Positions 1 to 64,000 of a stretch of DNA of 64,000 nucleotides are shown here, in pieces. The stretch comes from Alphaproteobacteria bacterium (GTDB lineage: Bacteria; Pseudomonadota; Alphaproteobacteria; Rs-D84), in the NCBI GenBank assembly GCA_015062445.1, contig SUUQ01000006.1, positions 1,142 through 65,141 of the forward strand. Reading direction: 5' to 3'. Position 1 is the first letter of the stretch; each line of letters starts with the position of its first letter. The notes beneath the pieces were generated by a model, which did no database searches, was not told the DNA's origin, and saw nothing but the letters and a program-made list of their open reading frames with translations. The position numbers and the translations under genes are program-made.

Positions 1-31
1 CGACTTTTTTCTTAGCTTTTGTAACTGCCAT
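1..31 (-). CDS. rpsK: 30S ribosomal protein S11, N-terminal fragment (runs off the window edge)
   Basis: ATG at 31 reads MAVTKAKKKV; AAGGAA RBS upstream; lies directly after rpsM. Confidence 0.8.
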   Translation of the reverse strand, partial: MAVTKAKKKV

Positions 32-102
32 TTTTATTATTCCTTTTTCGATGTCTTCAATTAACTATGGTGTTAATCTCTACCTTATTAAAAAATCAAG
101 AG

Positions 103-182
103 AACGTTATAGATGCGAAGTTGTTGGCGAACGAAGTGTACAAATGCTACACCAGCAGCCACCAACAAGCAGATATGACGTT
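103..182. repeat. Diverged member of the ~100-bp palindromic repeat family
   Basis: aacgttata...ttgttgg...gtgtacaaatgctacac...ccaacaa...tatgacgtt; self-complementary, core shared with copies at 17.9, 45.1 and 50.7 kb. Confidence 0.7.
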
Positions 183-192
183 ATATTAATTT

Positions 193-570
193 TTATTTAC
201 CCTTGGTTGCGGAACCTGCGACCACAACACGTTTACCTTTACGTGTACGGGCATTTGTCTGTGTACGCTGCCCACGCACCGGCAAGCGGTTACGATGGCG
301 AATACCACGATATGTTTTCAAATCCTGCAGACGTTTAATGTTCATTGTAACTTCACGACGAACATCACCTTCTACCTTAAAGTTATCTTCGATATAATTA
401 GAAATTTTGATAACATCCTCGTCTGTCAAGTCTTTTGCGCGCAACCCGTCTTTTAACTTCAATGCTTCACAGATTTGTGCCGATTTTGCTGGCCCAATAC
501 CATGAATATATTGCAACGCAATTTCGATACGTTTTTCAGTCGGAATGTTAACACCTGCTATACGTGCCAT
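193..570 (-). CDS. rpsM: 30S ribosomal protein S13
   Basis: [10 protein letters not shown]...[26 protein letters not shown]. Confidence 0.98.
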
Positions 571-671
571 TTTATATTTTCCTTTTTATTTTACTTAACA
601 CAGGTCTCAGTCCACCTAATCCCTGCACCTATTTAAACCCATTTTCATGGGCTATTTTATTTTGCCGAATA

Positions 672-699
672 ATTTTATACAAAATCCGACAAAAGTCAA
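672..699 (-). promoter_or_regulatory. Putative sigma70 promoter for rpsM-rpsK
   Basis: TTGACT-16 nt-TAAAAT on the minus strand between secY and rpsM. Confidence 0.55.
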
Positions 700-727
700 A
701 TCTTACTTTACGCAACCGCAGACTACA

Positions 728-2041
728 TCAACGGAAACGTCCCTTCTTTTGTGTTTTTTTAATAACACCGCTGTACTGTTTTGCAACCAGATACGATTGA
801 ACCTGATTAACAGTATCCAAAACCACACCTGCCACAATCAATACACTGGTTCCACCGATTGCCAAAGGCATCCCCAAATGAGTATTCAAGATAATTGGCA
901 ACACACAAACAACAATTAAATACGCAACACCAATTGCTGTTGTGCGTGACACAACATTATCCAAAAACTTTATTGTCTGTTCACCTGGACGAACACCTGG
1001 GACATAACCACCTGCATTTTTCAAATTATTACTGGTTTCTTCCGAATTAAAGATAACAGCGGTCTGAAAATATGCAAAGAACGCAATCAGAACTGTGAAT
1101 AACAAAATATATGACCACGTTCCATATGTAAAGAATCCCAAGATTGTCTGTACTGTTAAATTTTCGCTTTGCACGAAACGCTGAACGAATGCAGGCAACA
1201 TCATAATTGAAGAAGCAAACACTGGCCCCATAACCCCTGACATATTGATTTTGATTGGCAAATAAGATGCATTTTGATTAACAACACCATTTGCCATAAC
1301 CTGCCGTGGGTACAAGATTTGGATTCTACGTTGCGCCTGTTCAAAGAACGCAATCAATGCTACAATACCGACAACAAATGCAATAACCAACGCAATCATC
1401 GCAGGCGAAATCTGCCCCACCGACCCCAAGGATACCAACTGTGCAATACCACCTGGAACCTCGGCAATAATTCCCGCAAAGATTAACAATGATGCCCCCT
1501 GCCCGATACCACGTGCAGTAATCTGTTCCGCTAACCACATAACGAACACCGTACCACCAACCAACGCAATAACTGCGGACAATTCGAATGTAAATCCAGG
1601 ATTCACAACCGCCGCCACACCATTAACAGGCGCCATCATTTCCAAACCACGTACCACTGCCCATCCCTGAACCACCGCCAGAAACACCGCCAAGTAACGT
1701 GTATATTGGTTAATTTTAACACGTCCAGATTCACCCTCTTTACGCAATTCCCCCAGGGATTTACTGGTTGCACTCAACAATTGCAATACGATAGATGCCG
1801 AGATATATGGAAAGATATTCAATGCCAACACTGACATACGTGACAGCGATCCACCACTGAACATATCAAACATTCCCATCATTCCATTATCGCCCTGAAA
1901 CAGGTGCAAAACCGCCGATGCATTAACACCAGGCAGTGGAATAAATGCGCCAATACGATAAACAATCAGTGCCCCCAACGTAAACAAAATACGCTTTTGT
2001 AAATCTGTCAGGTTTCCAAAAAATCCTTTCAAGAATTTCAT
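728..2041 (-). CDS. secY: Preprotein translocase subunit SecY
   Basis: Multiple TM segments; FPYISASIVLQLL, GGYVPGVRPGEQT, GGTSVLI motifs; follows rplO. Confidence 0.98.
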   Translation of the reverse strand: MKFLKGFFGNLTDLQKRILFTLGALIVYRIGAFIPLPGVNASAVLHLFQGDNGMMGMFDMFSGGSLSRMSVLALNIFPYISASIVLQLLSATSKSLGELRKEGESGRVKINQYTRYLAVFLAVVQGWAVVRGLEMMAPVNGVAAVVNPGFTFELSAVIALVGGTVFVMWLAEQITARGIGQGASLLIFAGIIAEVPGGIAQLVSLGSVGQISPAMIALVIAFVVGIVALIAFFEQAQRRIQILYPRQVMANGVVNQNASYLPIKINMSGVMGPVFASSIMMLPAFVQRFVQSENLTVQTILGFFTYGTWSYILLFTVLIAFFAYFQTAVIFNSEETSNNLKNAGGYVPGVRPGEQTIKFLDNVVSRTTAIGVAYLIVVCVLPIILNTHLGMPLAIGGTSVLIVAGVVLDTVNQVQSYLVAKQYSGVIKKTQKKGRFR

Positions 2042-2118
2042 AACGAATGAACTTTTTTGTTATCAGTTTTCAGGCACCAGAACATCCAGTCACCTGAAAA
2101 CTGTGTTATATACATTTC

Positions 2119-2577
2119 TTAGTTATTTTTGATTGTGCCGCCAGCTTTAACAATCGCTTCTTCTGCTGCCTTGGACCATTTATCCGCAACAACATTAACA
2201 GCAGATTTGATTTCGCCTTTTGCCAAAACCTTCAATCCACTCATTTTACGATTGATAATCTTTGCTGTCATCAAAGAATCGATTGTAATATCCTTGCTTG
2301 CATCAATTTTACCTGCTGCGATGAATTTTTCAATATCGCCCAGGTTAATTGTCACATATTCTTTTGCAAACGGGTTATTAAATCCGAACTTTGGAAAGCG
2401 ACGCAAGATTGGCATCTGTCCGCCCTGGAAAGTTGCCTGTTTCCGTGAACCACTGCGTGCTTTTTGCCCTTTGTGACCACGACCAGCTGTTTTACCAGAA
2501 CCAGACCCAATACCACGACCAACACGTGTTGCGTTTTGACGTGCACCAAAATTATCCATCAATGCATTTAATTTCAT
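2119..2577 (-). CDS. rplO: 50S ribosomal protein L15
   Basis: RVGRGIGSGSGKTAGRGHKGQKARSG, GGQMPILRRFPKFGF. Confidence 0.98.
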   Translation of the reverse strand: MKLNALMDNFGARQNATRVGRGIGSGSGKTAGRGHKGQKARSGSRKQATFQGGQMPILRRFPKFGFNNPFAKEYVTINLGDIEKFIAAGKIDASKDITIDSLMTAKIINRKMSGLKVLAKGEIKSAVNVVADKWSKAAEEAIVKAGGTIKNN

Positions 2578-2664
2578 TTCTTTTTCCTTTTATCCTATAA
2601 CTACCTATGTAGTTCTTTGTCGCACATAAACAAGTACACTGTTTACATACTCGGTTAAATATTT

Positions 2665-2841
2665 TTATTCAGCGATTTCGACCAAATGTGAAACTTTTGC
2701 AACCATACCACGTACAGATGCACTATCTTCAACTTCCTTGGTCTTACCGATACGTCCCAGGCCCAATGCTTTCACAATTTTAACCTGTGATTCTGGACGC
2801 CCAATAGTACTTCTAACTTGCTTTACAACTATCTTAGCCAT
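2665..2841 (-). CDS. rpmD: 50S ribosomal protein L30 (58 aa, not in the ORF track)
   Basis: Manual translation MAKIVVKQVRSTIGRPESQVKIVKALGLGRIGKTKEVEDSASVRGMVAKVSHLVEIAE; lies between rpsE and rplO. Confidence 0.95.
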   Translation of the reverse strand: MAKIVVKQVRSTIGRPESQVKIVKALGLGRIGKTKEVEDSASVRGMVAKVSHLVEIAE

Positions 2842-2871
2842 AATTCAAACTCCTCTTATCTTCTGTCCAGA

Positions 2872-3429
2872 TTATTTTGCATCATCTGCTGCTACTTCTA
2901 ATTTTTTACCATCACGACCTGCGATGATTTCTGCAACAGTCTTACCACGACGTGCTGCCACTGTCTTTGGAGAATTCATTTTACTGAATGCCAAGAAAGC
3001 TGCACGAATCATGTTGTTTGGATTATTTGACCCTTGTGATTTAACAACAACGTCCTGCACACCCAAACATTCAAAAACTGCACGCAACGCACCACCTGCG
3101 ATAATACCAGTACCTGGAACAGCACTGCGCACAACCAGTTTGCTTGCACCATATTTTGCTGCACTATCGTGATGCAATGTACGACCTTCCTTCAGTGGAA
3201 CACGCAACATTTTTGCTTTTGCTGCCTTTGTTGCTTTCTGAACAGCAGCTTGCACTTCCAATGCTTTACCCTTACCAAATCCGACGCGTCCTGCCTTATC
3301 TCCGACCACAACCAGTGCCGAGAAAGACATATTACGACCGCCCTTAACAGTTTTAGACACACGATTGATAGATACTAATTTATCTACCAAATTATCCGTC
3401 TGTACTTTTTTATCTTCAAAACGTGCCAT
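2872..3429 (-). CDS. rpsE: 30S ribosomal protein S5
   Basis: [24 protein letters not shown]; start moved to MARF at 3429 (GGAG RBS). Confidence 0.97.
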
Positions 3430-3452
3430 TATTATACTCCGTCTTATACAAA

Positions 3453-3809
3453 TTAAATTCTTACACCACCTGCGCGGATTGCTTCGCACAGTGCCTTTAC
3501 ACGACCATGATAGCGATAACCACCACGATCAAAATAACAATTATCGGCAATACTTGCAGCGACTACACGTTCTGCAAACACTTTACCAACCAGTTCGGCA
3601 CCAGCAACATTCCATCCCTTTGCCGCAAATCCTTTTTCCTTAGACGAAGCAGCACAGATTGTATGACCTTTGGTATCATCAATCGCCTGGATTTCAATAT
3701 GACGACCAGAACGGAACACTGACAAACGGATTTTGCCAGGATTTTTTCTTTTCAACGCACCCCGATTTTTCAGTGTACGTCTTTCTTCCGAGTTTAAATG
3801 TTTTAACAT
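3453..3809 (-). CDS. rplR: 50S ribosomal protein L18
   Basis: [33 protein letters not shown]. Confidence 0.97.
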
Positions 3810-3865
3810 TTTCTTTTTCCCTTTTTTCCGATATCCGTAACAGCGGACATCAAAGTTGTTAACGA

Positions 3866-4417
3866 TTATTTCTTTTTACCTTCTTTACGGCGGATTTTTT
3901 CACCCTTATAGAAGATACCTTTACCCTTATATGGGTCCGCTTTGCGTACTTTATGAATTTTGTCCGCAAATTGTCCAACCAAACACTTGTCCATCCCCTT
4001 GACAGTAAATTCTGTTGGTGTTGCCCCCATTTCAACGGTCAAACCTGCTGGGATATCCATGATAACATCATGTGAATAACCTGCAACCAAGACCAACTGA
4101 GTACCCTTTACAGATGCCTTATAACCAACACCTTTCATATACATTGGTTTTTCAAAGCCCTTTGACACCCCCAGCACCGCATTACGGATATTGCGTGCCA
4201 TTGTCCCCCACATTGTACGAGACTGCTTTTCATCTGCATCTTTTGGGTTAATAACAACCTGACCATCTTCGATAACGATATCGACCAATCCGGCATTTTT
4301 TGTATCCAAGGCCAATTTCAGTTCCCCTTTTGGGCCCTTTACGACCAATGCGTTGTCAGCAATTGCCACACTAACGCCTTCAGCTAATTTAACTGGATAT
4401 TTTCCTGCACGTGACAT
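3866..4417 (-). CDS. rplF: 50S ribosomal protein L6
   Basis: MSRAGKYPV, VKGPKGEL, GVGYKA, PYKGKGI. Confidence 0.98.
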   Translation of the reverse strand: MSRAGKYPVKLAEGVSVAIADNALVVKGPKGELKLALDTKNAGLVDIVIEDGQVVINPKDADEKQSRTMWGTMARNIRNAVLGVSKGFEKPMYMKGVGYKASVKGTQLVLVAGYSHDVIMDIPAGLTVEMGATPTEFTVKGMDKCLVGQFADKIHKVRKADPYKGKGIFYKGEKIRRKEGKKK

Positions 4418-4435
4418 ACTTAAACCTCGCTTATA

Positions 4436-4834
4436 TTATATAACCTTGCACAATACTTCGCCACCGACATTCATCAAGCGTGCTTTATGATCTGTCATAA
4501 CGCCATTTGGTGTTGAAACAATTGCGATACCCAAGCCGTTCAGAACCTTTGGCATTTTTGCACTGCCGGAATAAACACGGCGACCTGGCTTAGACACAAC
4601 AGAAATTTCCTGAATTGCCCCATTTCCACCGACATACTTCAATTCAATGACCAAATTTGAACGATGTTCATCAATTTGTTCGATGCGGAAATCTGCAATA
4701 AAACCTTCTTCTTTTAATACAGACAAAACTGCCTGACGCAATTTGCTGTTTGGGACGATAATGGTTTCTTTACCTGCATTTTGACCATTACGGATGCGGG
4801 TAACCATATCTCCGATTGGGTGTGATAATGACAT
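4436..4834 (-). CDS. rpsH: 30S ribosomal protein S8
   Basis: PIGDMVTRIRNGQ, SKPGRRVY, GLGIAIVSTPNGVMTD. Confidence 0.98.
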   Translation of the reverse strand: MSLSHPIGDMVTRIRNGQNAGKETIIVPNSKLRQAVLSVLKEEGFIADFRIEQIDEHRSNLVIELKYVGGNGAIQEISVVSKPGRRVYSGSAKMPKVLNGLGIAIVSTPNGVMTDHKARLMNVGGEVLCKVI

Positions 4835-4914
4835 CTTTATACTCCTTATCGTATCAGGGACTACCTGAACAGATTATCTACAACTGCATTGTCCACAGTT
4901 GGATTTTGATTAAT

Positions 4915-5217
4915 TTACCAGCTGGACTTACGTACACCTGGCAGTTTACCTTCACTGGCCAATGTACGCAGTTGCTGACGACACAGACCGAACAAACGTG
5001 AATAACCACGGGAACGACCTGTTACACTGCAACGATTGCGCAAACGAGTTTTGTTTGCATTACGTGGCAATTTTGCCAACTTTTTCATTGCATCAATTCT
5101 TTCTTCTGGTGTCGCATTAACAGACATTTTTGCCTTGATTGCATCATGCTTTTTTGCATACTGTGCGACCAGCTTTTCACGTTTATGTTGTTTATTAATT
5201 AACGCTAATTTAGCCAT
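4915..5217 (-). CDS. rpsN: 30S ribosomal protein S14 (long form lacking the full Zn ligand set)
   Basis: [32 protein letters not shown]. Confidence 0.97.
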
Positions 5218-5237
5218 TTTATTTCAACCTTTTTTAC

Positions 5238-5789
5238 TTATTTCAAAACCAATGGCAAGCCGATTTTAGTCAGCAATGCACGTGCTTCTTCATCTGTTTT
5301 TGCAGTTGTTGCAATAACAACATCCATACCACGAATGGCATCAATTTTATCTACAGAAATTTCTGGAAAGATTAAATGTTCTTTGATACCGAACGCATAG
5401 TTTCCACGGCCATCAAACTTTGACTTTGACAAGCCACGAAAGTCTTTTACACGTGGCAATGCAACTGTAATCATTTTATCCAAGAAATCATACATACGTT
5501 TACCACGCAGTGTAACTTTTGTGCCGATTTCCTGACCTTCACGCAAACGATATGTTGCGATTGATTTTTTTGCACGTGTTTTAATTGCTTTTTGTGCTGC
5601 AATTGCTGTCAAATCTGCAACCGCTGCATCCAGTTTCTTTTTATCAGAAACCGCTTCACCAACGCCCATGTTCAAAACAATTTTTGTCAGTTTTGGAACT
5701 GCGAACGCATTTTTGTAGCCGAATTCTTTAATTAATTCTGGCACAATTTCTTTTTCATATACTTCACGCAATCTGCTTTGCATTTTCAT
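5238..5789 (-). CDS. rplE: 50S ribosomal protein L5
   Basis: [33 protein letters not shown]; start moved to 5789 (or 5783). Confidence 0.97.
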
Positions 5790-5837
5790 ATTCCTTTTGT
5801 TGTGTCCCCGTAACAGCGGGCAACAATTCACCTGTTA

Positions 5838-6140
5838 TTAAATTTCCGCACCAGATTTTTTTGCAACGCGAACCTTTTTACCATTTTCAATTTTGTATCC
5901 AACGCGAGATGCCTTCTTTGCCTTTGCATCAAAGATTGCAACATTAGACACATGAATTGGTGCTTCGCGATCAATAATATGACCTGGCTGTTCCTGTGTT
6001 GGTTTGATGTGCCATTTACGGCGATTAACACCTTCTACCACCACACGTTCTTCTGCTGGGCGTGCTTCCAGTACTTTACCTTTGACGCCTTTGTATTTTC
6101 CCGAAATAACTACGACTTCGTCGCCTTTTTTAATTTTCAT
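5838..6140 (-). CDS. rplX: 50S ribosomal protein L24
   Basis: [21 protein letters not shown] motif, EAPIHVSNV. Confidence 0.97.
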
Positions 6141-6164
6141 TTTATGACCTTCCATCTGTTATTT

Positions 6165-6539
6165 TTAGATTACTTCTGGTGCCAAAGACACGATTTTCTG
6201 AACATCGTATTTACGACGAACTTCACGGGCGATTGGCCCAAAGATACGTGTTCCAATTGGTTCAAAGTTGTTTTTATTAATCAAAACAACTGCATTATCG
6301 TCAAAACGGATAATTGATCCATCTGGACGTTTTACTGGGAACTTTGTACGAACGATAATTGCACGCTGCACAGTACCTTTTTGAACTTTACCACGTGGAA
6401 TGGCTTCTTTAATTGCGACAACAATTTTGTCGCCAACTGTTGCATAGCGGCGATGAGAACCACCCAACACCTTGATACACATTGCCTTGCGTGCACCACT
6501 GTTGTCTGCAACGGTCATAACTGTTTCATTTTGAATCAT
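6165..6539 (-). CDS. rplN: 50S ribosomal protein L14
   Basis: [40 protein letters not shown]. Confidence 0.98.
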
Positions 6540-6653
6540 AACTTTAATCCTTTTCCTGCAGGCAGGGCAATCCCCCACCGCTTTGTTCTTGGGTTCCGAC
6601 TGTCGCACATATTTCAATCCCGAAATGCAACCTCAAAGACCCCGTTTGATTAT

Positions 6654-6923
6654 TTAGTCTACTACTTCTACTGCATCGTCTTTAGAAACACCAACGCGCC
6701 CCTTAACAACCCAAGACTTTGTCTTAGAGATTGGACGATGTTCTTCAATTGCCACGATTTCACCAACTTTGAATTCATTGTTTTCATCGTGTGCTTTGTA
6801 CTTTTTATTCTGCTTAACGAACTTACCATACAGTGGGTGACGGAAACGGCGTTCTACTTCTACAACGACTGTTTTGTCATTTGCTGTACTTACAACTGTT
6901 CCTTGCAGTATACGTCTTGGCAT
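6654..6923 (-). CDS. rpsQ: 30S ribosomal protein S17
   Basis: [27 protein letters not shown]. Confidence 0.98.
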
Positions 6924-7074
6924 AACTTATATCCCTTATGCTTGTTATTTAACCCACGGAATTTACATCATTTTTGACACAAAAACACATGGATTAAAAC
7001 CTTGTTCTTACTAATCTGACCCCGTATATATTATCTAAAAATTTAGAAATATCAACAAAAATCAGCAATTTTGT

Positions 7075-7266
7075 TTATTTTTTTGCCGCGTTCAGTTTTG
7101 TCTTTACACGTGCAATTTCACGACGGGTCTGACGCATAACATGTGTTTTTGGCATCTGACCTGCTGCATGTTGAAAACGTTGATTCATTTGTTCTTTTTT
7201 CAAATCAGTCAACTTGCTTTCCAATGCTTCAATCGTCAATTCTGTTTCAACTTTTTTTTCTGCCAT
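7075..7266 (-). CDS. rpmC: 50S ribosomal protein L29
   Basis: LKKEQMNQRFQHAAGQ, RREIARVKT. Confidence 0.95.
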   Translation of the reverse strand: MAEKKVETELTIEALESKLTDLKKEQMNQRFQHAAGQMPKTHVMRQTRREIARVKTKLNAAKK

Positions 7267-7323
7267 TTTTAGCTACCTTTTTTTGCCCTGCCCCGGGAAA
7301 AACTCCCCGGGCATGCATTAATT

Positions 7324-7737
7324 TTAGTTAACCTTACGTTCAACAACTTTTGTTTTCACTGGCAATTTTGCAGCTGCCAATGCGAATGCTTCGTATGCAA
7401 CTTCTGGTTTAACACCATCCAGTTCGAACATAATACGACCTGGCTTTACACGGCAAATCCAGTATTCAACAGCCCCTTTACCTTTACCCATACGAACTTC
7501 GGCTGGTTTCTTGGTAACAGGAACATCTGGGAAAATACGAATCCACAGTTTACCCATACGACGCATATGACGTGTGATTGCACGACGTGCAGCTTCGATT
7601 TGACGCGCTGTGACACGTTCTGGCGACAATGCCTTCAGTCCGAACGAACCGAATGCTAAATCGCTGCCACCTTTCGCAACACCGTGAATACGGCCTTTGT
7701 GTTGTTTGCGAAATTTAGTTTTCTTTGGCATTAACAT
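7324..7737 (-). CDS. rplP: 50S ribosomal protein L16
   Basis: [22 protein letters not shown]. Confidence 0.98.
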
Positions 7738-7774
7738 AATACAAACCTTTTATTTCTAATAATTGTGTTAATTA

Positions 7775-8476
7775 TTATTTGTGCTTTCTTTCGCTGGAAC
7801 CGGCATATTCTGTTGGACGTGCCATTTCAGATGCCAACTTATCCTTGTTCACAACATCACCTGTGTAAATCCAAACTTTTACACCGATAACACCATATGT
7901 TGTCTTGGCCTGGATTGACGCATAGTCAATATCTGCACGCAAAGTGTGCAGTGGGATACGGCCTTCACGGATTTGTTCACTACGTGCGATTTCTGCACCA
8001 TTCAGACGCCCACTGCACATAACTTTGATACCCTGGGCACCTGCTTTCTGTGCGTTCTGCACTGCTTTTTTCATTGCACGCTTAAAGGAAACACGACCTT
8101 CGATTTGCTGTGCAATATTCTGCGCAACCAATTGCGCATTCAGGTCTGGACGGCGCACTTCGTAAATATTTACGACAACCTGGTCATTTTTAACCAATTT
8201 TTTGATATCGTTACGCAAAGCTTCGATATCAGCACCGTTCTTACCAATAATCATACCAGGTCTGCTGGTATGAATCGTCACAACCACCTTTTTAGCAAAG
8301 CGTTCAATAACAACTTTGGCCAAACCGGCTTTCTTTAACTTTTTTTCGATAAACTTGCGAATTTTCAAATCTTCTGCCAATTTTGGCGCATATTCTTTTT
8401 TATTCGCAATCCAACGTGAATCAGTAATTTTATTAATAAACTCACGCAGTGAAATTGGTGATACTTTCTGTCCCAT
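7775..8476 (-). CDS. rpsC: 30S ribosomal protein S3
   Basis: [31 protein letters not shown]. Confidence 0.98.
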
Positions 8477-8570
8477 TTTCTTTTTCCTTAGATTATACGG
8501 AGGGGCGTTCTTGAAGTGTTTCCACTTTATTCAGGAATTTTCATTCCATACCGCCCCACCATGACATACC

Positions 8571-8975
8571 TTATTTTGTTGTTTCTTTTTTTGCAGTTTT
8601 CTTTTTTGATGGTGCTACACCTGATTCCAAAACGATTGTCAAATTCGAGAACGGTTTCAGAATTGGACGTGCACTGCCACGTGGACCTGCCATGATGCGT
8701 TTCATTGTTAATGCTTTGCCGCACCAAATTTCTTTGACGAACAAAGTATCAACAGGCAACTTTTTATTATGTTCTGCATTTGCAACTGCAGACAACAAAG
8801 TCTTTAACACTTCACCTGCAACACGTTTTTTTGAAAACTTCAAGACATCAACTGCACGATCTACTGGCAAACCACGAACCATATCGCATACCAGGTTCAA
8901 CTTCTGATGGCTAACGCGGATCATTTTGTTGAATGCACGTACTTGATTTTCTTTAATTCCATATCTTTCTGTCAT
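8571..8975 (-). CDS. rplV: 50S ribosomal protein L22
   Basis: IRVSHQKLNLVCDMVRG, LLSAVANAEHN; operon position. Confidence 0.96.
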   Translation of the reverse strand: MTERYGIKENQVRAFNKMIRVSHQKLNLVCDMVRGLPVDRAVDVLKFSKKRVAGEVLKTLLSAVANAEHNKKLPVDTLFVKEIWCGKALTMKRIMAGPRGSARPILKPFSNLTIVLESGVAPSKKKTAKKETTK

Positions 8976-8991
8976 AACTTACCACCCTATA

Positions 8992-9279
8992 TTATTTTTT
9001 GCCTGCGGCTGCTTTTTTATTTGCTGCATGACCTTTGAAAGTACGAGTTGGTGCAAATTCACCCAACTTATGACCAATCATATCTTCTACGATTGACACA
9101 GGGATAAACTTATTACCATTGTGTACTTCGAATGTCAGCCCCACCATTGGTGGCACAATTGTGCTGCCACGGGACCAGGTTTTAATTGGTTTACGGTCAT
9201 CTTTTTCAATTGCCGCTGCTGTTTTCTTCAAGACAGACGGATGAACATAAGGACCTTTCCATACTGAACGAGACATCAT
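8992..9279 (-). CDS. rpsS: 30S ribosomal protein S19
   Basis: [29 protein letters not shown]. Confidence 0.98.
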
Positions 9280-9298
9280 TTACTCCGTTTTTTACTTA

Positions 9299-10132
9299 TT
9301 ATTTCTTTTTCGCCAAATGTCTGCTGCGGATAATCATCCGTGCAGTACGTTTATTGCTACGGGTACGATATCCCTTGGCTGGGATACCAGTACGTGATAC
9401 CGGTTCGTGGCCCTTAGAATGACCATTACCACCACCCATTGGGTGATCTACTGGGTTCATTGCCATACCACGTACAGATGGGCGAATACCCAACCAACGT
9501 GCACGACCTGCTTTACCCAGGTTGACATTGCGCTGATCTGGATTAGACACACTGCCAACTGTTGCCAAACAATCGGAATGAACTTTACGCAACTCGCCAC
9601 TGTTCATTTTAATCTGTGCATAAACACCGTCTTTACCCATCAGCTGCGCATAGCAACCTGCACTGCGTGCCAACTGACCACCTGCGCCTGGTTTTAATTC
9701 GACGTTATGAACGATTGTACCGATTGGCATATTTTTCAATGGCATTGCATTACCCGGCTTAATATCTGCATATTGTGCCGCGATAACAACATCGCCCGCT
9801 TTCAAATCACGTGGTGCCAAGATATAAGAACGCACACCATCTGTATATTCGATTAATGCGATAAATGCTGTACGGTTTGGATCATATTCCAAACGAACAA
9901 CTGTCGCCGGAACATCCATTTTTTTGCGTTTAAAGTCAATCAAACGATATTTACGTTTATGACCACCACCTTGGTGCATGACTGTTACATGACCAAAATT
10001 ATTACGTCCACCTTTGGACTTCAAACCAACTGTCAATGCCTTTTCTGGGGCACCACGATGCAGTTCACTGCGGTCAACCTGTGTCAAACCACGTGTACCT
10101 GGTGTTGTTGGCTTATAATGTTTCAATGCCAT
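9299..10132 (-). CDS. rplB: 50S ribosomal protein L2
   Basis: [28 protein letters not shown]. Confidence 0.98.
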
Positions 10133-10205
10133 TTTTTTATCCTTTTTTATACCCTGACACTAGCATCCACGTATACTGGGTTCTCTGCCAGGGCCAATTA
10201 TTATA

Positions 10206-10538
10206 CTATAAATTTGCTGACAAATCCAGTTTTGCATCTGCCGGCAAAGATACATATGCCTTTTTCACAGTACGTTGTGTACCTGTGCTGCGACCACGGA
10301 AAGTTTTCACTTTGCCTTTAACAACCACGATGTTAACTTTTGTTGGTTTAACACCATAGATTGCCTGAACGGCACGTGCCACATCTTCTTTTGTCGCATC
10401 TGCTGCAACTTCGAACGCAACACCGTTGTTTTCGGACAGTTGTGCAGCTTTTTCCGAGATAATCGGACGACGCAGTATATCATAAATACCTGCTGTCGCA
10501 ACGATTTTTTTCTCTGTATTAACTTTTTTTTCTGCCAT
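10206..10538 (-). CDS. rplW: 50S ribosomal protein L23
   Basis: YDILRRPIISEKA, KKAYVSL; start moved to MAEKK at 10538. Confidence 0.95.
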   Translation of the reverse strand: MAEKKVNTEKKIVATAGIYDILRRPIISEKAAQLSENNGVAFEVAADATKEDVARAVQAIYGVKPTKVNIVVVKGKVKTFRGRSTGTQRTVKKAYVSLPADAKLDLSANL

Positions 10539-10563
10539 TTTGCTTACCTCAATTCTTGACTGA

Positions 10564-11184
10564 TTATGCCAATCTTGCTTCGATTGCTTTGACTGCATCT
10601 GCTGTCAGGACCAATTTTTCATGTTTCAGAACATCTAAAACATTCAATCCCATTGTTGGCAAAACATCGACATTGGCGATATTTGCTGCAGATTTCTTAA
10701 AGTTTTCATCCAATTCAGCTGCCCCAACGAACAAAGCAGATGCAATTTCCAACTTCTTCAGCTGTTTTGCAAACGCATTTGTTTTTGCAGATTCCAATTT
10801 TTCAGAATCGATAACAACCAAACTGCCGTCCTTCACCTTAGAAGACAAAGCCATTTTCAAGCCCAAGCTGCGAATCTTCTTTGGCAAATCAATGCTGTGG
10901 TCACGAACCACTGGTCCATGAACAACACCGCCGCCACGCATATGCACATTATATCTTTCACCTTGACGTGCATTACCTGTTTTCTTTTGCTTAAAGGCCT
11001 TTTTACCACTGCCCTGTACATCGGACACAGTTTTCACTGCATGTGTACCCGCACGTGATTTTGCACGTTGCCATGTAACAACACGATGCAAGATATCTGC
11101 ACGTGGTTCCAAACCAAAGATGCTTTCCATCAGTTCAACTGAACCGACTTTTTTTCCATCGAAATTAATAATATCTAATTGCAT
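10564..11184 (-). CDS. rplD: 50S ribosomal protein L4
   Basis: RAGTHAVKT, KQKKTGNARQG, GGGVVHGP; start moved to MQLD at 11184. Confidence 0.97.
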   Translation of the reverse strand: MQLDIINFDGKKVGSVELMESIFGLEPRADILHRVVTWQRAKSRAGTHAVKTVSDVQGSGKKAFKQKKTGNARQGERYNVHMRGGGVVHGPVVRDHSIDLPKKIRSLGLKMALSSKVKDGSLVVIDSEKLESAKTNAFAKQLKKLEIASALFVGAAELDENFKKSAANIANVDVLPTMGLNVLDVLKHEKLVLTADAVKAIEARLA

Positions 11185-11214
11185 TTTAATTACCTCACTC
11201 TTGCTGTTAACCAA

Positions 11215-11940
11215 TTATTCTGCAACAGCTTCTGTTTCGGTTGCTGTTTCAGTTTCAACTGTGTCTGCTTTTTTTGCGACTGTTGGAACTGGCAAATCTT
11301 TGTGTTCTTTTTTAATTGCATCTGTAACCAGAACAAATGTACCATTTGCACCTGGAACTGCACCTTCAACGAAGATTAAATTATCTGCTTCGTCTGTACC
11401 GAACACTTTCAAGTTCTGAACTGTGACTGTTTCATTACCCATCTGTCCAGCCATTTTTTTACCTTTCAGAACACGGCCTGGCCATTCACGCATACCAGTA
11501 CCACCGATGGATCGATGCGCTTTCAAAACACCGTGGGTTGCTTCTTTACCGCCAAAGTTATGACGTTTCATAGCCCCCTGAAAGCCCTTACCTTTGCTTG
11601 TTGCTTGTACATCAACGAATTGACCGGCAACAAAATGAGATGCCATCAACTGTGTACCCGCTGGGATAACACAATCATCTGACACACGGAATTCTACAAC
11701 CTTGCGATATGGTTTTACCCCTGCTTTTTCAGCAGCAACCATCTGAGGTTTTGCCACATGTTTTGCTTTGGCTTCACGCAAACCCAAGATATTTGCGACA
11801 TAACCGTTTTTTTCCTGCGTCCGATTTCCAATAACAGTGCAATCACCCACAGCCAAAACTGTGACTGGATGTGCAACACCGCCATCATCATACAGACGTG
11901 TCATTCCTATTTTTGTTGTAATTAATCCGCTACGTTTCAT
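11215..11940 (-). CDS. rplC: 50S ribosomal protein L3
   Basis: KIGMTR, SKGKGFQGAMKRHNF, PGRVLKGKKMAGQMG. Confidence 0.98.
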   Translation of the reverse strand: MKRSGLITTKIGMTRLYDDGGVAHPVTVLAVGDCTVIGNRTQEKNGYVANILGLREAKAKHVAKPQMVAAEKAGVKPYRKVVEFRVSDDCVIPAGTQLMASHFVAGQFVDVQATSKGKGFQGAMKRHNFGGKEATHGVLKAHRSIGGTGMREWPGRVLKGKKMAGQMGNETVTVQNLKVFGTDEADNLIFVEGAVPGANGTFVLVTDAIKKEHKDLPVPTVAKKADTVETETATETEAVAE

Positions 11941-12020
11941 TTTTTTATGCCTTTTTTTATGTCAGTTGGTTGGGATGGTGTACACACTGCCATGCCAACA
12001 CTAACAGTTAATTTATATTT

Positions 12021-12338
12021 TTACAATTTAATTTTTACATCAACACCTGATGCCAAATCCAACTTCATCAAGGCATCAACTGTCTGAGGGGTTGGATTAA
12101 CAATATCTACGACCGCCTTGTGATTGCGGATTTCGAACTGTTCACGTGATTTTTTATCAACGTGTGGGGAACGGTTTACTGTAAATTTCTGAATCAATGT
12201 TGGCAGGCGAACAGGTCCTACGACATCTGCACCTGTACGTTTTGCTGTTTTCACGATTTCTTCAACAGATTCCATCAAAACGCGATGGTCAAACGCTGTC
12301 AACTTGATACGAATTTTTGATGTTGGTACCATTACCAT
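12021..12338 (-). CDS. rpsJ: 30S ribosomal protein S10
   Basis: [29 protein letters not shown]. Confidence 0.98.
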
Positions 12339-12412
12339 TTTCCTTATATTTATCTGGGCCGGTAATCACTGACGCATTTGATGTTCAGTTACACCGACCC
12401 CAGACTGTTTAA

Positions 12413-13600
12413 TTATTTAATAATTTTTGATACAACACCGGCACCAACTGTGCGTCCGCCTTCACGGATAGCAAAGCGGCGACCTTCGTCCATAGCAATT
12501 GGTGCAATCAATTGCACTGTGATACGAACGTTATCACCTGGCAGAACCATTTCTTTGTCTGCTGGCAATGTGATTGTACCTGTTACGTCAGTTGTGCTAA
12601 AGAAGAACTGTGGGCGATAGTTGCTAAAGAATGCAGTATGACGGCCACCTTCTTCTTTTGTCAAAATATAGACTTCTGCTTCGAAATCTGTATGTGGTGT
12701 GATAGAACCTGGTTTGCAGATAATCTGGCCACGTTCCACATCTTCTTTCTTTGTACCACGCAACAACAGACCAACGTTATCACCGGCTTCACCCTGATCC
12801 AGCAATTTGCGGAACATTTCAACACCTGTAACTGTTGTTTTCTGTGTTGGACGCAGACCAACGATTTCACATTCGTCACCAACCTTGATAACACCAGCTT
12901 CTACACGACCTGTAACCACTGTACCACGACCTGTGATGCTGAATACGTCTTCGATTGGCATCAAGAATGGTTTATCAACTGGACGTTCTGGCATTGGGAT
13001 ATATTCGTCACATGCTTTCAACAAAGCATCGATTGATTCTTTACCCAAACCATCATTTTTATCTTCTACTGCAGAAACAGCTGAACCACGGATGATTGGT
13101 GCATTGTCGCCATCAAAGTCATTTGCAGACAACAATTCACGGATTTCCATTTCAACCAATTCCAACAATTCTGGATCGTTTGCCAAGTCACATTTGTTCA
13201 AGAAAACAACGATTTTTGGAATACCAACCTGACGTGCCAACAAGATGTGTTCACGTGTCTGTGGCATTGGACCGTCTGTTGCTGCAACAACCAAGATTGC
13301 ACCGTCCATCTGTGCCGCACCTGTAATCATGTTTTTAACATAGTCAGCGTGCCCTGGGCAGTCAACGTGTGCATAGTGACGTGATTCTGTTTCATATTCA
13401 ACGTGTGCAGTGTTAATTGTAATACCACGTTGTTTTTCTTCTGGTGCATTGTCGATTTGGTCAACACCTTTTTGTGCATCGGCACCAACACCATAGTGGT
13501 GAACAATAGCAGCAGTCAATGTTGTTTTACCATGGTCAACGTGACCAATTGTACCAATATTGACATGCGGTTTGCTTCTTACATACTTTTCTTTTGCCAT
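12413..13600 (-). CDS. tuf: Elongation factor Tu
   Basis: [41 protein letters not shown]. Confidence 0.99.
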
Positions 13601-13649
13601 TAGTTTTCTCCTTAGGCTGTTTTCGTTAGTTTTACAAACTTCTTGTTAA

Positions 13650-15731
13650 TTATTTCGTCAGCTTCTTGATTACTTCGTCAGCGACGTTTGTTGGGACTTC
13701 GTCATAGTGTGACAATTCCATATATGGATTTGCACGCCCCTGTGACAAAGAACGCAAAGTTTTTACGTACCCGAACAGGTTTGCCAGTGGAACGAATGCA
13801 GAAATCTGCTGATTACCGAACTGTGTTTCGATACCGTTAATCTGACCACGACGACTGTTCAAGTCCCCAATGATGTCACCGACGTATTCTTCCGGTGTAT
13901 TAACCGAAAGCTTCATAATCGGTTCCAGCAATTTTGGCGATGCCTTTTTCATTGCTTCACGGAAGCAGGCACGTGCCGCAATTTCAAAGCACAATACATT
14001 AGAGTCAACTTCATGATACTTACCATCTACCAATGTAGCTTTGAAATCCACTGTTGGATAGCCAATCAGAACACCTGTCTGTTGTGCTATCTTCAACCCC
14101 TTTTCCACACCTGGGATATATTCTTTTGGAATTGCCCCACCAACAATCTTGTTTTCGAATTCATAGCCCTTACCTGGTTCCAACGGTTCGAATTCAATCT
14201 TAACCTGGGCATACTGACCTGAACCACCAGACTGTTTTTTATGTGTATATTCTTCTGTAACTGGCTTACGGAATGTTTCACGATATGCGATACGTGGTTC
14301 ACCAACGTTCACATCCACTTTGAATTCACGCAGCAAGCGGTCAACCAAAATTTCCAGATGCAATTCACCAACACCCGACAGAATTGTTTGACCTGATTCT
14401 TCGTCAACAGAAACACGGAACGAAGGATCTTCTTTGGCCAATGCCTGCAGTCCCAGTGACATTTTTTCAATATCAGCTTTTGTTTTTGGTTCAACTGCGA
14501 TGCTCATAACCGGCTCTGGCACGTGGATAGATTCCAACAAGATTGGATTCGATTCATCACACAGTGTATCACCTGTGATTGTTTCCTTCATACCAACCAG
14601 TGTGATAATATCACCTGCAGACGCTTCTTTGATTTCTTCACGGTTATTTGAATGCATCAACAACATACGTCCAACACGTTCACGTTTATCACGGTTAGAA
14701 TTATAGATATATGAACCAGATTGCAGTTTACCTGAATAGATACGGATAAACATCAGGTTTCCAACGAATGGATCATTTGCAACCTTAAATGCCAACGCAC
14801 TGAATGGTTCCTTTGCATCAGGTTTACGGGAATCAGCTGTTTCACCGTCCATTTTTGTACCTGAAATCGCAGGAATATCCAATGGGCTTGGCAAATAGTC
14901 TACAATTGCATCTAACAATGGCTGAACACCTTTGTTTTTAAATGCAGTACCACACAAAACTGGGTTAAAGTTCTGACCAATTGTACCCTTGCGGATTAAT
15001 TTTTTAATGGTTGCAACATCTGGAATTGTGCCTTCCATATATGCTTCCATAATTTCATCATCCAGTGTAACAACTTCTTCAATCAGTTTTTCATGCAGTT
15101 CTTCTGCCTTGGCCTTTAAATCTTCTGGGATATCAATAACATGTGGTTCTTTACCCATATCATCTTCCCAGACAATACCACGCATTTCGACAACATCAAC
15201 AACACCACGGAAATCAGATTCTGCACCGATTGGAAAGTTTACCACCAATGGGTTTGCCCCCAAACGTTCACGAATCATATCCACACAGCGGAAGAAGTTT
15301 CCACCAATACGATCCATTTTATTAATAAAGCAAATACGTGGAACCGCATAACGGTCTGCCTGACGCCACACAGTTTCTGTCTGTGGTTGCACACCAGATA
15401 CGGATTCGAAAACCGCAACTGCACCGTCCAACACACGCAGTGAACGTTCTACTTCCATTGTAAAGTCCACGTGTCCCGGTGTATCAATCAAGTTGATACG
15501 ATGATCACGCCAGAAACATGTTGTTGCAGCAGATGTAATTGTAATACCACGTTCTTGTTCCTGGGCCATCCAGTCCATGGTTGCACCACCATCGTGCACT
15601 TCACCAATTTTGTATGTCTTACCCGTATAGAACAAAATACGTTCCGAAGTTGTTGTTTTACCTGCATCAATATGGGCCATAATGCCAATATTGCGGTACA
15701 TATGTAAAGGTGCGGTTTTTCCGACTGACAT
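13650..15731 (-). CDS. fusA: Elongation factor G
   Basis: [28 protein letters not shown]. Confidence 0.99.
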
Positions 15732-15758
15732 ATTGTCTTTCCTTTGCTTTTATATTTA

Positions 15759-16235
15759 TTACCAGCGGAAGTGAGCAAACGCCTTGTTCGCTTCTGCCAT
15801 TTTATGTGTGTCAATTTTCTTTTTGAACGCACCGCCCTGACCATTCAAGGCATCACGCAATTCACCAAACAGTCTTTCTTCCATGCTGCGTTCACCACGT
15901 TTACGTGCAAATCCGACCAACCAACGCAACGCCATTGTTTGCTGACGCGCCGGTCTAACTTCGCATGGGACCTGATATGTTGCACCACCTACACGGCGAC
16001 CTTTTACTTCGACAGATGGCTTTAATGCATCAACCGCTTCCAGGAACATATCCAATTCACTTTTACCATCTTTGGCGATTTTCTGCAGTCTGTCCAATGC
16101 GCCATACACGATGTTTTCGGCAACTTCTTTTTTACCGTCCCACATCACAACATTAATACACTTTGCAACAACCAGATTATTATATTTGGAATCTGGCAAG
16201 ATTTCACGTTTTGTTGCAGCTTTACGTCTTGACAT
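15759..16235 (-). CDS. rpsG: 30S ribosomal protein S7
   Basis: [26 protein letters not shown]. Confidence 0.98.
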
Positions 16236-16317
16236 ATTTTATTTCCTTTTATCACTTCATCTGGATTTCTTTTTTTTCCAGATTACTCACATACATTACA
16301 TATGTGTGGTTAGTTTA

Positions 16318-16689
16318 TTATTTCTTTGTTTTGGCACCATACAAAGAACGTCCTTGTTTACGTGCATCAACCCCCTTGGTATCCAAGACACCACGGATAA
16401 TATGATACTTCACACCAGGCAAGTCCTTTACACGACCACCACGAATCATAACAACACTGTGTTCCTGCAGGTTATGACCTTCGCCAGGAATATATGCTGT
16501 TACTTCACGGCCGTTTGCCAGTTTTACACGGGCAACCTTACGCTGCGCCGAGTTAGGTTTTTTCGGTGTTGTCGTATAAACACGTGTGCAAACACCACGC
16601 TTTTGTGGGTTTTCCATCATGTCAGGCGCAGTACTTTTCACTGCTACCTTTTTACGAGGTTTCCGAATCAGTTGGTTTACTGTTGGCAT
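16318..16689 (-). CDS. rpsL: 30S ribosomal protein S12
   Basis: [28 protein letters not shown]. Confidence 0.99.
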
Positions 16690-16841
16690 TCAAAATCTCT
16701 TTGTTTTTCTACCTATTTTACTCTGCACAAAACCCGCTTATTTCAGACTTATTTCAACGACTTACACCGGATTATAAATCTGCATACCAAAGCGGTTTTT
16801 ATGTATTCTCTGCTTTCCATGTTCCCACAGAAAGCCCACAC

Positions 16842-16870
16842 ACTATAACCATGCCCCCCCAAATTGTCAA
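16842..16870 (-). promoter_or_regulatory. Sigma70 promoter of the str-S10-spc superoperon
   Basis: TTGACA-17 nt (includes a G7 run)-TATAGT about 150 nt upstream of rpsL. Confidence 0.8.
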
Positions 16871-16975
16871 GAAAAATCTAGGAAAAAAGTATAAGAAAAC
16901 TGCTAAAAACTTGCGATTTTTTAATAGATTAGCACAATATCATACAAATGACAAAATTCCGATTTGTGTCACATC

Positions 16976-17000
16976 AAAAAATTCGCCAAATTGGCGAACC
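16976..17000 (-). terminator. Intrinsic terminator after the OMP gene pair
   Basis: Minus strand ttcgcca-att-tggcgaa followed by a T tract. Confidence 0.7.
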
Positions 17001-17004
17001 TTGA

Positions 17005-17754
17005 TTAAAAATCGACACCAAAAACAATTCCGATTGTTGCCGGCGAACTTTGAAAACTGTGCACCAGATCTTTTGCCACATATCCGCCGACATACTTTGT
17101 TTCATCCAGATTATAATTCGCCCCCACCTTCAGACGCAACCGTTCCCCATCATAGTAGTCGTCAAACAGGTCAAAATCGAACATTAATTCACCAACCCAA
17201 TTCCACCTGTCATTAACAATATACTGCCCCTGGATACCGACCGTCATCGCCCAGGCATCAAATGTATCATTCGGCAAATCATCGTTCAAATAGTCAACTT
17301 CGACCACCCCAGCGACAGTCCAGTTATCTGCCACACGTCCCACCTGGGCACCAATTGTCCAGTTATACGCAACTGTTTGCAATTTTTTGCGTGTATCATA
17401 GATTTGTTTTACATCACCATAAACTTCGGCCTGCAATTCATTGTCGTGCCACAAATCCCAATCAAAGCCAAATTCCAAATCATTCCATGACCACTTTCCA
17501 AATTCTGGATTATCAGACGAATCGTATGAACCCGATGTTGCCACGTGAATTGCAAAATCATCCGACACCCCATACCCAAATTCATCGGCGATAACAAACC
17601 GGTCAAATTCTGAATTAACCTCCATCGGTGTTAAAATATTATAGAACCGCCCCTGGGCTGGATTATAAAACGGATTACCATTGATTATATTAGCGGCCCC
17701 CGCCCCACCAGACACAAATACCAGCGCACCCGATAGCACAAATACTTTTTTCAT
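17005..17754 (-). CDS. Outer-membrane beta-barrel protein, paralog 1
   Basis: Signal peptide MKKVFVLSGALVFVSGGAGA; alternating aromatic strands; C-terminal FGVDF (BAM-type signal); start moved to 17754 (AAGGGAG RBS). Confidence 0.8.
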   Translation of the reverse strand: MKKVFVLSGALVFVSGGAGAANIINGNPFYNPAQGRFYNILTPMEVNSEFDRFVIADEFGYGVSDDFAIHVATSGSYDSSDNPEFGKWSWNDLEFGFDWDLWHDNELQAEVYGDVKQIYDTRKKLQTVAYNWTIGAQVGRVADNWTVAGVVEVDYLNDDLPNDTFDAWAMTVGIQGQYIVNDRWNWVGELMFDFDLFDDYYDGERLRLKVGANYNLDETKYVGGYVAKDLVHSFQSSPATIGIVFGVDF

Positions 17755-17839
17755 ATATTCTCCCTTTTCTTTCGCATACAAATCATAGAAAACAGAAACA
17801 AATATATAAACAGGAACAAATTCATCCCCCGAATTTCGG

Positions 17840-18047
17840 AGATGCATAAAAATAAATTAGAATGATTTAGATGCGGAACGGTCCCGACAACGTAGTGTAC
17901 AAATGCTACATGAGTTATCGCCCCGCCCGTAGATATGCCACAAGGTGTAAAAATAAAAGATAATGGCCTAGATACGGGATGGGGGTGACAACGTAGTGTA
18001 CAAACGCTACATGAGTTGTCGCCCCCGCCCGTAGATATGCCATTAGA
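17840..18047 (+). repeat. Two tandem units of the ~100-bp palindromic repeat family
   Basis: Two copies of gacaacgtagtgtacaaa(t/c)gctacatgagtt with flanking stems. Confidence 0.9.
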
Positions 18048-18056
18048 TTTTATTTT

Positions 18057-18824
18057 TTAGAAGTCGATGCCAAAGTTCACACCAAACCCAAAACCATCAA
18101 CCCATTCCCAATCACCGGTGGAATGTTCCATTTCACCCATGAAATATGCGCCAATGTATTTGGTTTCGTCTAAATTATAGTTTGCACCGATTTTTCCGGT
18201 CCACTTACCTGCATCTTCGAACTGGTCATCCAGCATGCCTGTATATTCAACCCCAGCAATCAGATTCCACTGTTCATCAATCAGGTACTGACCATCAACA
18301 CCAACACTCAAAGAATGCACACCATCGTCACCCCAGTTAAATGATTCACTGTTGGCATAATCAAAGTCAACATGACCGGCCAATGTCCAACCATCACCAA
18401 CATAGCCCGCACGTGCACCCAATGTCCATGTATAATTTGTCACATCTTCATCCAAGAACGGCACATGATCACCCCAAACTGGATTCAAACTGTACACACC
18501 ATATACATCTGCTTTCCAGTTTGCAGCATCCAACACACGATAATTCAGACCAACTGTAAAATCATTCCAAGACATATAGTCAAAGCCCTCGGCTTCGGAC
18601 ACACCTGTCTTCATAAATATGGCCAAGTCATTTGTTATACCATAGCCAAATTCTTCGCTGATACCCCAATCTTCGATTGCTTCCGAATGAGATTCTACGG
18701 CAAAGTTGCTATAGAAATGACCTTCACCTGGGCGGTATAATGGATTACCATCAATAATATTTGCCGCATGTGCACCTGACACAGCCATGAAAGCCAACAC
18801 AGAAGTTAACACGATATTTTTCAT
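18057..18824 (-). CDS. Outer-membrane beta-barrel protein, paralog 2
   Basis: Signal peptide ending AHA; ANIIDGNPLYRPGEGHFY matches paralog 1; shared GANYNLDETKY; C-terminal FGIDF. Confidence 0.8.
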   Translation of the reverse strand: MKNIVLTSVLAFMAVSGAHAANIIDGNPLYRPGEGHFYSNFAVESHSEAIEDWGISEEFGYGITNDLAIFMKTGVSEAEGFDYMSWNDFTVGLNYRVLDAANWKADVYGVYSLNPVWGDHVPFLDEDVTNYTWTLGARAGYVGDGWTLAGHVDFDYANSESFNWGDDGVHSLSVGVDGQYLIDEQWNLIAGVEYTGMLDDQFEDAGKWTGKIGANYNLDETKYIGAYFMGEMEHSTGDWEWVDGFGFGVNFGIDF

Positions 18825-19080
18825 ATTTCATCCTTTCGTTTTTATTAACCAAACCGGATTCTCTGTCCAGTTAATACTATTTTATCAGGCAAAAAATCCC
18901 ATCTGCAACGTCAAAGATTTTTGCAATTTAGTAAAAAATATGATACGTTTGCAATCGCAGTCGAATCGGAAGCAACTGATTCCATCACATTCAAATGCCC
19001 GGCACACGGGCATTTTATTTATTTTGTTATAATTTGTTATACTTTTTAATAATTATCAATTTTAACATTGTGTCGAAATT

Positions 19081-20100
19081 CTAATTTTTATTTTTAATTT
19101 TTTTTATCTTGCGCCAGTCAGCATGATTTTTTTGATGTGTTTCATAGTCTTTTGCGAACCTGTGCCCACCCTGCCCATCTGCCACGAAAAACAGATAATT
19201 TGTATCTGCGGGCTTCAGCACCGCCCGAATCGCATTTTGACCGACATTTGCGATTGGTGCCGGCGGCAACCCTTTATTCTTATATGTATTATATGGGCTG
19301 TCTATTTTCAGATGCCCCCGCAACAAAGGTCGCCCCTGCATATCGCCCAGTTTATCGGTTAACGCATAGACCACCGTTGGATCGGCCTGCAAACGCATCC
19401 CTTTGTTTAACCGATTCAGATAGACACTGGCAACAATTGGCATTTCCCGCACCTGGGGTGTCTCTTTTTGCACAATCGATGCCAACGTCAAAACATCGTT
19501 CCAGTTTTTTAATGGTTTTGGCAATTTCAGATTTGTTTTTTTCCACGCACTTTCTATGCCCTGCATTTTTTTTCGTGCCAAATCCAGCAATGCCAACCGA
19601 TTCGCCCCACGTGCCACAGTATATGTATCTGGGAACACCTGCCCATCGACCAGCGAACACACCGGCGCCTTGTTTCCTGGCTGGCATTCGACAGCCCCTG
19701 TTAACGCAGATGATTGCAACAACAGATTTTTTATTTGTTTTATTGTCAATCCTTCGGGGATAACGATTGTCACAGATGCAACATCACCATCTGCGAACAT
19801 ATCTGCGATTCGCCATGAACTGGCATATTTTGGGATATCATATTGTCCGCTTTGAATTTTTCCACCGTTCAAGCGCACTGCCATTTTGAACACTTGTTGC
19901 GAATCGATTAATTTATTTTTTTCCAGTCTGCCTGCCACCCCCGACACCGTATCCCCCGGCACCACATTAAAAACCACCGTCTGCTGTACAGTTGAATGAA
20001 TACAAAACATATATACCAATGCCACCAGTACCAAAATCACAGGCACCACGAACATTTGAAGAACGATACGTTTTGGAAAAAATCTTTTACGTCTGACCAT
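19081..20100 (-). CDS. mltG: Endolytic transglycosylase MltG
   Basis: IPEGLT, LASIVQKET, RLQADPTVVY, SPYNTYKNKGLPPAPIAN. Confidence 0.95.
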   Translation of the reverse strand: MVRRKRFFPKRIVLQMFVVPVILVLVALVYMFCIHSTVQQTVVFNVVPGDTVSGVAGRLEKNKLIDSQQVFKMAVRLNGGKIQSGQYDIPKYASSWRIADMFADGDVASVTIVIPEGLTIKQIKNLLLQSSALTGAVECQPGNKAPVCSLVDGQVFPDTYTVARGANRLALLDLARKKMQGIESAWKKTNLKLPKPLKNWNDVLTLASIVQKETPQVREMPIVASVYLNRLNKGMRLQADPTVVYALTDKLGDMQGRPLLRGHLKIDSPYNTYKNKGLPPAPIANVGQNAIRAVLKPADTNYLFFVADGQGGHRFAKDYETHQKNHADWRKIKKIKNKN

Positions 20101-20152
20101 TGCCTAGAAAATTATGACAGATAAAACCACGATTGTAAACACCACAAAAAAA

Positions 20153-21127
20153 CTAATCTCGCTGCCCCAGGTTTTGCGAAACCAACACGGGCTTATTCAC
20201 GGTTGTATTATCGTTTTTTGCATCTGTTGCAGCCAACACAAGGAATTTTCTGGCAACTTCACAGTTATCGTGAATTTTACGTTTTAACCATACACGATCA
20301 GCACCATATTGCATTTCCGCCTGCACCCAGCGCAAGAACCGAACCAAATTCATAACATCAAGATTATAGTTCCATTTCAAATTTGGATTTTTCGCACGTG
20401 GTAACTTGTTAATTATATCCCAGATTTTTGATGAACCAACCTGACAGTACAACCCCCACAGTTTCGACCGCCACCCCGCCAATTCAAAGTCAATTACATA
20501 CAACTTTTTATTTTTCATATCAATCATGATATTTTTCTGATGCAAATCATTATGCCCGAACACCAGTTCTTGATTTTCTGGCAAATCCCGCAGAAATTCA
20601 TAAATTTCCACCATTAAAATTTTATCATCATCTGCGACCAAGTCTTTTCCACGACTGTCCAAGAATTTACGAAATTCCTGTACATTTTTATGCTCTAAAA
20701 AACACAGCGATTCGTTTGGTGCCACATATTGCTGAACATGTCGCAATTCAGACATATCATTTATAAACTGCGCCACTGCCATTTCAATCCAGTCACGATT
20801 TTTCGCCAACCAGTCTTTCGGCACCTGCCCCAGCATAACCCCGTCAACGGCCTCTTCCTTTACCTTTCCATGACTGATAAATGTTTTTGGCACAGAATAT
20901 GCCGGGTTGTTTTTTTGTCTGATTTCATCTGATATTTTTTTTGCCCGCACACTTGTATCGAACCACTTTTCATGATTTCTTGCGTATATGCCATTTGGAT
21001 TAATTGACTTTTCAACAAAATGCATATCACTGGCCACCCGTGTTCGCACAGACGACCCCCGACCGGAAACGTTTTCTGTTCCCTGCTGCGGCTGTTTAAC
21101 AATAACAAAATCAGTTGTATTATTCAT
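20153..21127 (-). CDS. APH/choline-kinase-like phosphotransferase
   Basis: Brenner motif HNDLHQKNI and VIDFE. Confidence 0.75.
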   Translation of the reverse strand: MNNTTDFVIVKQPQQGTENVSGRGSSVRTRVASDMHFVEKSINPNGIYARNHEKWFDTSVRAKKISDEIRQKNNPAYSVPKTFISHGKVKEEAVDGVMLGQVPKDWLAKNRDWIEMAVAQFINDMSELRHVQQYVAPNESLCFLEHKNVQEFRKFLDSRGKDLVADDDKILMVEIYEFLRDLPENQELVFGHNDLHQKNIMIDMKNKKLYVIDFELAGWRSKLWGLYCQVGSSKIWDIINKLPRAKNPNLKWNYNLDVMNLVRFLRWVQAEMQYGADRVWLKRKIHDNCEVARKFLVLAATDAKNDNTTVNKPVLVSQNLGQRD

Positions 21128-21130
21128 ACC

Positions 21131-22948
21131 CTACTTCTTTTCTTCATCTTTTCCCAAACCAATTGATGTTTTGATTGGTTCGATAATAGATTCTTTGACT
21201 GTATCCTTGGCACTATCCAATGTATTAATAATTGGTTCGATAATAGATTCTTTGACTGTATCCTTGGCACTATCCAATGTATTAATAATTGGCTCAATAA
21301 TAGTTTCTTTGACACCATCCCTGGCACTATCCAACGTACGAATCAGTGCCCGTCTGATTTTACCACTGATTGTCAGTGGCAAACTGTCAACAAATTCGAT
21401 TACCCGTGGGCATTTATAGTGTGCCGCCCGTGTCCTGGCAAAGTCCTGTAATTGTCGCACCAGCACATCTGATGGCACAAAATATTTATTCAACACAATT
21501 GTTGCCTTGACCGCCATACCACGTGCTGGGTCTGGCACCCCTGTAACCGCAACTTCCCGAACGGCGGGATGTTCTGTTAAAACAGATTCTACTTCAAATG
21601 GGCTGACACGATATCCACTGGTTTTAATCAAATCATCATTACGTCCAACGAACCAAAAGTATCCATCCGCATCCCGATATGCCATATCCCCTGTATGATA
21701 ATATCCATCACGACACACCGCCGCAGTCTGTTTTTCATTTTTATGATACCCCTGGAACAGCCCCAGCGGCTTTTTATCTTTTACCTGCACACATATTTCA
21801 CCAACTGTATCTGGTTCCAAGATTTCACGCCCCCGTTCATCAACCAGTTTTATATTCCACCCTGCTGCCGGCATTCCCATTGAACCTGGCTTTGGTTCAA
21901 TCCACTGGTTGTTGAACAGCAGCACACATGTTTCCGTCTGTCCGAACCCCTCGCGCAGCTTAATTCCTGTATATTCGAAAAACCTTTCATAAACATCTGG
22001 ATTCAGCGCCTCGCCTGCGACATCCGCCTTGACCAGCGAAGACAAATCGTACCGTGCCATATCTGCATGAATCATCATTTTATATGCTGTTGGTGGTGCA
22101 CAAAAAGATGTAATTTTATTTTCACTGATTGCCGTCAACAAATCATGTGCGGTAAACACCCGGCTAAAGTCAAACACGAACACCGTTGCCCCTGCCAACC
22201 ACTGACCATACATTTTTCCCCACGAACACTTTGCCCACCCCGATTCGGATAAAGTAAAGTGAATATCACCTGGCACCAGTCTTTGCCAAAACACAGCAGT
22301 ATTAATATGCCCCAGCGGATATGCAAAATTATGCGCCACCATTTTTGGCATATCTGTTGTTCCACTGGTAAAGTACACAACCATCGTATCTGAATTTTCA
22401 TTTGGCACACGTTCGAATGTATTCTGTCCCGATTCGCACGCCTGTGCGACATCGTCTGCACTTATAATTTGAATACCCTCATTATCACCGATTGCCAACC
22501 GAATTTCATTCAGTACATTACCATCATCAAAAGCAATAACCGTATGAACATCTGCGGCATCTAATCTGAACTTAATATCCTTGTTCTTCAATTGATTTGT
22601 TGATGGGATTGGAATTGCCCCCATTTTATGCATTGCCATCATCAGCACCCAGTATTCCCACCGTCGCCGCATAAACAGCATCACCGTATCTCCCCGCTTT
22701 ATTCCCCGTTGTGTCAAGAAATTTGCGACTGCATTTGACCACTGTGCCAGCATCTTAAACGTGATTAATTTTTTTTCACCTGCATCATTTACCCAAATAA
22801 TTGCAATCTTATCTGGTGTTTCATTTGCAATAACATCAACAACATCATAGGCAAAATTAAAATTATCTGGCACAACAGGAGCAGCATTTTGAACATAATC
22901 ATCATAGCTATCAAACCTATCTTGATTCAAGAACCGCTTTGCGAACAT
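21131..22948 (-). CDS. Acyl-CoA synthetase (AMP-forming) with a C-terminal repeat tail
   Basis: YFTSGTTDMPK, EGFGQTET, YHTGD, GRNDDLIKTSGYRVSPFEVES, LPLTISGKIRR; start moved to MFAK at 22948. Confidence 0.93.
   Translation of the reverse strand: MFAKRFLNQDRFDSYDDYVQNAAPVVPDNFNFAYDVVDVIANETPDKIAIIWVNDAGEKKLITFKMLAQWSNAVANFLTQRGIKRGDTVMLFMRRRWEYWVLMMAMHKMGAIPIPSTNQLKNKDIKFRLDAADVHTVIAFDDGNVLNEIRLAIGDNEGIQIISADDVAQACESGQNTFERVPNENSDTMVVYFTSGTTDMPKMVAHNFAYPLGHINTAVFWQRLVPGDIHFTLSESGWAKCSWGKMYGQWLAGATVFVFDFSRVFTAHDLLTAISENKITSFCAPPTAYKMMIHADMARYDLSSLVKADVAGEALNPDVYERFFEYTGIKLREGFGQTETCVLLFNNQWIEPKPGSMGMPAAGWNIKLVDERGREILEPDTVGEICVQVKDKKPLGLFQGYHKNEKQTAAVCRDGYYHTGDMAYRDADGYFWFVGRNDDLIKTSGYRVSPFEVESVLTEHPAVREVAVTGVPDPARGMAVKATIVLNKYFVPSDVLVRQLQDFARTRAAHYKCPRVIEFVDSLPLTISGKIRRALIRTLDSARDGVKETIIEPIINTLDSAKDTVKESIIEPIINTLDSAKDTVKESIIEPIKTSIGLGKDEEKK
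21174..21338. repeat. 57-bp tandem repeat, about 3 copies, in the 3' end of the acyl-CoA synthetase gene
   Basis: Encodes three copies of the TLDSAKDTVKESIIEPIIN consensus; two are nearly identical at DNA level. Confidence 0.92.
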
Positions 22949-23055
22949 CTTATTCCCTTTTACTTTATGCACAAAATAAATATGGCACACAATCAGAAAA
23001 AAACAAGACCACAGATTATTTTTTTTGACCCCCGAAACAAGAATCAAATAAACGA

Positions 23056-23084
23056 TTGCATTTTTCTACAAAAGGTCGCATAAT
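23056..23084 (+). promoter_or_regulatory. Putative tRNA promoter
   Basis: TTGCAT-17 nt-CATAAT 11 nt upstream of the tRNA. Confidence 0.6.
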
Positions 23085-23095
23085 CATCAGCACAT

Positions 23096-23172
23096 CGGAG
23101 TATAGCTCAGCCTGGTAGAGTGCTACGTTCGGGACGTAGAGGTCGTGGGTTCGAACCCCGCTACTCCGACCA
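23096..23172 (+). tRNA. tRNA-Pro(CGG)
   Basis: CGGAGTATAGCTCAGCCTGGTAGAG; anticodon arm ctacg-ttCGGga-cgtag; GGTTCGAACCC; encoded CCA end. Confidence 0.97.
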
Positions 23173-23343
23173 TAAAATCAAAGCCACCGTTTGGTGGTTT
23201 TTATTTTATGAATGGGGTACGAGGTCGATACCCCACATTGTGAAACAATGTCGGTTCGACAATAAGTAAGCGAGAACGAGCAAATGCGAAGTTCAAGCGC
23301 TAACGCATGCCCCACAGCCGGTGTAAAACACCGTGCGAGGGAC

Positions 23344-23364
23344 CCCCGCTACTCCGACCATAAA
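23344..23364 (+). repeat. Direct repeat of the tRNA-Pro 3' end (att-like)
   Basis: ccccgctactccgaccataaa is identical to 23156-23176. Confidence 0.9.
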
Positions 23365-23389
23365 TAAAAAACCGCCATACGGCGGTTTT

Positions 23390-23710
23390 TTATCTATTTT
23401 GTGTTTGCTGTTTCAATTTTGCAGGTTGTATAACCGCAAACAAATAGCCCATCTGCCCAAACAAATCAGAATATTGATGCGTATTCAATTCTAATTTTTT
23501 ACCATCAACAAATACACCATAATCACTGGACGCAAACTTAATTTTTGGATTATTAGTTTCTACCCCACGAGCAACTACACGCGGCATACCCAATCCACCA
23601 AATTCATATTCCCAAATATCCAAACCAGATACTTGTCCGACTTTCTTTCCATTAATCCAAACATTTGTATTTGGATTAGTTAATTGATTTTTTATTGTTT
23701 CATAATTCAT
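23390..23710 (-). CDS. Hypothetical protein (106 aa)
   Basis: GGAGG RBS; followed by a terminator; no family recognised. Confidence 0.7.
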   Translation of the reverse strand: MNYETIKNQLTNPNTNVWINGKKVGQVSGLDIWEYEFGGLGMPRVVARGVETNNPKIKFASSDYGVFVDGKKLELNTHQYSDLFGQMGYLFAVIQPAKLKQQTQNR

Positions 23711-23750
23711 AACAGCCTCCTAAACAATTATTATCACTACACCAGATATC

Positions 23751-25001
23751 TTATTGAACCTTTTTCAGCACCAACGATGCATTTGTTCCACCAAACCCGA
23801 AAGAATTGCTGATTGCAACATCGACCTTGCGTTTTTTTGCGACATGCGGCACCAGGTCAAAGTTCCCAACGGCATCTTCTGGGTCATCCAGATTAATTGT
23901 TGGTGGCACGACGCCATCACGAATCGCACAAACACAGAATATCGCCTCGACGGCACCAGCCGCCCCCAGCAAATGTCCTGTCATTGACTTTGTTGAAGAC
24001 ATCGATACATCCATACCATCAAACAATTCTTGCACAGCGGCCAATTCGCCGACATCCCCCAAACCTGTTGATGTACCATGCGCATTTACATAGTCAACAT
24101 CTGCCGGATTCAAATCTGCATCTTTCAGTGCCGCAGCCATTGCCCGTTTTCCGCCTTCGCCATTTGGGGCTGGCGCTGTGATATGATATGCATCCGCCGA
24201 CAACCCATACCCAGCAACTTCGGCATAGATTTTTGCACCACGTTTAACGGCATGTTCGTATTCTTCCAGCACTAAAATACCTGCCCCCTCGGCCATAATA
24301 AACCCATCACGATTTTTATCCCATGGACGTGATGCTTTTTCAGGTTCATCATTACGTGTACTCAGCGCCTTCATTGCCGAAAATCCTGCCAGCGCAATAC
24401 GGCTAACTGCACCTTCGGTACCACCGCACACCATAACATCTGCGTCACCATGTTGAATTAAGCGCACGGCCTCACCAATTGAATGTGCACCTGTTGCGCA
24501 TGCAGTAACAATTGAAATATTTGGTCCCTGCAGTCCATATTTAATTGAAATATTTCCTGCCGCCATATTAATAATCCCTTTTGGGATAAAGAACGGACTG
24601 ACCCGTCTTGGTCCACCGGTATACAATTCAATACAATTATCATAAATTGTATTAAATCCGCCGATACCACTTCCTACGGACACACCGATACGTGTTTTAT
24701 CCCCGGTATAATTATCCAGTCCTGCATCCTTCAGTGCTTCATCTGCTGCGACAACGGCATAAACGATACACTTATCCATTTTTCTTTGTTCACGTGGTTC
24801 AACCACTGCATCTGGATTAAACATTCCAGGTTCTGTTCCCTGCTGTGGGATACCTGCGATTTGCGAAGCCAAATCAGACACATCAAAAGAATCAATCTTT
24901 TTTACCCCGGATTTACCATCCAACAAACTTTTCCATGCATGCTCTACCCCTGTACCCACAGGCGACACAATTCCCATTCCTGTAACAACGACTCTTTTCA
25001 T
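23751..25001 (-). CDS. fabF: 3-oxoacyl-ACP synthase II
   Basis: MKRVVVTGMG, TACATGAHSIG, NAHGTST, KSMTGHLLGAAG, SNSFGFGGTN. Confidence 0.98.
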   Translation of the reverse strand: MKRVVVTGMGIVSPVGTGVEHAWKSLLDGKSGVKKIDSFDVSDLASQIAGIPQQGTEPGMFNPDAVVEPREQRKMDKCIVYAVVAADEALKDAGLDNYTGDKTRIGVSVGSGIGGFNTIYDNCIELYTGGPRRVSPFFIPKGIINMAAGNISIKYGLQGPNISIVTACATGAHSIGEAVRLIQHGDADVMVCGGTEGAVSRIALAGFSAMKALSTRNDEPEKASRPWDKNRDGFIMAEGAGILVLEEYEHAVKRGAKIYAEVAGYGLSADAYHITAPAPNGEGGKRAMAAALKDADLNPADVDYVNAHGTSTGLGDVGELAAVQELFDGMDVSMSSTKSMTGHLLGAAGAVEAIFCVCAIRDGVVPPTINLDDPEDAVGNFDLVPHVAKKRKVDVAISNSFGFGGTNASLVLKKVQ

Positions 25002-25127
25002 AATTTATAATCCTTTATACTAAGATACACCCACATGATACCTGTTTTAATACCCAAAACACAACAAAAAAATCCGCCCACCAAACGGCGGGCGAACAAA
25101 AGTCATAATTCCAAATCAACCAAGAAC

Positions 25128-25364
25128 TTATTTCTTTTTATTTTCTTCGATGTATTTAACTGCATCGCCAACTTTTTCCAACTTTGCTGCTGCATCATCT
25201 GGAATAGTGATATCGAATTCTTTTTCCACTTCCATAACGAATTCAACAACGTCCAAAGAATCCGCACCCAAATCATTAACGAATGCTGCATCTTCTGTAA
25301 CTTTTTCTGCTGGCACACCCAGTTTTTCAGCTACGATTTTTTTTACTTGTTCAAAAGTTGTCAT
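25128..25364 (-). CDS. acpP: Acyl carrier protein
   Basis: [11 protein letters not shown]; acidic, 78 aa; upstream of fabF. Confidence 0.98.
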
Positions 25365-25423
25365 TTTTTTTCCTTTGTTTTTGTTAAATAGTTTGGTCTA
25401 TACCATGACCGTCATTGCATATT

Positions 25424-25452
25424 AAGCTATCATTTTATACCACACGTGTCAA
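25424..25452 (-). promoter_or_regulatory. Putative acpP promoter
   Basis: TTGACA-17 nt-TAGCTT on the minus strand. Confidence 0.6.
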
Positions 25453-25494
25453 GGAATTATAACAAACGATAACAAACACTTGACAAACATAAAA

Positions 25495-26502
25495 TTATAT
25501 GCTGTTGTCAAAAAGTTCGTCCAACAGATTGTTCATATTCACTCTCAGGTCTTCTTTATCTGGGGCCCATACGACCTGTCGCACCAAGAACTTATACACA
25601 TCATCCATTGTCAGATTCGGAATACCTGCCTGCTTGACGACTTTTTTCCATGTCGTCCGTGGGTCCATGATATGCATTCCCCCCCGTCCTGGAAAGACCC
25701 ATTGTCCATCCTGTGGCAAATCCTGCAGCAAAACGATTGCCCTGTCTGACAACGGCCAATCATTCCACATATCGTGATTAAAATCGAAATCTTCCCATGC
25801 CATTGCCAATACTTTTGATCGTGGCACAAACCCATACACCAGCATCAAAAATGCCGACCGCAACACCGCATCATCCATATCATTAATGACATTGACCAAT
25901 CTGTTCAATCCTGCTCGATTAAGTGGTCTAATCCGACGATTTTGTTTTATTTTGGGCAATCCCTGTACTGGATTAAATTTCACATACCCCATATCTAATG
26001 CATAGTTAAACACACTCTGCAACAATTCCTGCATCCGTGCAGCGATTGCATTTCCCTGGATTTTATTAATAACATTTTGCACATCATCGACTGTAATCTC
26101 TGCGATTTTTATATCAAACAAATCAGCCAAATGTCGATTAATTGCCCGCACCAGCTTTGCATGTGAAAACTCTTCACGTCTGACCTTGTTGGCCAGATAT
26201 AAATCCAAGAACCTTTTGAATGTAATTTTTTTTCTACGAACCGGCGGTTTTTTCTGTGCGTTTTCCAAGATTCCCGCCACAGCTCCCCGCGCCTCTTCTA
26301 TATCTGTTTCTGGATATTTACCGATTAAAATACGTTTATCTTTGCCCCGCACCCGTTTCCGCACAAAGAACGTTTTGACCCCCCGACTGGTGATATACAT
26401 ACGCAGCCGTGGCTCAGACAAATCCTGAACGACATCAAACCCCGCCACTGGTGCCGGCAGATTATCCAGGATATACGGATTAAAAAAGAACTGGTGTGCC
26501 AT
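25495..26502 (-). CDS. P4-type integrase-like protein (arm-DNA-binding and core-binding domains) with catalytic residues lost
   Basis: N-terminal LRMYITSRGVKTFFVRKRVRGKDKRILIGKYP arm-binding pattern; degenerate recombinase boxes; no HxxR or nucleophile Tyr. Confidence 0.8.
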   Translation of the reverse strand: MAHQFFFNPYILDNLPAPVAGFDVVQDLSEPRLRMYITSRGVKTFFVRKRVRGKDKRILIGKYPETDIEEARGAVAGILENAQKKPPVRRKKITFKRFLDLYLANKVRREEFSHAKLVRAINRHLADLFDIKIAEITVDDVQNVINKIQGNAIAARMQELLQSVFNYALDMGYVKFNPVQGLPKIKQNRRIRPLNRAGLNRLVNVINDMDDAVLRSAFLMLVYGFVPRSKVLAMAWEDFDFNHDMWNDWPLSDRAIVLLQDLPQDGQWVFPGRGGMHIMDPRTTWKKVVKQAGIPNLTMDDVYKFLVRQVVWAPDKEDLRVNMNNLLDELFDNSI

Positions 26503-26521
26503 GGGCCACCCCTTTGGTTAT

Positions 26522-26875
26522 TTATTTTACATTTTGAAATTTATTATGCCAGAACGTAAAGAACTTCAAACTTGCCTCATCACGCTGTTCAACAAGCTCC
26601 CAGTACCGATTATGTATCCAGGCTACCGGACAAGAGCTATCACAGTTATGATTAAAGAATTTTTTACAATAATTCGTCATTGGCTGTTTACCTGTCTGCA
26701 CAGTTTCCAAACAACACCTATCATTATTTGCGTGCCCCTTTGTTTGCACCATATCATAATAATAATTCATATCATCCGTACATGAATGCAAATTTTTTTT
26801 ACATTTTTTATACTCTTTCCAGTCTACCAAAATCTGGGTCACTGGTGTTTTTTTTACATAATTCACAAAGCTCAT
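26522..26875 (-). CDS. Hypothetical Cys-rich protein
   Basis: 117-aa ORF with 7 Cys, AAGGA RBS, co-oriented after lepA. Confidence 0.65.
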   Translation of the reverse strand: MSFVNYVKKTPVTQILVDWKEYKKCKKNLHSCTDDMNYYYDMVQTKGHANNDRCCLETVQTGKQPMTNYCKKFFNHNCDSSCPVAWIHNRYWELVEQRDEASLKFFTFWHNKFQNVK

Positions 26876-26895
26876 ATCTTTTTTTATCCTTTATT

Positions 26896-28692
26896 TTAAT
26901 TTGATACCTTTAACGCATTAATAAATGCAGACTGTGGAATTTCTACATTACCAAAAGAACGCATACGCTTTTTACCCTCTTTCTGTTTTTCCAGCAGTTT
27001 ACGTTTACGTGTTATATCCCCGCCATAGCACTTTGCTGTCACATCTTTTCGATATGCTGCGATTGTCTCGCGTGCGATAATTTTTCCACCGATTGCGGCC
27101 TGCAACGGGATTTTGAATTGATGTCTTGGGATTAAATCCTTTAACTTTTCGACAATCTGCCGCCCACGTTTTTCTGCAAAAGATCGGTGACACATGAACG
27201 ACAACGGTTCTACATTTTCTTCATTGACCAGAATATTAACCTTGACCAAATCTGACGGCTGATACCCATAGACCACATAGTCAAACGATGCATACCCCGA
27301 CGAAATAGATTTCACCCTGTCATAGAAATCGAACACAATTTCTGCCAATGGCAACTGATACACCAGCACTGCCCGATTCCCGACATAGGAAATATTTTCC
27401 TGGACACCGCGTCTTTCTGAACACAGCGACATAATACCGCCCATATATTTATCTGGCATCATAATTGTTGCCCGCACCCACGGTTCTTCGATTGCTTCAA
27501 TTTTTGTGGGCTCTGGCATATCGGCTGGATTTTCCAGATCAATTACTTCGCCATTTCTTAAATGAATTTTATACAGCACACTTGGCACAGTGTTTATCAG
27601 ATTCAGATTAAATTCACGTGCCAATCGCTCGCTGATAATTTCCATATGCAGCAAACCCAGGAAACCACACCGCAACCCGAAACCCAACGCAGACGACTTT
27701 TCAACAGTGAACATAAAAGACGCATCATTCAATGCCAACTTTTCTGCACTTTCCCGAAACGTTAGATAATCATCTGCCTCGACTGGAAAGAACGAAGAAA
27801 ACACCACTGGAACAGATGGTTTAAATCCTGGCAACATCTGCGCATTTTCTGCCCGTACATCGATAATTGTATCTCCAACTTTACAGTCATGAATTGTCTT
27901 CATTCCCGTGATAATAAATCCAATTTCACCGGTATGCAGGACATCAACATTAACCATTTTTGGTGTAAAGTATCCAATTTTATCCACGACATATTCTGCC
28001 CCAGTTGCCATAAATTTAATTTTCTGACCACGATGCAGTTTTCCATCAACCACCCGCACCAGGATAACCACCCCCAGATACGAATCATACCACGAATCGA
28101 CCAACAGTGCCCGTGTTGCTGCATTTTCATCACCATGTGGTGGCGGCAACTTATTTACAATTTCTTCCAACAGTTCTGGCACCCCATCGCCTGTTTTACC
28201 CGACACCGCCAACGCATCATTTGCATCCAGTCCGATAACATCTGCGATTTGTTCACGTGTCGCCTGCACATCACTGGACGGCAAATCAATTTTATTCAGC
28301 ACCGGCAACATTTCCAAATCATTATCCAGCGCCAGATATGCATTTGCCAACGTCTGCGCCTGCACCCCTTGTGTTGCATCGACCAGCACCAATGCCCCTT
28401 CACATGCCGCCAACGACCGTGACACTTCGTACGAGAAGTCCACATGTCCCGGCGTATCCATCAGATTCAATTGATACGTTTCACCATTTTTTGCTGTATA
28501 ATTCAGTCGCACAGTCTGTGCCTTAATCGTGATACCCCGTTCCCGTTCAATATCCATAGAATCCAGCACTTGTGCCTTCATCTCGCGTGATTGCAGCCCG
28601 CCTGTAAACTCGATTAAACGGTCTGACAGAGTTGACTTTCCATGGTCAATATGTGCAACGATTGAAAAATTACGGATATTTGCCTGCTTCAT
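26896..28692 (-). CDS. lepA: Elongation factor 4 (LepA)
   Basis: [55 protein letters not shown]. Confidence 0.99.
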
Positions 28693-28734
28693 ACACGAAC
28701 ACCTATTATTTCATGCGGCAATGATATACCAGTA

Positions 28735-29328
28735 TTAACGACTTTTCAAGTTGTAATTCTGCCAATATTTCAAAAAAGCATCCCTATTTTGCAACTCAAC
28801 AGGAATATATGCCTGTCGCAAAGCGACAAACATTTTCAGTAATTTCTGTGATCGGCCAATACTGCCGGCATCAAAATCCGCCAATTCCAAATAAAAATTA
28901 TCCTTTTTGCGCCGCACATACAGACAAATATATGGATAAATTTCAAACGGATGACCGCCATTATAGGCATATTTATCATACCATTTTTGGAAATCCTTGG
29001 GGCAATCCGGCTTTTCAATAGTACCAAAATTATCTATTGCATCCCCCACCCAATTTACAGTGTATTTATTATATGCCAAAACATCATCCGACAAAAAAAT
29101 ATCAGGGTTTAACTTATACCGTTGCGCCTTGTCCACCATCCACCGTTGCATTTGCTTCACATATTTTGCATCAGGTTGCAAAACACTGCTATCAAAGCCA
29201 GACAAAGCATATTTTACTGCCTTAAAGTAATAATTACGTGTCATTTCCGCAATCGGCTGTCCTGGCACATGCAATTCTCTGTGCAAAACTTCCAAATCAG
29301 TTTTAGAAAAATCGTGCGATTGACCCAT
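28735..29328 (-). CDS. Hypothetical protein (197 aa)
   Basis: ORF abutting the rbfA stop; GGHPFEI motif; no confident family. Confidence 0.7.
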   Translation of the reverse strand: MGQSHDFSKTDLEVLHRELHVPGQPIAEMTRNYYFKAVKYALSGFDSSVLQPDAKYVKQMQRWMVDKAQRYKLNPDIFLSDDVLAYNKYTVNWVGDAIDNFGTIEKPDCPKDFQKWYDKYAYNGGHPFEIYPYICLYVRRKKDNFYLELADFDAGSIGRSQKLLKMFVALRQAYIPVELQNRDAFLKYWQNYNLKSR

Positions 29329-29679
29329 TTACAACTTGCTCAACAATTCATCTATTCGCTCGGCGCGTTCCAAGGTATCATCGTATGCAAATTTAATATC
29401 TGGCACATACTTTTGATTCATTCTGTGTGCCAATTCGAACCGCACTGTACGTGTAATCTCATCCAGTTTTTTTTGCACAGCCGCAACATCTGCATTTCGT
29501 GTGTAGAAAAACAACCGCACGAATTGCAATCCACCGTGCGCCACCGCCCCAACCAAGGACACCCCCGCAATCAAAGGGTCATCACTATAGTTATCCCGCA
29601 GAATTTCTGCGACCAGTGTTTGCACTTTACTGGCGACTCGTTCACCACGATTTGAATTACTAAATTGTTTTTTTGGCAT
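29329..29679 (-). CDS. rbfA: Ribosome-binding factor A
   Basis: RGERVASKVQTLVAEIL, KYVPDIKFAYDDTLERAERIDELL. Confidence 0.9.
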   Translation of the reverse strand: MPKKQFSNSNRGERVASKVQTLVAEILRDNYSDDPLIAGVSLVGAVAHGGLQFVRLFFYTRNADVAAVQKKLDEITRTVRFELAHRMNQKYVPDIKFAYDDTLERAERIDELLSKL

Positions 29680-29770
29680 AGTACTCTCTATTGCATGTTA
29701 ATTTAATTGTAAAATAGTATTTTATAATTTACAATCAAGTAAATTTTTTTAATACGGGGGAAAACGAACA

Positions 29771-30346
29771 ATGAAATTTTCAGAATACATATTAAAGAAA
29801 TCAGAATCACGTGGCTATTCATGGATTGTATTTTTATTAACGATATGCGAATCCATATTTTTGTTTATCCCACCCGAAGTCTTTATGACCCCACCAATTA
29901 TTGCGAACAAACGTCGTGCCGTACCAATTACAGTTGCAGCATCGCTTGGATCATTGGTTGGCGGTACCATTGCATATATGATTGGGATGTGGCTGTATGA
30001 TTCTGTTGGGATATGGCTAATTGAAACATTTTCGAATCCCGCATTGATTGACAGTACGATAAAACCGATGTTCAGCAAATATGGCATAATGATAATTGTG
30101 CTGACTGCCGTAACCCCGATTCCATACAAACTGTTGGCAATATGGTTGGGTTTTATCGGCTATCCACTGTGGATATTTTTGGCGGTCTCTGCGGTATTCC
30201 GCACAGGTCGCTTTGCGATTGTTGGCACCCTGTTATACCTGTTCCAGGAACGTGCCAATTCGATTGTCCAGAAATACTTTTGGCCACTGACATTGGCTGC
30301 GATAATTGCGGCTGGACTGGGCATATTTTTAATCAGTCTATTTTAA
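29771..30346 (+). CDS. YqaA/DedA-family membrane protein
   Basis: ESIFLFIPPEVF, GSLVGGTIAYMIG, TPIPYKL, RTGRF. Confidence 0.88.
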   Translation: MKFSEYILKKSESRGYSWIVFLLTICESIFLFIPPEVFMTPPIIANKRRAVPITVAASLGSLVGGTIAYMIGMWLYDSVGIWLIETFSNPALIDSTIKPMFSKYGIMIIVLTAVTPIPYKLLAIWLGFIGYPLWIFLAVSAVFRTGRFAIVGTLLYLFQERANSIVQKYFWPLTLAAIIAAGLGIFLISLF

Positions 30347-30359
30347 TCCCAGGAACCCC

Positions 30360-31865
30360 ATCCCCTGTCATTACCGGGCGAAATCGTGGCAATCCAGCCC
30401 TCTCCCATCGCTGTCATACCGGCGCAGGCCGGTATCCATTGTGTTTTTTCCCCCACTCATGTCATCCCGTAGCAATCCAGTAAATAGAAACCACACAAAA
30501 AAATCCCCCACCCTCTCATGTCATCCCGTGGCTGGACCACGGGACCCAGGTATATGCTTTTTTTTACTTCGTCACCAAACACAAAATAACAAATATAAAA
30601 ATTTGTCATCCCGTGGCTTGACCACGGGACCCAGGTGTATGCCTTTTTCTTACTTCAACACCAAACACAAAAACAACAAATATAAAAACTTGTCATCCCG
30701 TGGCTTGACCACGGGACCCAGGTGTTATCTTATAACAAATTATTCAAATCTTCGTACAAATCTCGCCATAATGGATTATATTTTTCAATTAAGTCTTTTT
30801 TCCAGTTTCTTTTCCAATCCTTCAACCTTTTCTCACGACGAATTGCATCATTCGCATTATCATGTCGTTCAAAATAAACCAATTTATCCACATTATATCT
30901 ATCCGTAAACCCCGGCAACAAATGATTTTTATGCTCGAAAATACGTTGAGGCAAATTACTGGTAACCCCAATATACAGTGTCCCGTTTCTAGAACTGGCC
31001 ATAATATACACATAGTAATATTTTTGTTCAAATCTCATAAAACAATGGTACATCACCTGGGTTCCGTGGTCAAGCCACGGAATGACAAAACACTTAACAC
31101 ACTTTATAAAACATAATTATCACCCAGAACTCCGTCATACCGGCATCGGGCCACCCACCCTCGTCATACCGGCGGCGGCCGGTATCCATTGCAACCTGTA
31201 TATTCAAATTTCAGTGTCTCTATTCCCCTCTGCACAGGGGGTTACCCGCAGGCCGGGGGCGGCACACAGGGCGGAGGGGTCTCAATCCCACCCTCGTCAT
31301 ACCGGCATCGGGCCACCCACCCTCGTCATACCGGCGGCGGCCGGTATCCATTGCAACCTGTATATTCAAATTTCAGTGTCCCTATTCCCCTCTGCACATG
31401 GGGGTTACCCGCAGGCCGGGGGCGGCACACAGGGCGGAGGGGTCTCAATCCTACCCCCGTCATACCGGCGCAGGCCGGTATCCATTGTGTTTTTTTCCCA
31501 TCCTCTCATGTCATCCCGTGGCTTGCCTTGTCGCACGAAGTTTTAACGAAGTGTGAACCACGGGACCCAGGTGTATGCCTTTTTTTACCTCAACCACATA
31601 ATTGGCAAGGTCTCCCCACCCTCTCATGTCATCCCGTGGCTTAACCACGGAATGACAAAACACTTAACACATTTTATAAAACATAATTATCACCCATAAC
31701 ATCGTCATACCGGCATCGGGCCACCCACACATCGTCATACCGGCGCAGGCCGGTATCCATTGCGTTCTGAACAATCCATAAAAAACAGAAAAAAAAACTT
31801 GTCATCCCGTGGCTTGACCACGGGACCCAGGTGTATGCCTTTTTTCTTACTTCAACACCAAACTA
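30360..31865. repeat. Field of GTCAT-headed REP-like palindromes (types tgtcatcccgtggcttgaccacgggacccag and cgtcataccggcgcaggccggtatccattg), including a ~162-bp direct duplication
   Basis: Type A at about 30519, 30604, 30691, 31056 (inverted), 31509, 31627, 31800; type B at about 30412, 31162, 31324, 31459, 31733; duplication about 31133-31294 versus 31295-31457. Confidence 0.93.
30730..31038 (-). CDS. Stand-alone GIY-YIG nuclease
   Basis: YYVYIMASSRNGTLYIGVTSNLPQRIFEHK, AIRREKRLKDWKRNWK, NPLWRDL. Confidence 0.93.
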   Translation of the reverse strand: MRFEQKYYYVYIMASSRNGTLYIGVTSNLPQRIFEHKNHLLPGFTDRYNVDKLVYFERHDNANDAIRREKRLKDWKRNWKKDLIEKYNPLWRDLYEDLNNLL

Positions 31866-31890
31866 AAAAAATCCCCCAAACAGGGGGAAA
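31866..31890 (-). terminator. Terminator at the end of the fibre-protein array
   Basis: Minus strand tccccc-tgttt-ggggga followed by a T tract. Confidence 0.7.
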
Positions 31891-31895
31891 TTAAA

Positions 31896-32930
31896 CTATT
31901 GAACCCAAATACTGGCCAATGTAGTCGACGTTTCAGACCCAGACGGCACCTTGCCGATCACACCACTGGTCTTGTCGGCGGTCACCGCACCACCAGCGAT
32001 GTCTGCTGTTGCAATTGTTCCGTCTGTAATATCCGCAGATGCAACCGCACTCTTGGTTGCCAAACTGCCCAACGTTGTCCCCTTCGTAACAGTAACCGTG
32101 CCATTAGCTGCTGTAACCGCTGTAACAACATTACCTGTTCCATCTGTCACGACATTCGTTGTTGTCAATGTCGCCTGTTTTCCTGAAATCGTTGTCGCAT
32201 AACCGTCATATGCAGAAACCTTGTCTGCGTTAATCCCCGAATTGACCGCCGCCAATTGGGCTGCTGTCAGTGTTGCTTGTTTGCCCTTCAATGCATTATC
32301 AATATCCGTCAACGCATCTCCAATTTCACTGGCGGAATCTGAAATCATTGTCTGTGTCAATTGAACCGTTGGCACAACACTGTCCTGACCATCAATTGGT
32401 GCTTCATTCACAATAACCGCATCATCAACCTTAGCATCTAATGCAGCCGCCAAAACCTTGTTCTGAACTGGATTAGTACTGCTTGCACTTAACGATGTAT
32501 CAACGGTTATCTGTGGTACTGTTGCACTGATTGTACCATTATCGATTGTAATATTTGACCCTGCTGTCAACTTATCCTGTTTACCCGCCAACGCAGCATT
32601 TGCAGCATCAGCAGCCGTCTGTGCATCACCTGCTGCTGCGACAGCAGTGTCTGCTGAACTTTTTGCAGAAACTGCATATGCACCCGCTGCTGCAGCATGT
32701 GCTTCGGCGGCAATTGCTGCGGTGCCTGCCCTGTTCACTGCACGATTAACATATGTCACACCTGCGATACCTGCACCTGCACCATTTTCATCTGTTGGGG
32801 CCAAATCTGTAAATACACTATGTGCACTGCCAATATCGGTATTATCTGACTTTGGTGCACTGGCAACTGCTGCACTTGCAGCAAACATAGCACAGAATGA
32901 TACAGCAAAAACAAATTTTGTCTTACTCAT
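31896..32930 (-). CDS. Secreted Ala/Thr-rich fibre-like protein F1
   Basis: Signal peptide; KQDKLTAGSNITI, KQATLT and TGNVVTAVT modules; start MSKT at 32930. Confidence 0.75.
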   Translation of the reverse strand: MSKTKFVFAVSFCAMFAASAAVASAPKSDNTDIGSAHSVFTDLAPTDENGAGAGIAGVTYVNRAVNRAGTAAIAAEAHAAAAGAYAVSAKSSADTAVAAAGDAQTAADAANAALAGKQDKLTAGSNITIDNGTISATVPQITVDTSLSASSTNPVQNKVLAAALDAKVDDAVIVNEAPIDGQDSVVPTVQLTQTMISDSASEIGDALTDIDNALKGKQATLTAAQLAAVNSGINADKVSAYDGYATTISGKQATLTTTNVVTDGTGNVVTAVTAANGTVTVTKGTTLGSLATKSAVASADITDGTIATADIAGGAVTADKTSGVIGKVPSGSETSTTLASIWVQ

Positions 32931-33127
32931 ATTTTCCCCCACGGTGTTTTCTCTATTATTCTCTCTCTTTTATGCTTTTACGCATTATACACTATATCGC
33001 CCACTTAACACAACAGTTAATATAACACATATTGTAAAAATCCATAAAATTTTTATAATATGGCGTGCTTTGTTTATCCTGGCGGGACAACAAATGCCCC
33101 ACCAGTTTAAACATACTTACGATTTCA

Positions 33128-34105
33128 TTAATACGAAACCTTTTCCCACTGCATTGTACCACTACGGATAACCAATGCACAATCAGATGTACCTTGTGCA
33201 CATGCGGTTGGGAATGTCGCCAGACTTGTCAAAGTGCCCTGCAAGTCCTGAACCTTGCCATCTGCATATGCCTTCAGTGTCGTATCCTGCGATGACTGTG
33301 ATGCTGCCAATTCATCCGCATCGATATAAATCTCTGCTGCTTCTGCTGCTGCTGCAATCGCTTCAGATTTTGCAGTTGCAACATTGCCTGTTGTCGCCAT
33401 ATCGGTCGTTGCAGTTGCAATGGCCTGATTCATCTCTGTTGTTGTTGAATAATCTTCCAATGCTGTTGCAATCTTGCCATCTGCCGCAGTACCTGCTGCT
33501 GTGATTGCATCTGCTTCTGCCTGGTCCGCATATGCTTTGGCATCAGTTAATGCCTGTGCTGCACTACCCTTAGAATCAGATGCTGCAATCGCTTCTGATT
33601 TTGCGGTTGCGGCTACACCGTCTGCATATGTTTTTGCCGCCTGTAAATTATCTGTATCTGCCTGTGCCAAATCATCCAAACTTTCAGTAATATCAGTCAA
33701 GTCATCCGAGATTTCCGACTTCGAATTTGCAATCGCATTTTCCATTCTGAAAATGGATGGTGCAACTTTATCTAAATCAGCATCTGCGACAGTCGCCCCG
33801 TCTGCAGCAATTGCATCCTGCTGCAATGCTGTTGCACCGGCTGCTGCGCCACTGCGGATTGTTGCCAGGTCACCAATTGTATCCTGCTTTGTCGCCAAAC
33901 CTTGTTCCAATGCTGTTTTTGTTGCTGCTGCCTGAACACCTGTATTCAGTTCATTAACAGCCGCTGTCAAGTTTGATTTTGCTGTTGTTGTCAATGTGCT
34001 AATATCACCAGTTTTTCCTTCCAAATATTCAACAGATGCGATTTCTGCATTTGCCGCCGTTACGGCCATCATCGCAACCAAAGACGCTGTAATAATTTTT
34101 TTCAT
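33128..34105 (-). CDS. Secreted Ala-rich coiled-coil fibre-like protein F2
   Basis: Signal peptide ending ANA; IASVEYL; AKAYAD repeats; C-terminal C-x6-C...W. Confidence 0.78.
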   Translation of the reverse strand: MKKIITASLVAMMAVTAANAEIASVEYLEGKTGDISTLTTTAKSNLTAAVNELNTGVQAAATKTALEQGLATKQDTIGDLATIRSGAAAGATALQQDAIAADGATVADADLDKVAPSIFRMENAIANSKSEISDDLTDITESLDDLAQADTDNLQAAKTYADGVAATAKSEAIAASDSKGSAAQALTDAKAYADQAEADAITAAGTAADGKIATALEDYSTTTEMNQAIATATTDMATTGNVATAKSEAIAAAAEAAEIYIDADELAASQSSQDTTLKAYADGKVQDLQGTLTSLATFPTACAQGTSDCALVIRSGTMQWEKVSY

Positions 34106-34197
34106 TTTTCTTTCCTTTCTTTCTTAATCTTTCCGTTTGCAGGGAAGATAAATCCCCACAAACAGATTATTCTATATTGTTATTTACCTGCTTTTTT

Positions 34198-35499
34198 TTA
34201 GAACCCTGTTTCACCAGTTGCACGTTCAATCACTTCCCATGTGTATGCAGAATTATTAAATGTCAACACACACTTGTTTGTTGGGTTTGAACATGGACCC
34301 TGTGGCTTTGGTATCGCCGCATTTGCTGTTGCCTGGGCCGCTGCCGCATCTGCTACCCCCTTGTCCGCCTGGGTCTGCGCCGCATCTGCTGCTGACTGGG
34401 CTGCTGCTGCATCTGCCAATGCCTGGTTTGCATCTGCCTGTGCTGCATCTGCTGCTGACTGGGCTGCATCTGCCGCCGCCTGCGCTGCTTCTGCTGCAGA
34501 CTGTGCATTTGCTACTGCCGTATCATTTGACGATTTGTATGCATCCAAATCTGCCTGGGCATCATCACCGGCTTTCTTTGCCGCTGCAACCGCTGCATTA
34601 TTTGTTGTTTTATAGCTGGCCAAATCATTTGCAACCTGTGTTGCACTGCCACTGGCTGTTGCAATCTGACCTTCTAAATCTGTTTTCAGGGCCGTATCTT
34701 TTTCATCGGCATATGCCTTGGCATCTGCCAATGCCTGATTTGCCTTGTTTGTTGCATCTGTTGCCGCCGCCGCAATGGCTTCTGATTTTGCAGTTGCTGC
34801 ACTGCCGGCTGTATCATAGTTTGTTGCCAAACCATCTGCATAGGCCTTGGCATCTGTCAATGCCTGATTTGCCTTGGATGTTGCATCTGCTGCCGCCGCC
34901 TCAATGGCTTCTGATTTTGCAGTTGCTGCACTGCCGGCTGCATCATAGTTGTCTGCCAAACCATCTGCATAGGCCTTGGCATCTGTCAGAACCTGTGTAT
35001 CTGCTGCCTTGTACGCCGCATCCATAGCAGAAATCGCATCTGCATTATCACCAATCAGCCCACGAAGCTCGGCATCGTCATATGTCGCACTAGACTGGGC
35101 ATCTGCAATCATTTGAACAACGGTCTTACCTTCTGCAACTGCACCAATTTTGTCGTTAATCGCACTATCAGCAGTTTCAAATGCAGTTTTTTGTGCCGCA
35201 TCTAAACCATCTGCATAGTCTTTTGCCGCCTGTAAATTTGTTGTATCGGCCTGTGCCAATTCTGCAACCTTTGTATCATAAGCTGTCTGTGCAACTTTGG
35301 CATTAATTTTGCCTTCTAATTCTGACTTTGCAGTACTTAATGCATTTGCAGCTGTTGCTTCTGCTGCGGATTGTGCGGCCGATGCCTCGGTTGCTGCCTT
35401 GGCATCAACGTATGCCTTGGATGCAACGGCTGCATTTGCTGCATTGACGGAAACCAAACCCATCAAAACTGTAAAAATACCTGCTGTTAATTTTTTCAT
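34198..35499 (-). CDS. Secreted Ala-rich coiled-coil fibre-like protein F3
   Basis: Signal peptide ending ANA; VASKAYVD; 43-aa (129-bp) tandem repeat; C-terminal C-x6-CVL...W; start moved to 35499. Confidence 0.78.
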   Translation of the reverse strand: MKKLTAGIFTVLMGLVSVNAANAAVASKAYVDAKAATEASAAQSAAEATAANALSTAKSELEGKINAKVAQTAYDTKVAELAQADTTNLQAAKDYADGLDAAQKTAFETADSAINDKIGAVAEGKTVVQMIADAQSSATYDDAELRGLIGDNADAISAMDAAYKAADTQVLTDAKAYADGLADNYDAAGSAATAKSEAIEAAAADATSKANQALTDAKAYADGLATNYDTAGSAATAKSEAIAAAATDATNKANQALADAKAYADEKDTALKTDLEGQIATASGSATQVANDLASYKTTNNAAVAAAKKAGDDAQADLDAYKSSNDTAVANAQSAAEAAQAAADAAQSAADAAQADANQALADAAAAQSAADAAQTQADKGVADAAAAQATANAAIPKPQGPCSNPTNKCVLTFNNSAYTWEVIERATGETGF

Positions 35500-35612
35500 G
35501 TCTCCCTTCCTTTTTTTTAGGTTATCCCATTTTATCATTTTTTGCCTAGGTTGGTAAAGGCAAAAAATGAATATTTTGGGATTTTTTTATTAATTTCATT
35601 AATCCAATGTTA

Positions 35613-37076
35613 TTAGTTTAAATAATCATTAACAGGTTCAGTCAATGGCACCCATGAAATTGTATTTGTGGCCTTGTTAATTGACAGAACACAGTCCTGT
35701 GTTTCGCATGCTGCTGGTGCACTAATCTTTTTTGCCAACTCTGTTTCAATTTCAGATTTTGCACTCGCCAAAGCAGTGGCCGCTGTTTGTTCTGCCGCCG
35801 CCTGTGCTGCATTTGCCTTGGATGTTGCATCTGTTGCCGCTTCAGACTTTGCTGTTGCAATCTGACCTTCTAAATCAGATTTCAGTGCTGCATCTTTGCC
35901 ATCCGCATATGTTTTTGCATCTGTCAATGCCTGGGCTGCCGCTGCCGCTGCTGCATCCGCTGCATCCTGGGCTGCATCAGCCGCAGATTTTGCCGTGGCT
36001 GCGTCTGCTACACCCTGTTCAGCAGTTGTTTTTACACCCGCCAACGCTGTATCATTTGACGATTTGTATGCATCCAAATCTGCCTGGGCATCATCACCAG
36101 CTTTCTGGGCTGCTGCTACCGCTGCATTATTTGACGTTTTGTATGAATTCAAATCTGCCTGGGCATCATCACCGGCTTTCTTTGCCGCTGCAATTTCACT
36201 TGAATTTGATGTCTTGAACAAATTCATTTCATCTTCCGACACATAATTTGAATCCATCGCCGCAATCGCTTCGGTATTTGACTTAACCGCACCATTTGCC
36301 AATTCATCTGTGTATGCCTTGGCATCTGTCAATGCATCTGCTGCACTGCCGGCTGCATCATAGTTGTCTGCCAAACCATCTGCATATGACTTTGCTGCTG
36401 CTTCTGCCGCATCCGCTTCACTTTCTGCATATGACTTTGCTGCTGCTTCTGCCGCATCCGCTTCGCTTTCTGCATATGTCTTAGCTGCTGCTAATGCCGC
36501 ATCTGCACTGCCGGCTGAATCATAGTTGACTGCCAAACCATCTGCATACGATTTTGCAGACTGCAATGTTGTTGCATCCGCTCCTGCAAAATCTGTTCTG
36601 ATTTGTGCGTCTGCCGCTTCACGTGCATCTTTTTCTGCACTGACCGCTGATGCAATTTGATCTGCGACACCTGTTTCACCCGTCAAAGCTTTAACCGCAT
36701 CAATCTGTGATTGCAAACTGGTATCAGTATTACCCAAAGCGGTCATTTTTTCGTTATACACTGTCAGGTCAACCTTTTTCGCCAATTCTGTATCAACATA
36801 ATCTTTACCTGCCTTGGTCGCCAATGTTCCAGACACAGTTGTCAATGTACTTGCATTTGTCGCAATTGACTGTGCATTTGTTGCAATATCTGCTGTGTTT
36901 TTGTTTACTTTTGCATCATTTTCTGCTTTATATTCATTCAATGCAGTTGTAACTGAACCAGATTTTGCATCGACATAGTCCTTGGATGCGACATTAATTG
37001 CCGCATCTGCTGCCCCTGTGGCACCCATCAAGATTGCCGCCATAAAGCCAGAAAACATAATATTTTTTACTTTCAT
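35613..37076 (-). CDS. Secreted Ala-rich coiled-coil fibre-like protein F4
   Basis: MKVKNIMFSGF signal; VASKDYVD; 15-aa repeat; C-terminal C-x4-CVL...W. Confidence 0.78.
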   Translation of the reverse strand: MKVKNIMFSGFMAAILMGATGAADAAINVASKDYVDAKSGSVTTALNEYKAENDAKVNKNTADIATNAQSIATNASTLTTVSGTLATKAGKDYVDTELAKKVDLTVYNEKMTALGNTDTSLQSQIDAVKALTGETGVADQIASAVSAEKDAREAADAQIRTDFAGADATTLQSAKSYADGLAVNYDSAGSADAALAAAKTYAESEADAAEAAAKSYAESEADAAEAAAKSYADGLADNYDAAGSAADALTDAKAYTDELANGAVKSNTEAIAAMDSNYVSEDEMNLFKTSNSSEIAAAKKAGDDAQADLNSYKTSNNAAVAAAQKAGDDAQADLDAYKSSNDTALAGVKTTAEQGVADAATAKSAADAAQDAADAAAAAAAQALTDAKTYADGKDAALKSDLEGQIATAKSEAATDATSKANAAQAAAEQTAATALASAKSEIETELAKKISAPAACETQDCVLSINKATNTISWVPLTEPVNDYLN

Positions 37077-37144
37077 TTTTTTTCCTTTCTTTCGTTAATT
37101 ATGCCTGGCCCATTATGGCGGGTTTTGGCATGGTTAGCTTATTA

Positions 37145-38542
37145 TTATAAACTTTCACCTGTGATTATATCTGTTGTACCGTCACCGTTAACAACCGCAA
37201 CCTGATTCAGTGTGATATTCCCGAAACCGTCAGAAATCACCAGATATCCACCCTTGGTTGTCAGAATGCCTGATGCACTGACAAAGTCCCCATCTTCGAT
37301 CATTCCCTGCAAGGTTTCATCTGCCTGTTCACGTGCCGTTGCTTCATCTGCAATTGCCTGGGCATTTGTTGAAATCTTGCCATCCAGGGTTGTGTCTGCT
37401 GCTTTATATGCATCTTCTAATGCTTTATCTGCCGCTGCAAATTCACTACGGATTGTTGTGTCTGCCGCCTGCAGGTCATCAATTTCACCTTCGGCTGTTG
37501 CAACACGTGTTGTCAGCGCACCCAAGTTAGTAGAAGTTCCAGACAAAGACTGATTCAATTCTGCAATTTCATCGTCTGTGTATTTTTTTGCATCTGTCAA
37601 AACCTTGGCATCTGCCTGTTCGCGTGCACTTGCTTCTGCTGTGATTTTGCCATCCAATGCTGTATCTGCTGCTGCAAAGTCGCTACGAATTGTTGTATCT
37701 GCCGCCACCAGGTCTGCAATATCTTCTGCCATTGCTGTGTCTGCATTTTCACGTGCAGTTGCTTCTGCAGAAATCAAACCACGAACTGCGGTATCATCAT
37801 ATGTTGCCGCCGTCTGTGCATCAGCAATCATATCTACAACCGTCTTACCTTCTGCAACGGTACCGATTTTATTGCTAATTGCTGTGTCCGCAGCTTCACG
37901 TGCACTTGCTTCTGCTGTGATTTTGCCATCTAATGCTGTATCAGCCGCAGCAAAGTCGCTACGAATTGTTGTATCTGCCGCCACCAGGTCTGCAATATCT
38001 TCTGCCATTGCTGTGTCTGCATTTTCACGTGCGGTTGCTTCTGCAGAAATCAAACCACGAACTGCGGTATCATCATATGTTGCCGCCGTCTGTGCATCAG
38101 CAATCATATCTACAACCGTCTTACCATCTGCAACGGTACCGATTTTATTGCTAATTGCTGTGTCCGCTGCTTCACGTGCACTTGCTTCTGCTGTGATTTT
38201 GCCATCTAATGCTGTATCTGCCGCCGCAAAGTCAGTTCTGATTTGTGCATCCGCCTGTGCACGTGCACTTGCTTCTGCATCAATCTTGCCCTGCAGTGCC
38301 TGGTCTGCCGCCTGCATATCTGTGGTTGTTGCAAAAGGCGTCAAATCCAATGTGCTTTTAACAACATTGTTTGTGATGTCGATACCTGTACCTGCAGACA
38401 AGTTATCCTGTTTTTTTGCCAATTCAGTATCAACATACGACTTGCTGGTCAGTTCATACTGCACGGCTGCATCGGCTGCACCGCATACACCAGCAAAGAT
38501 TGCCGCTGCAAATCCTGAAAACATAATGTTTTTCACTTTCAT
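37145..38542 (-). CDS. Secreted Ala-rich coiled-coil fibre-like protein F5
   Basis: MKVKNIMFSGF signal; TSKSYVD; 92-aa (276-bp) tandem repeat; start moved to 38542. Confidence 0.78.
   Translation of the reverse strand: MKVKNIMFSGFAAAIFAGVCGAADAAVQYELTSKSYVDTELAKKQDNLSAGTGIDITNNVVKSTLDLTPFATTTDMQAADQALQGKIDAEASARAQADAQIRTDFAAADTALDGKITAEASAREAADTAISNKIGTVADGKTVVDMIADAQTAATYDDTAVRGLISAEATARENADTAMAEDIADLVAADTTIRSDFAAADTALDGKITAEASAREAADTAISNKIGTVAEGKTVVDMIADAQTAATYDDTAVRGLISAEATARENADTAMAEDIADLVAADTTIRSDFAAADTALDGKITAEASAREQADAKVLTDAKKYTDDEIAELNQSLSGTSTNLGALTTRVATAEGEIDDLQAADTTIRSEFAAADKALEDAYKAADTTLDGKISTNAQAIADEATAREQADETLQGMIEDGDFVSASGILTTKGGYLVISDGFGNITLNQVAVVNGDGTTDIITGESL
37625..38232. 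repeat. 276-bp tandem repeat (two copies plus a partial third) inside F5
   Basis: tgcacttgcttctgctgtgattttgccatc recurs at 37625, 37901 and 38177. Confidence 0.92.
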
Positions 38543-38591
38543 TTTTTCCTTCCTTTCTTTCGTTAAATTATCGCGGTTTAACAACCGAATT

Positions 38592-40739
38592 TTATTGACC
38601 TTCGACAACACTTACGGTTACCCAAGTCGCCTTATCCCCTTCTGATTTCAACATGGCCATTGTACCATCTGGCAGTTGCATATTTATAAAGTCTGCTTCA
38701 ACCTTATCTTTATATGCCAACGCACCCAAAGTTGCCAATTCTGCATCAATACCACTGATTGCTTCGATTACCTGTTGCATTGCTGTATCAGTAGCATAAT
38801 CTGCTGCAATTTCTTCAACCTTGCTTTGCAGTTCTTTCACAGTCGCATCAGACGCAGTGCTGCCACTTAATTCAGTAACCACATCTTGCAAATCCTTCAA
38901 ATCAGCTGCCGCTGCATAATCACCGGCCGCCTGTTTTGTTGCAATCGCCGCATCCAGGGTTGACTTAACCGAATTTAACTGTTCTGTCGTAACCAAATTT
39001 GTCGGCACATCTTCCAAATCATTATAAGAACCAGTTTTTGCAACTTCATGCAACGTCAACAATTCTGCCGCATTTTCATTTGCCAAATTCTGGGCCGCAT
39101 CTGCCACAGACTTTGCCGTCGCCGCATCTGCCACCCCTTTGTCTGCCTGGGCTTGCGCTGCTGCTGCCGCCGCCGCTGCTGCTGCCGCCGAATTTGCCGC
39201 AGTTGCCGCATCCGCTACACCTTTGTCTGCCTGCGCCAAAACTTCTGCAACCTCAGCATCATTCAACAACTTATATTCATCCAAGGCACCCGCCACAGTC
39301 GCCGCATCCGCCACACCTTTATCCGCCTGGGATTGTGCTGCTGCTGCTGCCGCCGCCGCTGCTGCAATTGCCTTGCCTGTTGCACCATCTGCACTTAATG
39401 CTGTTTCTAATGCAGAAATCTTACCATCTTGTACATCCTGTTCACCTTCAATTGCTGTGATTTTCCCCTCAGCCGTATCAACGCGCCCTGTCAACGCAGA
39501 CAAATCCGCCGTTGCACCACCCAAAGAACCTGTCAAATCTGCAATTTCCGCATCCGTATACTGCTTTGATTCTGCCAATGCCGCCGCCGCAGAACCCGCC
39601 GCATCATAATTTCCTGCCAAACCATCTGCATAATCCTTGGCCGACTGCAATGTTGTTGCATCTGCCGCCGCAAACCCCGCCTTGATTTCAGCATCTGCTG
39701 CTTTATACGCCACATCCATGGCCGCAACTTTATCGTCTAATGCCTTGTCCGCATTTTCACGCAGAACAGCTTCGGCCGCAATCAACCCCTCTAATTCATC
39801 AATCGAGGCCTGCAAAGCCGTCTGTGCTGCTGTCAATTCGGTTTTTTTCGCATAATCATCTTCTATAACCTTTACACGATTAACCAGTGCCGTCAGATCC
39901 GCACCTGTTGCCGAACTGCCCTGCAATGCTACAACATCACTCTTCAAAGTTTCCAAATCAGCCGCCGCCGCATATTCACCAGCCGCCTGTTTGCCTGCAA
40001 TTTCCTGTTCTAACGCGGTCTTCAAATCATTTAATGCAACTTTGGTCGCAAAATCACCCAAATCACCAGTCACATCATTCAATGCCGCCTGCAAGGCATC
40101 AAATTCTGTCTTGCCCGCAAAATCTTTCGCCAAATCATATGTCTTTGTCACATCATCCTGAACAACGGTTAAAACCTTGTTTGCATACTCTACACTCGTA
40201 TGCTCACCACTGACCGCTTCTATATCCGCCGCCAACTTATCAACATTCAACTTCAGATCTGACGCATCTTTTTCCAACGCATCAACAGACGCATTCAAAT
40301 CTTCGAACTGTGCCGGAATATTGCTATCAGAATTTTCCTGATACCCCATCCACTGTTCCAAAACCTCGATACGGGTCTGCAAATTACCACTTGTCGAACT
40401 GTTATTAATTACCGTTTTATCTGGCGCACTGGACGTTGCCAAATACTTACCAATCGACAAACGTGGTGTTGCCGCCACACGTGATGCCGCCGTACGCGTT
40501 GCCGCCGCACGCGTTGAACCATCTGACGACGCCCCCAAACGCATTGCCCCCGCACGCACCGCATTCGCTGCTGTGGACGTTGTCGTTCCCGACTTTGCTG
40601 TCGCCGCACTGGACGTGCCAGAATATGTACCTGCACCACCCAATGAACGTACCGCTGTCGCACCATTTGCCGGTGCAACAATCGCCGCACACAGCACACA
40701 CACTATTGATAATGTTGATATTTTCAGTTCGTTTTTCAT
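38592..40739 (-). CDS. Secreted Ala-rich coiled-coil fibre-like protein F6 (first and longest gene of the array)
   Basis: Signal peptide; Arg/Ala/Thr-rich N-terminus; four ADKGVADAA copies; two KQAAG(E/D)YAAAADL copies; VAKTGSYNDL module. Confidence 0.78.
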   Translation of the reverse strand: MKNELKISTLSIVCVLCAAIVAPANGATAVRSLGGAGTYSGTSSAATAKSGTTTSTAANAVRAGAMRLGASSDGSTRAAATRTAASRVAATPRLSIGKYLATSSAPDKTVINNSSTSGNLQTRIEVLEQWMGYQENSDSNIPAQFEDLNASVDALEKDASDLKLNVDKLAADIEAVSGEHTSVEYANKVLTVVQDDVTKTYDLAKDFAGKTEFDALQAALNDVTGDLGDFATKVALNDLKTALEQEIAGKQAAGEYAAAADLETLKSDVVALQGSSATGADLTALVNRVKVIEDDYAKKTELTAAQTALQASIDELEGLIAAEAVLRENADKALDDKVAAMDVAYKAADAEIKAGFAAADATTLQSAKDYADGLAGNYDAAGSAAAALAESKQYTDAEIADLTGSLGGATADLSALTGRVDTAEGKITAIEGEQDVQDGKISALETALSADGATGKAIAAAAAAAAAAQSQADKGVADAATVAGALDEYKLLNDAEVAEVLAQADKGVADAATAANSAAAAAAAAAAAQAQADKGVADAATAKSVADAAQNLANENAAELLTLHEVAKTGSYNDLEDVPTNLVTTEQLNSVKSTLDAAIATKQAAGDYAAAADLKDLQDVVTELSGSTASDATVKELQSKVEEIAADYATDTAMQQVIEAISGIDAELATLGALAYKDKVEADFINMQLPDGTMAMLKSEGDKATWVTVSVVEGQ

Positions 40740-40830
40740 TCAGTTCTCTCTACTGCTTTCAGTTTATCACATTTTGCGAATCGGGGTCAATACCTTTTTC
40801 TGCTTTTTCCTAAAAATCTTGCTACTTTTT

Positions 40831-41547
40831 TTAGAACTCGTACCGCAATCCGATTGAAATCGAATTATCCAGGATTAAACCAACCTTGTTTGAAATATCA
40901 TATTCATCATACGGTGGTTCAACATACTGAAATGAACGATTATGTTCTGGCCCAACCAGTGCTGACAAGCGATACCGCAAATCCAACCACAGGTTATAAT
41001 CCAACTTATGTGCATAGCCGAACATCAGCGCCCCCATCGGCGACACACCACGCTCGCTGTCGTCACCACCGACAAAATCTGCACCATACCACTTCACTGT
41101 TGGCAACGCGATACCAGCACCTGCCCCAACATAAAAGCCATTTGCAAAATCATAGTACGCATTTGCGATTACATATGGGATAGTCAACTTGAACGTTGTA
41201 CCAACATCATCATGTTCATGTGAACCAATCAGCCCACCTTCAACTTCTGCACGCCAGAAATAATCCAAACGATATCCCGCAAACAGACCGCCCCCAAAGA
41301 CAACCTCTGTATACGATTCATTATCCAACATTTCACTGTTTGGCGCATCAGTATCATATTCATTTTCCCAATTCAGCAAACTCAAACTGGCACGTCCACC
41401 GATATACCACCCTGACTTTTCTTTTTCATAATAATCATAGTTAACAGTATAACCACCATCATTATTACGAACCAAATGACTTGGTGCTGCATTTACTGCT
41501 GTGGCTGTTACGGCCGCCAACACTGCCACTGACAAAATTTTTTTCAT
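40831..41547 (-). CDS. Small outer-membrane beta-barrel protein (Opa/Ail/OmpA-like, about 8 strands)
   Basis: Signal peptide; GWYIGG, WRAEVEG, ANAYYDF, FYVGAGAG, LDLRYR; C-terminal IGLRYEF. Confidence 0.85.
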   Translation of the reverse strand: MKKILSVAVLAAVTATAVNAAPSHLVRNNDGGYTVNYDYYEKEKSGWYIGGRASLSLLNWENEYDTDAPNSEMLDNESYTEVVFGGGLFAGYRLDYFWRAEVEGGLIGSHEHDDVGTTFKLTIPYVIANAYYDFANGFYVGAGAGIALPTVKWYGADFVGGDDSERGVSPMGALMFGYAHKLDYNLWLDLRYRLSALVGPEHNRSFQYVEPPYDEYDISNKVGLILDNSISIGLRYEF

Positions 41548-41692
41548 AATAAACCCTCCAATTTTTCCTATAGTATACCATAAAATTAATCAGTTTCCAA
41601 AAACAAAAAAACAATTATTGACATCTTTTTGCATTTTTTGCTAAATTTCACTTGTAGAAAACTTTTATTCACATTACAGAAAGGAAGACAAC

Positions 41693-42097
41693 ATGAAAAA
41701 AATCATCTTAGCATTGGCAACTCTGGCAATTGCCGCCTGCGCACACGCACCAAAAGAACTTGACGGCCAACACGCATTTTTTGAATTCGATTCGGCCGTT
41801 ATCACACCTGCCGCCCGTGACAGTCTACAGGGCCAGGCATTATACATGAAGAAAAACCCTGACATCAAAATTACCCTGCAGGGTCGTTGTGACGAACGTG
41901 GCTCGACCGATTACAACCTGGCCTTGGGTGCGCTGCGTGCCGGCAATGCTGCCCACGTCATGATTCACGAAGGCATCGAACCAGAACGCATCAAAACAAT
42001 TTCATACGGCAAAGAAAACCCAATCTATCCTGGAACCGGCGAAGAAGTTTGGGCCAAAAACCGTAACACAACAACAGTTGTTCGCAAAACAAAGTAA
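41693..42097 (+). CDS. pal: Peptidoglycan-associated lipoprotein (OmpA-C domain)
   Basis: Lipobox IAAC; FFEFDS; GRCDERGSTDYNLALG; ISYGKENP; WAKNR. Confidence 0.9.
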   Translation: MKKIILALATLAIAACAHAPKELDGQHAFFEFDSAVITPAARDSLQGQALYMKKNPDIKITLQGRCDERGSTDYNLALGALRAGNAAHVMIHEGIEPERIKTISYGKENPIYPGTGEEVWAKNRNTTTVVRKTK

Positions 42098-42160
42098 AAA
42101 AATGCCCCACCGGGGCATTTTTATTTGACGATAAAATTTTTTTCTATTATATTCCATACC

Positions 42161-42949
42161 ATGGAAGAAAAGACAGCAATCTCGTTTGCAAATGTGGCGG
42201 CACGTTATGACGATTCGCCAGAAATACTGACTGACGTATCATTTAACATCAGCAACGGTTCATTTTATTTCTTGTCTGGCGCGTCCGGTGCGGGCAAAAC
42301 AACCCTGTTACGACTAATTTACCAATTGCATCGCCCATCACGGGGTCAAATAAAGTTATTTGGTAAAAACACTGGCGACATGTCACGCAACGAAATCACC
42401 AAACTGCGTCAACGCATGGCAATTGTATTCCAGTCATATTCACTGTTATCCCACCTGTCTGTATTTGACAATATTGCGTTACCACTGCGTGTACGTGGTA
42501 TATCCGAAAACAAAATCAAAACACTGGTGACCAAGGTACTGGATTGGGTTGGACTGGGCAAATTTGCAGATGCCGCCCCACTCTCTCTGTCCGGCGGCCA
42601 ACAGCAACGTGTATCAGTTGCCCGTGCCATTATTATCCAGCCATCTATACTGCTGGCTGACGAACCGACTGGAAACCTTGACCCAGAAAACGCATCACGT
42701 TTAATGGAATTGTTTGTTCAAATGAACAAAATGTTTGGCACAACAATTATTTTGGCCACACACAGCACCGAATTAATGAAGACATATAATTTTCCTGTGA
42801 TTCATGTTGAAAATCACCGCGTATCATTTTCTGGCATCACCCCCCAAAAAACACCCGACCCCCAGCCCCAAAAAATATGGCGCGGTCCAAAACCACAATC
42901 ATATTTCACAGAATTATCGAAACAATTTGACGAAATTGGGAACGCATAA
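42161..42949 (+). CDS. ftsE: Cell division ABC ATPase FtsE
   Basis: GASGAGKTT, LSGGQQQRV, LLADEPTGNLD; coupled to ftsX; ATG at 42161 preferred. Confidence 0.9.
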   Translation: MEEKTAISFANVAARYDDSPEILTDVSFNISNGSFYFLSGASGAGKTTLLRLIYQLHRPSRGQIKLFGKNTGDMSRNEITKLRQRMAIVFQSYSLLSHLSVFDNIALPLRVRGISENKIKTLVTKVLDWVGLGKFADAAPLSLSGGQQQRVSVARAIIIQPSILLADEPTGNLDPENASRLMELFVQMNKMFGTTIILATHSTELMKTYNFPVIHVENHRVSFSGITPQKTPDPQPQKIWRGPKPQSYFTELSKQFDEIGNA

Positions 42950-43788
42950 TGACAAAAAGACCACTTGTATTTTCATTGGTACGTGAACAATCCGTATTTA
43001 TGACCGCAATCATATCGTTACTGACCTTTTTATCCGTACTGGCATTGGGGGTCGCCTTATCCATTGGCACCGGGGTCCTGCGTTGGAATTCCCAGTGGGA
43101 ATTATTCGCCACTGTCCAGGTCACAACCCCAGACAACGTTGACCAGACCGCACAAATAATCAAATCGAACGCAGACAAAATGGAACAGGTCAATAAAATC
43201 AGCACAGAACAAATGCACGACTTGATGTCCCCCTGGGTATCCGGTGGCAGTGTTTTAACAGATTACCTGCCCCAGATGTGGGAAATCCAGTTTAAAACAA
43301 AATCCGACATGGATACAGTCGGCACAGCCCTGTCTAAAAACGCACGTTTTTTACCGCATGCCAGCGCACTGCAATCATCAACCACTGCGGGGTGGAAGAT
43401 GATAATCATGGCCACATTGATACTAGCACTGACATTGGGGACCATTGGTATATGCATATCATATATTGCCCGCAACACCGCAATGCTGCACCGCCGCGAA
43501 CTGGAAATCCTGAACCAGATTGGCGCATCTGACGAATTTATCGCCAAACAGATGCAAATAATTGTTGCGAAAATCAGTTTAATTGCATCTGGGTTTGGTT
43601 TTGTATGCGCCCTGCCAATATTGCTGCTATTATTATCCACGGCACATTCTGCCCGCATTGGTTTAATGGCGATGATGGGGTTGTCTGGTGGTGGGTGGCT
43701 GACACTGTTAATGTTGCCACTGGCGATTGTTATATTTTCTATATATATAACCCGCCGCACAACAATCAAGATTCTTCAGGCGGCATAA
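42949..43788 (+). CDS. ftsX: Cell division permease FtsX-like protein
   Basis: Four-TM layout; HRRELEILNQIGASDEFIAKQ. Confidence 0.85.
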   Translation: MTKRPLVFSLVREQSVFMTAIISLLTFLSVLALGVALSIGTGVLRWNSQWELFATVQVTTPDNVDQTAQIIKSNADKMEQVNKISTEQMHDLMSPWVSGGSVLTDYLPQMWEIQFKTKSDMDTVGTALSKNARFLPHASALQSSTTAGWKMIIMATLILALTLGTIGICISYIARNTAMLHRRELEILNQIGASDEFIAKQMQIIVAKISLIASGFGFVCALPILLLLLSTAHSARIGLMAMMGLSGGGWLTLLMLPLAIVIFSIYITRRTTIKILQAA

Positions 43789-43789
43789 C

Positions 43790-44308
43790 ATGAACATACG
43801 GTGTTTTCTGACCCCATCATTTGTGTTATTCAGTTGCTTTATTCTGGGCGGCATGATATTCAAGGCCACCACCCCCATCCAATGCGGTACAATTTTACCG
43901 AACGACAGCATATTTGTTTTAACAGGCGATGAACGACGCATACCATTTGCAATGCGCAAAATGCACGAATTTCCGAACGCAGACCTGTACATTATTGGGG
44001 CTGGCGCCCAGGGCAAGATAGATGTTGCCCGCCCTGCGATAATTGAATCTGCATCAAAATCGACCTATCAGAACGCACTGGCGATACGTGAAATTGCGAC
44101 GGCACGCAACCTTGACCGTGTTGTACTGATCACCACCGAAGACCACATAACCCGTGCCAAATACCTGGTCCAGTCTGAATTACCCAACACAGAAATCATA
44201 ACCTGTCCTGCAACCTTGACCGGCATGCCACCTGGAAAAAGACTTGAAAGATGGGCCACCGAATATATAAAATACATCGTAACAATGCTGGGTATCAAAG
44301 AAAGTTAA
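43790..44308 (+). CDS. YdcF/ElyC (DUF218) family protein
   Basis: VLTGDERRI, STYQNA, LITTEDHITRA; ftsX-ydcF-plsC context typical of Alphaproteobacteria. Confidence 0.8.
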   Translation: MNIRCFLTPSFVLFSCFILGGMIFKATTPIQCGTILPNDSIFVLTGDERRIPFAMRKMHEFPNADLYIIGAGAQGKIDVARPAIIESASKSTYQNALAIREIATARNLDRVVLITTEDHITRAKYLVQSELPNTEIITCPATLTGMPPGKRLERWATEYIKYIVTMLGIKES

Positions 44309-44336
44309 AGAAACACTGGAAGCAAAGGAAAAACAC

Positions 44337-45044
44337 ATGATAAGAACAATTCTTTTCAAAATCGCATTACTGATATACTTTTTATTATGGTCACCACTGC
44401 TGTTATTGGGCCTGGTATCCAGTAAATTATCCCGCAAATTGGTTTATACTGATGCGGCTGGCACATTGGTGTTGGCACGGCTGATTTGTGGCATAAAATA
44501 CCAGGTACACTACCCTGCCACCGAAGAAAACGGCATCCCAGCAATGCCAGACGGCAACAAACGTCTGGACGGCAAATCAATAATTGCAGCCAAACACATG
44601 TCAATACTGGAAATCGCTGTAATATCCAAGGTTGTCCCCAACACATTTTTCATCCTGAAACGCGAGTTACTATGGATACCGATTTACGGCTGGGCATTTT
44701 GGCGCTGTGGCATGCTGGGTGTAAATCGTGCCCGTGGCAAGACCAACATGAAAAAACTGGCCAGTGACGTTGAAAAACGTGTATTAAACGGTTATACACT
44801 GGTCATATTCCCCGAAGGCACCCGTGCCAAACCCGGTCAAAAAATAGAATTAAAACGTGGTCTGCTGTTATTGGCCCACACATTAAAATTGCCAATTTTA
44901 CCTGTTGGCACAGACGCAGGCCTTTATTGGCCCAAGCATGGCCGCATGCATTCTGGCACCGCCAATGTATGGTTTGAACCATTATTGCCATGTAATGCAT
45001 CTTTGAACGAAATCAGCGAAGCAATCAACCGCCACAGCGCATAA
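44337..45044 (+). CDS. plsC: 1-acyl-sn-glycerol-3-phosphate acyltransferase
   Basis: AAKHMSILE (HxxxxD-like), LKRELLWIPIYGW, IFPEGTR. Confidence 0.88.
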   Translation: MIRTILFKIALLIYFLLWSPLLLLGLVSSKLSRKLVYTDAAGTLVLARLICGIKYQVHYPATEENGIPAMPDGNKRLDGKSIIAAKHMSILEIAVISKVVPNTFFILKRELLWIPIYGWAFWRCGMLGVNRARGKTNMKKLASDVEKRVLNGYTLVIFPEGTRAKPGQKIELKRGLLLLAHTLKLPILPVGTDAGLYWPKHGRMHSGTANVWFEPLLPCNASLNEISEAINRHSA

Positions 45045-45345
45045 AATAAATTAGAATGTTTTAGATATGGGATGGGGGGGCGACAACGTAGTGTACAAAC
45101 GCTACATAAGATGCCCACACTCGCACACAGCACATCAGATGCGTAAAATAAATTAGAATGATTTAGATAAAATCAAATCGGGCATCGCAGTGTACAGAAC
45201 GTTACATAAGATGCCCGTCTCCACACACAGCCCATCAGATGCGTAAAAATAAATTAGAATGATTTAGATATGGGATGGGGGCGACAACGTAGTGTACAAA
45301 ACGCTACATGAGTTGTCGCCCCCGCCCATAGATGAATTATTATAA
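45043..45345 (+). repeat. Three tandem ~100-bp palindromic repeat units
   Basis: aaaataaattagaatg...tttagata starts at about 45043, 45145 and 45246, each with a gtgtaca..tacat core. Confidence 0.92.
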
Positions 45346-45346
45346 T

Positions 45347-45760
45347 TTATTTTTCACACCAGCCGGCACGTTTACCACCCCTGTACGGACGTCCAACCCC
45401 AGAATCTATCAAAATCTGACCGACATCACGTCCATCTGGCATAATGACATTTGCATTAATCCGCCCCAGATATTTATCATCTTTGATATTTTGTAAATCA
45501 ACCACCGTTCCCCGGGGCAGCAATGTCGCCAACAAATCCTTGGCATTTTGTGCCATAATCTTTTCCGCCTGACACTTTCCGTTCATTTCTGGTGTATCGA
45601 TATTTATCAAGCGCACCCGCACAGTAATTTCTATATCATCCGCCAACATAACCTGGCCGGAAAAGGTATCGCCATCAAAAATATAGTCAACCACTGCCGG
45701 CACCGCAAACGCACCTGACGACACACAGACCATCATACAAAACATCAATAACTTTTTCAT
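45347..45760 (-). CDS. Secreted thermonuclease (SNase-like) family protein
   Basis: Signal peptide; DGDTF, VRLINIDTPEM, DKYLGR. Confidence 0.9.
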   Translation of the reverse strand: MKKLLMFCMMVCVSSGAFAVPAVVDYIFDGDTFSGQVMLADDIEITVRVRLINIDTPEMNGKCQAEKIMAQNAKDLLATLLPRGTVVDLQNIKDDKYLGRINANVIMPDGRDVGQILIDSGVGRPYRGGKRAGWCEK

Positions 45761-45806
45761 AATACTTCCCTATTACATGATAAAAAACGCCCAACGGGCG
45801 TTTTTT

Positions 45807-47126
45807 TTACGGCAATCTGGGCGACCAAGTCGGTTCAACACCATTTATACCGTCTGGCAATTCGATATCATAAATATTTTGCCCTGTGATATCGACACTG
45901 CGAATATGACTGATACGTTCAATATCATCAACATCACGTTCTGTTTCATAATAGACGATGCGCCGTGATCCTGGGGCCCATGAAGGGGCCTCCATAAACC
46001 AGCCACCGGCCAGTATTTTTTCATTTCTGCCCCGTGGGTCCATAATCCCGACATAGAATGTATCATCCGCCATTTTTGTAAATGCGATAAATTGCCCATC
46101 TGGCGACCAGGCCGGTGTTGCATACCGCCCATTTCCATATGTCAAACGTTTAACTTCGCCCGATTCCAGGTCCAGTACATGAATCTGTTGCCGTCCAGAT
46201 CTGTCGCTGTTAAATGCCATTTTTTTACCGTCTGGCGAATAAGATGGACTGGTATTAATTGAATTACCAAAGGTTAATTGACGCAGTTTTTTTGTTTCAA
46301 TATCATATTCATATATATGTGTCACCCCTTTTTTCACCAGCGAAATGGCAACTTTTTTACCATCCGGCGAGAATCGTGGCGAAAAGTTCATTCCCCCAAA
46401 CATTCCCAACCTGCGCTGTTCACCAGTATCCAGATCTAAACTCCACACCATTGGATCATCATCATAGTATGACAAGAACACAATTGATTGCATATTTGGC
46501 GAAAAGTGCGGCGACATAACAAACGTATCTTTATCTGACAGATATCGCATCCCATAACCATCTTGGTCCATAATTGCCATACGTTTTGTACGATTATAAA
46601 TTGGTCCTGTTTCTGCAATGAACACGATTTGCGTATCAAAGTACCCGATTTCCCCGGTTAATCTTTCATATATTGCATCTGCCATGATATGCGCCATACG
46701 GCGAACAGACTTGCGCGATGCAACCAGCGATTGTGCCTCTATCTGTTCTTTGCCATCAACGTCCCAAACAAAAAACTCTAATCTATATCTATCTTTGGAA
46801 TCTTTGGTTAACTTTGCCTGAACCAAGACCTGTGTTTTTATTGCCTTCCATGATTGAAAGTTTGGCATTGCATGCATTTTAACATATTCTGGGAACGCAT
46901 CATGATTAACGATACGAAACAGCCCAGTACGCTTCAGGTCATTTTCCACCACTTCACGTATCATGGTGGCATCCTTGCTGCGTGCACCGTCTGCAGTCTC
47001 GAATTTTTGAACAGCGATTGATATTGGCTTTGCAGCCCCTGCAACGATATCCACTTTTAATTCTGCCATGGCACCACCGACAGACAACAGAACCATCACC
47101 AACATGGTGAATAACTTCTTCAGCAT
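45807..47126 (-). CDS. tolB: Tol-Pal system beta-propeller protein TolB
   Basis: AHIMADAIYERLTGEIGYFDTQIVF, AIMDQDG, SPDG repeats. Confidence 0.95.
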   Translation of the reverse strand: MLKKLFTMLVMVLLSVGGAMAELKVDIVAGAAKPISIAVQKFETADGARSKDATMIREVVENDLKRTGLFRIVNHDAFPEYVKMHAMPNFQSWKAIKTQVLVQAKLTKDSKDRYRLEFFVWDVDGKEQIEAQSLVASRKSVRRMAHIMADAIYERLTGEIGYFDTQIVFIAETGPIYNRTKRMAIMDQDGYGMRYLSDKDTFVMSPHFSPNMQSIVFLSYYDDDPMVWSLDLDTGEQRRLGMFGGMNFSPRFSPDGKKVAISLVKKGVTHIYEYDIETKKLRQLTFGNSINTSPSYSPDGKKMAFNSDRSGRQQIHVLDLESGEVKRLTYGNGRYATPAWSPDGQFIAFTKMADDTFYVGIMDPRGRNEKILAGGWFMEAPSWAPGSRRIVYYETERDVDDIERISHIRSVDITGQNIYDIELPDGINGVEPTWSPRLP

Positions 47127-47259
47127 AAAAAATCCTTTCCATCTTGTTAAACAGACACACCAATTCTATAGACATAAATCAGAAAAATCAAACCGAATAT
47201 TATAAAAACTCGCACTACACAAACGCCAACACCGCCGCCATCACAACCGTACTGACACA

Positions 47260-47303
47260 TGTAAATATATTTGTATTGACAAATGTATTTACAATGGTAT
47301 AGT
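47260..47303 (+). promoter_or_regulatory. Sigma70 promoter overlapped by a 34-bp imperfect palindrome (candidate operator)
   Basis: TTGACA (47276)-16 nt-TATAGT; palindrome tgtaaata-t-atttgt-attg-acaaat-g-tatttaca at 47260-47293. Confidence 0.7.
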
Positions 47304-47348
47304 TCCTTGTAAACACGGCAGTATTGCCACATGTATAGGGGATTGTCT

Positions 47349-47573
47349 ATGCCAAACGTGATGCAACAATTATTTGTAATGAACATGGAAACCTTGCTGC
47401 GTGAATATGCCGCATACAAGGCATTTAACAAATCCGACTGCGTCATAAATATGCGAATTCCGCGTCCAATTTTGGACAAGATAAAAGAACTGGCCGACGC
47501 CCAGCACGTACCATATCAATCATTAATATCTTCTGTTTTATTTTCACTGGCAAATATCGAAGATAAAAAATAA
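47349..47573 (+). CDS. CopG/BrnA-like ribbon-helix-helix protein
   Basis: INMRIPRPILDKIKELADAQHVPYQSLI; ATG follows an AGGGGG RBS. Confidence 0.75.
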   Translation: MPNVMQQLFVMNMETLLREYAAYKAFNKSDCVINMRIPRPILDKIKELADAQHVPYQSLISSVLFSLANIEDKK

Positions 47574-47583
47574 CAACATAAAT

Positions 47584-48525
47584 ATGGGGGAACACAAAAT
47601 GCCAATACCATCAAAATCTGTTATCTATGAAACATTAAACAACACCCGTCACCTGCCCGCCCCCACACAATTGTCCCTGTTTTCGAAAAACGATACCGAC
47701 ACAGATAATGAATACTGGTACTATTCAGATTTACACAATCTGTTTGGCGAAGGTTGTTTCCCCACAACCTGCGGCATGAAAAACTATACATGGACCAAGA
47801 TAATCATGCCATACGAACAGAAACTGAACACAACCTATACACCCGCCACCCCAGATTTTTTCGATGGGCACATCATTGAATTTTCGCACAGCTATAATCT
47901 GGACGGACATTCATTCAAAAACGCAAACGATTTGCGCATATCACGTTACGGCTGTTGGTGCCTGTCCCGTGACAATCCATACATGATTTTTGCCCGCACA
48001 TACTTTCTGTCGCCAATAATTCGCAGCGACATGAATTTTTCCGACATGCAAAATTTATCATACCAGTTTGCCCGCCCCTACCTGCGTCACAGATTAACCC
48101 AATACGAAAAGCAATTGGCTGGCATCATCAACAAACACAATGGCGACTTTCGCCAAATCAATCACAGCATGGCACGAACACTGTTCTATGGCTACAGCAC
48201 TGCGGATATCAAATCGCAATATCACATCCCTGAACGCACCGGCGATCCAATCGCCAACTATATGGGTGCCGCATCATTAAATGCCAAGGCCGCCGCCCTG
48301 CGTGATACCATCTTCACATTTAACAATGCGCCCCGACAAAACATAAATGTATTATCCGAAATTCTGCACCACGAATTAACCCGCCAGCGCATCACGATGA
48401 TTCACGACCTGGACACACGTCCCGAACTGGACATTTTTTGCACCCCCGTATCCCAGGTACAAAACCAAATGAAACACACCGAACGCAATTTTATATATAC
48501 CTATCAAAACAAAAGAATCAGATAA
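47584..48525 (+). CDS. Divergent DinD-like (DNA-damage-inducible protein D) protein
   Basis: LRISRYGCWCL, FARTYF, RHRLTQYEKQLAG, PIANYM, RPE pattern resembling DinD as recalled; true start may be 47599. Confidence 0.55.
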   Translation: MGEHKMPIPSKSVIYETLNNTRHLPAPTQLSLFSKNDTDTDNEYWYYSDLHNLFGEGCFPTTCGMKNYTWTKIIMPYEQKLNTTYTPATPDFFDGHIIEFSHSYNLDGHSFKNANDLRISRYGCWCLSRDNPYMIFARTYFLSPIIRSDMNFSDMQNLSYQFARPYLRHRLTQYEKQLAGIINKHNGDFRQINHSMARTLFYGYSTADIKSQYHIPERTGDPIANYMGAASLNAKAAALRDTIFTFNNAPRQNINVLSEILHHELTRQRITMIHDLDTRPELDIFCTPVSQVQNQMKHTERNFIYTYQNKRIR

Positions 48526-48581
48526 TGGGGAAATAAAAATGCGACCAAACGGTCGCATTTTTTCCCACCGAAAACGAATAA

Positions 48582-48938
48582 TTATTCAAAGAAATTTTGC
48601 ACACATCCCAACGAACCGCCCTGACCGGCCATTGACATAAACACCGTCAAAATTGTTCCGATACTGAACAACAGAACAAAACCAACCAACAATCCAACAC
48701 CCTTTTCAGACACTTCTTTCTGAATATCAACCTTTCCTGCTTTTATATAACCCCATGCCCAACCAGCAATCGACATACCCGCACCAATAAATGCCAACAG
48801 ACGCAACATACTGAATATGCCATTAAATTCGGTTGCCAATTTGCACAGAACATTATTATAGTTCACCGCCGCCATTGCCGGCACCGATGCCATAATACCA
48901 ACCATTGCAAAACTTATTTTTTTCATCAGTTTTTTCAT
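48582..48938 (-). CDS. VirB2/TrbC-like pilin candidate
   Basis: Signal peptide ending AMA; two hydrophobic helices separated by a short Lys-rich loop; two Cys; 118 aa. Confidence 0.55.
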   Translation of the reverse strand: MKKLMKKISFAMVGIMASVPAMAAVNYNNVLCKLATEFNGIFSMLRLLAFIGAGMSIAGWAWGYIKAGKVDIQKEVSEKGVGLLVGFVLLFSIGTILTVFMSMAGQGGSLGCVQNFFE

Positions 48939-49035
48939 ATTAAAACCCCTTTACCTTTTCCAGTATTGTACCACAAATCATGACACAATTCAAACAATAT
49001 AAATAAAAAAATCCGCCATACGGCGGATAAGTTTT

Positions 49036-49371
49036 TTATTTTACAAACACATATTTTTTTGCACCGCATTTTTGTGCACAGCCACAGTCGGACTTGGCAA
49101 CTGGTGTCAAAACCTGACGTTCTGTACGTGGTGTCTGCCACATATTATCCTTTTGATACAGATCCCGGCACATTGTATTGCGATAGACAATTTTTTTATC
49201 TGAATCCAACAAACGAATATCATCAGAATATCTGCGACCACGTTCTGCGGAATAGAACACACAATCTTCGCCATCCTGGGTATAACGCACCCCACCTTTG
49301 TAATAGTCATAATATCCCCCACAGCCGGACAAAACGACCAAACCAAACAATGCAAATACAGTCTTTTTCAT
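49036..49371 (-). CDS. Cys-rich lipoprotein of unknown function
   Basis: Lipobox LSGC; C-terminal CGCAQKCG. Confidence 0.75.
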   Translation of the reverse strand: MKKTVFALFGLVVLSGCGGYYDYYKGGVRYTQDGEDCVFYSAERGRRYSDDIRLLDSDKKIVYRNTMCRDLYQKDNMWQTPRTERQVLTPVAKSDCGCAQKCGAKKYVFVK

Positions 49372-49527
49372 TTTTCACACCTTTACAAACGTTTTATCTC
49401 TGTCCGCCCCCAGTTTATGTCGTAATTGTTGCACAACCTGGGCCAATGTCAAGAAATCTGATAAAAAACAAACTGAAAAATCATAAAAAAATGTTATAAT
49501 CCATATAAACAGCCAAGGGAACAAACA

Positions 49528-50472
49528 ATGAAATATACAAAACTGGGTCTGACAAACACGAAACAAATGTTCCAAGACGCACTGACCGGTCGCTATGCAG
49601 TACCTGCATTTAACATATACAACATGGAAACGTTAATGGCGGTTTTATCTGCCGCCCGCACGACACACAGTCCGGTCATCCTGGGGGTATCAGAATCCGC
49701 ACTGAAATACATGGGGGCCGACATGCTGGTTGGGATGATTGGTGGATGTAACATATCACCAGATATGCAAATTGCACTGCACCTGGACCATGGCAATTCC
49801 GTTGCCGCATGCCAACACGCAATTGAAATCGGATTTTCATCCGTCATGATAGATGCCAGCAAACTGCCCTTTGATGAAAATGTAAAATTAACAAAACAGG
49901 TTGTTGATTTTGCCCACAAACACAATGTTTCTGTCGAATCTGAATTGGGCACACTGTCCGGCATTGAAGACGAAAATACATTTGGCACACAATCATCGTA
50001 TACAAACCCATCGGACGTGGAAAGATTTGTTCAGTTAACCGACACAGATTCCCTGGCGATTGCCATCGGCACCAGCCACGGCGCATACAAACGCACCGCC
50101 CCAACCCAAGAATTACGCTTTGACATATTATCAGAAATTGCCAAACGTCTGCCTGATTTTCCATTGGTTCTGCATGGTGCATCCAGCATCCCTACAGATT
50201 TAGTCAACACAATAAACGAATACGGTGGAAATCTATCTGGTACACTGGGAATCCCCAGCACACAACTGCGCCAGGCAACCCAAATGAACATATGCAAAAT
50301 AAATGTAGACAGTGATTTGCGTCTTGGCTTTACCGCTGCCGTTCGCCAGCACCTGGCACAAAATCCCAACAATTTTAATCCACGTGAAATTTTGGGTGCC
50401 GCCCGTGAAATGATGACAACCATTTGCATAAATGAAATAAGAAATATAATGGGTTCAGAAAATAAAAGATAA
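49528..50472 (+). CDS. fba: Class II fructose-bisphosphate aldolase
   Basis: YAVPAFN, ALHLDHG, SSVMIDAS, AIGTSHGAYK, LVLHGAS, KINVDSD. Confidence 0.95.
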   Translation: MKYTKLGLTNTKQMFQDALTGRYAVPAFNIYNMETLMAVLSAARTTHSPVILGVSESALKYMGADMLVGMIGGCNISPDMQIALHLDHGNSVAACQHAIEIGFSSVMIDASKLPFDENVKLTKQVVDFAHKHNVSVESELGTLSGIEDENTFGTQSSYTNPSDVERFVQLTDTDSLAIAIGTSHGAYKRTAPTQELRFDILSEIAKRLPDFPLVLHGASSIPTDLVNTINEYGGNLSGTLGIPSTQLRQATQMNICKINVDSDLRLGFTAAVRQHLAQNPNNFNPREILGAAREMMTTICINEIRNIMGSENKR

Positions 50473-50553
50473 TGATATAGATACCAGACGGGGGGGCACT
50501 CGGTGCCGGGGTGGGCCCCACCCTTTGTCATTGCGGCACCATACACACACTAT

Positions 50554-50583
50554 CGTCATACCGGCGGCGGCCGGTATCCATTG
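50554..50583 (+). repeat. Isolated type-B REP-like palindrome
   Basis: cgtcataccggcggcggccggtatccattg, identical to copies at 31162 and 31324. Confidence 0.9.
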
Positions 50584-50592
50584 TGCCCCCCC

Positions 50593-51020
50593 CCGCACAC
50601 AGCACATCAGATGCGTAAAATAAATTAGAATGATTTAGATATGGGACGGGGGCGACAACGTAGTGTACAAACGCTACATGAGTTGCCCACACCCGCACAC
50701 AGCACATCAGGTGCGTAAAATAAATTAGAATGATTTAGATATGGGACGGGGGCGACAACGCAGTGTACAAACACTACATGAGTTGCCCACACCCGCACAC
50801 AGCCCATCAGATGCGTAAAATAAATTATAATGATTTAGATAAAACCAAATCGGGCATCGCAGTGTACATAACGTTACATAAGATGCCCGTCCCCGCACAC
50901 AGCCCATCAGGTGCGTAAAAAATTAAATAGAATGATTTAGATGTGAAACGGTTCCGACAACGTAGTGTACAAACGCTACATGAGTTGTCGGAACCGTCCA
51001 CAGATGAATTATTATATTTA
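50593..51020 (+). repeat. Four tandem units (100-bp period) plus a partial unit of the palindromic repeat family
   Basis: Units start at 50617, 50717, 50817 and 50917. Confidence 0.95.
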
Positions 51021-51027
51021 ATTTTTT

Positions 51028-51597
51028 TTATTTTGCCCGTTCAACGTATTCCAGGGTTTCAGTATTTACAACTATCTTTTCACCTTGTTCAATGAACAGT
51101 GGCACTTGAACACGTACACCGTTGTCCAAGATGGCCGGTTTACCACCACTGGATGAAACAGTTTGCCCCTTTAATGCAGGTTCTGTTTCTTCGACTGTTG
51201 CGATTACAGTTTTGGGCAGCGAAATGGACACAGGTTGCCCTTCGACAAAGTTCGCCTTGACCACCATTTCCGGTGCCAAGAACTTCATTGATTCACCCAA
51301 CGAATCAACCGGCATTGTAAACTGTTCATAGTCGGACAGATTCATAAAGAACGCATCTGTACCATCTGCATACAGATATTGACAATCAAAATCTTCAACC
51401 ATCAGTTTTTCAACTTTATCTTCTGCACGCCAGCGATCACCGCCTTTGTTCCCCGAATCAATATCACGCAGGTCGGCCTGAACGAATGCCCCACCCTTGC
51501 CCGGTTTTACTTTGGTAATTGATGTCACAGAATAACGTTTACCATTGTGCGAGATAACCCAACCCACACGCATATCATTTGCAATATAAGATGCCAT
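51028..51597 (-). CDS. efp: Elongation factor P
   Basis: VKPGKGGAFVQ, KPAILDNGVRVQVPLFI, YVERAK. Confidence 0.97.
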   Translation of the reverse strand: MASYIANDMRVGWVISHNGKRYSVTSITKVKPGKGGAFVQADLRDIDSGNKGGDRWRAEDKVEKLMVEDFDCQYLYADGTDAFFMNLSDYEQFTMPVDSLGESMKFLAPEMVVKANFVEGQPVSISLPKTVIATVEETEPALKGQTVSSSGGKPAILDNGVRVQVPLFIEQGEKIVVNTETLEYVERAK

Positions 51598-51661
51598 AAT
51601 TAAAACCCCTTGGTTAATAAAACTGTTTTGATTATAAAAATATCTGATTCAAACGCAAGTA

Positions 51662-52204
51662 TTATTGCATTTTTCGCTTATTATCCCAGTATCTGTCAAT
51701 ACTGTCCATAATCAGTTTATCAGCGGTCGCCCGGTCTGCCCATCCCAGAACTTTGGACCACTTGTTCGGCTGCAGGTCTTTATAGTGCTGAAAAAAGTAT
51801 TCAATTTTCGAACGCAGAATTTCTGGCAACTGTTCAACAAACTCTATTTTTTCATAGTATGGGTCAATTTGTCCCCGTGGCACACAGATAATTTTCTCGT
51901 CACCACCGGCCTGATCTTCCATCAGCAATGCCCCAATTGGTCTGACCTCGATTAAAACACCGGGACGCAGTGGCGCATTACAAACCACCACACAGTCCAG
52001 CGGGTCGCCATCATCCCCCAGTGTCCCCGGGAAATAGCCATAGTTTGCAGGATATGCCATTGGCGCATGCAAGATTCTGTCCACTTTTAACAGTCCAGTA
52101 TCTTTATCAATTTCGTATTTTACATGTCCATTTTCAGGAATTTCGATAATTGCGTTCATTTTTTTTGGTGGCATAACACCTGGCGACAGTTTTTCTAGTG
52201 TCAT
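51662..52204 (-). CDS. ppa: Inorganic pyrophosphatase (family I)
   Basis: VKYEIDKDTG, YPANYGY, DGDPLD, FFQHYKDL. Confidence 0.97.
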   Translation of the reverse strand: MTLEKLSPGVMPPKKMNAIIEIPENGHVKYEIDKDTGLLKVDRILHAPMAYPANYGYFPGTLGDDGDPLDCVVVCNAPLRPGVLIEVRPIGALLMEDQAGGDEKIICVPRGQIDPYYEKIEFVEQLPEILRSKIEYFFQHYKDLQPNKWSKVLGWADRATADKLIMDSIDRYWDNKRKMQ

Positions 52205-52311
52205 ATTATTTTTACCTCTTTAAAATTTTCGGCAATCAGATTATCAGAAAAAATCCGATTTTCAATTATAAAACATAAAAAAACCGCCATACGGCGGCTT
52301 TTCTTATTTTC

Positions 52312-53430
52312 TTACATTCTCATCGGCATCAGAACATATAATGCATCTGTATCCTTGTCGATTGAATTAATTTTTGTTGGCGCCAATGGGTCCTGCATTT
52401 CCATTTGGAACTTTTCCCCTTCGACCTGTCCTGCCACATCCAGCAAGAATTTAACATTAAACACAACAGTAAACGAACTGTCACCATTGTATTCGATATC
52501 CAATTCCTGGGTTGCGGTACCGGCATCTGGGCTGGACGCATTGATAACCAGTTTATTCATACTGAACGTCAACTGCACCGACTTTGTTTTATCGACACTG
52601 GCAACAGAAACCAAATCAACCGCATTAATAAATTGTTTTCTGTCCAGGATTGCGATTTTATCGTTCCCCTTTGGAATAACCACACGATAGTTTGGATACT
52701 GTGCATCCACCAGTTTGCTGGTCAATGTTGCAGAACCAACTGTGAAACGTGCCTTGGTATCAGACAGTTCAACAGTTACATCATCAACGTTTGCATCTTC
52801 CAACAACTTGGACAATTCACCAATTACACGGCGTGGCAAAATCACAGCGGGCATTTCAGCACTGCCGACTGGCGCCACCATTGCGCACAGTGCCAAACGT
52901 TGTGCATCTGTTGCAACCGCCGTCAATTTTTTCACATCGCCATCATCTGCGATATGGAAATAAATCCCACCCAGGTGATAACGCACATCATCCGTTGGTA
53001 TTGCAAACTTGGTCTGATTAATCAAGTGTGCCAAATCACCTGTTGTCATCTGGAATTTTGTTGTCAGATTGCTGCCTGCCATGGCGGGGAAATTTTCTGC
53101 TGGCAATGTTGGCAGACGGAACACGGCCCGTCCACTGGACACAACCAGTTGATCACCCGACTGTTTAAAAGAAATTTCTGCATCATCTGGCAATTTACGC
53201 ACAATATCATACAGCATCTGAACTGGCACAGTCGTTTTTCCACCCAATGTAATATCTGCGGCGACATGTTCAACCAATTCCAAATCCACATTTGTTGCCG
53301 ACAGAATCAAATCATCTGCGACTTCTAACTTTACATTCATCAAGATTGGCAGTGTTGCACGCTTTTCCACGATGGACTGCATATGCCCCAATGCACGTAT
53401 TAAAACCTGACGAAAAACCGAGAATTCCAT
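52312..53430 (-). CDS. dnaN: DNA polymerase III beta clamp
   Basis: QSIVEKRATLPIL, VATDAQRLA, YPNYRVVIP, C-terminal YVLMPMRM. Confidence 0.97.
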   Translation of the reverse strand: MEFSVFRQVLIRALGHMQSIVEKRATLPILMNVKLEVADDLILSATNVDLELVEHVAADITLGGKTTVPVQMLYDIVRKLPDDAEISFKQSGDQLVVSSGRAVFRLPTLPAENFPAMAGSNLTTKFQMTTGDLAHLINQTKFAIPTDDVRYHLGGIYFHIADDGDVKKLTAVATDAQRLALCAMVAPVGSAEMPAVILPRRVIGELSKLLEDANVDDVTVELSDTKARFTVGSATLTSKLVDAQYPNYRVVIPKGNDKIAILDRKQFINAVDLVSVASVDKTKSVQLTFSMNKLVINASSPDAGTATQELDIEYNGDSSFTVVFNVKFLLDVAGQVEGEKFQMEMQDPLAPTKINSIDKDTDALYVLMPMRM

Positions 53431-53557
53431 TCCTATACTCCTGTTTCCTTATCTTCGTACATGTGTTTATCCTACACTCTGTTGATACCAGCATAGCAAA
53501 AAAGACCGATTCGGTGCAAGACCAAATACACCGAACCGACAACAAAGAATATTTACA

Positions 53558-54316
53558 TTATTTATACAAGACCTTTTCTAACTTTGCCCGCAACTTTTTC
53601 ATATCATCATACTTTGTGAATTTTCCTTTTTCTGCGATTGATATATCGCCACTTTCTTCGGACACGACCAAGACAGTTGCCCTGGACACCTCGCTCAGCC
53701 CCAGTGCCGCCCGATGTCTGGTTCCATATTTCCAGTTCAGATTATTCTGCGACAGTGGCAAAATTGCCCCTGCATATGCAATTCGGTCTTTTTCAACAAT
53801 CACAGCCCCATCATGCAGTGGTGTCTTATCAAAAAATATTGTCAGCAATAATTCAGTTGAAATACGTGCATCCAAACGCACCCCTTTTTTATCAATTGCA
53901 CTTTCGTCCAGCATTGCCGGAAACACAATTAATGCGCCCGTATGCTTTTGCGACATATATTCTGCAGCTGACACAATTGCATCCAGCGACTGTGTATTTT
54001 TTGTTTTTACCCCGCCCCGCTTCAGCATTCTTCGCCACTCATCAACATTTCCCATCAGCGCCATAAACTTGCGCAATTCTGGTTGAAACACCACAATCAA
54101 ACTCAACGACAAGAACAATGCGGTATAGTGCAAAAAACTGCCCAGCAAATCCAGTCGCAACCACATCAATACGAAACTCAGCATCCATAACCCTGCCAGC
54201 CCTAATAACCCACGCACCAACTTTTCAGACTGAGTATTTTGAATAAAGCTGCGGTAAAACAGCCACACCATCACAGCGATAATGACAATCTGAACCAATC
54301 CCATCCAATTAAACAT
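53558..54316 (-). CDS. cdaA: Membrane-anchored diadenylate cyclase (CdaA/DacA type)
   Basis: Three N-terminal TM helices; VVFQPELRK; TPLHDGAVIV (DGA); GTRHRAALG (RHR); VVSEESG. Confidence 0.93.
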   Translation of the reverse strand: MFNWMGLVQIVIIAVMVWLFYRSFIQNTQSEKLVRGLLGLAGLWMLSFVLMWLRLDLLGSFLHYTALFLSLSLIVVFQPELRKFMALMGNVDEWRRMLKRGGVKTKNTQSLDAIVSAAEYMSQKHTGALIVFPAMLDESAIDKKGVRLDARISTELLLTIFFDKTPLHDGAVIVEKDRIAYAGAILPLSQNNLNWKYGTRHRAALGLSEVSRATVLVVSEESGDISIAEKGKFTKYDDMKKLRAKLEKVLYK

Positions 54317-54342
54317 ATACCTTCTCCCTTATTATTAAAAAA

Positions 54343-55167
54343 TTATGACACAGGAAATTCCCGCAACACATCATTCAATGATGTTTTTTTATCTGTCGAT
54401 TCTTTACGTCGACCGATAATCAACGCACATCGAACACCATAATCCCCCGCCGGGAATTTTTTTGTATATGTCCCAGACACTACAACAGACCGTGGCGGAA
54501 TAAAACCTTTGTATTCAACTGGCTGCTCTCCTGTTACATCAATAATACGACTTGACCCTGTTATAACAGTATTTGCCCCCAGTACCACTTCACGACAAAC
54601 ATGCACCCCTTCGACCAAAACAGATGCCGCCCCAATAAAACAATCATCTTCAACAATCACCGGTGCCGCCTGCACAGGTTCCAATACACCACCAATTACT
54701 GCATTTGCACCGACATGCACATTTTTACCAACCTGCGCACAAGAACCAACTGTCGCCCACGTATCAATCATTGTTCCTGAATCAACATATGCACCAATAT
54801 TTATATATGATGGCATTAATATCGCACCTGGTGCGACATACCCCCCATAACGTGCCACCACATTTGGCACAGCACGCACCCCCAGATTTTGCCATCCCCG
54901 TTTTATATCAATTTTATCGAACCACTCAAAATCCCCCGCATGCATTGTACGCATTGATTGTATTGCAAAATACAGCAGAACTGCCTTTTTTACCCACTCG
55001 ATTGTTTGCCATTTGCTGTTTTCCAAATCCACAGGTTCTGCACACCGCAGCACACCTTTATCCAGATCATCAACCACCGCACAGATTACCTGACGCACAT
55101 CATCTGATTCTAACAATTGCCGATTTTCCCATGCGCTTTCAACAAGATTTTTTTTGTCATCAAACAT
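54343..55167 (-). CDS. dapD: Tetrahydrodipicolinate N-succinyltransferase
   Basis: EWVKKAVLLYF, MPSYINIGAYVDSGTMIDTWATVGSCAQVG, GGVLEP; start moved to 55167. Confidence 0.95.
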   Translation of the reverse strand: MFDDKKNLVESAWENRQLLESDDVRQVICAVVDDLDKGVLRCAEPVDLENSKWQTIEWVKKAVLLYFAIQSMRTMHAGDFEWFDKIDIKRGWQNLGVRAVPNVVARYGGYVAPGAILMPSYINIGAYVDSGTMIDTWATVGSCAQVGKNVHVGANAVIGGVLEPVQAAPVIVEDDCFIGAASVLVEGVHVCREVVLGANTVITGSSRIIDVTGEQPVEYKGFIPPRSVVVSGTYTKKFPAGDYGVRCALIIGRRKESTDKKTSLNDVLREFPVS

Positions 55168-55183
55168 CCAGCCCCCCAAAAAA

Positions 55184-57256
55184 TTATTCGACATGCAAAA
55201 GACTGTTTTGCAGAACATCTATTGGCTCACTAAACCAATCTGGATCATCAGGATAAACCATTGCACCACGTTTCATCGCCGTCTTACACGGTGTATCATC
55301 CGCCAGCCAATTTTCCAGCAAATCCCCCGCAACCAGCCCAATACCTGTCCCTGCGACCAAACCAATACCACCTGTAAACGGCGCCAACAGCAATCCCAGT
55401 CCTGTCGCAGATGCAACCTTTCCTGCAACTGCGGCACCACTGATTTTCATTTCGGGTTCTGCCAAACTGCCTGTCAACTCAATAGAATTAACCACATTTC
55501 CCGTCAGTGACAATTTTAATCCCCGCACAGGCACTGTTGTCAGCGACATCTTTAATTCTTCCTGTCCTAAATCCAGCATACCCGCCAATCTGATATTTAT
55601 TGCATTTGTTTCAATTGCGAAACCGTTTTGTGTTTCGAACACCCCATCACGCAGTTTTGCATTCAGTGCCAAACACGCAACTTTAATCTGATTGTGTTTT
55701 TTTTCAGAACTGAACAAGTCCTCGATACTGTGCCGCAGCGACGTCAAGAAATCTGTTCCATACACATATGATACCAGCGCAGAATGTGCATACCCCGGCG
55801 CCACCGAATACAACTGCACAGGCCCTGTGATTGTTTGCATAAATTCAGACAAATTTTCACCATTTGCCTGCACATAGATATCTGCATTTACTGGCAAATC
55901 AGACAACAAATCGTTCTTTTTTATTTGATTTAATATGTCACCAACACTTACATTTTTTGCATCGGCCGCCACCGTTGCCCACAGCCGTCCATCTACATCT
56001 ATATCAACATCTGCCGCTGCCACAAAATCACCACCACCCAGATGTGTTTTTAGATCAATTCTGGCAAAGTTATCTTTCAGATTCATCTTTAAATCTAAAT
56101 CCTGGATATTCAGGTTGCGATATACGATAAAGTTTCCAAAATCGATACGCGCATTAACATTTTTTTCACGAAACCATTTACCAAACAAAGGCACATCCTT
56201 GAACACATTTAATTCACGATTTGGCCGCACCCATTTGTTTGAATACATCCACGGAAACAAATCAACCAGTTCCACCCGTTCTGACCGCAAATCCAGGTCT
56301 ATCACTGGCACCTGTTTTCCCCAGTTGTATTCCCCCAGCACTGTAAATTCAGTACGACCAAACATAACCGCAGACTTTCGCAACACAACCTTATTTCTAT
56401 CTACCCCACCTGCGACATTCAGCTTTATTTCTGGCACACCATACAAATTCACCCCTAAAAACAGCCCTAACAGTTCCGGATGCGGAATATCACCCTTTAC
56501 AATAAAATCGATTGGCAACTTGCTTGTCCCTTCCAGTGCGACATTTGCAATCAGCGCATCACCACCTGTTGATATTGCTACACGCACAGGATAAACCTTT
56601 CGTTCTGCATTATACGGACTCAGCGAAACAATAAATGGCTGCACCTCTGTCCCCAGTTTTATCCACCCCGTATATTCACGTGTATCCCGCTTGGGCATTA
56701 ATCGAACATTAAAGCCAGCCAACGCATATTCCTGGCCCAGCACGTTCGCCTTCAGACCTTTTATCTCTATCCCGCCCAACCCTGCATCTTTGAACGGATA
56801 CTTTTCCATTGTTGCATTTTCATTTTTTTGCGCATCATTTTTTACATCTGCAACAGGCGACACAGAAAAATCACCATCTGCATTTCTCTCCAGATTAACT
56901 TCTGCATCATAAACGATAACATTTTGAATTGTTGGCCTGTTTCGCAGCAATGAAATCAAGTTCAACCGCACATCTATTTTATCTGCACTAAATGCATTTT
57001 TCTTTTTTGCCCAGGACTTATTTGCCACTTTTACCTGATTTAATTCCACCTGTGGCCTCAGCGACAGTTTCCATGACACTGGCCCTTCTACTTCGATTGG
57101 CAACCCTGTTGCGTCTTGTAAAATTGCGACAATATTACCACGCAGCGATTCGAAATTTATCTGACTTAATGCAACAACAAATGCCACCCCCAGTCCAACC
57201 ACACACAGGGAAAAAAATCTGACGATTGAAAAAAACTTATTTTTTTTTCTTTTCAT
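55184..57256 (-). CDS. AsmA-family protein
   Basis: N-terminal TM; TGLPIEVEG, NLISLL, LERNADG; beta-rich; C-terminal LTGSLAEP. Confidence 0.75.
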   Translation of the reverse strand: MKRKKNKFFSIVRFFSLCVVGLGVAFVVALSQINFESLRGNIVAILQDATGLPIEVEGPVSWKLSLRPQVELNQVKVANKSWAKKKNAFSADKIDVRLNLISLLRNRPTIQNVIVYDAEVNLERNADGDFSVSPVADVKNDAQKNENATMEKYPFKDAGLGGIEIKGLKANVLGQEYALAGFNVRLMPKRDTREYTGWIKLGTEVQPFIVSLSPYNAERKVYPVRVAISTGGDALIANVALEGTSKLPIDFIVKGDIPHPELLGLFLGVNLYGVPEIKLNVAGGVDRNKVVLRKSAVMFGRTEFTVLGEYNWGKQVPVIDLDLRSERVELVDLFPWMYSNKWVRPNRELNVFKDVPLFGKWFREKNVNARIDFGNFIVYRNLNIQDLDLKMNLKDNFARIDLKTHLGGGDFVAAADVDIDVDGRLWATVAADAKNVSVGDILNQIKKNDLLSDLPVNADIYVQANGENLSEFMQTITGPVQLYSVAPGYAHSALVSYVYGTDFLTSLRHSIEDLFSSEKKHNQIKVACLALNAKLRDGVFETQNGFAIETNAINIRLAGMLDLGQEELKMSLTTVPVRGLKLSLTGNVVNSIELTGSLAEPEMKISGAAVAGKVASATGLGLLLAPFTGGIGLVAGTGIGLVAGDLLENWLADDTPCKTAMKRGAMVYPDDPDWFSEPIDVLQNSLLHVE

Positions 57257-58224
57257 GGCAACTTTAATTCCAAGAACTTTAACACTGGCACCATAAACTC
57301 TGGCACCACGGCCCTCAGTGTCATCATCCGTCCTGTTCCTGGGTGTTGAAATGTTAACTTATACGCAAATAAAAACAAGTTATTTGTTTCCAGTATCACA
57401 GACAACGGTCCATCTTTTTTTTGCCGTCCACCATATAAACCATCCCCAACAATTGGTGCATTCAGCGAAAACGCACTGTGCAATCTTAACTGATGCGTAC
57501 GCCCAGTTTTCGGCGAAAATTGCACCCAAGACACACACCCTGCGGCCCGCCCCAGCACTTTATATTCCGTAACTGCACGTTGTGGCCGCTGCCCACTGCC
57601 ATTATCCAGTCGCTTTGCACTGTCAAACACCTGCCCTTTGGCAACCCAGTTATCAATCACCCCACTGTTGTCTTTGACATCACCATTCAGTAATGCCAAA
57701 TAATCCTTATGCACGGCCCTGGATTGAAATTGTTCTGCCAGGTTTTGTGCCGCCCGCTGATTTTTTGCCACCACCAACAGTCCACTTGTTTCTTTATCTA
57801 ACCTGTGCACCAGTGAAATTTTATCATACGGAAACAGTGCTGCCGCCATTTTATCAATTGACTTTCGAATCCCAGTCCCACCCTGAACAGCCAACCCTGC
57901 CGGTTTATTAAACACAACAATATCTGCATCATCATGCACGATACATTGACGCAGTTTTTCTAAATCCGTTAATGAAAATTGATTTCCGCATTCTGTTTTT
58001 TGAACACACCCCTGCGCATAGTTTTTCAACGTCGGTGGCACACGTATTGCATCGCCTATACGCAGGATTTCTTGACCTTTTACCCGTTTCGAGTTAACTC
58101 GAATTTGTCCACCACGACACAGTTTATAAAATTCTCGTTGTGGCATTGATGGGAATTGTCGCAAAAACCACCGCTGCAACCGCACCCCATCTTCAACCTT
58201 GGAAATATACATTATTTCAGCCAT
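57253..58224 (-). CDS. rluC: RluA/RluC-family pseudouridine synthase with S4 domain
   Basis: NKPAGLAVQGG, VHRLDKETSG, TGRTHQLR, PIVGD. Confidence 0.88.
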   Translation of the reverse strand: MAEIMYISKVEDGVRLQRWFLRQFPSMPQREFYKLCRGGQIRVNSKRVKGQEILRIGDAIRVPPTLKNYAQGCVQKTECGNQFSLTDLEKLRQCIVHDDADIVVFNKPAGLAVQGGTGIRKSIDKMAAALFPYDKISLVHRLDKETSGLLVVAKNQRAAQNLAEQFQSRAVHKDYLALLNGDVKDNSGVIDNWVAKGQVFDSAKRLDNGSGQRPQRAVTEYKVLGRAAGCVSWVQFSPKTGRTHQLRLHSAFSLNAPIVGDGLYGGRQKKDGPLSVILETNNLFLFAYKLTFQHPGTGRMMTLRAVVPEFMVPVLKFLELKLP

Positions 58225-58255
58225 ACAAACCCCACCTTGGCACAGAACTTACTAA

Positions 58256-58717
58256 CTATTCTGCGAACGTAATCTGGACATAGTTTGTTCCGTTCGTTCC
58301 GTTGCACGAACCAACTGCCCCACTTTCTTTTTTATCAGACAATTGATACCCCACAGAATCGGTCCATGCCCGTGTTGCCAATGCCTGGCAATCATTTTTC
58401 GTCAGCCCATTAATAGTCAACACAAACTGTCTTGCATTGCTGGGATCAACCACGACTTCATATGTTCCGCCATATGGATTTTGTTTTTTCCCCATAATCT
58501 CCAGCAACACATTCCCATCCATTCCTGAAAAATCATCATATTGACTGTGCTGTGTGCGTACCTCGTTAACGATTGCAAAGATCTCTTCTTGGACCTTCAT
58601 TTGTTTTTGGTTATTAAATGCCAACTTAATCAATTCATATGCCCCCACTGTCAGCATTCCCATAATTGCCAGTACCCCCAGCATTTCAATCATTGAACGA
58701 CCCGATTCTTGATTCAT
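58256..58717 (-). CDS. Type IV pilin / pseudopilin-like protein
   Basis: Class III signal ESG|RSMIEMLGVLAIMGML with E5; NPYGG motif; Cys pair in the head domain. Confidence 0.8.
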   Translation of the reverse strand: MNQESGRSMIEMLGVLAIMGMLTVGAYELIKLAFNNQKQMKVQEEIFAIVNEVRTQHSQYDDFSGMDGNVLLEIMGKKQNPYGGTYEVVVDPSNARQFVLTINGLTKNDCQALATRAWTDSVGYQLSDKKESGAVGSCNGTNGTNYVQITFAE

Positions 58718-58768
58718 TGAAAAACCTCTTATTTGCTATTTAATAATTAATATTCTATCATAAAAGTT

Positions 58769-60184
58769 ATGAATATTCAATTTTCTGATTTGATTAAGAA
58801 TGCACCTGCCGCCCCCGGGGTCTATATGATGTATGACACAGACGGCAACCTGCTCTATGTTGGCAAGGCAAAAAACCTTAACAACCGCCTGCACCAGTAT
58901 ACTGACATATCCAAACTGGAATTACACAAACAGGTCATGCGCACTTTGGTATCCGACGTAAAATGGGAAACCGTTGCAACCGAATCGGATGCCCTTGTCC
59001 GTGAACAGGAATTAATCAAAACCCAGAAACCAAAATATAACATCATGCTAACCGATGGAAAAATGTATCCAATGTTGGCACTAACGACCGGCGACTTTCC
59101 CCGGCTGTTAAAATTTCGTGGCAAAATTTCACAACGTCGTGATGTCTACGGTCCATATCCATCTGTATCCGCATTAAATGAAACGATAAAAACGATACAA
59201 CGTGTGTGTCAAATTCGCACATGCACCGACACCCAAATGCGCAATCGCACACGGCCATGCCTGCTACATCAAATTGGACGTTGCTGTGCACCATGCTGCT
59301 TCCCAAACAAACAAAAATACGCAGAAAACGTGCGTACAGCACGAAAAATTTTAACTGGCGACAGTGCCCCTATAATATCTGACTTGACCCAGCAAATGCA
59401 AACATTTTCTGCCAACATGGACTTTGAATCTGCCGCCGCAACACGCGACAAAATTGCTGCACTGACACACACTTCAAATCGTGGTATACGACAGAAACAT
59501 GCGTATACATCAAATATAGACTGGAACAAAAACGTATCTGAATTGGAAAAATGGTTGGGGCTTAAAATAAACCTGGCGGGTGTATTTGATAATTCACATT
59601 TGTTTGGCAAACAGCCCGTTGGTGCCATGATAACGTTTGGTCACAGTGGCTTTGAAAAATCAGGATACCGGCATTTCAAATTACAGAACAAATCCAATGC
59701 TGGCAACGACATTGGTATGATGTCCGAATTTATAACTCGTGCTGTCAATGACGGTCCAAAATTGGATTTAATAATTGTTGACGGCGGCATCGCACAATGG
59801 AATGCAGCAACACAGAACTCGAACGGCATCCCTGTCATGGGTGTAACCAAAGGAATCGTACGCAACGGCGACGAACATTTTATATTGCCCGACGGCACCA
59901 CATCCCATGATTTGGCCAAAGACTCGCCATTGTTTTTGATGTTGCGAACTGTCCGTGACGAAGCCCACCGTTTTGTCATCACATACCACCGCAACGTCCG
60001 TGCAAAGCAAATGACCGCATCTGTATTGGACGAAATTGATGGCATTGGTCCAACACGCAAACGCGCATTATTGCAACACTTTGGTTCCGTACGTGCAATT
60101 ATGGACGCAGACCTAACTGCACTGTCACACGTCCCTGGATTGGGAAAAAGTGCCGCAAAAAAAATATATGCTTATTTCCACTAA
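58769..60184 (+). CDS. uvrC: Excinuclease ABC subunit C (compact form)
   Basis: PGVYMM, LYVGKAKNL, Cys cluster, FDNSH, DGG, RDEAHRF, HhH tail. Confidence 0.93.
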   Translation: MNIQFSDLIKNAPAAPGVYMMYDTDGNLLYVGKAKNLNNRLHQYTDISKLELHKQVMRTLVSDVKWETVATESDALVREQELIKTQKPKYNIMLTDGKMYPMLALTTGDFPRLLKFRGKISQRRDVYGPYPSVSALNETIKTIQRVCQIRTCTDTQMRNRTRPCLLHQIGRCCAPCCFPNKQKYAENVRTARKILTGDSAPIISDLTQQMQTFSANMDFESAAATRDKIAALTHTSNRGIRQKHAYTSNIDWNKNVSELEKWLGLKINLAGVFDNSHLFGKQPVGAMITFGHSGFEKSGYRHFKLQNKSNAGNDIGMMSEFITRAVNDGPKLDLIIVDGGIAQWNAATQNSNGIPVMGVTKGIVRNGDEHFILPDGTTSHDLAKDSPLFLMLRTVRDEAHRFVITYHRNVRAKQMTASVLDEIDGIGPTRKRALLQHFGSVRAIMDADLTALSHVPGLGKSAAKKIYAYFH

Positions 60185-60257
60185 TCGGTGATATAATACA
60201 AACATTCATTTATTATGATGAATAACCCAAAACAAATTAAACAAGGAGAAACAACAC

Positions 60258-60884
60258 ATGAAATTTTTTGTAAACTTTTTATCTGGCTTTCGCATTGCTG
60301 CGGCCTTTGCGATTATACTGACATTGCTGATTGCAATATACAACCCCGCAATATCTGGCGCAATGTATTGGATAACATTTATATTATTTGCACTGGGGTC
60401 AATTTCCGACTGGTTTGATGGCTATCTGGCCCGCAAATACAACGCATGCAGCAAACTGGGCGGCGTACTGGATCACATTGGGGACAAGTTACTGGTTGTT
60501 AACACGCTAATAATGTTATCGATAATGATGCCAATGTGGTACATTGTGGTCCCAGTTATAATAATGATTGCCCGTGAATTATACATATCCGGTCTGCGTG
60601 AATTCCTGGGCACGCAAAAGATAGAAATGCCCGTCCCCAAGGCACGTTTTTCCATGGGCAAAATCAAAACCACACTCCAAATGATATCAATCTGTGCATT
60701 TTTACTGATACCAACATTAGGCACATTGATTGACCCAGCTGCAATCAGCACAACATTGGTACGCACATTATTTATCCTGTCATACATCAGTGTTTCCACA
60801 TTATGGCTATCATTGATTGCATCTGTATGGTCTGCAACCCAATACACAATGACATTTATTGGACACTTAAAAAAGATAAAATAA
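60258..60884 (+). CDS. pgsA: CDP-diacylglycerol--glycerol-3-phosphate 3-phosphatidyltransferase
   Basis: DWFDGYLARK...LGGVLDHIGDKLL, GKIKTTLQM; follows uvrC. Confidence 0.93.
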   Translation: MKFFVNFLSGFRIAAAFAIILTLLIAIYNPAISGAMYWITFILFALGSISDWFDGYLARKYNACSKLGGVLDHIGDKLLVVNTLIMLSIMMPMWYIVVPVIIMIARELYISGLREFLGTQKIEMPVPKARFSMGKIKTTLQMISICAFLLIPTLGTLIDPAAISTTLVRTLFILSYISVSTLWLSLIASVWSATQYTMTFIGHLKKIK

Positions 60885-60912
60885 CAACAAATAAAAACGT
60901 TCTATACGCATT

Positions 60913-60936
60913 AAAACCGCCACATACGGCGGTTTT
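60913..60936. terminator. Bidirectional terminator between pgsA and the convergent gene
   Basis: aaaaccgcc-acatac-ggcggtttt. Confidence 0.75.
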
Positions 60937-61867
60937 ATTCACCAACCCCATACATAAAATTACCAGTTCCTTTATTTCCATAAAATTTTTGTTCCACCAC
61001 ATCCCACATACCATTTGATGGCACAACAAAATTTCCAATTTGCAATCCTGCTGGCACAGGAACAAAATCACGCACAGGCACCGAATACTCAAGCAATTTC
61101 ACACGATACATCCGTGCATCAGCAAGTTCTGTTTCGCGACCTGCGGCATTAATCCCATACAACAAAAAAGAATACTGCATCCGCATATCACGTTCAAAGG
61201 TCACATCATAAATAATCGGCCCCAAATCAGTATACGTTGTCACAGTCGTAGATTTTACCCCATTATAATCATTATTATTCTCCACACGCACCCACCCCCG
61301 TTTTCCATACACAAACATAGATTCGCTCGGAATAAAATTATCAGGAACCCGCCACCCCGGATTATGCCTTCCCACTGCATCATATCCAAAATTCAAACGC
61401 GCATAATTCCCCCCCAGCCCTGCCGAAAAAGCCCCCGCCTGCCAATCATTATAAGCCCCCGCCACACTATACAATTCTTCTTTATCATAGATAATCAGAT
61501 CAAAATAAAAACCAAAACTATGTGCCCACGGTTTATATCCGGTATCAATATACTGGGTTCCTGTTGACTCTAACCACACATCTGAATCAGCATCAACCAG
61601 ACAATTACCAACGAACCAATAATGCCCAACATGCTGTTTTTCCCCCTTACACACAGTATATTCTATCCCCTCATCTTCTATATGCAATGTATTCATTCCA
61701 CTTTGTGTTGTTAACGGGGCATATACTATCTCATTATCAACTCGCACATGCAAAGACGGAATTGTTACTCGTTCCTTATGCAGTGGAATTTGTATATTAC
61801 CCACATACAATGTACGCCCAAAACATTCAATCGACACCATCAACAACACAAATACAAGACATCTCAT
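60935..61867 (-). CDS. Secreted protein with a putative beta-sandwich (ConA/LamG-like) domain
   Basis: Signal-like MRCLVFVLLMVSIECFG; WLESTGTQYIDTG and RDFVPV...GMWDVVEQKFYGNKGTGNF framing motifs; ATG at 61867 follows a GGGGGG RBS. Confidence 0.65.
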   Translation of the reverse strand: MRCLVFVLLMVSIECFGRTLYVGNIQIPLHKERVTIPSLHVRVDNEIVYAPLTTQSGMNTLHIEDEGIEYTVCKGEKQHVGHYWFVGNCLVDADSDVWLESTGTQYIDTGYKPWAHSFGFYFDLIIYDKEELYSVAGAYNDWQAGAFSAGLGGNYARLNFGYDAVGRHNPGWRVPDNFIPSESMFVYGKRGWVRVENNNDYNGVKSTTVTTYTDLGPIIYDVTFERDMRMQYSFLLYGINAAGRETELADARMYRVKLLEYSVPVRDFVPVPAGLQIGNFVVPSNGMWDVVEQKFYGNKGTGNFMYGVGE

Positions 61868-61887
61868 TTCTCTACCCCCCTTGCGAC

Positions 61888-61918
61888 AAAAAAAATCCGT
61901 CAACCTGCGGATTGACGG
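61888..61918 (-). terminator. Leader terminator immediately upstream of the secreted-protein gene
   Basis: Minus strand ccgtcaa-tccgcagg-ttgacgg followed by a and T8. Confidence 0.75.
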
Positions 61919-61989
61919 TCGGGGTGTTCGAAAATCACCAAACTAATGACTCCCATAATCTTTTGTTATACATTACGGGCACCCCGACC
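61917..61989 (-). ncRNA. C4/CI-antisense-like cloverleaf RNA candidate
   Basis: 10-bp closing stem ggtcggggtg/caccccgacc, two inner hairpins and an unpaired ttcgaa; complementary target at 62061-62085. Confidence 0.6.
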
Positions 61990-62144
61990 TTTATGTCGGG
62001 GAGATTTTAACGACACAAATACGCACCCCACCGATTGGGTGATATACATCATTTGTACCGAGTTTGGCGGGCTTTCGACAGCCCCGAACCTGCATCTCTA
62101 CAGATTCACACAAATAATAAACTATTTACCTATTATTACGCCAG

Positions 62145-62175
62145 CAAAAAATCCCGCTCACTGCGGGATTTTTTG
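62145..62175 (-). terminator. dnaJ terminator
   Basis: caaaaaatcccgc-tcact-gcgggattttttg. Confidence 0.8.
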
Positions 62176-62184
62176 TATTTTTTT

Positions 62185-63324
62185 TCAGAACCAACTTTTT
62201 TTACCAGATTTTGTTTCTGCAAATTCCGTTAAAATCTTTTTTTGTTTTTCTGTTAATTTCGTTGGAATTTTTATTGCCACATCTATATACAAATCTCCAA
62301 AGGTTCCCGCCCGTCTGACCGATGGCATACCATGCCCACGCACACGCAGTTTTTCACCAACCTGTGTTCCCGAAGGGACTTTTACAGCCAGCTCTTTTCC
62401 ATCTATGGTTTCAACTTCGATTTCGCCGCCCATGGCCAGTGTTGTAAATGGCACGTCTACACGCATAATCAAGTCATTACCACGTCTTTCGAATTTTTTA
62501 TCCTGTCTGATATGAATATCCAGATAGAAATCCCCTGCCGGCCCACCATTTATACCTGCTTCGCCCTGTCCTGCCAAACGCAGTCGTGCTCCATCCTCGA
62601 TACCTGCGGGAATTTTTACTTCCAACGTACGTTGTTTATGTTCTGTACCTGTACCATTACACTGACTGCATTTTTTATCAATCTTGCGCCCCAGTCCATT
62701 ACAATCTGGGCATGGTTGTTCCATTGCAAAGAAACCTTGACGTGTTTGTACGAAACCACTGCCCCCACATCGTGGGCATGCTGGGGCCGCCTTACCATCT
62801 GCCGTACCATGACCATGACATTTTTCACATTCTACATTACTGGAAAATTTAACAGTATGAACTTTTCCGTGATATGCATCTTTCAAATCGATTACAACTT
62901 CGTCCAGCAGGTCACGTCCACCACGTTGTGTGGCCCCTCGCGCCCCCCCTGCACCGCCAAAGTCACCAAATCCAAATCCACGCATGGCTTCACGCAGGAT
63001 GTCTTCCATACCTGCGCCGCCCCCCATATTAAAGTGAAACCCGCCATTACCGAATGGATTTCCGCCAAACCCCGCCCCTGACGCATTACCACCTGCGAAT
63101 GCAGCATCGCCAAAACGGTCGTATGCGGCACGTTTTTGTGGGTCCTTCAATATATCAAAGGCATTATTAACTTCTTTGAATTTTTCTTCTGCCTCTTTGT
63201 CATCTGGATTTCTATCTGGGTGATACTTCATCACCAATTTATGATATGCCTTTTTAATATCTGCATCAGATGCATCACGTGCCACACCCAGCACTTCATA
63301 TGGGTTTTTATTCATTTTATACAT
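62185..63324 (-). CDS. dnaJ: Chaperone DnaJ
   Basis: J domain HPD, G/F-rich region, four CxxCxGxG motifs. Confidence 0.98.
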
Positions 63325-63450
63325 CCATTAAAATTATTGTTGTAAAATATATAGGACAGCATTAAAAAAAATCAAGTCCCAAAATGTGATTTAGGGGTAA
63401 ATTCTTTGGGCTTGCCAAATTTTGAAAAATGTTCTAATAATAGATACATT

Positions 63451-64000
63451 ATGACAGAGAAAAAGACACAATCATACGATGCTTCTGACATCCAGGTACT
63501 AGAAGGTCTGGAACCCGTTCGCCTGCGTCCCGGGATGTACATTGGCGGCACAGATGAAAAGGCATGGCATCACCTGCCGGTTGAGATTATGGACAATTCG
63601 ATTGACGAAGCGGTTGCCGGCTTTGCCAAGAAAATAACCGTCCGCCTGATTGATTCCAAGACAATTGAAATTGCCGATGACGGTCGCGGCATTCCTGTGG
63701 ACGAACACCCCAAATATCCTGGCAAATCCGCACTGGAAGTTATATTGACCACCCTGCATTCCGGGGGCAAGTTTAATAACAACGTGTATAAAACCAGTGG
63801 TGGTCTGCACGGTGTTGGTTCTGCGGTTGTAAATGCCCTATCATCTGAAATGATTGTGGATATTTCCCGTGATGGTTACCAGTGGCATCAGACATTTTCC
63901 CGTGGCCAGGTAACATCCCCCATGACACGTGGCGATGCGACCAAATCGCACGGCACCAAGATAAGATTTACCATTGACGACCAGATTTTTGGGGAAACTG
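63451..64000 (+). CDS. parE: DNA topoisomerase IV subunit B, N-terminal part (runs off the window; not in the ORF track)
   Basis: Manual translation MTEKKTQSYDASDIQVLEGLEPVRLRPGMYIGGTD...HPKYPGKSALEVILTTLHSGGKF...SGGLHGVG; LEPVR and YIGGTD favour ParE over GyrB. Confidence 0.85.
   Translation, partial: MTEKKTQSYDASDIQVLEGLEPVRLRPGMYIGGTDEKAWHHLPVEIMDNSIDEAVAGFAKKITVRLIDSKTIEIADDGRGIPVDEHPKYPGKSALEVILTTLHSGGKFNNNVYKTSGGLHGVGSAVVNALSSEMIVDISRDGYQWHQTFSRGQVTSPMTRGDATKSHGTKIRFTIDDQIFGET

What the first reader, a model, noticed from the sequence alone, without database searches (positions are those of the whole stretch)
31896..41547. Six-gene array of secreted, anchorless, tail-fibre-like proteins beside a beta-barrel: candidate new surface-appendage system
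Seen: six co-oriented genes (about 325-715 aa) with a putative TTGACC-18-TAAACT promoter at about 40761-40790 and a terminator at 31866. All have Sec-type signal peptides. F2-F5 have an (A/T)SxxY(V/L) motif right after it (F1 has VTYVN further in). They have long Ala-rich stalks with AKxYAD/YTD motifs (F2-F6), short beta-like inserts (KQDKLTAGSNITI, VAKTGSYNDL, LGxLAxK), and small C-terminal caps, three with P..C-x4/6-C(V/A)L...W. None has a YadA-type barrel, lipobox or C-terminal TM. Known: YxD-containing coiled coils typify trimeric autotransporter stalks and phage tail fibres, which need a C-terminal barrel or a virion; no phage genes are nearby. Inference: a multi-subunit trimeric fibre or adhesin family exported and anchored by an unknown route, perhaps through the conserved N-terminal motif and the adjacent barrel at 40831-41547.
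Basis: partly seen in the sequence, partly recalled or inferred. Interest (0 to 1): 0.85.

Follow-up and report, generated by a model that had tools for sequence, protein, structure and literature searches.

The report
Secreted trimeric fibre gene array
A gut bacterium with a tiny genome carries a conserved row of six related genes for exported, three-stranded fibre proteins built from phage-tail-fibre-like modules, probably surface fibres for contacting other cells, though how they leave and stay on the cell is unknown.

Summary
Six co-oriented paralogous genes (31896-40739, minus strand) encode acidic, Ala-rich proteins. Each has a Sec-type signal peptide, a mosaic coiled-coil stalk and a small C-terminal beta-hairpin cap. 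None has a lipobox, a second membrane segment, a YadA anchor or any Pfam/NCBIfam family above cut-off.

A three-copy model of F2 gives an in-register parallel trimer (ipSAE 0.72, best control 0.00).

The array is lineage-specific. It occurs in Candidatus Enterousia and sister genera (order Rs-D84), gut bacteria with ~1 Mb genomes that a published genome analysis proposes depend on partner cells. Gene order is fixed across species (barrel, F6, F5, F4, F3, F2, F1). Termini are conserved and stalks are shuffled. Copy number runs from 0 to 7.

Stalk modules recur in signal-less, phage-tail-fibre-like proteins.

The barrel link is weak. The barrel stays in place in two genomes that have no fibre genes, and it is one of several PF13505 paralogs.

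Best reading: exported homotrimeric fibres. They are most like Bdellovibrio MAT fibres in concept and like fibritin in architecture, but belong to neither family. Export across the outer membrane and anchoring remain unknown.

The parts
38592..40739 (-). F6: 715-aa fibre protein and first gene of the array. After the signal peptide comes a Ser/Thr/Ala/Arg-rich region with conserved words (VRSLGGAGTY, R-G-G-x-M-R-V in relatives (AGAMRL in this window's F6), PRLSIGKYL), then coiled coil and a C-terminal hairpin (KATWVTVSVV).
   Evidence: residues 397-450 resemble the P22-like tail needle gp26, E 0.0014; N-terminal region found in 176 of 233 genus genomes, usually once per genome.
37145..38542 (-). 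F5: 465-aa fibre protein (ORF extends to 38611; likely start is MKVKNIMF). It carries a 276-nt tandem duplication at 97% identity (37619-38233). The cap has no Cys pair.
35613..37076 (-). F4: 487-aa fibre protein. Six AKxYAD-type motifs. Cap with C457-x4-C462 followed by VLS...W.
   Evidence: (38% identity to F3, E 3e-69).
34198..35499 (-). F3: 433-aa fibre protein (ORF extends to 35538). Very conserved signal peptide MKKLTAGIF...; cap C403-x6-C410 VLT...YTWEVIER.
   Evidence: AF2 model of the last 110 aa, pLDDT 93.3, with a long helix, a short helix and a beta-hairpin at 87-92/95-100.
33128..34105 (-). F2: 325-aa fibre protein. Cap C302-x6-C309 ALV...WEKVSY.
   Evidence: three copies give ipSAE 0.72 against 0.00 for the best control; monomer model is helical with breaks and a hairpin at 308-314/317-323.
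31896..32930 (-). F1: 344-aa fibre protein and last gene of the array. It has more beta-type tail-fibre modules (KQDKLTAGSNITI, NPVQNKV). Its conserved C-terminus is VPSGSETSTTLASIWVQ.
40761..40790 (-). Promoter-like site TTGACC-18-TAAACT with TG before the -10 element, in the 91-nt gap between the barrel gene and F6.
   Evidence: This is a pattern match only.
31870..31892 (-). Terminator-like hairpin (CCCCC/GGGGG stem) followed by T7, just after the F1 stop codon.
40831..41547 (-). Upstream neighbour: a 238-aa outer-membrane beta-barrel (OMP_b-brl) ending in LRYEF. Its position is conserved. Whether it belongs to the fibre system is doubtful.
   Evidence: PF13505, 38.4 bits against a cut-off of 28.7. 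(22 of 24 genus genomes). (one of several paralogs). (still present in genomes without fibre genes).

Best explanation
The six genes encode a lineage-specific set of paralogous, Sec-exported, acidic homotrimeric fibres.

**Proposed pathway**
1. Each precursor carries a cleavable signal peptide and crosses the inner membrane unfolded.
2. The small C-terminal beta-hairpin cap emerges last. In F2-F4 it carries a Cys pair that could be oxidised outside the cytoplasm. The cap brings three chains into register.
3. The Ala-rich stalk then zips up into a parallel coiled coil, interrupted by short beta or loop modules.
4. The fibres, about 30-70 kDa per chain, end up at or beyond the cell surface of a partner-dependent gut bacterium. 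There they mediate contact with other cells or surfaces.

**Evolution**
- The termini that define each of the six types are kept.
- The stalks are rebuilt by duplication and by exchange of modules that are also found in phage tail fibres.

**What is shown and what is inferred**
- Shown by sequence: the genes, their paralogy, their order, conserved ends with shuffled stalks, and the absence of known anchors.
- Predicted: the trimer and the helix-plus-hairpin end.
- Inferred: signal-peptide cleavage, folding order, surface location and a role in adhesion.
- Unknown: the route across the outer membrane and the anchor.
For: **Export signal**
- The n/h/c regions, with small residues at -3/-1, occur in all six window proteins.
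- An SP-like start is seen in 58 of the 61 ORFs scanned. Two of the 61 were FtsX false positives. The 3 ORFs without such a start include at least one cut by a contig end and one with a miscalled start.

**No membrane anchor**
-. Mature pI is 4.05-4.26.

**Paralogy**
- 15 of 15 pairs match at E <= 5.5e-8. The composition correction was switched off, so these E-values are inflated by the Ala-rich composition.
- F3-F4 are 38% identical over 479 columns.

**Trimer**
- The model supports binding; it does not show it.
- Scores were 0.72, 0.72 and 0.74, and the best of 3 controls was 0.00.
- In the tool's calibration the mark was reached by 20 of 30 proteins solved as pairs of one chain, and by 1 of 23 solved as single chains.
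- The runs agree in at least 84% of contacts, and pLDDT is at least 83.
- The lowest-error contacts join the same residue numbers (189-189, 161-161). Contacts recur every 3-4 residues from residue 21 to 323.
- My own alignment and three copies differ from the tool's calibration set-up.

**Cap and stalk**
- AF2 gives a helix plus hairpin at pLDDT 93.3.
- F6 residues 397-450 resemble the trimeric P22-like needle gp26 (E 0.0014).

**Real, conserved genes**
- The order barrel-F6-(F5)-F4-F3-(F2)-F1 is the same in the loci of 11 other species, with 4-7 fibre genes wherever the array is complete.
- The F6 N-terminus is found in 176 of 233 genus genomes, in 10 of 38 genomes from other genera of the family, and in 0 of 29 genomes from other families of the order.

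**Conserved ends, shuffled stalks**
- Nearly invariant columns lie only at the two ends of alignments A1 and A2.
- There are tandem duplications at 97% and 93% identity, and modules shared between genes at 70-85% DNA identity.

**Phage-fibre kinship of the modules**
- Signal-less proteins P0080, P0037, P0124 and P0130 carry the same modules.

**Lifestyle**
- Passages of PMC12306168 propose that Rs-D84/Enterousia take metabolites from other cells.

**Precedent**
- Bdellovibrio MAT fibres.
Against: **No evidence of expression or location**
- No RNA run was listed, and there are no proteomic data.
- Signal peptides were judged by simple rules only.

**Limits of the trimer prediction**
- It is a model's own confidence, and coiled coils may score from likeness to solved ones.
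- The monomer model of F2 is poor (pLDDT 64.8).

**No export or anchoring route identified**
- There is no dedicated outer-membrane export gene in the locus.
- The only secretin is unlinked and is a core gene: 181 of 183 genus genomes, including ones with no F6 match.
- Only one Omp85 is present, so there is no TpsB- or TamA-like partner.
- No anchor was found, so the fibres could equally be released, or stay in the periplasm.

**Dispensability**
- The array is absent in some species: 2 of the 5 genomes inspected for that reason.
- 57 of 233 genus genomes gave no F6 N-terminus match.
- The array is therefore dispensable within the genus.

**Disulfide uncertain**
- DsbB was not found and only one DsbA-like thioredoxin is present.
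Confidence: 0.6

Rival explanations
1. The six proteins are subunits of one appendage that is exported or anchored through the adjacent beta-barrel, with the conserved N-terminal motif acting as the docking element.
For: - The barrel lies directly upstream on the same strand in this window and in 11 of 11 genus genomes chosen because fibre and barrel hits lay close together.
- Fixed gene order and six distinct, conserved end types suggest non-redundant roles.
- G001 has the barrel followed by a single fibre gene.
Against: - The barrel keeps its place with no fibre genes in G002 and G007.
- It is found in 22 of 24 genus genomes, against 13 of 24 for the F3 or F4 queries.
- It is one of 8 PF13505 matches in this genome.
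- At 238 aa it is of the small-barrel class, which is not known to translocate folded trimers (my knowledge, not a tool result).
- A promoter-like site separates it from F6.
- The N-terminal word also occurs inside stalks.
- No binding test was run.
Confidence: 0.12
2. The fibres form a variable surface coat. Its main role would be to change what phages, predators or the host immune system see, not to bind partners. The shuffled stalks would be the point of the system.
For: - Stalks are mosaic and differ strongly between species while the ends stay the same.
- There are recent tandem duplications.
- Copy number runs from 0 to 7.
- Modules are shared with phage fibres.
Against: - No switching machinery was seen in the locus, such as an invertase, silent cassettes or a DGR (ORF listing).
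- The type-specific caps are conserved, which suggests a conserved binding or assembly role.
- A coat role and an adhesin role do not exclude each other.
Confidence: 0.15
3. The proteins stay in the cell envelope as periplasmic or outer-membrane-associated scaffolds, for example spacers or tethers, beside the pal, tolB and ftsEX genes.
For: - They have a Sec signal but no recognisable route across the outer membrane.
- The neighbours are envelope genes: a pal-like OmpA protein, TolB and FtsEX.
- F6 has a weak TolA_bind_tri match (E 0.03, below the cut-off).
Against: - Several hundred residues of coiled coil would be much longer than a periplasm is wide (inference from about 0.15 nm per residue, my knowledge).
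- Rapid stalk turnover and loss of the whole array in some species do not fit a core envelope part.
- Kinship with phage-fibre modules points to an outward-facing role.
Confidence: 0.08
4. The array is left over from a prophage or tailocin tail-fibre module.
For: - Modules are shared with signal-less, phage-like fibre proteins.
- There are weak PHROG matches: F2 to a tail-fibre family at E 9e-4, and F6 at E 7e-6 to a family of unknown function.
Against: - All six proteins carry signal peptides.
- The flanks are housekeeping genes: lepA, rbfA, ftsEX, tolB.
- The chromosomal site is the same across species.
- There are no other copies in the genome.
- The tblastn search against 50,697 phage records gave nothing for F5, and only a 38-residue module for F1.
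Confidence: 0.03

Closest known systems
Bdellovibrio bacteriovorus MAT (mosaic adhesive trimer) fibres (PMC10769870; passages read)
   Same: - Chromosomal bacterial genes, not in a phage.
- Signal peptide present.
- Trimeric along the whole length.
- Mosaic build related to phage tail fibres.
- Many paralogs.
- One conserved end, and an anchor that is still unknown.
- The organism lives on other cells.
   Different: - MAT proteins have a conserved beta-rich N-terminal domain of about 130 aa. Here the conserved mature N-terminus of F1-F5 is only a few residues before the stalk.
- MAT stalks are beta-prisms or beta-helices with large, diverse tips, or an S74 protease. Here the stalks are mostly coiled coil and the caps are small conserved hairpins.
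- No S74 or other Pfam family is present.
- No sequence match to any solved structure, including the MAT tips that paper describes, was found at E <= 1 for F3, and none beyond gp26 for F6.
- MAT genes are scattered. These form one ordered array.
Phage T4 fibritin (gp wac)
   Same: - Similar size: 487 aa, the same as F4.
- Parallel trimeric coiled coil broken by short inserts.
- A small C-terminal beta-hairpin unit at the end of the last helix.
   Different: - No detectable sequence relation. hhalign of three cap profiles against the last 120 residues of fibritin gave a probability of 0.1-0.2%.
- The fold of the cap could not be matched.
- Fibritin is a virion part without a signal peptide.
Trimeric autotransporter adhesins (type Vc, YadA/UspA1 class)
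   Same: - Signal peptide.
- Trimeric coiled-coil stalks with Y-x-D-type words and short beta inserts.
- An adhesin role is suspected.
- The helix of the F3 model aligns to a UspA1 stalk fragment no better than to other long helices (Z 7.2).
   Different: - There is no C-terminal YadA anchor in the proteins, or anywhere in the genome.
- The polarity is different: the trimerising unit is a soluble C-terminal hairpin.
Phage tail fibres and tail needle (P22-like gp26)
   Same: - Shared repeat modules such as KQDxIxDLxxIRSGA, GKTVVxMI...TYDD and AKAYADGL..NYD.
- An F6 stretch matches gp26 at E 0.0014.
   Different: - These proteins have signal peptides.
- No virion genes are nearby.
- The chromosomal site is fixed.

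Membership tests
Trimeric autotransporter adhesin (type Vc) | C-terminal YadA-like membrane anchor (PF03895) | tested here: not met
   None of the six proteins has a Pfam match to it. There are 0 matches in the whole 98%-complete genome, and the control rang in E. coli.
Trimeric autotransporter adhesin (type Vc) | Trimeric stalk | tested here: met
   Prediction only. F2 x3 gave ipSAE 0.72 against a best control of 0.00, with in-register contacts.
Bdellovibrio MAT superfamily | [quoted passage not shown] | tested here: not met
   A signal peptide is present. In the F2 and F3 orthologue alignments the conserved N-terminal block ends within about 10 residues of the cleavage site, and helices start by residue 46 in the F2 model. 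F6 instead has a low-complexity Ser/Thr-rich region.
Bdellovibrio MAT superfamily | Trimeric fibre with diversified C-terminal tip domains or an S74 protease/chaperone | tested here: not met
   A trimer is predicted. The C-termini, however, are small hairpin caps conserved within each type, and no Peptidase_S74 or other family is present.
Bdellovibrio MAT superfamily | Display on the cell surface | not testable with these tools
   Needs antibodies, tags or proteomics.
Fibritin-like (T4 gp wac) | C-terminal foldon | tested here: inconclusive
   A helix-plus-hairpin is modelled at pLDDT 93.3. There is no sequence relation (hhalign probability 0.1-0.2%). Fold searches matched only the helix.
Fibritin-like (T4 gp wac) | Part of a virion (neck whisker) | tested here: not met
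   Signal peptides are present, flanks are housekeeping genes, and there are no other phage genes.
Phage tail fibre | Shared repeat modules with fibre proteins of phage type | tested here: met
   P0080, P0037, P0124 and P0130 lack a signal peptide, have phage-fibre-type ends and carry the same modules. That their ends are 'phage type' is my reading; no call names them.
OMP_b-brl (PF13505), for the neighbouring barrel only | Pfam score above the curated cut-off | tested here: met
   38.4 bits against a cut-off of 28.7, covering profile positions 3-175.

The most novel reading that the evidence does not exclude
The six types are not redundant adhesins. They would be the ordered parts of one composite attachment organ of a cell-dependent bacterium.
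- F6 would be the base piece. It is the only type with a long special N-terminal region and is usually single-copy.
- The other trimers would add on end to end, or side by side, through their type-specific caps and generic N-terminal starts.
- F1 would be the distal tip.
- Gene order would mirror assembly order, as in the T4 long tail fibre genes.
- The one-gene version in G001, which has an F6-type N-terminus fused to an F1-type C-terminus, would be the minimal base-plus-tip form.

This would be a Sec-dependent, phage-fibre-derived appendage with a new export and anchoring route.
Probability: 0.1. Interest if true: 0.85.

Novelty: new variant of a known kind. Interest (0 to 1): 0.55.

Why it matters
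Candidatus Enterousia and its order are widespread in animal and human guts. They have genomes of about 1 Mb and are thought to live off other cells, yet nothing is known about how they make contact (PMC12306168, passages).

This array takes up 0.8% of the genome and is conserved in order across species. It is the most obvious candidate for that contact apparatus.

It would also be a second, independent case, after Bdellovibrio, of a bacterium turning phage-fibre building blocks into its own Sec-exported fibres. In both cases the way across and onto the outer membrane is unsolved, so the two could be studied side by side.

The small hairpin caps may be useful as compact trimerisation units if the prediction holds.

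Tried and rejected
**Family searches.** Pfam, PHROGs and NCBIfam gave no family above cut-off for F1-F6.

**PDB sequence searches.**
- F3: nothing.
- F1: only a chance hit, E 0.69.
- F6: only gp26.

**Phage collection (tblastn).**
- F5: no match.
- F1: one 38-residue module in a Methanomassiliicoccales virus record. BLAST's low-complexity filter may hide matches.

**ESM Atlas, for F6.** Best feature score was 0.85 and structure TM was at most 0.19. Both are below the level the tool calls a lead.

**Fold of the cap.**
- Foldseek gave nothing better than E 8.6.
- VIA-align wide matched only the long helix (Z <= 7.4, tied with hundreds of coiled coils), so the cap itself stayed untested.

**Foldon idea.** I recalled a likeness to the T4 foldon, fetched T4 wac and found no sequence support.

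**Secretin as the export route.** It is a core gene of the genus and says nothing either way. T2SSE ATPases and a prepilin peptidase exist but are unlinked.

**Sequencing runs.**
- 24 DNA holders were listed, from animal gut or faeces metagenomes in 14 studies.
- No RNA holder was listed, so nothing can be said about expression.

**Laying contigs of four runs.**
- X1 gave exact pieces and may be the source sample.
- In X7, X8 and X11, contigs of relatives matched patches and showed joints inside the array (for example 34122 to 37071 and 34963 to 36424).
- At 88% likeness, in repeats and in mixed organisms, such joints are not interpretable, so I draw nothing from them.

**Other limits.**
- The barrel-fibre and fibre-fibre binding tests could not be run: the single complex job went to the F2 trimer.
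Supplementary Tables 3-4 of PMC10769870 list MAT-like proteins of other bacteria and could bear on whether this family has been listed there. I could not see them.

**Not-in-print claim.** It rests on these searches:
- 'Enterousia': 16 papers.
- 'Rs-D84': 12 papers.
- 'mosaic adhesive trimer': 7 papers, the 7 listed titles all concern Bdellovibrio, a related predatory genus (Peredibacter) or bacterial predation.
- 'fibritin-like/foldon-like' together with signal peptide/outer membrane: nothing relevant among the 12 listed.
- A word search in PMC12306168 for adhes/surface/secretion: 0 occurrences.


Full report
**What is there.**
- On the minus strand, between a terminator-like hairpin (31892-31870) and a promoter-like site (40790-40761), lie six ORFs of 325-715 codons. 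A 238-codon ORF sits directly upstream.
- Likely true starts shorten F1, F3 and F5 slightly (MSKTKF, MKKLTAG, MKVKNIMF).
- All six proteins are Ala-rich (21-31% Ala) and acidic (mature pI 4.05-4.26). Outside their first ~35 residues they have no hydrophobic segment, and they have no lipobox.
- Each starts with a lysine-rich n-region, a hydrophobic core and small residues at -3/-1. These are my own rule scans; no dedicated predictor was available.
- None of the six has a Pfam or NCBIfam family above cut-off.
- The upstream ORF is an OMP_b-brl barrel (38.4 bits against 28.7).
- The next gene on the other strand is a Pal-like OmpA lipoprotein, followed by ftsE and ftsX. TolB lies at 45807-47126.

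**They are paralogs built from modules.**
- All 15 pairs match in BLASTP. F3-F4 are 38% identical at E 3e-69, and the weakest pair, F1-F4, has E 5.5e-8. The composition correction was off, so the weak values are inflated.
- In the DNA, F5 carries a 276-nt tandem duplication at 97% identity and F3 a 129-nt one at 93%. Stretches of 150-160 nt are shared between different genes at 70-85% identity.

**Which organism, and how widespread.**
- The window lies in a 1.05-Mb assembly of 15 contigs, 98% complete.
- A scan of one genome per species with the F3 alignment found 58 loci. Their record titles read Candidatus Enterousia, uncultured Alphaproteobacteria or 'Rickettsiales' MAGs from animal and human guts. 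Two small contigs in bins labelled Clostridia and Bacteroides fragilis are probably binning errors.
- The F4 and F3 proteins match 13 of 24 genomes of the same genus and 0 of 16 from other families of the order.
- The N-terminal 140 residues of F6 are a sharper probe. They match 176 of 233 genus genomes, 10 of 38 genomes from other genera of the family, and 0 of 29 genomes from other families.
- In the large protein collections the relatives that carry a name are all 'hypothetical protein [Alphaproteobacteria bacterium]': 5 of 120 listed rows and 8 of 120.
- In its own genome the family occurs only at this locus.

**The array is an ordered set, not a loose cluster.**
- I fetched the loci of 11 genus genomes whose fibre and barrel hits lay close together. 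This is a biased choice.
- In all 11 the order is the same:
  - pal/ftsEX side;
  - barrel;
  - an F6-type gene (signal peptide MKxELKISTLSIVCVLC..., then VRSLGGAGTY);
  - optionally an F5-type gene (MKVKNIAFSGFAAAIL);
  - an F4-type gene (MKVKNIAFSGFMAAILMG..., cap C-x4-7-C-VLS...W..T.PV);
  - an F3-type gene (MKKLTAGIF..., cap C..NKCVL...Y.WE.IER, or a Cys-less YVLT...YAWE form);
  - optionally an F2-type gene (MKKILTxSLxAxMAV, cap C...CAL...WE);
  - an F1-type gene (ending IPxGSxTxTTxAxIWVE);
  - then a DedA-like gene, rbfA and lepA.
- Complete arrays hold 4 to 7 genes.
- In alignments of F2-type (31 rows) and F3-type (42 rows) proteins, the nearly invariant columns lie only in the signal peptide, the few residues after it, and the cap. 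Between them the stalks differ in length and module content.

**Structure.**
- Three copies of mature F2 (residues 21-325, with my alignment) gave scores of 0.72, 0.72 and 0.74 against 0.00 for the best of three controls.
- By the tool's calibration the mark was reached by 20 of 30 proteins solved as pairs of one chain and by 1 of 23 solved as single chains.
- The runs share at least 84% of contacts, and pLDDT is at least 83. The model supports binding; it does not show it.
- My alignment and the three copies differ from the tool's calibration, and coiled coils may pass by likeness to solved ones.
- The lowest-error contacts join equal residue numbers, and contacts recur with 3-4 spacing from residue 21 to 323. 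That is what an in-register parallel coiled coil gives.
- As a monomer, F2 models poorly (pLDDT 64.8). It shows helices with breaks and a terminal hairpin at 308-314/317-323.
- The last 110 residues of F3 model well (pLDDT 93.3): a 70-residue helix, a short helix in the Cys loop, and a hairpin at 87-92/95-100.
- F6 residues 397-450 resemble the trimeric tail needle gp26 (E 0.0014).

**Relation to phage fibres.**
- Among the database relatives are long proteins without signal peptides. They carry the same modules many times and have ends that I read as phage-fibre type (P0080, P0037, P0124, P0130).
- One F6-type protein, P0122, carries 14 copies of such a module.
- The cultured-phage collection gave almost nothing.
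- So the building blocks are shared with phage fibres, but the genes here sit at a fixed chromosomal site among housekeeping genes and carry export signals.

**The barrel.**
However, I also fetched five genus genomes in which the fibre queries had found nothing, or little, near the barrel.
  - In G002 and G007 a diverged barrel (31-37% identity) sits between ftsEX and the DedA-like gene with no fibre gene at all.
  - G001 has the barrel and a single 316-residue fibre with an F6-type start and an F1-type end.
  - G020 and G018 have the barrel, one F6-like gene of about 947 codons, and other fibre genes further off among unrelated genes.
- The barrel is found in 22 of 24 genus genomes.
- It is one of 8 PF13505 matches in this genome, 5 of them over the cut-off.
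- The barrel therefore has a life of its own. The fibres may still use it, but position alone does not say so.

**The N-terminal motif.**
- The strict word [SGNDA][KQT]xYV[DTE] lies near the N-terminus in 27 of 60 array proteins. It also occurs inside 6 of them (8 copies).
- In this window, F4 residue 90 reads GKDYVDTELAKK and the start of F5 reads SKSYVDTELAKK.
- I therefore read it as the usual start of a stalk segment, not as a dedicated anchor. In F1-F5 types the mature protein seems to begin almost at once with stalk.
- F6-type proteins differ. About 100 residues of Ser/Thr/Ala/Arg-rich sequence with three conserved words precede the first coiled coil.

**Export.**
- The genome has one Omp85 protein (768 codons), so no two-partner or TamA-type partner. 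It has no YadA anchor and three TolC-like proteins.
- It has one secretin with a lipoprotein-like start, next to a TcpQ-domain gene. It also has two T2SSE ATPases and a prepilin peptidase elsewhere.
- A secretin-based system could in principle pass folded periplasmic trimers. However, the secretin is present in 181 of 183 genus genomes of at least 90% completeness, including genomes with no F6 match, so its presence tells nothing.
- A DsbA-like thioredoxin is present and DsbB was not found.

**What it most likely is.**
- A family-restricted set of Sec-exported homotrimeric fibres.
- By architecture they are closest to fibritin: coiled coil with inserts and a small C-terminal hairpin.
- By biology they are closest to the MAT fibres of Bdellovibrio: a signal peptide, a phage-fibre-derived mosaic trimer, many paralogs, an unknown anchor, and an organism that lives on other cells.
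- They fail the defining features of both families and of trimeric autotransporters (see Membership tests).
- The published view of Enterousia/Rs-D84 gives a plausible use as contact fibres. That view is: no respiration, no flagella, few transporters, and probably obligate symbionts or parasites that take metabolites from other cells (passages of PMC12306168).
- Surface location, function, export route and anchoring are all inferred or unknown.

**Novelty.**
- I found no paper that mentions these proteins (searches listed under Tried and rejected; supplements could not be read).
- The kind of thing, a bacterial Sec-exported phage-fibre-like trimer, is known. This coiled-coil, hairpin-capped, ordered-array form in a reduced-genome gut alphaproteobacterium is a new variant.

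Noticed in passing
window 30403-31860: Between the array's terminator and the DedA-like gene lie two kinds of short palindromic repeat. One has the core GTCATCCCGTGGCTTGACCACGGGAC and the other GTCATACCGGCGCAGGCCGGTATCC. There are 4-6 copies of each, around a small GIY-YIG-like ORF (30730-31056). Metagenome contigs pile up here at 5-40 times the depth of the flanks, so the repeats are multi-copy in the genome or the community.
   Followed up: partly
own genome, contig C9 240403-247423 (L030); outside the window: A TcpQ-domain gene is followed by a 542-codon secretin with a lipoprotein-like start. After it comes an ORF of more than 1295 codons with no Pfam family that runs off the contig end. 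In several relatives the secretin lies 25-35 kb from the fibre array on the same contig.
   Followed up: partly
L094 (G001:C10) 6310-7260: One species has, after the barrel, a single 316-residue fibre gene. It joins an F6-type signal peptide and VRSFGG start to an F1-type end (IPVGSE...AAIWIE). It may be a natural 'base plus tip' chimera, or the minimal form of the system.
   Followed up: no
L090 (G002:C7) and L092 (G007:C4): Two species of the genus have ftsEX, the barrel, the DedA-like gene, rbfA and lepA in a row, with no fibre genes and no pal-like gene at this site. They are natural array-less comparators.
   Followed up: partly
window 37619-38233: F5 has a 276-nt unit repeated 2.2 times at 97% identity, which gives a 92-residue duplication. 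It looks like a recent stalk-lengthening event.
   Followed up: no
window 40831-41547 and orthologues: After its signal peptide the barrel has a conserved extension of about 25 residues (APSxLxRNxxGxYxVxYDY) before the first predicted strand. Its role is unknown.
   Followed up: no
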